Source of the DNA: Candidatus Njordarchaeota archaeon
GTDB lineage: Archaea; Asgardarchaeota; Njordarchaeia; Njordarchaeales; Njordarchaeaceae
DNA length: 28,522 nt
NCBI GenBank assembly: GCA_029856615.1
Contig: JAHKLF010000001.1
Span: 1 to 28,522 of the forward strand
Direction: 5' to 3'
In this document: piece by piece, positions 1 to 28,522 of the stretch
How the letters are laid out: each line of letters begins with the position of its first letter
How positions within the stretch are numbered: position 1 is the first letter of the stretch
Position numbers and translations under genes: made by a program
The notes under the pieces: model-generated
Seen by the model: only the letters and a program-made list of their open reading frames with translations
What the model was told of the DNA's origin: nothing
Database searches by the model: none

Positions 1-156
1 GTCGCTAATAGAGGGGCTCTATTATTATTAGAATACGAAGATGGATTTTGGATATTTGAGCCTAATGAGAGCCGTATTTATTTGGTGCATAAGCTCGTGG
101 GTGAACCGAATTTAGAGGATAATCACTTCGTATTAAGAAGAATGATTTTAAAGTAG
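1..156 (+). CDS. 3' end of an unidentified protein (partial, 51 aa: VANRGALLLLEYEDGFWIFEPNESRIYLVHKLVGEPNLEDNHFVLRRMILK*)
   Basis: Frame 1 is open from base 1 to TAG at 154-156, 9 nt before the next gene; protein-like composition. Confidence 0.6.
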   Translation, partial: VANRGALLLLEYEDGFWIFEPNESRIYLVHKLVGEPNLEDNHFVLRRMILK

Positions 157-165
157 GGATCATCG

Positions 166-582
166 ATGCCGATGTTTTATATTAAACGTGAATTTTACGA
201 AGCTTTAATGAGAGGCCGGAAAAAAGCTGAAATTAGAGTCGGAGAACAATGGGTTAAAGTTGCTGAAAAGATAAAAAATTGTCAGATAAAACCATTAGCG
301 ATATTTAAATGGAGTAATAAGATAATTCTCAGAAAGATCTACAAAGTAGAAATATTTCCAAGCATCCGAAGGGCTCTGGCTAATGGACGCTGGAGATTAT
401 TAGGATTAAGAGCAAAGACTTATACGGAGGCAATAGCAGAGGTCAGTAAGCTATATTCACGAGGCGCAAAGGGACCTAGTGTGTTTTTCTGGCTTAGTAG
501 GCTTAAAAAAAGTGAAATTGATGATGCTATAAAATATGCGAAGAAAGAAATCAGCGATGAGGATTTATTTGTATCGGTCTGA
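166..582 (+). CDS. ASCH/PUA-like domain protein (putative RNA-binding)
   Basis: N-terminal FYIKREFYEALMRGRKKAEIRV fits the ASCH signature (I..Y..I..G.K..E.R); C-terminal helical part is also compatible. Confidence 0.7.
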   Translation: MPMFYIKREFYEALMRGRKKAEIRVGEQWVKVAEKIKNCQIKPLAIFKWSNKIILRKIYKVEIFPSIRRALANGRWRLLGLRAKTYTEAIAEVSKLYSRGAKGPSVFFWLSRLKKSEIDDAIKYAKKEISDEDLFVSV

Positions 583-628
583 GTGGTGCACGTTCTTCAT
601 TAGTATCCGCGCAGGTTAGTGTCTTCAT
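578..628 (-). ncRNA. Box C/D guide sRNA A (double guide)
   Basis: Minus strand reads C AUGAAGA (628-622), guide CACUAACCUGCG, D' CGGA, spacer UACUA, C' AUGAAGA, guide ACGUGCACCACU, D CAGA (581-578). It is 51 nt with two 12-nt guides, both antisense to 16S helix-34 consensus segments. Confidence 0.8.
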
Positions 629-710
629 CCCGCTACTTCAATCATCTATATCCTTGTAGAATAAAAATTTTAACTCCTAAACATACTAACGTTAAATTAA
701 ATTATCTACT

Positions 711-766
711 ATGATGAGAATACGATTTTCGGATGAATTAATCATGAAGAACTGCCGTAGCTCTGA
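711..766 (+). ncRNA. Box C/D guide sRNA B (double guide)
   Basis: C AUGAUGA (711-717), guide GAAUACGAUUUU, D' CGGA, C' AUGAAGA (744-750), guide ACUGCCGUAGCU, D CUGA (763-766). The D guide is antisense to GCUACGGCAG, resembling the archaeal 16S ~1188-1197 segment. Confidence 0.8.
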
Positions 767-819
767 GGTATCCATCGCATTTTTTAACTATCTAAGTGCC
801 TTAATTATGTGGTGATACT

Positions 820-2160
820 TTGTCGACTAGTTTAAGAGAAACGATTGATAGATTAGAAAGAGAAAAGCTATTATTGCGTATCAATCATGCACTCTCACCA
901 AGATACGAAATTCCACTAGTCATACGAGAATTCGAGAATAAATTTGCTTTACTGTTCGAAAATATTGAGGGTTATTCGAACTTTAGAATTGTGGCGGGAA
1001 TATATGGGGATAGATATAGACTATCTACTGCTTTAGGATTACGAGAAAACGAGCTCCTGCAAAAAATTAATGAGGCGATAAGAAACCCCGAACCTCTTAA
1101 AGTTATTGCACATAGCTTTGATTATACCATAAAAGATGGCATTGATATAAACATTCTACCAATTCCTACCTTCTATGAAAAAGATAAGGGCCCATACATA
1201 ACCGCGGGCATAGTTATTGCAAAGGACCCAGAGACGAGTGTTAGAAATGCATCATATCACCGTATGACGCCTATTGGGAGGGATTTATTAGTGGTTAGAG
1301 TTGTGAAAAGAGATCTATGGCATTATTTACAGAAAGCACAAGAGATGGGTAAAGATCTAGAAGCAGCTGTAGTTATAGGTGTTGACCCAGCAACAGCTAT
1401 TGCTGGAGCCGCATCAGTACCGATCGATGTCGATGAGTTAGAAGTAGCATCTGCATTACTTGAAAAACCGTTAGAGATAACTAAAGGAGTAACCGTGAAT
1501 ATAGAATACCCTGCATCGGCAGAAATTGTATTAGAAGGTAGGTTTTTAGTTGATTCAATGGAGGAAGAAGGTCCTTTTGTTGATATAACAGGAACTTATG
1601 ATATTATTCGAAAACAACCAGTATTCCAAATTTCCGCAATATTATTACGCAGAAATCCTATTTTCCATACAATTCTTCCTGCTGGAATAGAACATAAAAC
1701 TCTAATGGGAATTCCTCGCGAAGCTAGAATTTATGATTCCGTCCGTGGAGTAACTATCGTAAGGGATGTTCATCTTGCTACATGGGGTTGTGGATGGTTA
1801 GAATGCATCATTTCCATCGAAAAACGCCATGAAGACGAACCAATAGACGCTGGTCTAGCGGCGTTTGCTGCTCACCCAAGCCTAAAAAAGGTCATAATTG
1901 TTGATCCCGATATAAATATAAGAAGCTGTGAGGACGTCTACTGGGCAGTTATAACACGTGCTCATCCTATTCGTGATTACATAATTATACCTCGCGGAAA
2001 AGGCTCCTCCCTTGATCATTCAGGTACTCCTCGTGCTAGGCTCATAGTGGATGCAACTATCAAGGGAGAAAAAACTTTGTTCAAAAGAGCTAATATTCCT
2101 GGCTCAATAAAAGCTGAGAAAATTATTAGTCGAATAAGAAACTCACTAAAATTGTGTTAA
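820..2160 (+). CDS. ubiD: UbiD-family prFMN-dependent decarboxylase, probably anhydromevalonate phosphate decarboxylase
   Basis: Motifs RNASYHRM, ELEVA, AEIVLEG, EGPFVDITGTYD, VDPDINI..V.WA..TR, GSSLD and DATI; TTG start preceded by GGTGAT. Confidence 0.9.
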   Translation: MSTSLRETIDRLEREKLLLRINHALSPRYEIPLVIREFENKFALLFENIEGYSNFRIVAGIYGDRYRLSTALGLRENELLQKINEAIRNPEPLKVIAHSFDYTIKDGIDINILPIPTFYEKDKGPYITAGIVIAKDPETSVRNASYHRMTPIGRDLLVVRVVKRDLWHYLQKAQEMGKDLEAAVVIGVDPATAIAGAASVPIDVDELEVASALLEKPLEITKGVTVNIEYPASAEIVLEGRFLVDSMEEEGPFVDITGTYDIIRKQPVFQISAILLRRNPIFHTILPAGIEHKTLMGIPREARIYDSVRGVTIVRDVHLATWGCGWLECIISIEKRHEDEPIDAGLAAFAAHPSLKKVIIVDPDINIRSCEDVYWAVITRAHPIRDYIIIPRGKGSSLDHSGTPRARLIVDATIKGEKTLFKRANIPGSIKAEKIISRIRNSLKLC

Positions 2161-2261
2161 AAAATCTTTATTCCTTAGTGTTCAGAGATATCGTTGCAAC
2201 AAGGTTCTTAGGGTCTAAATTCTGAGAGAAAAATGTTAGTTAAGAAGGAAGTATATTACAC

Positions 2262-2337
2262 TGGCGCCGCCGGCCGGACTTGAACCGGCGACCTCCCGGT
2301 TAACAGCCGGGCGCTCTACCAACTGAGCTACGGCGGC
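2262..2337 (-). tRNA. tRNA-Asn(GUU), CCA encoded
   Basis: GCCGCCG acceptor stem, D arm GCTC/GAGC, anticodon arm CCCGG-CTGTTAA-CCGGG, T loop TTCAAGT, G73 then CCA (2264-2262). Confidence 0.97.
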
Positions 2338-2509
2338 TTGTATTTTGAATAACTATCATTAAGCTAAAGTAATATTATTATCATTCTGCAAGTTTTTAAA
2401 ATTTATCTTACGTTAAGTACAACATATTATCCCCATGAAATGTAACGATATTCGAAGTCGTTTTTGATCAATTCAATGTTCCGGCTTTGTTTCAAATTCG
2501 TTCATATTA

Positions 2510-2851
2510 TCATAAACTCAGTAGGGTTGCTTGATTTAACACTGTGAGAACGTGAAGAATCAATAATACATGAAGAATATAGAGAGTATCCACGCTTGCA
2601 TAAGCCAGGATTATCTCAGCAATCTTTATTATTATGGGTTCTTCTATCATAACTGTCAATAATAAATGCGTCATTGAAATCGTAGTACTCAGAATAAGGT
2701 TAAGAATTATAATTATACACATTAATTTATAGATTATTAAATCACTGGGGTTATTAACTACTAACACCTTTTTTATTAACAATAATGCGCGTAGTTGCAA
2801 AGAAACATTAATTAAAGCACTTGCAATACGAATTGATGCTCGTATCGACAT
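2510..2851 (-). CDS. Hypothetical hydrophobic protein (~113 aa)
   Basis: ATG at 2851 follows GGGGTGA directly after the stop of the upstream gene; no better ORF seen in the interval. Composition is atypical and no family was recognised. Confidence 0.4.
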   Translation of the reverse strand: MSIRASIRIASALINVSLQLRALLLIKKVLVVNNPSDLIIYKLMCIIIILNLILSTTISMTHLLLTVMIEEPIIIKIAEIILAYASVDTLYILHVLLILHVLTVLNQATLLSL

Positions 2852-2864
2852 AAATGTCACCCCT

Positions 2865-3656
2865 TTATTCAAAAAATTCATCTCGGAATTTAATCATACC
2901 AAAAGTTTCGGGATATGAACTAGAAAATATGGTTATTATTAACCGTCGGTCTCTGCGGAGTTTTTTAATGTAAAAGCGATTGTCTATGAATAATTCCCAT
3001 ACTCTACCTAATGCTGGAACAACTTTCTCCACTGTCCATATATCCTCAATATGCTGCCCAAAAACTTTCGACTCCATAAGTGATTTGTCCTCCTTGATGT
3101 AGGCTCTGACTTGATTAGATACTACTATTGTACATCCATCGGATATCTTTTGTAAGAAGACGCCTAATTTGACAACAGTATGTAAATACTCAGAAGACCA
3201 CGCCTCTTCATCCTTAAATAATAATTCGCTCTCTAATATAGTGGGAACGGAATCAATTATTAACAATACCTCATGATCAGAAGCATTTTCTTTAATTTTC
3301 CCGATCACAGTTCGCATCATGCCATGTAGATCATTTATTTGGTATACATAAATTCTAGATAATAAACTTCGTGCTTCAATACTATTTGCTAAACATAATT
3401 TCACTATTCTTTTAGGATTAAAGCTCTTGTCGGCATCGATGTATAGAGCTATGCCTTCTCTGTAGCTATAAAGAAAGCGAAATGCTAATTGATGAAGAAG
3501 AATAGTCTTTCCAGCACCGGCAGCGCCACAAATTTCTGTTATTTCATAAAGAGGAAAACCTCCATGTTTATCGAAGAACGCTATCCCAGTGAGAAAGTAT
3601 CTCTTATAACTACTTGAAATGCGCCTTATAATATCATCCTTCGTTGGAATGATCAT
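2865..3656 (-). CDS. RecA-fold ATPase, RadA/RAD51 paralogue (RadB- or RAD51C/D/XRCC3-like)
   Basis: TEICGAAGAGKT Walker A, ALYIDADKSF, LLIIDSV Walker B, VVSNQV, PALGRVW; no N-terminal HhH domain. Confidence 0.85.
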   Translation of the reverse strand: MIIPTKDDIIRRISSSYKRYFLTGIAFFDKHGGFPLYEITEICGAAGAGKTILLHQLAFRFLYSYREGIALYIDADKSFNPKRIVKLCLANSIEARSLLSRIYVYQINDLHGMMRTVIGKIKENASDHEVLLIIDSVPTILESELLFKDEEAWSSEYLHTVVKLGVFLQKISDGCTIVVSNQVRAYIKEDKSLMESKVFGQHIEDIWTVEKVVPALGRVWELFIDNRFYIKKLRRDRRLIITIFSSSYPETFGMIKFRDEFFE

Positions 3657-3668
3657 CTCACCTAATGA

Positions 3669-3932
3669 TTAGTCTTCACCAGCTTCATTTAGTTGATCTA
3701 AGGCTTCTTTTAGTGTATCCTCATCAATAGAAATTTTCTTAATAGACTTATCCTTTATTACGCCTTTTCTCACAGATAATTCCTCCTCAACATCCGCGGG
3801 TAAGAGACTAACTGGCAATGTTTTATCCACTACTTCTTTATAACCGCATACTGGGCATATCGCAACTAATTTACCATCATCTTTTTTTATTGTCATAATA
3901 GAACCACATGCAGGGCAGAACTTTGGAGCCAT
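3669..3932 (-). CDS. TFS/RpoM (RPA12/Rpb9-like) N-terminal zinc-ribbon protein
   Basis: KFCPACGSIM...ICPVCGYKE; the second (catalytic) ribbon is absent and replaced by an acidic tail. Confidence 0.65.
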   Translation of the reverse strand: MAPKFCPACGSIMTIKKDDGKLVAICPVCGYKEVVDKTLPVSLLPADVEEELSVRKGVIKDKSIKKISIDEDTLKEALDQLNEAGED

Positions 3933-4120
3933 TTATAATCCGCCTTTTTATATACATTCAAGCATTAACTTGCATAGCCTATTAAGGTTTATAAAATTAT
4001 CTATTACAGATTCTTGGGTAAAAACGCCTTTAGTTACTTTAAGAAAAATACCTTTCAGAAAACAATGCTTAGTTACGTACAAAATCAGCTTACGCTGAAC
4101 TATACTATTATCTTTTTTAT

Positions 4121-4372
4121 CTATTCTAGGGTATATGCGAACACTCCCGGATGAATTATTTTAAGATACTTAGCCACTTTAGATTTCTCGGGGTTAACGA
4201 TAAGTACTATATCGGAGAAAATTTTCGTAAAACTTGTAGATCCACAATAAGGGCACACAATTACATCTCGACGCTTCTCCTTTCTTTCACGTTCTAACTC
4301 TGTTAGTGCAAAAACTCTTCTACACTGCAAACACGCTAGATACCTACTACTTAAAGACCTTCGTGGTGACAC
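4121..4372 (-). CDS. spt4: Transcription elongation factor Spt4 (RpoE'')
   Basis: ACLQCRRV...CPYCGS...IVLIVNPEKSKVAKYLKI..PGVFA matches archaeal Spt4. Confidence 0.9.
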   Translation of the reverse strand: MSPRRSLSSRYLACLQCRRVFALTELERERKEKRRDVIVCPYCGSTSFTKIFSDIVLIVNPEKSKVAKYLKIIHPGVFAYTLE

Positions 4373-4498
4373 ACTACTCTCCTCATCGAATTTTTGATAC
4401 TTCCTATTGATTAAGAACTACAAAAGTGTTTTTAAATAAGCATTACTAACAGATTTGTTATAGTATATTAGTTATGGTATATTTTTCCGAGCACTGCC

Positions 4499-4547
4499 AT
4501 GATGATGGAGGTGATCTCTGATAGATGATGATTCCTTTAAGTGCTGA
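4499..4547 (+). ncRNA. Box C/D guide sRNA C (double guide)
   Basis: All four boxes are consensus: C AUGAUGA 4499-4505, D' CUGA 4518-4521, C' AUGAUGA 4525-4531, D CUGA 4544-4547. Guides UGGAGGUGAUCU and UUCCUUUAAGUG are antisense to the conserved 16S motifs GAUCACCUCC and ACUUAAAGGAA. Confidence 0.92.
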
Positions 4548-4561
4548 GCGTAGGTGATGAT

Positions 4562-5473
4562 ATGATTCATGCCGTATTTATATTGGATGCTTCTGGCGTA
4601 CCTATTCTCACGTGGAAATCCAAAAAAGCTCCCGAATCTTTATTTAAAGGAAAGGATGATATTCTAATAGGAAGCTTTATTACTGCTCTATTAAACTTTG
4701 GTCAGGAAACTTTCGCCGCACCTCAGCGAATAGATTTCAATGGATATGCATTAACTTTCTTTTCAAGTAAAGTGAATAATAGACTTTATTGGATAGCAGC
4801 GATATCTGATAGCAAGGATCATAGAAAAGCTACAATAAATATGTTAAAGGACTTAAGTCAACGACTGGCGGAATTACTCAGTGAAGCTTCCCCTGAAGAG
4901 GGTGTTGTCTTTGAGACTTCCAGAATAAAGCGTAAATCAGAAATGCTAATATATAATATAATCAAAAAACATCTAAGATTCCTACCAAATATCAGATCCT
5001 CTCCAGTAAAGTCATTTGTCTTCTCTCTGATTCTGTCATCGATAATAAGTTTTCTATTATACAATGTTGTAGCAACGAATTTCTTTATTAGTATATTTTC
5101 ATATATAATCGGTAATAATGAATTTCTACAAGGGGCTTTAATCATCTCACTTAACATAATAATCACCGGAGTAATAGCGGGATATTTAGCTTCTAGAATT
5201 TCAAGTGGTTTTCTATCCGCCTATATATCCAGTTTTATCACTTGGATATTAGCTGGAGGAGTCATGGTATTAGATATTCTCTTTATGATTACGTGGGCTA
5301 TTTCTTTTGCATTAATAGCGGGCATTATTGGAGCAGTCATAGGATTCTATGCTGATTCTCGAAAATTAAAGATAGTCGAACAACCAAGGATTCTAACAGT
5401 GGAAGAAATAGAAGAAATGGAGGGAGAAATAGAGGTTTCTGAAGAGGAATTAAGAGAGCTTGAAAACATTTAA
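4562..5473 (+). CDS. Longin-domain protein with C-terminal multi-pass membrane region and acidic tail
   Basis: IHAVFILDASGVPI...DDILIGSFITALLNFGQETF...IDFNGYALTF...WIAAISD...MLKDL is a longin pattern, followed by ~4 hydrophobic helices. ATG at 4562 follows AGGTGA (the track's GTG at 4541 lies inside the sRNA). Confidence 0.75.
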   Translation: MIHAVFILDASGVPILTWKSKKAPESLFKGKDDILIGSFITALLNFGQETFAAPQRIDFNGYALTFFSSKVNNRLYWIAAISDSKDHRKATINMLKDLSQRLAELLSEASPEEGVVFETSRIKRKSEMLIYNIIKKHLRFLPNIRSSPVKSFVFSLILSSIISFLLYNVVATNFFISIFSYIIGNNEFLQGALIISLNIIITGVIAGYLASRISSGFLSAYISSFITWILAGGVMVLDILFMITWAISFALIAGIIGAVIGFYADSRKLKIVEQPRILTVEEIEEMEGEIEVSEEELRELENI

Positions 5474-5487
5474 TTTAAAAATTAACT

Positions 5488-5880
5488 TCACTTTTGATGA
5501 AGTTTGATCTCAGTCCATAAATCGCGAGGCACAGATACGCCTACTAAGTATACTAAATCTTGCCTTGTGAGCTCTGCGACTATCAATCGCTTATGTATAC
5601 TAAATTCAAAGAAATCATATGTAGGAGTTCCTTCTCCGCATGGAGACTTCCTCACTGACAAGAAAAGCCTCTTTGTTGGTAATCTTATAGGACCAGAAAC
5701 TTTTGCACCTCTATTCTTAAGGATCGCAACTAAACTACGAGTGAATTCTTCTAATTTGCTTACATCAATCCCAGCTACCTTAAGAGCTATTTTCATTCTT
5801 CTTATGCCAGGTGATTTCCTTTGTACACGCCGTCTTGTGAACCTTCTTGTGAGCCTTTGACTAGCTTGCTCTGCGCTCAT
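5488..5880 (-). CDS. rps10: 30S ribosomal protein uS10 (divergent, Arg-rich N-terminal extension)
   Basis: GAKVSGPIRLPTK..VRKSPCGEGTPTYD.FE..IHKRLI. Confidence 0.92.
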   Translation of the reverse strand: MSAEQASQRLTRRFTRRRVQRKSPGIRRMKIALKVAGIDVSKLEEFTRSLVAILKNRGAKVSGPIRLPTKRLFLSVRKSPCGEGTPTYDFFEFSIHKRLIVAELTRQDLVYLVGVSVPRDLWTEIKLHQK

Positions 5881-5967
5881 ATTAATAACCTCGAATCAAT
5901 ACAATAATTATACAATCTCTCTTTCTGTTAGTTGTGAAAAAATAAAAAGTTAATCATTATTCGATTT

Positions 5968-6096
5968 TTATTTACGTCTTCTCCTAACTGCTATCTTCCT
6001 TTGCGCATATACGTGATGAAGTAAAATGGCAACAATAGTTAATATTCCAAGTAAATAAATTATGTACTCTACGAGATCTTGCGGACTTATCTGCAT
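5968..6096 (-). CDS. Unannotated 42-aa single-pass membrane protein, OST4-like
   Basis: MQISPQDLVEYIIYLLGILTIVAILLHHVYAQRKIAVRRRRK*; ATG 2 nt after the upstream stop with a purine-rich RBS; one TM helix plus a basic tail. The ORF is well supported; the OST4 identity is an inference. Confidence 0.7.
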   Translation of the reverse strand: MQISPQDLVEYIIYLLGILTIVAILLHHVYAQRKIAVRRRRK

Positions 6097-6098
6097 CT

Positions 6099-6788
6099 TC
6101 ACTCTTCCTCTTCCACTTCTATGATTCCTAATAACTCTTGAATGTGCCTTTCTACTCGCTTAATATTTGGAACTAACGGAAGACTAATCATTTTTCTTTC
6201 TGAGGGAAAATATAAAACTAATGTTCCGCTCCTAAATAAAGCATACTCAAATATATCACTGATTTCTATAGAATACTTCATTCCATGCGTTGGATAGCGT
6301 TCAATTTTGCCAAATATCCCTCTGTGATGGGTAATCTGATTGGGTTCTATAATCCAATAATCCCATCGCCTACTAAGCCATATTAGAAACAGTGTAAATA
6401 AGAATCCAAAACCTACTAAGAAGTACGCATGACTTGATAAATACGCTTCTACGCCTAATAAAGCTTCAATCAATAAAGATCCTGGCACCACCTTTAGCTG
6501 TGCTAATAACAAGTAAACGAGAACAAGGATAACGATAATAGTTATTAATCCAAATGTTTTTGCCTCATTAAACTCAAATGCTATGATGAAGACGTTAAAT
6601 ATCAAGAAAAGAACGAATACGAGACCTAATGCTTTCTGGACACTAGGTAATGTACCTATGAATGGTATAGATTCTATCGTACCAAATATTATTGCAAGCA
6701 CAGCCGTTGGAAGAAGAGTAACAACTTTAGGATACGATCTTACAATTATTTTTTCTACCTCAGAGGAAGGCTTATTTGACGGTTGCAT
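6099..6788 (-). CDS. Multi-pass membrane protein with C-terminal bacterial PH-like domain
   Basis: About 4 TM helices, then YWIIEPNQITHHRGIFG...IFEYALFRSGTLVL (bPH-type pattern). Start moved to ATG 6788, which is preceded by GGGGTG. Confidence 0.7.
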   Translation of the reverse strand: MQPSNKPSSEVEKIIVRSYPKVVTLLPTAVLAIIFGTIESIPFIGTLPSVQKALGLVFVLFLIFNVFIIAFEFNEAKTFGLITIIVILVLVYLLLAQLKVVPGSLLIEALLGVEAYLSSHAYFLVGFGFLFTLFLIWLSRRWDYWIIEPNQITHHRGIFGKIERYPTHGMKYSIEISDIFEYALFRSGTLVLYFPSERKMISLPLVPNIKRVERHIQELLGIIEVEEEE

Positions 6789-6908
6789 ATTAAACACCCC
6801 AATATGTGTAAAAAACGAATATTTTTTCACCATTATTAAATTTGTATCATTCAGAGAAATGCAAGCAGGTAACAATCATTGGAAAAATAAATATATGGTG
6901 GAATTAAT

Positions 6909-7460
6909 ATGAAAAGACGAATTACTATTACCGTTCTTTTATCAGCGCTTTTAATTATAAGTCCAATCGCGTCTTATGGAGCTGATATAATAGCAGATGC
7001 TACAACAATCAAAGAGAAATATCGACAGAATGAAGAAATTGAAATTATGGCAAGTATTTTAAATAATGATACACGGCCTCTAACCTTAGTTCGATTTAAT
7101 GTCACAATAGTATACGCTAAAAAAATGGGAGGAGAAGTACGTTTAGCTAAAATGATTATAAGGGACTTAGAAAAATACCAACTTCAGTATCGCGAATCTT
7201 ATACGGTGCATGTGACGATTTCATTGAGTGATTTACCTCCAGATAAATACAATTTAACAGCGATGTTCATTTGTTACTATGAGCCGTTGCATGAAAGAAA
7301 ACTTGTCGTATTAAAAGATCAACAGTTTCAATTACTGCCTAGCATAGAAATCCCGCCAACGGTCATCTTCGTAGCTGTAATAATGGTGGCGATTATTGTA
7401 ATTTATATAGGATATGGTATCTCAGGAAGAGTAGGTAAAATCTTACGTCGACGAAAGTAG
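6909..7460 (+). CDS. Type I membrane protein (signal peptide, beta-sandwich, C-terminal TM, basic tail), TRAP-alpha-like
   Basis: Signal peptide, alternating beta-strand pattern, sequons NDT/NVT/NLT, TM helix then KILRRRK. TRAP-alpha similarity is by eye. Confidence 0.6.
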   Translation: MKRRITITVLLSALLIISPIASYGADIIADATTIKEKYRQNEEIEIMASILNNDTRPLTLVRFNVTIVYAKKMGGEVRLAKMIIRDLEKYQLQYRESYTVHVTISLSDLPPDKYNLTAMFICYYEPLHERKLVVLKDQQFQLLPSIEIPPTVIFVAVIMVAIIVIYIGYGISGRVGKILRRRK

Positions 7461-8027
7461 TTGTTTTAAATACTTTATCATTTCTCTTGCCGCCTTAGCT
7501 CTATGCGATATTTTATTTTTCTCAAAACGTTCCATTTCTCCGAACGTTTTTGAGTAACCTCTCGGAATGAAAATGGGATCAAAGCCAAAGCCTTTATTTC
7601 CCTTTATCTCACGCGATATTGTTCCATTAACAATACCCTCGAACATCTTTATTTTTCCATTATAGCAAAGAGCTATTACTGACTTAAAATACGCTGATCT
7701 ATCATCTATATCTTGCATAAGTCTTAGAATTCCTGAATTTCCTATCGTCTTATATACGTAACTTGAAAATGGTCCGGGAAAGTTATTTAAAGCTCGAATA
7801 AATAGTCCAGAATCTTCTATGAAGAAATTATCATACCCATTGGACAAGAGATGCTCGGTTGCAAACTTAACAATTTTAACTAAATCTTCATCTTGAATCT
7901 CAATCTTCCGTAAGTTAGTCATTGTGAGCTTTAGATCCATTTTTTCACTACTAAAAATCTCCTTAATCTCCAAAAATTTGTGTATATTGCTCGTGATGAA
8001 AAAAAGTCTCATACCCTTTCGCTCCAT
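7443..8027 (-). CDS. rdgB: Non-canonical purine NTP pyrophosphatase (RdgB/HAM1)
   Basis: FITSNIHK, EIQ, IEDSGL, FPGPFS, GFGFDPIF, KNKISHR. Confidence 0.96.
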   Translation of the reverse strand: MERKGMRLFFITSNIHKFLEIKEIFSSEKMDLKLTMTNLRKIEIQDEDLVKIVKFATEHLLSNGYDNFFIEDSGLFIRALNNFPGPFSSYVYKTIGNSGILRLMQDIDDRSAYFKSVIALCYNGKIKMFEGIVNGTISREIKGNKGFGFDPIFIPRGYSKTFGEMERFEKNKISHRAKAAREMIKYLKQLLSST

Positions 8028-8097
8028 GACTAAGCCTTTTTAAAAAATACTCCATTGTGAATTATACATTTAGATTTCTCATATACGAGGGAGAAAA

Positions 8098-8553
8098 ATG
8101 GATATAGTAGAGAAAGCGATAAATCTCGCTTTGGAGGGTAAAATTAGAGAAGCAGAAAAAAAACTAGACGTTTTAATATCAAGAAGACGAGACGATCCAC
8201 GCGTGTGGTTTCTTAAGGGTTTAATTGAGAGAAATAAAGGAAGAAATGAAGAAGCACTAAAAGCCTTAAATAGGGCAACAGAGCTTAGAAGTGATTTCGC
8301 TGAAGCATGGATTCTAAAGGGGTTCATTCTTAGAGATTTAAGAATGTATGATGATGCGCTTAGAGCTCTAAATAAAGCATATAACATCGAGTTAGAAGAA
8401 GACGATTACGAGGATTATGAACTTCTCATTGAAATGGCTCATATCTATGTCCTAATGGGACAGATAAATAAGGCTATAGAACTCTTAAATAAAGCTCAGG
8501 AAATTAACCCAGAAGACGAAAATTTAAAAAAACTCCTTAAGAGCATCCAATAA
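8098..8553 (+). CDS. Tetratricopeptide repeat protein
   Basis: Repeated W..KG...G..EEAL.AL..A.EL and A.IY..MG..AI.LL.KA.EINP patterns. Confidence 0.9.
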   Translation: MDIVEKAINLALEGKIREAEKKLDVLISRRRDDPRVWFLKGLIERNKGRNEEALKALNRATELRSDFAEAWILKGFILRDLRMYDDALRALNKAYNIELEEDDYEDYELLIEMAHIYVLMGQINKAIELLNKAQEINPEDENLKKLLKSIQ

Positions 8554-8588
8554 TTAATTTGTCTAATTTAGGGACAGTTTTATAGAGA

Positions 8589-9011
8589 GTGGTTGTATTG
8601 AATGATGAAGAAAAAGAAATCGAAAAAAAGAAACGTTTAGAAGTAATGAAAAGTTTGGTGCTCAAAATATTGAAAGACATAAGAGATCCTGAGACGGGAA
8701 TGAATCTAGTAGACTCAGGCTTGATAAGAGCTGATTTCGTATCAATTGATGAGAATGAAAAAAATATCGATATATCATGGATTCCAACTACACCTTTTTG
8801 CCCGTTAATTTTACATATATCAGCTGTAATACGATATATTCTGGTCAAACATTTTAAGGACTGGAAAGTCAAAGTTAAATTACATCCCGATGTTATTGGT
8901 AGTGATATGTGGAATGAGAAATTGAAGAACGAATCCTTATTAGAGTCAATCTTAAATGAAATAAAAGAACGAGGTTGGATGCAATACTTTTACTCTGGTG
9001 ATATTGAATGA
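8589..9011 (+). CDS. MIP18/DUF59 (Fe-S cluster assembly, SufT/PaaD-like) protein
   Basis: LKDIRDPETGMNLVDSGLI and PTTPFCP. Confidence 0.85.
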   Translation: MVVLNDEEKEIEKKKRLEVMKSLVLKILKDIRDPETGMNLVDSGLIRADFVSIDENEKNIDISWIPTTPFCPLILHISAVIRYILVKHFKDWKVKVKLHPDVIGSDMWNEKLKNESLLESILNEIKERGWMQYFYSGDIE

Positions 9012-9373
9012 CGATAAAAACTAAAACCACAAATGTCTATCTTTATGCTACGGTTAAAATGCTTCATAAGGTAGCTAGAGAAAAAAAAGCAAAAATTTGG
9101 CGCGTAGTTGCTGATATTTTAGAGAGACCAAGAAGAAAAAAAGTTGCAGTGAACCTTTCAAAAATAAATCGTTTAACCAAAGAAAACGATATAATAGTTG
9201 TGCCAGGTAAAGTGTTAGGTGGGGGAACACTTGATCACCCAGTAGTTATAGCAGCTTTTGCTTTCTCCGAAAGCGCTTTAAATAAAATCATAAAAGTTGG
9301 AGGAAAAGCATTAAGCATTAATGAATTAATAAAGGAAAATCCTAAGGGTTCTAATGTTAAGATAATCATCTAG
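9008..9373 (+). CDS. rpl18e: 50S ribosomal protein eL18
   Basis: RPRRKKVAVNLSKINR, VVPGKVLGGG, NPKGSNVKII. Confidence 0.97.
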   Translation: MTIKTKTTNVYLYATVKMLHKVAREKKAKIWRVVADILERPRRKKVAVNLSKINRLTKENDIIVVPGKVLGGGTLDHPVVIAAFAFSESALNKIIKVGGKALSINELIKENPKGSNVKIII

Positions 9374-9385
9374 ATTTTATACTGA

Positions 9386-9868
9386 GTGGTGATGACAATG
9401 AATGAAAAGAAAGAAAAGAAACCGGATTTCATTCTAGTTGATGCTTCTGACACAATTTTAGGAAGATTAGGGGCTCGTGTGGCTAAAATGTTGCTTGAAG
9501 GAAAAAGAGTAGTTATAATTAATGCCGAGAAAGCTATTATCTCTGGAGACCCTCAATATATAATAGAAAAATACAGAGCAAAATCGGAAATTCATTCAAG
9601 GACAAATCCTAGACGCGGGCCCTTTCATTATTCCCGCCCCGATTTATTTGTAAAAAGAACAATAAGAGGAATGCTCCCTTGGAAAAAATCCCGTGGACGA
9701 TTAGCTTATAAAAGATTAAGAGTTTACTTGGGAGTTCCTCCAGAATTCAGAAAATTAACGCCAATTAAGTTTGAGGATATAGGAATTAAAGAGAAATTCG
9801 AGAGCAAGTGGATTTCAGTCGGTGAGCTCCTAAAACAACTAGGTTGGAAAGGCATTGTCAAATATTAG
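9386..9868 (+). CDS. rpl13: 50S ribosomal protein uL13
   Basis: VDASDTILGRL, INAEKAIISG, RPD..VKRTIRGMLPWKK.RGR.A.KRL.VY.G.P. The true start may be ATG 9392 or 9398. Confidence 0.97.
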   Translation: MVMTMNEKKEKKPDFILVDASDTILGRLGARVAKMLLEGKRVVIINAEKAIISGDPQYIIEKYRAKSEIHSRTNPRRGPFHYSRPDLFVKRTIRGMLPWKKSRGRLAYKRLRVYLGVPPEFRKLTPIKFEDIGIKEKFESKWISVGELLKQLGWKGIVKY

Positions 9869-9894
9869 ATTATCCCTAACTTTAAAAATCGCTT

Positions 9895-10584
9895 TTACTT
9901 ACCTCTTATCCTTGACTTAAATATCGGAACCGTTAAACGAACCTTGTTCTCGTGAATGTAAGTAATACCCACTTCACTAGTGATTCTGAGAAACTCTAAC
10001 AGTTCGCTTTTCTTAGTTCTTAAAATTCTCGCTAACTCATCTATATCAATTTCTCCAGCTTGTTCGATTATTGGGAGAGCATGAAATTTAGGCTCAAATC
10101 TCAGCATTAAGTTAAAGAACTTCCCAAGCCTATCGCTAACGTTTGCTAAGTTCATTTGGCATAACCTCAACTTATTTGATAATTCTAGAACTTTTCTTTT
10201 AAGTTGCTCTACCTCCTTCTCTTCTTCTCTTGGAAGTATCCTTTCTTCTCGAATAGATGGTTTTAATGCATACTGCATACTTGATATTTCTCGTCTTAAG
10301 ATTGATGCAATATAATCTTGTATCATATCTAAACGCTCTCTTAAGACCTTATCAATAATGTCTCTTAGATATTGAATAACAGCCTGAAATATCCGTCTAA
10401 GAAGAGTTTCCATCAATAGTTTTTCCGATTCTCTTAAAATTCTCTCCCTCTCTCTAGAAAGCTCATCTCTAATACCATCAACGATATTCTGCACGAATAC
10501 ATCAACAGCTGTATCTATATGTCTTTGAAGGATCTCTTTTATGAGAGATTCATCATATTCGTTATCAGACACCACCAACACCAC
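9895..10584 (-). CDS. Hypothetical coiled-coil protein with C-terminal winged-helix
   Basis: Long helical/heptad region, then EIDIDELARIL..KSELLEFL..TSEVGITYIHENKVRL (HTH plus beta-wing). Confidence 0.7.
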   Translation of the reverse strand: MVLVVSDNEYDESLIKEILQRHIDTAVDVFVQNIVDGIRDELSRERERILRESEKLLMETLLRRIFQAVIQYLRDIIDKVLRERLDMIQDYIASILRREISSMQYALKPSIREERILPREEEKEVEQLKRKVLELSNKLRLCQMNLANVSDRLGKFFNLMLRFEPKFHALPIIEQAGEIDIDELARILRTKKSELLEFLRITSEVGITYIHENKVRLTVPIFKSRIRGK

Positions 10585-10718
10585 TTAATTTCTTACTCAT
10601 CTATACTTCCATACAACGCTATGTCTGTCGAGATTTTTACGAATTACTTAGATACAAGATTGTTACTAAATATGAAAAAATTTAACTAACTTTTTTATGC
10701 TACGTATAGGTTATGAAG

Positions 10719-10769
10719 ATGATGTAAAGCCTCACCTTCCTGATTACTGATGAAGTGCACCACCTCTGA
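10719..10769 (+). ncRNA. Box C/D guide sRNA D (double guide)
   Basis: C-like AUGAUGU 10719-10725 (or AUGAAGA 10713-10719), D' CUGA 10740-10743, C' CUGAUGA 10747-10753, D CUGA 10766-10769. Guides are antisense to GAAGGUGAGG and AGGUGGUGCA (16S-like); intergenic location. Confidence 0.85.
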
Positions 10770-10831
10770 TTCAACTTTTCTTCTAAACTTAGTCTCTTAT
10801 TGATACTAAATACTTACTATAGATTTGGGAA

Positions 10832-11668
10832 TTGACAATGTCTGGCATCGATCATAAAGATGCGGAGAAAATACTCACCTTACTGGACGAATCAAAAAGT
10901 ATTCTTGCAAAAGAGCCTCCTATCTTAAATCTTAATGAAGATAGAGCCATATTTGTGGGAGATATTCATGGAGATTTAAACGCGTGGAAGAGGATTAAAA
11001 AGATTATCTCAAATCGCTCGATCATAACTATATTTCTCGGGGATTACGTGGATCGCGGATTTTATTCTACAGAAATAATTAACGATATTTTGTATCTAAA
11101 AAATGAAAATCCAGAACAAATTATTCTTCTAAGAGGAAACCATGAGACAGAAGAAATAAATCGCTATTATGGTTTCTTATCAGAATTAGAAATGAAATTT
11201 AGGAAAAGAGCACATGAAATCTATCGTAAATACAACGATATATTTGCACAATTTCCATTCGTAGCTCTAATGGATGATAATAAAGTAGTCGCTCTTCATG
11301 GCGGAATACCGATAGAAGCAACTAATATCAGAGACTTCTATAAACTTAAAAAGGGAGACTTTAACCCCACAGATTCGATCGCCTTACAGATTTTATGGAA
11401 TGATCCAGATGACAATTTAGAGTATTATGCCCCAAGTCCGAGAGGCCCTGGAATCTACTTATTTGGAAGAAAAATCTTTCAGCGATTTATGATCAATAGT
11501 AAAGCAGAGTATTTAATCAGAGCACATCTCTTCTTGATTGAAGGAATAAGAAAATTCTTTGACGGAAAACTAATCAGCATTTTCTCCACGATTAACTATG
11601 TAGGTAATCAAGTGGCAGGTAAAGTATTAGAGTATCGACATGGTAATTTTTATGTCATCGATCTATAG
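10832..11668 (+). CDS. PPP-family Ser/Thr protein phosphatase
   Basis: GDIHG, GDYVDRG, LRGNHE, HGG, LWNDP, RG.G..FG, IRAH, IFST.NY. Confidence 0.93.
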   Translation: MTMSGIDHKDAEKILTLLDESKSILAKEPPILNLNEDRAIFVGDIHGDLNAWKRIKKIISNRSIITIFLGDYVDRGFYSTEIINDILYLKNENPEQIILLRGNHETEEINRYYGFLSELEMKFRKRAHEIYRKYNDIFAQFPFVALMDDNKVVALHGGIPIEATNIRDFYKLKKGDFNPTDSIALQILWNDPDDNLEYYAPSPRGPGIYLFGRKIFQRFMINSKAEYLIRAHLFLIEGIRKFFDGKLISIFSTINYVGNQVAGKVLEYRHGNFYVIDL

Positions 11669-11691
11669 TTTTCACATATCATAGATCTCAT

Positions 11692-12111
11692 CTATCCCTC
11701 CGTCAGCCAAACGATCGCAGAATACAACTCATCAGAGTCCTCTGCGATAAGTTCAATTGTAATGGGGCCTAAAGGACTTTCATTACGAGTCTCGCAGAGA
11801 GCTACATTCCCTGCATAGGCTGCTTGTTTATTAAGAAATAGATACGATGAATTCTGGGTCGTATTTTTCAATAAAAAATTGCGTACGTGTTCCTGGATTC
11901 GTTTAATCGCGATTTTTGTCTTTAATTTTGATAATGAAATTAAAAGTCCCTCAAATATTATGCGTTTTGTATTGTTTCCGAGAACAGTTACCTTTTTTTG
12001 CTCTAAATTATTATAAGATACTACATTCTTAATCGCTTGTAATACTCTCTCTTCTTCCTCTGTCGGGTATACTTCAACTATAATGCGAATTTTAACAGCC
12101 AATTTAATCAC
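11692..12111 (-). CDS. DUF54 (UPF0201) family putative RNA-binding protein
   Basis: EVYPTEEEERV..AI.N, LNKQAAYAG.V, SPLGPI. Confidence 0.88.
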   Translation of the reverse strand: MIKLAVKIRIIVEVYPTEEEERVLQAIKNVVSYNNLEQKKVTVLGNNTKRIIFEGLLISLSKLKTKIAIKRIQEHVRNFLLKNTTQNSSYLFLNKQAAYAGNVALCETRNESPLGPITIELIAEDSDELYSAIVWLTEG

Positions 12112-12676
12112 GCAATTTTTTAATCAAAGCGTGCAAGAAATCTATACATTCATTAAAAAATGCTTCATACGTCTTATCTTTATTAATTAATACCTCATCA
12201 GCCATGGCAATTACATTACCTATTCCCATCCCTAGTTCTCTTAAATCACGCTTTTTTAATTTATCGACATTAAGCGTATCATCCGCGCGTCCTCTCTTTA
12301 TTAATCTCTCATATCTAATATTCGGCGGCGCATGTATAGCAACTAAGATAAACTCTTCAAAAAAATTCTTAAACACGTTTACTTCTTCTAAGCTTCTTAT
12401 TCCTTCGATTACAATTATCTGTTGATTCTCAAAAGAACCACTTTGAATGCGCTCAATGACTTTTCTAGCAACTATATCTGGTCCATATTCTCTTCGCAAC
12501 TCAATAGCTATTTTTCCCACATTTTCCAGCGTTAGAGGAAGTCCTCTTTTCTTAACCTCGTCGAACACTATATCTCCCATCCTCACAACGGGAAGTCCTA
12601 ATTTCTCCGCTGCTGCAGAAAATAAACTCTTCCCTGCTCCCGGCATTCCAGTTACTCCTATTCCGAGGCGTTTCAT
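12104..12676 (-). CDS. P-loop kinase, archaeal dephospho-CoA kinase-like/UPF0200 family
   Basis: GVTGMPGAGKS, VVRMGD, IEGIRS.EE, RL.KRGR.DD, RD.REL..GIG.VIA.AD; probable start ATG 12676 after GGAGATGA. Confidence 0.88.
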   Translation of the reverse strand: MKRLGIGVTGMPGAGKSLFSAAAEKLGLPVVRMGDIVFDEVKKRGLPLTLENVGKIAIELRREYGPDIVARKVIERIQSGSFENQQIIVIEGIRSLEEVNVFKNFFEEFILVAIHAPPNIRYERLIKRGRADDTLNVDKLKKRDLRELGMGIGNVIAMADEVLINKDKTYEAFFNECIDFLHALIKKLRD

Positions 12677-12835
12677 AAGTGTCATCTCCAAGTATTCATG
12701 TCCATTTATATTTCCCAACCACAGTATTCCATCAATAATCTCGCTATGAAAAGAAGAGAGCAAACATTTCTCAAAAAATTTACAATTGATGTTACTTACT
12801 TCGTTATATTGTGCACGTTTTCCCCATATAATATA

Positions 12836-13021
12836 CTATCTACGCCTCCCTTTTGGCTGGCCCCAACGGAGTTTTAAGATAAACCTCTTATAATAGTTCT
12901 CACGATTTCTTATTCTAGGCGGTGGTGATTTCCTCTCTTTAGGTGTTATTCCTAAGGCTTTCATTGCTTCAATTGTCGCTCTACGAACTTTTCCCGCTTT
13001 ATCTAGTGATCCATGCGTCAT
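12836..13021 (-). CDS. rps30e: 30S ribosomal protein eS30
   Basis: HGSL.KAGKVR...PR.RNR..Y.KRF; ATG 13021 after AGGTGA. Confidence 0.93.
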   Translation of the reverse strand: MTHGSLDKAGKVRRATIEAMKALGITPKERKSPPPRIRNRENYYKRFILKLRWGQPKGRRR

Positions 13022-13086
13022 TTTTATCACCTAATAGGGTTTAATATTTTTAACAGAGTGTATTGTGGGATAATTATTTAAAATTA

Positions 13087-13134
13087 TCAGAAGTAGGCGA
13101 ACTTATAAGTTATGGAGAGAGACTTTATCATCAA
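13087..13134 (-). ncRNA. Possible box C/D sRNA (weak)
   Basis: UUGAUGA (13134-13128) and CUGA (13090-13087) are 48 nt apart in an intergenic region; internal D'/C' boxes are not recognisable and there is no clean target. Confidence 0.3.
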
Positions 13135-13231
13135 ACATTTTTCATTTTTTTGAAAGATGTAGTGAAAATTTAAATTGAATTACCATCTTTGCCATCTTCT
13201 AATGGATTTATATGCAGATTGGTAGATTATT

Positions 13232-14236
13232 ATGACACAAAAAGCTAAAGAGAGAACATTCAATGAGAAAGAATGGAAACAACGAGTCTTAAAAGAGCTA
13301 TCATCACTACCCGGAATAGGAAAAACAATCGCACTAAAGCTATTTGATGCTGGTTACGTATCTATAAACTTGTTAGCTGTGACATCTCCTCGTATCTTAG
13401 CCGAAGAAACTGGCATTGGAGAGAAAACTGCAGAAAAAATTGTTGAAGCTGCGAGACAAGTTACCAAATTGGATTTTTCCACAGCTCTTGATTTCTTACA
13501 AAAAAGAAAAAATGTTAAACATATAACAACAGGATCCAAATCTCTTGATGATCTACTAGGAGGGGGAGTAGAGACCCAAGGAATAACCGAATTTTACGGT
13601 GAATATAGAACGGGAAAAACACAAATATGCCACACATTAGCAGTTACTGTGCAATTACCAGAAGAAAAAAAAGGACTGAATGCTAAAGCATTATACATTG
13701 ATACTGAAGGGACCTTTAGGCCTGAGAGAATAATACCCATCGCTAAGCGGTTTGGTTTAGATCCGGAAAAAACACTAGAAAACATCATTGTAGCAAGAGC
13801 ATTCTCAACAGATCACCAAATGGAGATAGTTAGGAAAGTGAAGAAAGTAATACCAATTGAAAATATAAAGCTGATAATAGTAGACTCTATAATGAATCAC
13901 TTTAGAGCAGAGTATGTAGGAATAGATACTCTTGCAGTTAGACAACAGAAATTAAACATACACATTCATGATCTTCAGAGAATAGCATTTGCATTTGATG
14001 TAGCTGTAGTAATAACAAATCAGGTTGTTACAAATCCAGCAACGTTCTTTGGAAGTCCAATCAGCGCTATAGGCGGGCACATCTTAGCGCATAATGTAAC
14101 GACGCGAGTTTCTTTAAGAAAAGGAAAAGGCAATAAACGAATTGCGCGATTGGAAGATAGTCCCTATTTACCAGAAAGCGAAGCTGTATTTGAAATCACG
14201 GACGAGGGAATAAAAGACATAGAAGAGAGCGAGTAA
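13232..14236 (+). CDS. radA: DNA repair and recombination protein RadA
   Basis: N-terminal HhH (LPGIG, GIGEKTA), [53 protein letters not shown]. Confidence 0.97.
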
Positions 14237-14253
14237 TTAAGTGAAAAATAACA

Positions 14254-14276
14254 GAAACTTAATGCTGATAAGTTTC
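14254..14276. terminator. Perfect 8-bp hairpin between convergent radA and hel308
   Basis: GAAACTTA-atgctga-TAAGTTTC in the 68-nt gap; the terminator role is inferred from position only. Confidence 0.35.
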
Positions 14277-14304
14277 AATAAGAATTTGTACATTGTATTG
14301 TTAG

Positions 14305-23415: not shown

Positions 23416-24624
23416 TTGGAGGTCTTTCATTTGATCATGCAACAGGGCGGCGCCGACTGGTTATCATGGATAATATTCTTCCTGCTCCTACTGTTTTTAA
23501 CGGAGATACAAACATATATGTTGATTTATAGTATAACATCATTTTTAAATGAGGTACGCGTCTACGATAGACTTGGACAGTGGTATGTGGTTGCAATAAT
23601 ACTCAGCGCAAGGAAAGATCTTATAAACAGGGCAACGGGCACAACACCTTATGAGAAAGCAATTTCTCTAAAAAAAGATCCTGAATTTTTACGCCTATTA
23701 GAGTGGACAAAGGAAGTACTAGATTCATTTCTCATTACTCCCGTAACACTTGATCCAAGCGGTGTATTACAGAGATTAGAGCACCTATTAGATGTGCGCA
23801 AAAAGAGACTACGTGGTATCGCGTCAAGAATCGCTCTTGATGCCCCTGATCATCTTAAACGGAACTTAGAGAGCGCGCTGGAAGCTGCTTCAGCTATCCA
23901 TACTATTTATAAGATCGCTGAGCACATATTTAGAGTTGGTGTGAACACCAAGTCTTATGTTTATCTAATGCAGCTTAAGATGCTCATCCCCTTCCTAAGA
24001 GAGATAGTGATATCTTATTATGATGCTCTTAAAGCCTTCCGTGCAGGTATCCCTATCGGGGACAGTGTTGGCCCCATGGTTGCACGGAAATTCTTTGGAG
24101 AGGAGGTAGAAGTTGATAGAGAGAATGATATCGCCTACAGCGTCTCGGAGTTCGAAGGGAGATACATACTCGCGATTAAAGCTTTAGGGCCAGGGAGCGA
24201 AGTTGGTAAGCCAGGGGAAGTCATAAGACGAATAATTAAGGAATTAAATGGTGATGTACAAGCCGTAATAACTGTGGACGCTGCCTTGCGGCTAGAGAGC
24301 GAAAAAACCGGGAGCGTTGCTGTTGGTGTAGGAGCGGCAATCGGAGATCCTGGGCCTGAGAAATTTAAAATTGAACATGCTTGTACTGAGTACAAAATTC
24401 CTTTATACGCGGTTATAATTAAGGAATCTTATATAGAAGCCGTTACTCCGATGAACAGAGAAATTGCTGATGCCGCCGACAAAGCTATTGAAACGATTAA
24501 AAGAATTATTTTAGAGGAGGTACCTAAAGAAGGAAGAGTCATCTTAGCGGGTATTGGGAATACTGTAGGTGTTGGTAATGAAGGCATTAAACTTTCAAAC
24601 AAAGGCATTGAGAGTGCATCTTAA
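23416..24624 (+). CDS. DUF1512 family protein
   Basis: N-terminal TM helix, PV.LDP.G...RLEHLL, GDSVGP.VA, GPGS.VG.PG, DAAL.LE.E..G.VA.G.GAAIGD.G.EK..IE, GIGNT.GVG. Confidence 0.88.
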   Translation: MEVFHLIMQQGGADWLSWIIFFLLLLFLTEIQTYMLIYSITSFLNEVRVYDRLGQWYVVAIILSARKDLINRATGTTPYEKAISLKKDPEFLRLLEWTKEVLDSFLITPVTLDPSGVLQRLEHLLDVRKKRLRGIASRIALDAPDHLKRNLESALEAASAIHTIYKIAEHIFRVGVNTKSYVYLMQLKMLIPFLREIVISYYDALKAFRAGIPIGDSVGPMVARKFFGEEVEVDRENDIAYSVSEFEGRYILAIKALGPGSEVGKPGEVIRRIIKELNGDVQAVITVDAALRLESEKTGSVAVGVGAAIGDPGPEKFKIEHACTEYKIPLYAVIIKESYIEAVTPMNREIADAADKAIETIKRIILEEVPKEGRVILAGIGNTVGVGNEGIKLSNKGIESAS

Positions 24625-24641
24625 GTACATAGGTGTCATAA

Positions 24642-25949
24642 ATGAAGCTATGCCCCCCTAGTGGATTTAGAGATTTCGAACCCAAGGAAATGATACTTCG
24701 TAAACGCATAATTGATATAATAGAGAATTGTTTCATCAGATATGGCTTTGATCCTATTGAAACTCCAGCAATAGAGCACTGGGAAGTATTCGAAGGAAAA
24801 TACGGAGAAGAAGCAGAAAATAAATTGATTTATCGTTTTAAAGATCCTTGGTCCAACAAGATTTTTGCCTTAAGATTTGATTTAACAGTGCCAATGGCAC
24901 GTTTCTTTGCACAGAGAGCTTTTCCATTACCATTTAAAAGATATCACATTGGAAGAGTTTGGAGGCATGAACGCCCTCAAAAAGGACGATATAGAGAGTT
25001 TTGGCAAGCTGATGCTGATATAATCGGAAGTTCCTCTCCAGAAACTGATGCTGAATTAATCGACCTAACAATTCATATCTTCGAGAAATTAGGTTTCAAG
25101 AACTTCATTTTAAAACTCAATGATAGGAGACTTCTTAAAGGAATCTTTGAAGAAGAGCTCAGGATTAAAGAAGTCTTACAAATATACAGAGCTATCGATA
25201 AATTGGATAAAATCGGATTGGAAGGCGTTAAAGGTGAATTAGAAAAAATAATCTCAGATAAAATAATTGTTAGAAAAATCCTCGAAATAATATCATGGGA
25301 GAAAGACACTGATGATCTCTTAGAATACATATCAAGTAATTTCTTAAAAAACGAAAACGTCAGAATCGCTATAAATCATTTAACAGAAATGTTAGATCTT
25401 CTTAGTGGGAGAAAAAGCTTTTTAAAGTTGTCTTTAAATCTAGTAAGAGGACTTGATTATTATACGGGCCCTGTATGGGAGGTAATCATCAGCGATTTAC
25501 CATTATGGTCCGTTGCGGGTGGAGGAAGGTATGATAATTTAATAGAATTATACTCTGGAAAAACTACTCCCGCATCTGGTACGTCAATAGGAATTGAAAG
25601 AGTTATTGATGCTGGTAAAGAAATTGGACTCTTTACTACTAGTAAGCAGACATATACGCAAATTTATGTAGCACCATTATCAATGGAATTCTATAAATTC
25701 GCTTGGGATATTGCAAATGTTTTAAGAAAAAATGGATTTTGCGTCCAAATAGACCTCATGCGTAGAAGCGAAAAAAAGCAAAGAGAATACGTAAGTAAGA
25801 AGAATATCCCAATCATAATTTTCGTGGGTAAAAAAGAAGTAAAAAATAAAATCCTCACTATATTCTTCCGTGATGCTCAAGAACGCGCAGAGATCCCTTC
25901 CGCTAATTTAATTAATTATCTAAAGGAACATATTTCGCACTGCGGTTAA
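24642..25949 (+). CDS. hisS: Histidyl-tRNA synthetase
   Basis: GFRDF.P, LRFDLTVP.AR, R.ERPQKGRYREF.Q.D, RGLDYYTG, GGGRYD.L, GIER. Confidence 0.98.
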   Translation: MKLCPPSGFRDFEPKEMILRKRIIDIIENCFIRYGFDPIETPAIEHWEVFEGKYGEEAENKLIYRFKDPWSNKIFALRFDLTVPMARFFAQRAFPLPFKRYHIGRVWRHERPQKGRYREFWQADADIIGSSSPETDAELIDLTIHIFEKLGFKNFILKLNDRRLLKGIFEEELRIKEVLQIYRAIDKLDKIGLEGVKGELEKIISDKIIVRKILEIISWEKDTDDLLEYISSNFLKNENVRIAINHLTEMLDLLSGRKSFLKLSLNLVRGLDYYTGPVWEVIISDLPLWSVAGGGRYDNLIELYSGKTTPASGTSIGIERVIDAGKEIGLFTTSKQTYTQIYVAPLSMEFYKFAWDIANVLRKNGFCVQIDLMRRSEKKQREYVSKKNIPIIIFVGKKEVKNKILTIFFRDAQERAEIPSANLINYLKEHISHCG

Positions 25950-25950
25950 T

Positions 25951-27084
25951 ATGAGGAAAGATATTATGAAAGAAAGATTTGAGCGTATTAGAAAAATAAG
26001 CGAAAAACTTCTTGAAACTCCCTGTGCTAGATTGGCAATACTATGGGAAGAATTGGATAACAACATTGTTCAATGCAATGTGTGCGAGCGACATTGTAAA
26101 ATTCCTCCAGGTTATCGTGGAATGTGTGGTGCTCGGTATAATCATGGAGGAGAATTATATGTCCTGACATACGGCAATATTAGTTCAATCTCTAATAATC
26201 CTATGGCTAAAAAACCGTTTAACAATTTCTTTCCTGATGAATATGCCTTAACAGTTGGTTCCTGGGGGTGCAATTTCACATGCCCATGGTGCCAAAATTG
26301 GGAGATCAGTAAATATTGGGCCACCAAGTGTCATTATTTATCCCCAAGTAGATTTATTGAATTAATGAGAAAATATGGATCAACAGGAACAAGTTTCTCC
26401 TTTAATGAGCCATCAGTAACCTTATTCGAGTATTCTTTAGATGTAATGCCTCTAGCAAAAAAACATGGCTTTTTTAACACATATGTTACTAATGGGTATA
26501 TGACGCTAGAGGCTACTAAACTTCTAATCAAACACGGCTTGGATGCAGCCAATATAGATATTAAAGGATGTTCAAATATATCGAAATGGATTGGTGCTGA
26601 TGTCGAAAAAGTATGGAGAACAGCTCAGTTTTTAAAATTAAATGGCGTCCACGTCGAGATTACGACATTAATCATTCCAACAGTTAATGATGATGAAAAA
26701 TGTCTGAAATCGATAGCAAAAAGAATAAAAGATGAGTTAGGGGCCGATACTCCGTGGCATGTTACTAGGTATTATGCGGAATATAAGGCATTAGAGTTCA
26801 ATTTGCCACCGGCTACTTCAATTGAAACTGTGGAGAAAGCGTGGAAAATTGGTAAGGATGTAGGCTTAGAGTATGTTTATGTGGGGAACATTATGAATCA
26901 TCCTTATGAGAGTACATACTGCCCTAAATGCAATACTTTGTTAATCAGAAGATATGGAATCTGGGGAGTTGATGTTTTAATAACTGAGAATAAATGCCCT
27001 AACTGTGGATATCCACTGGCAATAACTTTTCGCAGAAAAAGTGATGGAAAAATATTTCGCGGGAATCCAGCGAAAATAAGCTAA
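25951..27084 (+). CDS. AmmeMemoRadiSam-type radical SAM enzyme
   Basis: VQCNVCERHC..G.CG.R, GCNFTCPWCQNW.IS, FNEP, PWHVTRY, YVYVGN, TYCPKC...CP.CG. Confidence 0.92.
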   Translation: MRKDIMKERFERIRKISEKLLETPCARLAILWEELDNNIVQCNVCERHCKIPPGYRGMCGARYNHGGELYVLTYGNISSISNNPMAKKPFNNFFPDEYALTVGSWGCNFTCPWCQNWEISKYWATKCHYLSPSRFIELMRKYGSTGTSFSFNEPSVTLFEYSLDVMPLAKKHGFFNTYVTNGYMTLEATKLLIKHGLDAANIDIKGCSNISKWIGADVEKVWRTAQFLKLNGVHVEITTLIIPTVNDDEKCLKSIAKRIKDELGADTPWHVTRYYAEYKALEFNLPPATSIETVEKAWKIGKDVGLEYVYVGNIMNHPYESTYCPKCNTLLIRRYGIWGVDVLITENKCPNCGYPLAITFRRKSDGKIFRGNPAKIS

Positions 27085-28205
27085 CTAAAAAACGAAAATA
27101 GTCCCACTTTTAATCGTTTCACGAGCTCTGATGGATCAGATGGTTCCATCCTAAATGCTTCCTGAAGAAAATTTCTTTTTAATACTACTACTTCGACTCT
27201 CGCTTCTTCGGGTTTAAAATCTTTTAAATCACGCATATGAACAGGTACTGAAACTAGGCCCGTCTTGTGATGCATTGACCAAGGGGCTCTCACATCTCCT
27301 TCGGGTTTTAACGAAGACCAATCTAAAAGAATCTGTCTCTTTCTTAATTCTTTTTTTGCTACTGTAGCTGTAGTTATTGGTTCGTAAATGAGATCTCCGT
27401 ATTTCTCCTTTAGCTCATTATATTTATCCTTCAAATGCTCCTCAACTAAGTCTCTTATCACGTTGACACTAGATCTATAAATATCGAATGTTCCAAGCGG
27501 TTTAGTAAAAGCCACCCATATTTGAAAACCCCTTGATCCACTAAATTTAATGTATGGATTTAAGTTAAGCTCGTCTCGCATGACATAGTATGTTTCAAGT
27601 GTTACATCTTTTATAAGAGAAAAACCTAATTCACCTGCATTCTTAATATCTTCTCCCGCATCGAGGTCAATAATCAGCCAGTCGGGGTAATTTATGTTTA
27701 TTTTATGCACATAGGGAATGAAATCTATAGCATGCATGTTAATATATCTCATCAAGTCGTGTTCTGTATTTATGAAATGATACTTCTTAGGTTTAAATTT
27801 AGCATACCGCGAAAAGACGGGTTTAATTTTATGTATCGGATCCGATTCATCGGAAAAAACCTTTACAACCGATACAGGTCTATCTCTTAGGAAAGGTAAA
27901 ATTAAGTCTGAAATCTGAGGATAATAAAATCGGGCCATGAGCACTAACCGATAACTCAAATTCATTTCATCATCATAAGCTAATCGCCACGCCTCTTTTC
28001 TCCCCTCCTCAGTTATAGCGTAGCCATCTCTTATCTTCCTAGCAAACCCCTCTCTTATAAGTTCATTAAGTGCGCTAATGATTTCTTGCTTTGAAGCCCT
28101 GCAGTCTCTCGATACTTTCTCTACAATATGATCTAAGCTGACTATCTTCCCAGCCGGCTTAATGGCAAGTAGCAATAAAACCCTATCCTTAACCCTTTTC
28201 TCCAT
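27081..28205 (-). CDS. Winged-helix fused LigD-type (AEP) primase-polymerase domain protein
   Basis: N-terminal wHTH, then FLRDRPVS, PDWLIIDLD, KFSGSRGF, ILLDW, APWS, VSVP; no ligase or phosphoesterase domain. Confidence 0.88.
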   Translation of the reverse strand: MEKRVKDRVLLLLAIKPAGKIVSLDHIVEKVSRDCRASKQEIISALNELIREGFARKIRDGYAITEEGRKEAWRLAYDDEMNLSYRLVLMARFYYPQISDLILPFLRDRPVSVVKVFSDESDPIHKIKPVFSRYAKFKPKKYHFINTEHDLMRYINMHAIDFIPYVHKININYPDWLIIDLDAGEDIKNAGELGFSLIKDVTLETYYVMRDELNLNPYIKFSGSRGFQIWVAFTKPLGTFDIYRSSVNVIRDLVEEHLKDKYNELKEKYGDLIYEPITTATVAKKELRKRQILLDWSSLKPEGDVRAPWSMHHKTGLVSVPVHMRDLKDFKPEEARVEVVVLKRNFLQEAFRMEPSDPSELVKRLKVGLFSFFS

Positions 28206-28292
28206 GACACCTTCACCTTAAGAAAAATATTTAAGGCATCCTCATTGATAAAAATAAGTTAGTCATCTGTAATGAATAATACTATCAGAATC

Positions 28293-28393
28293 GCCGGGGT
28301 TGCCGAGCTGGAACGGCGCCGGACTTGAGATAAGAACACTAGAAATCCGGTGGCGATTTCGCCTCGCGGGTTCGAGTCCCGCCCCCGGCACCA
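28293..28393 (+). tRNA. tRNA-Ser(UGA) with 15-nt intron (28330-28344) at 37/38, CCA encoded
   Basis: Same body as the tRNA at 19141. Anticodon stem CCGGA/TCCGG encloses 22 nt; removing ATAAGAACACTAGAA leaves the loop CT-TGA-GA. Confidence 0.9.
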
Positions 28394-28447
28394 TCTTACT
28401 TTGCTCTAAAATTTCCCTATTTTTGCCCCCATAATGCCTACTTTGCA

Positions 28448-28522
28448 TCAAAAGGCATCATCTCCATCACCTCTAACCACGATGTAGCCAAGACTTCTAA
28501 GCAAATTAATTGCCCTCAAAAC
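28448..28522 (-). CDS. C-terminal fragment of a gene entering from the right edge (VLRAINLLRSLGYIVVRGDGDDAF*)
   Basis: Open frame to TGA at 28450-28448; helix-G-strand pattern reminiscent of a winged-helix end. Confidence 0.5.
   Translation of the reverse strand, partial: VLRAINLLRSLGYIVVRGDGDDAF

What the first reader, a model, noticed from the sequence alone, without database searches (positions are those of the whole stretch)
578..10769. Three dispersed sRNAs converge on 16S helix 34 and jointly predict a compensatory base pair in the unseen host rRNA
Seen: guides of sRNAs A, B and D. Their reverse complements tile contiguously as GAAGGUGAGG (D) + GCUACGGCAG (B) + GCAGGUUAGUG (A, overlapping B), giving GAAGGUGAGGGCUACGGCAGGUUAGUG. 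This has exactly the length of the E. coli 1178-1204 segment. Two other guides (A and D) both read GUGGUGCAC for ~1048-1056. Established: U1056 pairs with A1204 in h34 (recalled). Inference: the guides imply C1056 and G1204 in this host, a compensatory U-A to C-G change deduced from independent guides, and five 2'-O-methylations (~1050, 1051, 1182, 1191, 1197) clustered in the head of the 30S. sRNA A would clamp both strands of one helix, consistent with a folding-chaperone role.
Basis: partly seen in the sequence, partly recalled or inferred. Interest (0 to 1): 0.75.

Follow-up and report, generated by a model that had tools for sequence, protein, structure and literature searches.

The report
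Archaeal guide RNAs targeting 16S helix 34
Three small box C/D guide RNAs in this archaeal contig are real and all aim ribose methylation at helix 34 of the small ribosomal RNA, and the predicted C-G base pair is present in the closest relatives, but this is an ordinary, already described kind of system and the exact predicted rRNA string was not found.

Summary
The assembly holds no 16S gene.

Against the 16S of a same-genus genome, five guides land on helix 34 and the segment before it. The N+5 rule gives E. coli positions 1050, 1051, 1182, ~1191 and 1197.

Rfam's archaeal model pairs 1056 with 1204. The only two 16S genes known in this class read C1056-G1204. Six 16S genes from other classes of the phylum that show both positions read U-A. 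So the predicted pair very likely holds.

The reasoning is only half sound:
- C1056 rests on informative guide positions.
- G1204 rests on guide position 12, which pairs at chance level in this genome.

The 27-base tile was found in no collection. A 26-base register fits better. Three predicted bases (A1185, U~1190, U1200) remain untested.

Genome-wide, 9 of 18 16S-directed guides hit this region. sRNA A is conserved in 11 of 14 genomes of the class.

Double guides on both strands of one helix, and these target sites, are already published. This scan also reported helix-34 double guides before, in Hodarchaeales. Verdict: new members of a known kind.

The parts
578..628 (-). Box C/D sRNA A, a double guide for both strands of 16S h34. 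C box 628-622 (AUGAAGA), D' guide 621-610, D' box 609-606 (CGGA), C' box 600-594 (AUGAAGA), D guide 593-582, D box 581-578 (CAGA). Predicted sites Gm1197 (D') and Gm1051 (D).
   Evidence: Sequence. Orthologues in 5 of 6 genus genomes. The D guide with its boxes is in 11 of 14 class genomes, with 0 control hits. Guides match the G005 16S at 9/10 and 10/10.
711..766 (+). Box C/D sRNA B. C 711-717, D' guide 718-729 (GAATACGATTTT, no target found), D' 730-733 (CGGA), C' 744-750 (AUGAAGA), D guide 751-762 (ACTGCCGTAGCT), D 763-766. Predicted Am~1191.
   Evidence: B-like guides (..CUGCCGUAGCG) occur in G001, G002 and G006; in G002 one lies beside the sRNA A orthologue.
10719..10769 (+). Box C/D sRNA D. 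C 10719-10725 (AUGAUGU), D' guide 10726-10739, D' 10740-10743, C' 10747-10753, D guide 10754-10765, D 10766-10769. Predicted Gm1182 (D') and Gm1050 (D).
   Evidence: An orthologue with both targets kept is in G001 (L044).
4499..4547 (+). Fourth box C/D sRNA inside the reported span. It is not part of the h34 set: its guides pair with the 16S 3' end (GAUCACCUCC) and with ACUUAAAGGAA near position 910.

Best explanation
A, B and D are genuine archaeal box C/D sRNAs. Assembled with L7Ae, Nop5 and fibrillarin, each pairs about 10 nt (guide positions 2-11) with nascent 16S rRNA. Fibrillarin then methylates the 2'-OH of the nucleotide opposite guide position 5.

Predicted sites, by inference from the N+5 rule on the same-genus 16S:
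- G1050 (D, D guide)
- G1051 (A, D guide)
- G1182 (D, D' guide)
- A~1191 (B, D guide)
- G1197 (A, D' guide)

They belong to a larger h34-directed set in this genome. At least three more sRNAs on other contigs add U1049, G1061, C1065 and C1192.

sRNA A is an order-wide conserved double guide. Its two guides sequester the two strands of h34 around the 1056-1204 and 1057-1203 pairs. This fits the published 'methylate and help fold' model, which is inferred and was not tested here. The target sites of the different sRNAs overlap, so the RNPs must act one after another.

The host 16S very probably carries C1056-G1204, a covariation typical of this archaeal class. The real 1178-1204 segment is probably 26 nt, GAAGGUG(G/A)GGC(U/C)ACGGCAGGU(C/U)AGUG.
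For: - Architecture: box layout and 12-nt guides.
- Genome-wide scan: more than 30 canonical sRNAs, many with 10/10 matches to the G005 rRNAs.
- Hot spot: five window guides plus four guides from contigs C278, C118 and C123 fall on h34/1178-1204; 9 of 18 against 0.8 expected.
- Conservation: sRNA A in 5 of 6 genus genomes and its D guide in 11 of 14 class genomes, with no control hits. D orthologue in G001. B-like sRNAs in G001, G002 and G006.
- Pairing: Rfam RF01959 pairs 1056 with 1204 and 1060 with 1197.
- Covariation: G005 and G010 read GGUGGUGCACGG and GGUCAGUGUGCC. Six other 16S of the phylum that show both positions read U1056/A1204.
- Informative guide positions: positions 10/11, which face 1056, are Watson-Crick in 36 and 35 of 39 calibrated guides.
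- 26-nt register: position 11 of the D' guide of sRNA D pairs in both G000 and G001, and the G005 segment is 26 nt.
- Machinery: fibrillarin in 5 of 5 relatives, E about 1e-96.
- Published precedents: PMC4644070 main text, Table 3 and Fig. 5, and its supplements.
Against: - No 16S or 23S gene in the own assembly, so every target is read from a relative.
- Against that relative, the B guide has an A-C mismatch at position 4, the A D' guide an A-C mismatch at position 8, and the D D' guide a G-U at position 8.
- Fibrillarin and Nop5 were not found in G000, which is 76% complete.
- No Rfam family matches these sRNAs at gathering score.
- G005 has 12% estimated contamination. Still, its own sRNA A guide matches its own 16S at position 1200.
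Confidence: 0.85

Rival explanations
1. One reading: the host 16S contains the 27-nt string GAAGGUGAGGGCUACGGCAGGUUAGUG, every guide base being Watson-Crick paired.
For: The archaeal consensus and E. coli have 8 nt between GAAGG and ACG, which is the 27-nt register. One phylum relative (L016) reads GAAGGUGGGGGCUACGGCAGGUCAGUA.
Against: The string is absent from the own genome, genome contigs and metagenome contigs. The same-genus 16S has 7 nt there. In the 27-nt register, the informative position 11 of the D' guide of sRNA D would be a G-G mismatch in both G000 and G001.
Confidence: 0.07
2. The guide bases that disagree with the G005 16S report real substitutions in the host 16S. In particular U1200, at a nearly invariant C, has co-evolved with the sRNA A guide in five species of the genus.
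For: Position 8 of the sRNA A D' guide is A in G000, G002, G003, G004 and G006. It is G in G005 and in four family-f2 genomes. The two genomes with a known 16S (G005, G010) have C1200 and guide G. U~1190 would make both the B guide (A-U) and the C278 guide (G-U) workable, whereas C would put a mismatch next to the methylation site of B. Nanoarchaeum equitans shows that 1200 can vary.
Against: No 16S with GGCAGGUUAGU in this context exists in 185,579 species genomes or in the JGI metagenome contigs. All 12 phylum 16S that show the position have C1200. The A at position 8 may trace to a single tolerated mutation in one ancestor. About 4% of guide positions mismatch the G005 rRNA anyway. A1185 would break a C-G pair of h38 in the Rfam structure, and the G001 orthologue implies GGGG there.
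Confidence: 0.3
3. The D' guide of sRNA D is aimed at the 3' strand of h45 (GAAGGUGCGGCU, about 1517-1528), not at 1178-1188, so the first 10 nt of the tile are misplaced.
For: 11 of 12 Watson-Crick matches to that site in the G005 16S, with one U-C mismatch at position 8.
Against: The G001 orthologue guide (..GCCCCGCCUU.) fits GAAGGUGGGGC at 1178-1188 with one G-U, but would have a C-C mismatch on h45. The junction site lies in the same domain as the partner guide's target.
Confidence: 0.12
4. The motifs are chance box-like strings in intergenic DNA, not functional RNAs.
For: No Rfam hit. Non-canonical boxes in sRNA A (AUGAAGA, CAGA) and in sRNA D (AUGAUGU).
Against: Conservation across 11 of 14 genomes with zero control hits. 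The variant boxes are conserved in the orthologues. Guide matches to rRNA are far above shuffles when taken jointly.
Confidence: 0.02

Closest known systems
Long-range double-guide C/D sRNAs of Nanoarchaeum equitans, sR17 (h28) and sR15 (h30); Dennis et al. 2015, PMC4644070, Table 3 and Fig. 5
   Same: One sRNA whose D and D' guides pair with the opposite strands of a single 16S helix. The proposed role is to methylate and also to bring or hold the strands for folding.
   Different: The helix differs (h34 here). Several further sRNAs overlap on the same helix here. Nothing was tested experimentally in either case.
Catalogued crenarchaeal guides for the same nucleotides: Sulfolobus acidocaldarius sR6 (alignment G1026 = E. 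coli G1050), and the entry 'sR32 16S G1184 / C1205' (alignment G1184 = E. coli G1197) in the supplement of PMC4644070
   Same: The same target nucleotides as the D guide of sRNA D (G1050) and the D' guide of sRNA A (G1197). The mapping of alignment numbers to E. coli numbers is my own count on the supplementary alignment.
   Different: The guide pairings differ. Sac sR6 pairs G1026 with G1100, and sR32 pairs G1184 with C1205, so neither spans both strands of h34.
Yeast snR55 (Um1269), snR40 (Gm1271) and snR56 (Gm1428) on 18S h34; PMC5464676, PMC2794176
   Same: Several box C/D guides with overlapping binding sites on h34. Um1269 and Gm1271 fall on the GGUGG motif, which corresponds to E. coli 1049 and 1051. 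Here those sites are predicted for the C278 sRNA and for sRNA A.
   Different: These are eukaryotic single-guide snoRNAs. The position equivalence rests on my recalled yeast sequence, checked only for consistency with the paper's primer coordinates. The equivalence of Gm1428 to G1197 was not verified. Common descent is not shown.
Helix-34 double-guide C/D sRNAs of Hodarchaeales reported earlier in this scan (e1-5416545, e1-5444464, e1-5393569)
   Same: The same kind of object: a double guide on the two strands of h34.
   Different: Another lineage. I did not compare the sequences.

Membership tests
Archaeal box C/D sRNA | Terminal C box (RUGAUGA) and D box (CUGA) able to form a k-turn | tested here: met
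   B has AUGAUGA/CUGA and D has AUGAUGU/CUGA. A has the variant AUGAAGA/CAGA; its orthologues have AUGAAGA/CGGA, so the variant is conserved.
Archaeal box C/D sRNA | Internal D' and C' boxes with guides of about 12 nt between the boxes | tested here: met
   Guide lengths are 12/12 (A), 12/12 (B) and 14/12 (D). D' is CGGA, CGGA and CUGA; C' is AUGAAGA, AUGAAGA and CUGAUGA.
Archaeal box C/D sRNA | Guide complementarity of 9 bp or more to rRNA or tRNA, with a Watson-Crick pair at N+5 | tested here: met
   Five of six guides score 9-10 of 10 against the same-genus 16S, and position 5 is Watson-Crick in all five. The D' guide of B has no target. The host rRNA itself is not available.
Archaeal box C/D sRNA | Conservation of the boxes and of the guide target in related genomes | tested here: met
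   A: 11 of 14 class genomes. D: G001. B-like: G001, G002, G006.
Archaeal box C/D sRNA | Fibrillarin, Nop5 and L7Ae encoded by the organism | tested here: inconclusive
   Fibrillarin and Nop were not found in G000, which is 76% complete. Fibrillarin is present in 5 of 5 relatives. L7Ae was not searched.
Archaeal box C/D sRNA | Match to a curated Rfam C/D family | tested here: not met
   Only two tRNAs reach the gathering score. Rfam holds species-specific archaeal sRNA families, so this is expected and is not a defining failure.
Archaeal box C/D sRNA | Expressed as an RNA of about 50-60 nt, and the target nucleotide carries a 2'-O-methyl | not testable with these tools
No modification data are available.
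Double guide acting as rRNA folding chaperone (Dennis et al. 2015 model) | The two guides of one sRNA pair with the two strands of one helix | tested here: met
   The D guide of A covers 1048-1057 and its D' guide covers 1194-1204. Rfam pairs 1056-1204, 1057-1203 and 1058-1062 with 1199-1194.
Double guide acting as rRNA folding chaperone (Dennis et al. 2015 model) | Demonstrated effect on folding or assembly | not testable with these tools
The model is a proposal in the literature too.

The most novel reading that the evidence does not exclude
In this poorly known archaeal class (possibly Asgard, which was not verified) helix 34 is the dominant 16S methylation hot spot: half of the recognisable 16S guides, including three consecutive sites at 1049-1051. 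The h34 guide set would be the vertical ancestor of the eukaryotic snR55/snR40/snR56 (SNORD25) set. In addition, five species would have changed the near-invariant C1200 to U together with their guide.
Probability: 0.1. Interest if true: 0.6.

Novelty: new member of a known kind. Interest (0 to 1): 0.3.

Why it matters
It shows that guide RNAs in a metagenome bin can be used to read parts of an unassembled rRNA, but only from guide positions 2-11. It adds a conserved helix-34 guide family to an uncultured archaeal class. Biologically this is the expected behaviour of archaeal C/D sRNAs. Double guides on opposite strands of a helix, methylation hot spots near the decoding site, and these very target nucleotides are already published. 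A U-A to C-G covariation in an rRNA helix is routine.

Tried and rejected
I could therefore not recover the host 16S from reads or test expression, and read laying was not used.
- Four public scans found nothing: the 27/26-nt tile in genome contigs and in metagenome contigs, and two gapped patterns pairing an h34 5'-strand motif (C1056; C or U) with U1200 downstream.
- A search of the own genome for the tile with 3 mismatches gave nothing.
- Class-wide searches for further 16S fragments gave only G005 and G010.
- A BLAST-type search for sRNA D in the genus, and my first patterns for D and E, found only G000 or missed the register. Orthologues came later, through a box-plus-guide pattern.
- I tried to list the sRNAs of G005, to calibrate guides against its own rRNA. 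A canonical pattern gave 0 hits and a relaxed one gave 7, so calibration was done with G000 guides on the G005 rRNA instead.
- No rRNA or tRNA target was found for the D' guide of B.
- Checking that yeast Gm1428 or human Gm1490 equals E. coli G1197 failed; no paper in the library states it.
- Phylum identity: the profilin Pfam model gave only sub-threshold hits in G005 and G014, so 'Asgard' stays unverified.


Full report
**What is in the window.**
The window is a 35% G+C archaeal contig from a 1.8-Mb, 300-contig assembly that is 76% complete and holds no 16S or 23S gene. A box scan and direct reading show four box C/D sRNAs inside the reported span.
- sRNA A, 578-628, minus strand: AUGAAGA / CACTAACCTGCG / CGGA / 5-nt loop / AUGAAGA / ACGTGCACCACT / CAGA.
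- sRNA B, 711-766: AUGAUGA / GAATACGATTTT / CGGA / AUGAAGA / ACTGCCGTAGCT / CUGA.
- sRNA D, 10719-10769: AUGAUGU / AAAGCCTCACCTTC / CUGA / CUGAUGA / AGTGCACCACCT / CUGA.
- A fourth sRNA at 4499-4547, which is not part of this finding.

Rfam has no family that reaches gathering score on them.

**Targets.**
A same-genus genome (G005) and a same-order genome (G010) carry 16S genes.
- On the G005 16S, the D guides of A and D pair 10/10 with AGGUGGUGCACG, the 5' strand of h34.
- The D' guide of D pairs with GAAGGUGGGGC (one G-U).
- The D guide of B pairs with GCCACGGCAG (one A-C at position 4).
- The D' guide of A pairs with GCAGGUCAGUG (one A-C at position 8).

Numbering follows the Rfam alignment and the E. 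coli ruler in the supplementary alignment of PMC4644070. Archaea of this genus lack one base near 1188-1190, so '1191' is approximate.

Shuffled guides reach the observed scores in 0.1-6% of trials each.

**The base pair.**
- G005 and G010 are the only 16S genes found among the 14 genomes of this class. Both read GGUGGUGCACGG and GGUCAGUGUGCC, that is C1056-G1204 with a G1057-U1203 wobble.
- Six 16S genes from other classes of the phylum that show both positions read U1056-A1204. So do the seven reference archaea in PMC4644070.

The compensatory change is therefore real in this lineage, and the host very probably shares it.

**How good was the deduction?**
I calibrated guide positions with 39 guides of this genome that match the G005 rRNAs.
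- Positions 2-11 are Watson-Crick in 87-97% of guides.
- Position 12 is Watson-Crick in 9 of 38 guides and position 1 in 6 of 39, which is chance level.

C1056 is faced by position 10 of the D guide of A and by position 11 of the D guide of D. Both are informative, and G-U is rare there, so that half of the inference is sound. It is also shared by 11 of 14 class genomes, which carry the same guide.

G1204 is faced only by position 12 of the D' guide of A. That base is C, G, A, A, G, A in the six genus orthologues. A further sRNA of the same genome (contig C278) has A opposite 1056 at its own position 12. So G1204 was reached by a base that carries no information. It is right because C1056 needs a partner, not because the guide says so.

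**The tile.**
The 27-nt string assumes that the targets of D and B abut. In fact the D' guide of D continues to pair with CU, which overlaps the AGCU of the B target and gives 26 nt. That is the length of the G005 segment. The G001 orthologue of sRNA D shows the same two extra pairs. In the 27-nt register the informative position 11 would be G-G in both species.

Neither version occurs in the own genome, in 185,579 species genomes or in the JGI metagenome contigs.

Three predicted bases differ from G005:
- **A1185.** The guide U can wobble with G. The G001 orthologue implies GGGG. An A would break an h38 pair.
- **U~1190.** This is favoured. B-type guides in G000, G001, G002 and G006 have A there, and the C278 guide would still pair by G-U.
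- **U1200.** The guide base is A in five genus species. It is G in G005 and in four genomes of family f2. Both genomes with a known 16S have guide G and C1200. This looks like guide-target covariation, but it may be one tolerated mutation in one ancestor. No assembled 16S with U1200 in this context exists in either large collection.

I put U1200 at about one in three.

**Wider picture.**
A genome-wide scan finds more than 30 canonical sRNAs. Of 18 guides that match the 16S, 9 fall on h34 or on 1178-1204, against 0.8 expected (binomial 2e-8). The extra ones are:
- C278:1273-1324, another double guide on both strands (U1049 and C1192).
- C118:3593-3643 (G1061).
- C123:1189-1238 (C1065).

Sites 1049, 1050 and 1051 are served by three sRNAs with almost identical footprints, so the RNPs must bind in turn.

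In G002 three h34-directed sRNAs lie within about 350 nt; in G001 two lie about 160 nt apart. There the B-type sRNA is itself a double h34 guide, whereas in G000 its D' guide has been replaced by an orphan. This matches the shuffling of guide modules described in PMC4644070.

Fibrillarin and Nop5 were not found in the incomplete G000. Fibrillarin is present in 5 of 5 relatives.

**Comparison with what is known.**
- Dennis et al. 2015 (PMC4644070) proposed that double guides pairing with opposite strands of a helix act as folding chaperones, citing N. equitans sR17 on h28 and sR15 on h30.
- Their supplement lists guides for alignment G1026 (= E. coli G1050; Sac sR6 and one more entry) and for G1184 (= G1197; an sR32 entry).
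- In yeast, snR55, snR40 and snR56 methylate U1269, G1271 and G1428 in h34, with overlapping binding sites.
- U1269 and G1271 map to 1049 and 1051. This uses my recalled yeast sequence, which agrees with the paper's primer coordinates and with C1280 being a C. The equivalence of G1428 with 1197 could not be verified.
- This scan has already reported helix-34 double guides in Hodarchaeales on other DNA.

**Verdict.**
The exact predicted string is unsupported and probably one base too long. Half of the logic rested on an uninformative guide position.

Noticed in passing
window 594-609 (minus) and 730-750; genome-wide in G000 and relatives: The internal D' and C' boxes covary. D' CUGA goes with C' UGAUGA (20 against 3). 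D' CGGA or CAGA goes with C' UGAAGA (7 against 1; Fisher p = 3e-4). So the U-U pair of the k-loop is swapped for A-G or A-A. sRNA A uses the same variant for its terminal C/D pair in all six genus genomes. The lists for G003 and G006 show the same rule.
   Followed up: partly
window 4499-4547 (+): A perfect box C/D sRNA. Its D' guide pairs with the 16S 3' end (GAUCACCUCC, the anti-Shine-Dalgarno tail) and its D guide pairs with ACUUAAAGGAA near position 910. Similar anti-SD guides occur on G000 contig C3 and in G003, G005 and G006.
   Followed up: partly
G000 contigs C278:1273-1324, C118:3593-3643, C123:1189-1238: Three further sRNAs of the same genome are aimed at h34. The C278 one is a second double guide on both strands (predicted Um1049 and Cm1192).
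   Followed up: partly
window 718-729 (+); L042, L043: The D' guide of sRNA B (GAATACGATTTT) has no rRNA or tRNA target. In G001 and G002 the corresponding sRNA carries an h34 5'-strand guide (UGUGUACCACCU) at that place, so a guide module was replaced in G000.
   Followed up: partly
G005 (same genus), whole genome: G005 has no hit to the canonical C-D'-C' pattern that finds 12-24 sRNAs in each of four sister genomes, and only 7 hits with relaxed boxes. Its 16S matches the Rfam model in several pieces (model positions 221-1467), and the assembly has 12% estimated contamination.
   Followed up: no
window 28302-28393 (+): ARAGORN calls a 92-nt tRNA-Leu(AAG) with the anticodon at position 31, which Rfam's tRNA model does not report at gathering score. 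It may be a false call or an unusual or intron-bearing tRNA.
   Followed up: no
G000 whole genome: Fibrillarin and Nop5 (Pfam PF01269, PF01798) were not found in this 76%-complete assembly, although fibrillarin is in all five relatives searched. They probably lie together on an unassembled piece.
   Followed up: partly
L012 (G024) and L009 (G036): The 16S matches of two phylum relatives span 2.4 kb and 1.8 kb for a 1.48-kb model, which suggests rRNA introns or insertions.
   Followed up: no

Follow-up and report, generated by a model that had tools for sequence, protein, structure and literature searches.

A Njordarchaeota box C/D sRNA with predicted guides to the anti-Shine-Dalgarno tail and the central-pseudoknot strand of 16S rRNA

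A stretch of 28,522 nucleotides from the genome of a Njordarchaeota archaeon (the window) carries, shortly upstream of a protein gene, a cluster of box-like motifs that was taken in an earlier note, made from the letters alone, for a box C/D sRNA able to pair with two distant parts of 16S rRNA: the 3' end, which holds the anti-Shine-Dalgarno (anti-SD) sequence, and the strand that closes the central pseudoknot. The locus, here called sRNA-A, raises the question of whether it encodes a guide RNA at all and, if it does, whether methylation or a structural part in 30S assembly would be its main action. As a whole it is best explained as a canonical archaeal dual-guide box C/D sRNA, a reading to which a probability of about 0.8 is assigned on the sequence evidence set out below. 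The features are collected in Table 1.

Table 1. Features of the sRNA-A locus in the window and two further tail-guide candidates on other contigs of the same genome
Feature	Position	Strand	Basis and remarks
sRNA-A, box C/D sRNA	4495..4551, ends approximate	+	sub-threshold Rfam matches at 4495-4550; conserved block in alignment A1 has the same span
box C ATGATGA	4499..4505	+	sequence; invariant in A1 except ATGAAGA in G001 and G002
D' guide TGGAGGTGATCT, 12 nt	4506..4517	+	pairs with 16S 3' tail GGAUCACCUCC(U); N+5 = C1533 in anti-SD
box D' CTGA	4518..4521	+	sequence; relatives also show CGGA and CAGA
D'-C' spacer TAG, 3 nt	between 4521 and 4525	+	sequence
box C' ATGATGA	4525..4531	+	sequence; alignment A1
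D guide TTCCTTTAAGTG, 12 nt	4532..4543	+	pairs with 16S ACUUAAAGGAA; N+5 = U912
box D CTGA	4544..4547	+	sequence; CGGA in G001 and G002, alongside box C ATGAAGA
303-aa protein, longin-like N-terminal domain and hydrophobic C-terminal half	4562..5473	+	ORF; Atlas structure lead
Shine-Dalgarno GGTGA of longin-like gene	4553..4557	+	sequence; kept before the start codon in homologues
TATA-like ATAGTATATTAG, candidate promoter	4460..4471, ~27 nt upstream of box C	+	by eye, inference only
sRNA-B candidate, D' guide AGAGGTGATCCT, N+5 = U1532	contig C3, about 3044-3113	-	guide mapping
third tail-guide candidate, D' guide GGAGGAGGTGAG, N+5 = C1535	contig C246, about 3398-3467	-	guide mapping

The four boxes were read directly from the sequence, which confirmed the earlier description of perfect boxes at 4499-4547 on the forward strand. 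Box C is of the RUGAUGA form and lies near the 5' end, box D (CUGA) lies near the 3' end, as in archaeal box C/D sRNAs generally, and both internal boxes are present, with guides of 12 and 12 nt and a 3-nt spacer. About 12 nt is the optimum guide length of archaeal box C/D sRNAs. In the window's copy the terminal stem flanking the boxes is weak.

At gathering thresholds Rfam returned two tRNAs only from the whole window and no C/D family. A permissive scan of 4400-4650 gave 25 matches, every one to a C/D-box s(no)RNA family; 24 lie on the forward strand, and the lone reverse-strand match is to the yeast snR71 model. Four models, sR41 (28.5 bits, gathering 54), sR1 (26.5 bits, gathering 45), snoPyro_CD (25.6 bits, gathering 45) and sR14 (24.3 bits, gathering 38), were matched from first to last position at 4495-4550. 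The curated C/D families of Rfam are guide-specific, and such full-model matches below threshold suggest that sRNA-A fits the class in its architecture yet stands outside any curated guide-specific family. In the genome, which has 1.8 Mb and 36.6% G+C, 19 loci fit a strict four-box pattern and 33 a relaxed one; neither matched anywhere in five Markov-1 random genomes.

The window's own genome, 76% complete in 300 contigs, yielded neither 16S nor 23S rRNA. Proxy targets came from a same-genus genome, G005, whose 16S (L018) is partial and whose 23S is L153; they carry some risk, since G005 is listed with 12% contamination. That 15 of the 66 guides of the genome's 33 candidates are perfect on these rRNAs argues that they are adequate as proxies. 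Both guides of sRNA-A form ten out of ten Watson-Crick pairs at guide positions 2-11 on the G005 16S, a score reached by 0 of 198 shuffled guides on the same molecule. The complementarity to this same-genus 16S thus passes the 9 bp or more taken as the mark of an rRNA or tRNA guide, with a Watson-Crick pair at N+5, and the duplex energies are -20.2 kcal/mol for the D' guide and -13.6 kcal/mol for the D guide. The D' target, GGAUCACCUCC, is the extreme 3' end of 16S and puts the C of GAUC opposite N+5, while the D guide targets ACUUAAAGGAA with the second U of ACUU at N+5. The Watson-Crick pairs at both N+5 positions imply that both sites are competent for methylation. We take this U to be U912 in E. 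coli numbering, and the D guide duplex presumably covers G916-A918, the 3' strand of the central pseudoknot.

The number C1533 follows PMC5389701, in which the Nanoarchaeum guide, shifted by one nucleotide, corresponds to A1534 and its duplex to 1531-1540. In the supplement to PMC4644070 the U opposite the D guide is called U894 for Sac sR101, Pca sR56 and Mka sR114. The two 16S targets named in the earlier note were therefore exactly borne out, each with ten of ten core pairs on a same-genus 16S, as were its approximate N+5 positions, C1533 by the numbering of PMC5389701 and U912 as the U894 of PMC4644070. The two sites are 617 nt apart on L018, the widest separation among those dual guides of the genome for which both targets could be mapped; in the rest it is 60-195 nt. 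Among 11 SSU loci of relatives examined, two of which are 5' halves, GATCACCTCC is present in nine and AAAGGAATTG in seven. With a guide to 1530-1540 and an N+5 position inside the anti-SD, sRNA-A resembles the anti-SD-tail class typified by Neq sR13; the helix-44 (1405-1415) partner guide of that class was not found in sRNA-A, whose partner guide targets U912.

A BLAST search with 4440-4640 found sRNA-A in four genomes of the same genus (G001, G002, G004 and G006) and in G008 from another family. In an alignment of seven homologues (A1) the boxes, apart from the variants in Table 1, and the guide cores are invariant, including the tail-guide core GGAGGTGATC in 7/7, while drift is seen in the flanks, in the D'-C' spacer and at the outermost bases of the guides. 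The module of box C, GGAGGTGATC and box D' was present in exactly one copy in 13 of the 14 genomes of the order by pattern search, and the same pattern read backwards, as a control, gave two matches in total over the 14. These results are as expected of a real, conserved dual-guide C/D sRNA, and the assignment of the host to an Asgard-type archaeon, also made at the outset, fits the congeners, which are titled Njordarchaeota/Promethearchaeati. Public metagenomes yielded 71 pattern matches, seven of them with boxes, among which are four sequence variants absent from the genome-derived homologues. The 64 matches without boxes were set aside as chance, and so were 15 bacterial matches of the dual-guide pattern, likewise without boxes.

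The partner of the tail guide is a different matter. The U912 guide, [A/T/G]TCCTTTAAGT, fills this position in sRNA-A of six of the seven genomes of the window's genus and, within the order, in that genus only. G008 has a diverged version, ACCCATTAAGTG, and G009 an unrelated sequence. Three of the five genomes of family f2 (G007, G011 and G013) carry partner guides such as AACCCGGCTTTC, a 12/12 match to the G005 23S; the other two (G010 and G012) carry other A/T-rich guides, for which no rRNA target was found, and families f3 and f4 have other guides. Non-conservation of the second guide, which the earlier note had listed among the findings that would tell against it, is thus half the case: the guide is kept in the genus and swapped in the sister families. 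The only f2 16S available, from G010, reads ACUGAAAGGUUUAGG at the 912 site, so that here the target too is altered where the U912 guide is missing.

In G001 and G002 box C has become AUGAAGA and box D CGGA, the two changing together. The change hits both partners of a non-Watson-Crick pair beside the sheared G.A pairs, a place where k-turns tolerate such substitution. As one event in two sister genomes, this co-variation carries little weight.

Two further candidates in the genome are aimed at the 16S tail (Table 1). The sRNA-B locus gave BLAST matches in 9 of the 15 genomes searched, its own included, and its module of box C, D' guide and box D' was present in all eight loci inspected (G000, G001, G002, G003, G005, G008, G010 and G011); the remaining match, in G013, came without a locus. 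The C1535 candidate was also found in G004; a weak match to it in G003 covers only a D guide of 23S type, and this belongs to another sRNA, one that has no tail guide. In G001 and G002 the D guide of sRNA-B is GAGAATTCCTTTAG, a 10/10 match to UUAAAGGAAUU with A915 at N+5. There sRNA-B targets U1532 together with A915 and would be a second sRNA coupling the tail with the pseudoknot strand. Should the three sRNAs all be active, the anti-SD core used by this organism (UCACCU) is predicted to bear up to three ribose methyls, which, if true, could tune SD-dependent initiation.

Beyond the order, one genome per prokaryote species was scanned for the tail guide set between TGATGA and CTGA. There were 21 matches, 18 of them archaeal by title (Desulfurococcaceae/-ales, Thermoprotei, Woese-, Undin- and Altiarchaeota, Thermoplasmata, 'Heimdallarchaeota', which is G009, and Njordarchaeota), and the partner guides differ among these archaeal sRNAs. 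A scan in a wider register found four boxes in at least 20 sRNAs, namely 20 among the 120 matches listed, which include Nanoarchaeum sR13 itself and a DPANN family aimed at C1535. Most of the remaining matches listed have bacterial titles and are probably chance or SD matches. In other phyla the tail guides are coupled to helix-44 guides, as in the DPANN sRNAs, or to guides without an assigned target. The anti-SD tail appears in this way as a widespread C/D target, with C1533 to C1535 guides in Desulfurococcales, DPANN groups, Altiarchaeota, Thermoplasmata and Njordarchaeota. The Desulfurococcaceae tail-guide sRNAs are candidates for the source of Cm1533 in Ignicoccus hospitalis, a modification mapped by MALDI-MS and RiboMeth-seq in PMC5389701, where no guiding sRNA is assigned to it.

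The U912 guide alone gave 19 matches, of which 13 were archaeal (Vulcanisaeta, Thermoproteales, Geothermarchaeota/Nitrososphaeria and ANME-2). A strict four-box expression, which picked out 11/21 and 8/19, undercounts, as it passes over known positives with C' boxes ATGATGT or GAGGA. The partner guides that could be mapped, in Vulcanisaeta and two sRNAs of Thermoproteales type, have their target ~30 nt downstream on 16S. A distant order of Nitrososphaeria type, around G031, has the U912 guide in 6 of 17 genomes, and in three of the 17 (G031, G032 and G042) the same sRNA also bears [G/T]GGAGGTGAAT before an AUGA D' box, with a spacer that varies. On the 16S of G032 itself the tail guide pairs with UCACCUCC over 8 bp (-15.4 kcal/mol), the D guide pairs over 10 bp, and the two sites are 615 nt apart. 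Taken together, sRNA-A of the genus, sRNA-B and the sRNA of the G031 order put a pair of tail and 912-region guides into three architectures and two distant lineages. A search of other genomes for the guide pair, as had been advised, thus succeeded in the window's genus and in part of a distant order, and failed in the sister families.

Each half of this pair has precedents. In PMC5389701 (Seistrup et al. 2017), Um1528, Gm1530 and Am1534 of N. equitans are mapped by MALDI-MS and RiboMeth-seq, Am1534 is guided by sR13, and sR13 is hypothesised to slow the folding of helices 44/45 as an RNA-based substitute for the RsmA/Dim1 checkpoint. sRNA-A is like sR13 in having a C/D guide to 16S 1531-1540 that would set a ribose methyl inside the anti-SD, in a register one nucleotide off that of sR13 and equal to the Ignicoccus site. 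It differs in that the tail guide is at the D' position, whereas in sR13 it is at the D position, and in its partner target, which is U912, ~617 nt away, instead of A1408 in helix 44, ~125 nt away. In the PMC4644070 supplement the D guide target of sR13 is entered as 'NP'. The organisms differ as well: a KsgA/Dim1 homologue is absent from Nanoarchaeum but present in the window's genome and in 4/4 congeners, which argues that sRNA-A is no stand-in for a missing checkpoint enzyme.

The D guide belongs with another published group. The UCCUUUA guide family and a long-range double-guide chaperone model are described in PMC4644070 (Dennis et al. 2015) and PMC6009581 (Lui et al. 2018), and PMC7994747 reviews both. 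The D guide of sRNA-A is equal in core and register to Sac sR101, Pca sR56 (and sR57) and Mka sR114, and hence should target the same U, numbered U894 or U877 in the two papers. Pca sR56 is counted there among the long-range 'chaperone' candidates. The partner guides are unlike that of sRNA-A: in these sources the partner of Sac sR101 aims at nearby G868 and that of Pca sR56 at a site ~30 nt downstream, with a possible second site at G1358, and none of the sR101/sR56/sR114 group is given there as aiming at the 3' tail. Neq sR17, a long-range double guide to A915 and U1371, is proposed in PMC4644070 to join distant strands in 30S assembly. It resembles sRNA-A in pairing, as a single RNA, both near 915 and at a position hundreds of nucleotides further along the 16S; its targets later form one helix (h28), whereas those of sRNA-A are not known to pair together.

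The C1533 and U912 guides were not found combined in one sRNA in the literature searched, where spelling variants can hide reports, and the same literature holds little on C/D sRNAs of Asgard-affiliated archaea; PMC9887622 and PMC10134959 each contain 'Asgard' and one mention of 'box sRNA'. Both targets, each guide and the checkpoint/chaperone idea are already in print, and what is new is the pairing of sites 617 nt apart in one sRNA. With its 18-32 sister candidates in the genome, sRNA-A also gives a first sketch of C/D sRNAs for one Asgard-affiliated lineage.

By analogy with its family, the C/D boxes of sRNA-A would form a k-turn and its C'/D' boxes a k-loop, and the folded RNA would bind L7Ae, Nop5 and fibrillarin. 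The sRNP would then 2'-O-methylate the 16S nucleotide that faces guide base five, counting upstream from each D-type box, the predicted sites being C1533 in the anti-SD tail (D' guide) and U912 at the junction of helix 27 and helix 2 (D guide). From boxes, guides and conservation a methylation-guide role appears well supported, and methylation of these two nucleotides is likely to be the main action. The 617-nt spacing, with the sites at two borders of the 16S 3' domains, suggests that one RNP or di-RNP could hold both targets at once in a late pre-30S particle, so that the 3' tail and the pseudoknot strand might be transiently tethered or occluded until methylation and release. Such a bridging, tethering or masking role seems plausible; it gains from the recurrence of the tail/912-region pair and loses from the ease with which the partner guide is exchanged within the order and from the presence of KsgA. 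That the tail guide stays put across the order while its partner changes speaks against obligatory bridging.

A fuller model can be framed, and it would more probably be wrong than right by a wide measure. In it the coupling of tail and 912-919 guides is itself selected, and the RNP would act as a late-assembly tether or timer, an analogue of the U3 checkpoint, that keeps the tail, whose UCC is like the 5' strand of helix 2, off G916-A918 and blocks both the 3'-end cut and the anti-SD until the two methylations are complete; with the two sister sRNAs, the up to three anti-SD methyls predicted above would form part of the same scheme. If the recurrent combination of tail and pseudoknot-strand guides is functional, it would supply an RNA candidate for the archaeal timing of central-pseudoknot formation and 3'-end maturation.

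Slightly less probable still is the proposal that sRNA-A serves mainly as a non-catalytic RNA for chaperoning assembly or for quality control, masking the anti-SD and the 3' end and keeping the pseudoknot open as U3 does, with methylation a by-product. The unusually wide separation of its targets would suit this, as would the recurrence of the coupling between the tail and the 912-915 region in three sRNA architectures, and comparable hypotheses are published for Neq sR13 (PMC5389701) and for Neq sR17 with A915 and U1371 (PMC4644070). Both sites are nevertheless methylation-competent by their Watson-Crick N+5 pairs, the guides are of standard length, without extended complementarity or an extra domain, the partner guide is swapped in sister families, and a KsgA/Dim1 homologue is present.

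The comparison with U3 snoRNA can be made in a single respect. By pairing with the 18S strand destined for the 3' side of the central pseudoknot, U3 delays pseudoknot formation, and the D guide of sRNA-A would likewise delay the pseudoknot strand while bound. To our knowledge archaea are without U3, and no U3 match was found in the gathering-threshold Rfam scan of the window or in the permissive scan of 4400-4650. U3 has more than 200 nt and boxes A, A', B, C, C' and D, against ~55 nt and C/D'/C'/D only in sRNA-A; it pairs with the 5' ETS and the 5' end of 18S and guides no methylation, and neither is true of sRNA-A. The anatomy of sRNA-A, with its ~55 nt, its standard 12-nt guides and its Watson-Crick pairs at both N+5 positions, is not that of U3, which weakens the U3-like role that the earlier note had suggested.

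Preferring a methylation guide leaves the relation of sRNA-A to the gene behind it to be considered. The gap from box D to the ATG at 4562 is 14 nt, without a T-run; stand-alone copies of the sRNA in G001 and G008 are immediately followed by a T6-T7 run. Pfam gave no match on the 303-aa protein. Its Atlas model resembles Fuz_longin_1, Sybindin and Clat_adaptor_s over residues 1-125 (TM 0.73-0.79 by query), which is a lead and not a test; the longin gene that had been placed 14 nt downstream is thus found at that distance, its longin-like domain resting on predicted structure. In G004, G005, G006 and two metagenome contigs, L106 and L139, a longin-like homologue comes next after the sRNA, at a distance of 8-33 nt, and L097 shows this too when read by eye. 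None was found after the sRNA in G001 or G002, and G001 has its homologue elsewhere, without the sRNA. A tRNA-Asn(GUU) is 45-75 nt upstream of the sRNA in G004, G006, L097, L106, L139 and L141; the window's own tRNA-Asn is at 2262-2337 on the opposite strand, and the upstream neighbour of sRNA-A there is a divergent Spt4 gene. The lack of a T-run and the recurrent adjacency make it plausible that sRNA-A and the longin-like gene share a transcript, in which the sRNA would be the 5' leader. In the window sRNA-A probably has its own promoter as well (Table 1), and A/T-rich elements 22-27 nt upstream of the sRNA also occur in G008, G001, G002 and G005.

This arrangement invites a very unlikely alternative, in which GGAGGUGAUC is a ribosome-binding site for the mini-ORF MMIPLSAERR starting from box C', or a standby site or L7Ae-controlled leader of the longin-like gene, and the box pattern is secondary. 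An AUG does lie 4-13 nt past the SD-like guide in 10/10 homologues examined, the sRNA adjoins the longin-like gene in most contexts, and L7Ae binding to mRNA leaders is reported in PMC5539422. The organism also uses SD motifs: SD-type 5-mers stand at -18 to -4 of 21.6% (292/1354) of the first in-frame ATGs of long open frames, against 3.4% (111/3295) of internal ATGs. The most frequent of them, GGTGA, precedes 9.4% of first vs 0.76% of internal ATGs (12-fold) and AGGTG 8.5% vs 0.52% (16-fold), and both pair with 16S 1532-1537. The AUG, however, is an unavoidable piece of box C', and the mini-ORFs, of 8-37 aa, have only P-L-S in common, which the guide encodes. Within them codon 3 varies at bases one and two whereas the third-codon positions in the guide never vary, which indicates selection on the RNA and not on a peptide. 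In G001 and G002 the sRNA stands apart from the longin-like gene, with a T-run after it in G001, where the gene is present without the sRNA, and the co-variation of AUGAAGA and CGGA suits a k-turn and not a peptide.

The least credible explanation, a chance box-like pattern or a decayed sRNA no longer made, would fit the fact that fibrillarin and Nop5 were not found in the incomplete (76%) assembly, but it is already contradicted by conservation, with boxes and guides invariant over seven genomes and four further metagenome variants and the module in 13/14 genomes of the order, and by the empty result in five random genomes. L7Ae is encoded in the window's genome, and fibrillarin is present in 5/5 congeners.

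Two further candidate sRNAs with guides for the 16S tail lie in the genome from which the window comes (see the table). The one on contig C3 belongs to a family that was found on inspection of loci in eight genomes of the order, this one among them; G013, a genome beyond those eight, gave a BLAST match. The D guide of this family is A/T-rich and in most genomes an orphan, and that of G001 and G002 is directed at A915. The candidate on contig C246, which is also found in genome G004, has a D guide that matches 23S.

Guides for C1533 occur outside the order as well. Desulfurococcaceae sRNAs carrying GGGAGGTGATCA followed by CTGA (loci L042, L046, L049, L052 and L055) would direct modification of this nucleotide, and the same 12-mer is held by the Ignicoccus sRNA IHOsR305, whose boxes are poor and which is listed as 'NP' in the supplement to PMC4644070. 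Cm1533 has been measured in the 16S rRNA of I. hospitalis, and PMC5389701 describes its guiding sRNA as 'presently unknown'. The Desulfurococcaceae sRNAs and IHOsR305 are candidates for the RNA behind this methylation.

The 16S rRNA of G010, a genome of the same order (locus L006), has ACUGAAAGGUUUAGG in place of the ACUUAAAGGAAUUGG carried by nearly all archaea; its central-core sequence is unusually diverged.

Features in the window and elsewhere in its genome
Feature	Location	Strand	Basis or target
Second tail-guide sRNA family	contig C3, ~3044-3113 (L154/L156)	-	D' guide AGAGGTGATCCT, U1532 of 16S tail
Third tail-guide candidate sRNA	contig C246, ~3398-3467 (L155/L164)	-	D' guide GGAGGAGGTGAG, C1535
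C/D sRNA candidate	contig C263, 5381-5431	+	strict four-box pattern
KsgA/Dim1 (RrnaAD) homologue	contig C263, 5503-6276	+	homology
Four-box C/D sRNA candidate	window 578-628	-	box pattern
Four-box C/D sRNA candidate	window 711-766	+	box pattern
tRNA-Asn	window 2262-2337	-	tRNA call
303-aa protein, possible longin/roadblock-like N-terminal domain, hydrophobic C-terminal half	window 4562-5473	+	Atlas structure lead
tRNA-Leu(AAG), 92 nt	window 28302-28393	+	ARAGORN call

In relatives (loci L013, L015, L097, L106, L139 and L141) the gene order is tRNA-Asn(GUU), sRNA, longin-like gene, with the sRNA 45-75 nt downstream of the tRNA, suggesting that all three may be made there as one transcript. The tRNA-Asn of the window lies on the minus strand and the locus has therefore been rearranged. 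The longin-like protein has homologues throughout the genus and gave no match in a Pfam search; the assignment of its N-terminal domain is a structural lead.

The two box C/D candidates near the start of the window are divergent and separated by 82 nt. When mapped on the 16S rRNA of G005, the same-genus stand-in for the host, the two guides of the minus-strand candidate fall on sites ~160 nt from each other, one pairing perfectly and the other with 1 mismatch. One guide of the plus-strand candidate near-matches this 16S and the other is an orphan. The tRNA-Leu(AAG) was not reported by the Rfam scan at gathering thresholds and may be intron-containing, or a false call. On contig C263, the strict four-box candidate was observed ~70 nt upstream of the KsgA/Dim1 homologue.

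Follow-up and report, generated by a model that had tools for sequence, protein, structure and literature searches.

A conserved 42-residue single-pass membrane protein of Njordarchaeales as a candidate Ost4

Our analysis of a stretch of 28,522 nucleotides from Candidatus Njordarchaeota archaeon (NCBI GenBank assembly GCA_029856615.1, contig JAHKLF010000001.1, positions 1 to 28,522 of the forward strand; hereafter the window) indicates that a small gene on its minus strand, at 5968..6096, encodes a protein of 42 aa which probably is, and works like, the Ost4 of Njordarchaeales, i.e. the mini-subunit of OST (oligosaccharyltransferase). We put the probability of this reading at roughly 0.68. The evidence comes from the sequence itself, from alignments, pN/pS values and orthologues, and from a docking prediction, and it is from these that we infer binding to the catalytic subunit AglB, the topology, the function and a shared ancestry with eukaryotic OST4. 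Yeast Ost4p has 36 aa and human OST4 has 37 aa (Pfam PF10215; PDB 1RKL, 6EZN, 6C26 and 7OCI), and Ost4 is the subunit that stabilizes STT3 and recruits Ost3/Ost6 (subcomplex II). The source genome comprises 1.8 Mb in 300 contigs and is 76% complete.

An ORF of 42 aa at this position had been proposed in an earlier annotation made from the letters of the window (the initial annotation), and reading of the minus strand bore this out with the sequence as quoted there: the frame opens with ATG at 6096-6094 and closes with TAA at 5970-5968. An in-frame GTG at 6102, which overlaps the stop of the preceding gene, offers an alternative start for a protein of 44 aa; in the alignments, the orthologues all start at the ATG (as MQIS or MQIT) and none at the GTG. 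With its 42 aa and one hydrophobic stretch, the product has the size and build of an OST4 mini-protein, i.e. of a protein with a single TM (transmembrane) helix, and it consists of a short acidic N-terminus, a TM helix of approximately residues 9-31 and a basic C-terminal tail, KIAVRRRRK. The basic tail and acidic N-terminus lead, by the positive-inside rule, to the prediction of a 42-residue single-pass membrane protein whose N-terminus lies outside and whose tail is cytoplasmic.

The putative translation-initiation region (6097..6115, minus strand) is the purine-rich GAAGAGGAAGAG, which at the same time makes up the acidic-tail codons of the upstream gene, and it carries GAGG at positions -14 to -11 before the Ost4-like ATG; the stop codon of that upstream gene (TGA, 6101-6099) stands two bases ahead of the ATG. 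Among family members, a GGAGGTGA-derived Shine–Dalgarno-like motif was found at most 18 nt from the start in 14 of 17 cases. Because this motif falls, in the window's genus, within the Glu codons that encode the acidic tail of the upstream protein, the sequence suggests that the Ost4-like gene is translationally coupled to the upstream membrane-protein gene in that genus, and it would be translated from its own Shine–Dalgarno-like site, there embedded in the acidic-tail codons. Approximately 20 nt past the Ost4-like stop, we read from the sequence an oligo-T run, CTTTTTATTTTTTC (5935..5949, minus strand), which resembles an archaeal terminator and precedes the separate gene for ribosomal protein S10 (rpS10, 5488-5880). 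A scan for bacterial-type promoters and terminators gave nothing relevant.

A profile of 19 members located the family in 12 of the 14 Njordarchaeales genomes searched, the two genomes with no match being 66% and 77% complete, and further members were found on five metagenome contigs. The initial annotation had named synteny in related genomes as a check on the gene, and such synteny was indeed found: in a six-frame search all five same-genus genomes with a match have the ORF directly after a homologue of the upstream gene, two of these five positional orthologues having E-values too poor to be accepted by themselves. Among the family members pS is 0.55-1.0, i.e. saturated, against a pN of 0.12-0.47; for the pair of genomes G004 and G006, for example, these values are 0.75 and 0.12 respectively. 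These data show that the gene is conserved and under purifying selection. On the metagenome contigs it occurs in two kinds of neighbourhood, one with the order Ham1, 183-aa protein and small ORF, and the other with L13, small ORF and S10. Its neighbours thus change across the order, those in genus g2 being different again, yet the small gene remains intact.

On this evidence the 42-aa ORF is almost certainly a real gene. The opposite view, that the spacer separating the membrane-protein gene from rpS10 is open in this frame by chance, can point to the shortness of the ORF and to a product that, in the window, matches no family, and we consider it very improbable: the frame and its start have been kept in approximately 22 genomes and contigs although synonymous change is saturated, Shine–Dalgarno-like motifs are present, an invariant His and its spacing are conserved, and the gene stays whole although its neighbours differ. 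In practice this conservation pattern appears to refute a chance frame. The initial annotation had further supposed that such a gene would be missed systematically by gene callers, which turned out to be incorrect. A protein identical with the 42-aa product is present in a public protein collection (P0005), and at NCBI its relatives are entered as hypothetical proteins of Njordarchaeia or Njordarchaeales; gene callers therefore do find the Ost4-like gene.

The Njordarchaeales family comprises approximately 22 sequences of 36-53 aa, each with a single TM helix. The N-terminus is short and usually has an acidic residue, Glu in most members, with Asn in one subfamily (the N-type), and the tail is polar and, in the window's genus, strongly basic. 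The most constant feature is a His, invariant in 22/22 members, and 11 residues ahead of it every member has a small residue (G in 18/22, A or S in 4/22). The residue immediately preceding the His is Y in most members, H in the window's protein and F, N or S in others. Human and yeast OST4 have G15-x9-Y25-H26, with a spacing between small residue and His equal to that of the family, and the OST4 signature of a small residue, nine hydrophobic residues, Y and His has its counterpart in the window's protein as G17-x9-H27-H28, carried by the TM helix. For this comparison the human sequence was used as printed in PMC5988510, and residues 1-30 of yeast Ost4 were obtained from a PDB match. The human sequence given in the initial annotation is correct, and the features that this annotation listed as shared (I[ST]xxxL, LG preceded by one extra residue, nine hydrophobic residues and [YH]H) are all present. 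Its expectation that LG-x9-[YH]H would be conserved in syntenic orthologues held for the spacing and for the His; because the residue before the His varies to N, S and F, [YH]H proved too strict, and the G is itself replaced by A or S in the four members mentioned. In the six-frame translation of the genome (3.6 million residues) the pattern [LIVMF]G-(9 hydrophobic)-[YH]H occurs twice, and only one of the 7,067 ORFs of 30-60 aa contains it, namely the 42-aa ORF.

Given a real gene with this motif, the main question is whether the family descends from OST4. It might instead be a genuine, conserved single-pass micro-protein of other ancestry, in which G-x9-x-H arose by convergence or chance and which serves another membrane partner, e.g. 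the TRAP-like neighbour or the four-TM/PH-like protein described below. We regard this as unlikely, although it carries enough weight to be set against each line of evidence in turn. It is at odds with the uniqueness of the motif among the small ORFs of the genome, and the sequence comparisons fall on both sides.

The Pfam Ost4 model (PF10215) has 34 positions and a gathering threshold of 25 bits, which no family member attains. The window's own protein gave no Ost4 match in Pfam at E-values up to 1, and a six-frame scan of the source genome with the Ost4 model, a check that the initial annotation had recommended for small ORFs, returned nothing at E-values up to 10. When the window's protein was used as a single query against PDB nothing was retrieved, and the family profiles A1 and A2 found no OST4 chains there at E-values up to 10, their top match being a TM segment of a poxvirus. 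Against 1.84 billion protein representatives, the family profile recovered the family alone at E-values up to 1e-3, with no eukaryotic OST4, and the profile of the N-type subfamily recovered only its own four members from a set of 5.8 billion proteins. A search of the ESM Atlas by features gave a best score of 0.83, which lies within the chance range, and no named family. The absence of a Pfam match for the window's protein and the failure of the profiles to retrieve eukaryotic OST4 both favour a micro-protein unrelated to OST4.

Other members of the family come much closer to OST4. For P0011, a syntenic member, Ost4 is the best Pfam family (E 1.1e-4, 22.4 bits), the alignment running from Met to Met across positions 1-31 of the 34, and for P0015, also syntenic, Ost4 is again the top family (E 1.2e-3, 19.1 bits); three further members have weak Ost4 matches. 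The best match of P0011 in PDB is yeast Ost4, with residues 1-30 aligned on 1-30 (E 0.0072). Comparison of the family with human OST4 by hhalign gave a P-value of 6.9e-5 and a probability of 63%, with G placed on G and H on H, and the N-type subfamily alone gave a P-value of 4.1e-5. With the family HMM, human OST4 obtains 11.3 bits and yeast Ost4 10.1 bits, a level attained by one of 1,064 natural TM segments of the genome and by 0/5,000 shuffles of human OST4 and 5/5,000 shuffles of yeast OST4. In reading all of these values it should be borne in mind that short hydrophobic helices easily obtain inflated similarity scores. An unrelated micro-protein would nevertheless have to account for two syntenic members with Ost4 as top family, aligned end to end, for yeast Ost4 as the leading PDB match of P0011 and for hhalign P-values of approx. 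5e-5 in the same register. Taken together, the Ost4 signals are each sub-threshold, and they form a weak but consistent set in a single register.

Pfam Ost4 was also run over 400 Asgard genomes. No match lay above the cut-off, and the sub-threshold matches were mostly random frames without start codons. At E-values up to 1 the model matched in 268 of the 400 Asgard genomes (e.g. at L022, L030, L034 and L036), as it did in 7 of the 14 controls, and these noise matches are hydrophobic stretches ending in YH. The sole exception is genome G008, in which the best match is the family member itself. Because the control genomes match too, the 400-genome scan is uninformative, and six-frame scans with Pfam Ost4 are not usable for finding archaeal Ost4; the readiness with which the model matches hydrophobic noise also speaks in favour of a family unrelated to OST4. 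None of six small ORFs from outside Njordarchaeales that matched the family profile weakly had a Pfam Ost4 match, and therefore no bridge to the other Asgard classes was established. In other Asgard families we observed small ORFs of 34-38 aa at L075 (1288-1395, plus strand), L087 (1328-1441, minus strand) and L085 (1513-1614, minus strand), each with an acidic tail and with [FY]H at the end of its TM helix. They match the Njordarchaeales profile weakly, with E-values of 4e-4 to 5e-3, and gave no signal with Pfam Ost4; these could be the Ost4-like genes of those lineages, or noise.

The initial annotation had taken the protein for an archaeal OST4. Near-threshold relatives and the docking described below agree with that identification, whereas the missing Pfam Ost4 match of the window's protein and the inability of the profiles to find eukaryotic OST4 do not. 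In view of these last two results, we regard common descent of the Njordarchaeales family with eukaryotic OST4 as probable and stop short of calling it shown.

To examine the candidate Ost4 as a binding partner, the STT3/AglB of the genome (728 aa, contig C135) was folded together with the 42-aa protein. The docking score was 0.76 in three runs with alignments for both proteins, compared with 0.00 for the best of the controls, which were run without alignments; the mark used is attained by 58 of 80 solved complexes and by 2 of 110 mismatched pairs. The runs share at least 84% of their contacts and the pLDDT of the partner is at least 73. On AglB the modelled interface is formed by residues 19-45 (TM1), 145-153, 424-435 and 464-483 (TM13), of which, according to a hydropathy map, 145-153 correspond to a helix near residue 150, 424-435 to the end of TM12 and 464-483 to the final helix ahead of the WWDYG motif (514-518). 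In the model G17 of the 42-aa protein contacts AglB residue 30, and the contacts of the small protein run antiparallel to TM1, an order which would place its N-terminus outside and its basic tail inside.

According to a review of the yeast structures (PMC7226087), Stt3 accommodates Ost4 between its helices TMH1 and TMH13, and the Stt3–Ost4–Ost3 subcomplex is destabilized when charged residues are introduced at Ost4 positions 18-24. The model thus supports binding of the 42-aa protein to AglB at the published Ost4 site, and the packing there that the initial annotation had anticipated from co-modelling with AglB/STT3 was reproduced as a prediction. Specific docking at this site, with controls at 0.00, is difficult to reconcile with a micro-protein that has some other partner. 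As OST complexes have already been solved, however, the pass may be a matter of model memory, and it may express likeness to the known OST complex rather than prove that the window's copy binds. If it does bind, the helix of the Ost4-like protein would lie in the TM1/TM13 groove of AglB, with G17 facing TM1 and the invariant His at the cytoplasmic boundary of the membrane, and, by analogy with yeast, the protein would stabilize the catalytic subunit and provide a surface on which further OST subunits could dock.

The gene upstream of the Ost4-like gene (6099..6788, minus strand; probable start ATG at 6788, the ORF being open to 6875) encodes a protein that combines four TM helices with a PH-like domain in its C-terminal part and ends in the acidic tail EVEEEE. 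Its adjacency to the small gene, seen in the five same-genus genomes mentioned above, is limited to that genus, within which the two genes may form one transcription unit. The protein matches no Pfam family; its model has a pLDDT of 67, and the fold matches to PH domains are weak (E at least 0.014). It has no known link to OST. We considered it as an Ost3/6 and rejected this, as the domain order differs and the fold is PH-like.

On the other strand, at 6909..7460 (plus), lies a gene for a protein of 183 aa with a signal peptide, a β-sandwich, a TM helix and a basic tail. Its AlphaFold model has a pLDDT of 83, and in a fold comparison with PDB the ranks 1-4 and 9 are taken by chains of Sec61–TRAP translocons (8rjc_5, 8b5l_q, 9n9j_5, 8b6l_E and 8btk_TA; E 1.7e-6 to 1.6e-5, TM-scores approx. 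0.5-0.65). At the sequence level no match was found in Pfam, TRAP_alpha included, or among PDB sequences. From its modelled fold the 183-aa protein is probably a TRAP-α-like subunit. Beyond it follow Ham1, a TPR protein, an Fe–S assembly protein and the ribosomal proteins L18e and L13. In genus g1, G008 and two metagenome contigs the small ORF adjoins the 183-aa gene; it is not beside it in genus g2 or on the L13–S10 contigs. That the most constant neighbours are TRAP-like and PH-like proteins, with AglB on another contig, is what one would expect of a micro-protein serving one of those neighbours; the variation in gene order and the other neighbours in genus g2 count against it, and Ost4 remains the reading that we prefer.

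Eukaryote-type OST and TRAP subunits occur in the same genome as the Ost4-like gene, in the form of STT3, ribophorin I and TRAP-β. The STT3/AglB (728-732 aa) scores 137 bits with Pfam STT3, and NCBI labels its relatives as Njordarchaeia or Njordarchaeales; the ribophorin I/Ost1 homologue is an open frame of 699 aa with 39.8 bits, above the cut-off, and the TRAP-β homologue a frame of 201 aa with 52.8 bits. As these three sit on separate contigs (C135, C268 and C48; loci L053, L091 and L092), the OST/TRAP genes are dispersed and do not form one operon. A candidate for Ost3/6 is weak (12.7 bits, in a genome that is 76% complete), and Pfam TRAP-alpha gave no match in the genome.

Within the window, the initial annotation had pointed to OST2-like and OST5-like genes. 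An 80-aa ORF at 20413-20655 (plus strand) does match Pfam Ost5, at a sub-threshold level (E 3.5e-4; 21.2 bits, cut-off 27.4), and the ORF of 134 aa that overlaps it and lies upstream of it (20028-20432, plus strand) matches no Pfam family. The OST2-like gene lacks the support of Pfam DAD (DAD1/Ost2), a model with no match in the genome at E-values up to 0.1. The window also contains an ORF of 251 aa (18298-19053, minus strand) with a sub-threshold match to CCDC47, a subunit of the PAT complex (E 5e-4; 19.7 bits, cut-off 27.7), possibly another accessory factor of the ER-translocon type. In addition, there are two RecA-superfamily genes in the window, at 2865-3656 (minus strand) and 13232-14236 (plus strand), the pair consisting of a full RadA/Rad51 (Pfam Rad51, 328 bits) and a shorter paralogue of 263 aa (44.6 bits).

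Asgard homologues of Ost2, Ost4, Ost5, Swp1 and Wbp1 have been reported previously, with Ost4 and Ost5 present in most Asgard classes [Eme et al. 2023 (Nature 618:992, PMC10307638)]. That article devotes one sentence to Ost4, and its supplement gives detail on Ost5 and Wbp1 only; in a 2024 study of the Asgard translocon Ost4 goes unmentioned. Our family resembles those homologues in being a probable Asgard relative of Ost4 within an expanded OST/TRAP/Sec61 set, and to that sentence the present analysis adds a family alignment, a selection test, synteny with a TRAP-like gene, near-threshold links to Pfam and PDB, and a docking prediction. As the idea was published in 2023, the value of the present work lies in documentation and testability and not in discovery, and the Njordarchaeales Ost4-like family adds a well-documented member to a kind of protein for which the literature already makes this claim.

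Should the protein be a genuine Ost4, the STT3–Ost4 core of OST subcomplex II would be older than eukaryotes, and this would support an Asgard ancestor with a multi-subunit glycosylation machine at the translocon. The family also provides a testable pair from one genome, the 42-aa peptide and the 728-aa AglB, and bridging sequences that nearly attain the Pfam Ost4 model. The N-type members share M-I-S-x-E-x-L-N...G-I...Y-H with yeast Ost4. It is conceivable, although we consider it doubtful, that this family is the prokaryotic Ost4 nearest in sequence to the eukaryotic one, and that the STT3–Ost4 core and a TRAP module were genomically linked before eukaryotes arose; such a linked translocon accessory unit is proposed on account of the recurrent pairing with the TRAP-α-like gene.

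Compared with eukaryotic OST4, the 42-aa protein differs in several respects. It has one additional residue ahead of the G and H-H in place of Y-H, and its cytoplasmic tail is longer and strongly basic; in the Njordarchaeales family a conserved Glu (E10) occupies the position at which eukaryotic OST4 has Asn or Ala. It also scores below the Pfam Ost4 threshold. The similarities comprise a length of approximately 40 residues with one TM helix, a short N-terminus of polar character, an I[ST]xxxL close to the beginning of the chain and, in equal register, a small residue separated by nine hydrophobic positions from an aromatic or polar residue that His directly follows. The N-out/C-in orientation of eukaryotic OST4 is likewise predicted for the 42-aa protein, and the site between TM1 and TM13 of the catalytic subunit, published for yeast Ost4, is the one at which the archaeal protein is predicted to bind.
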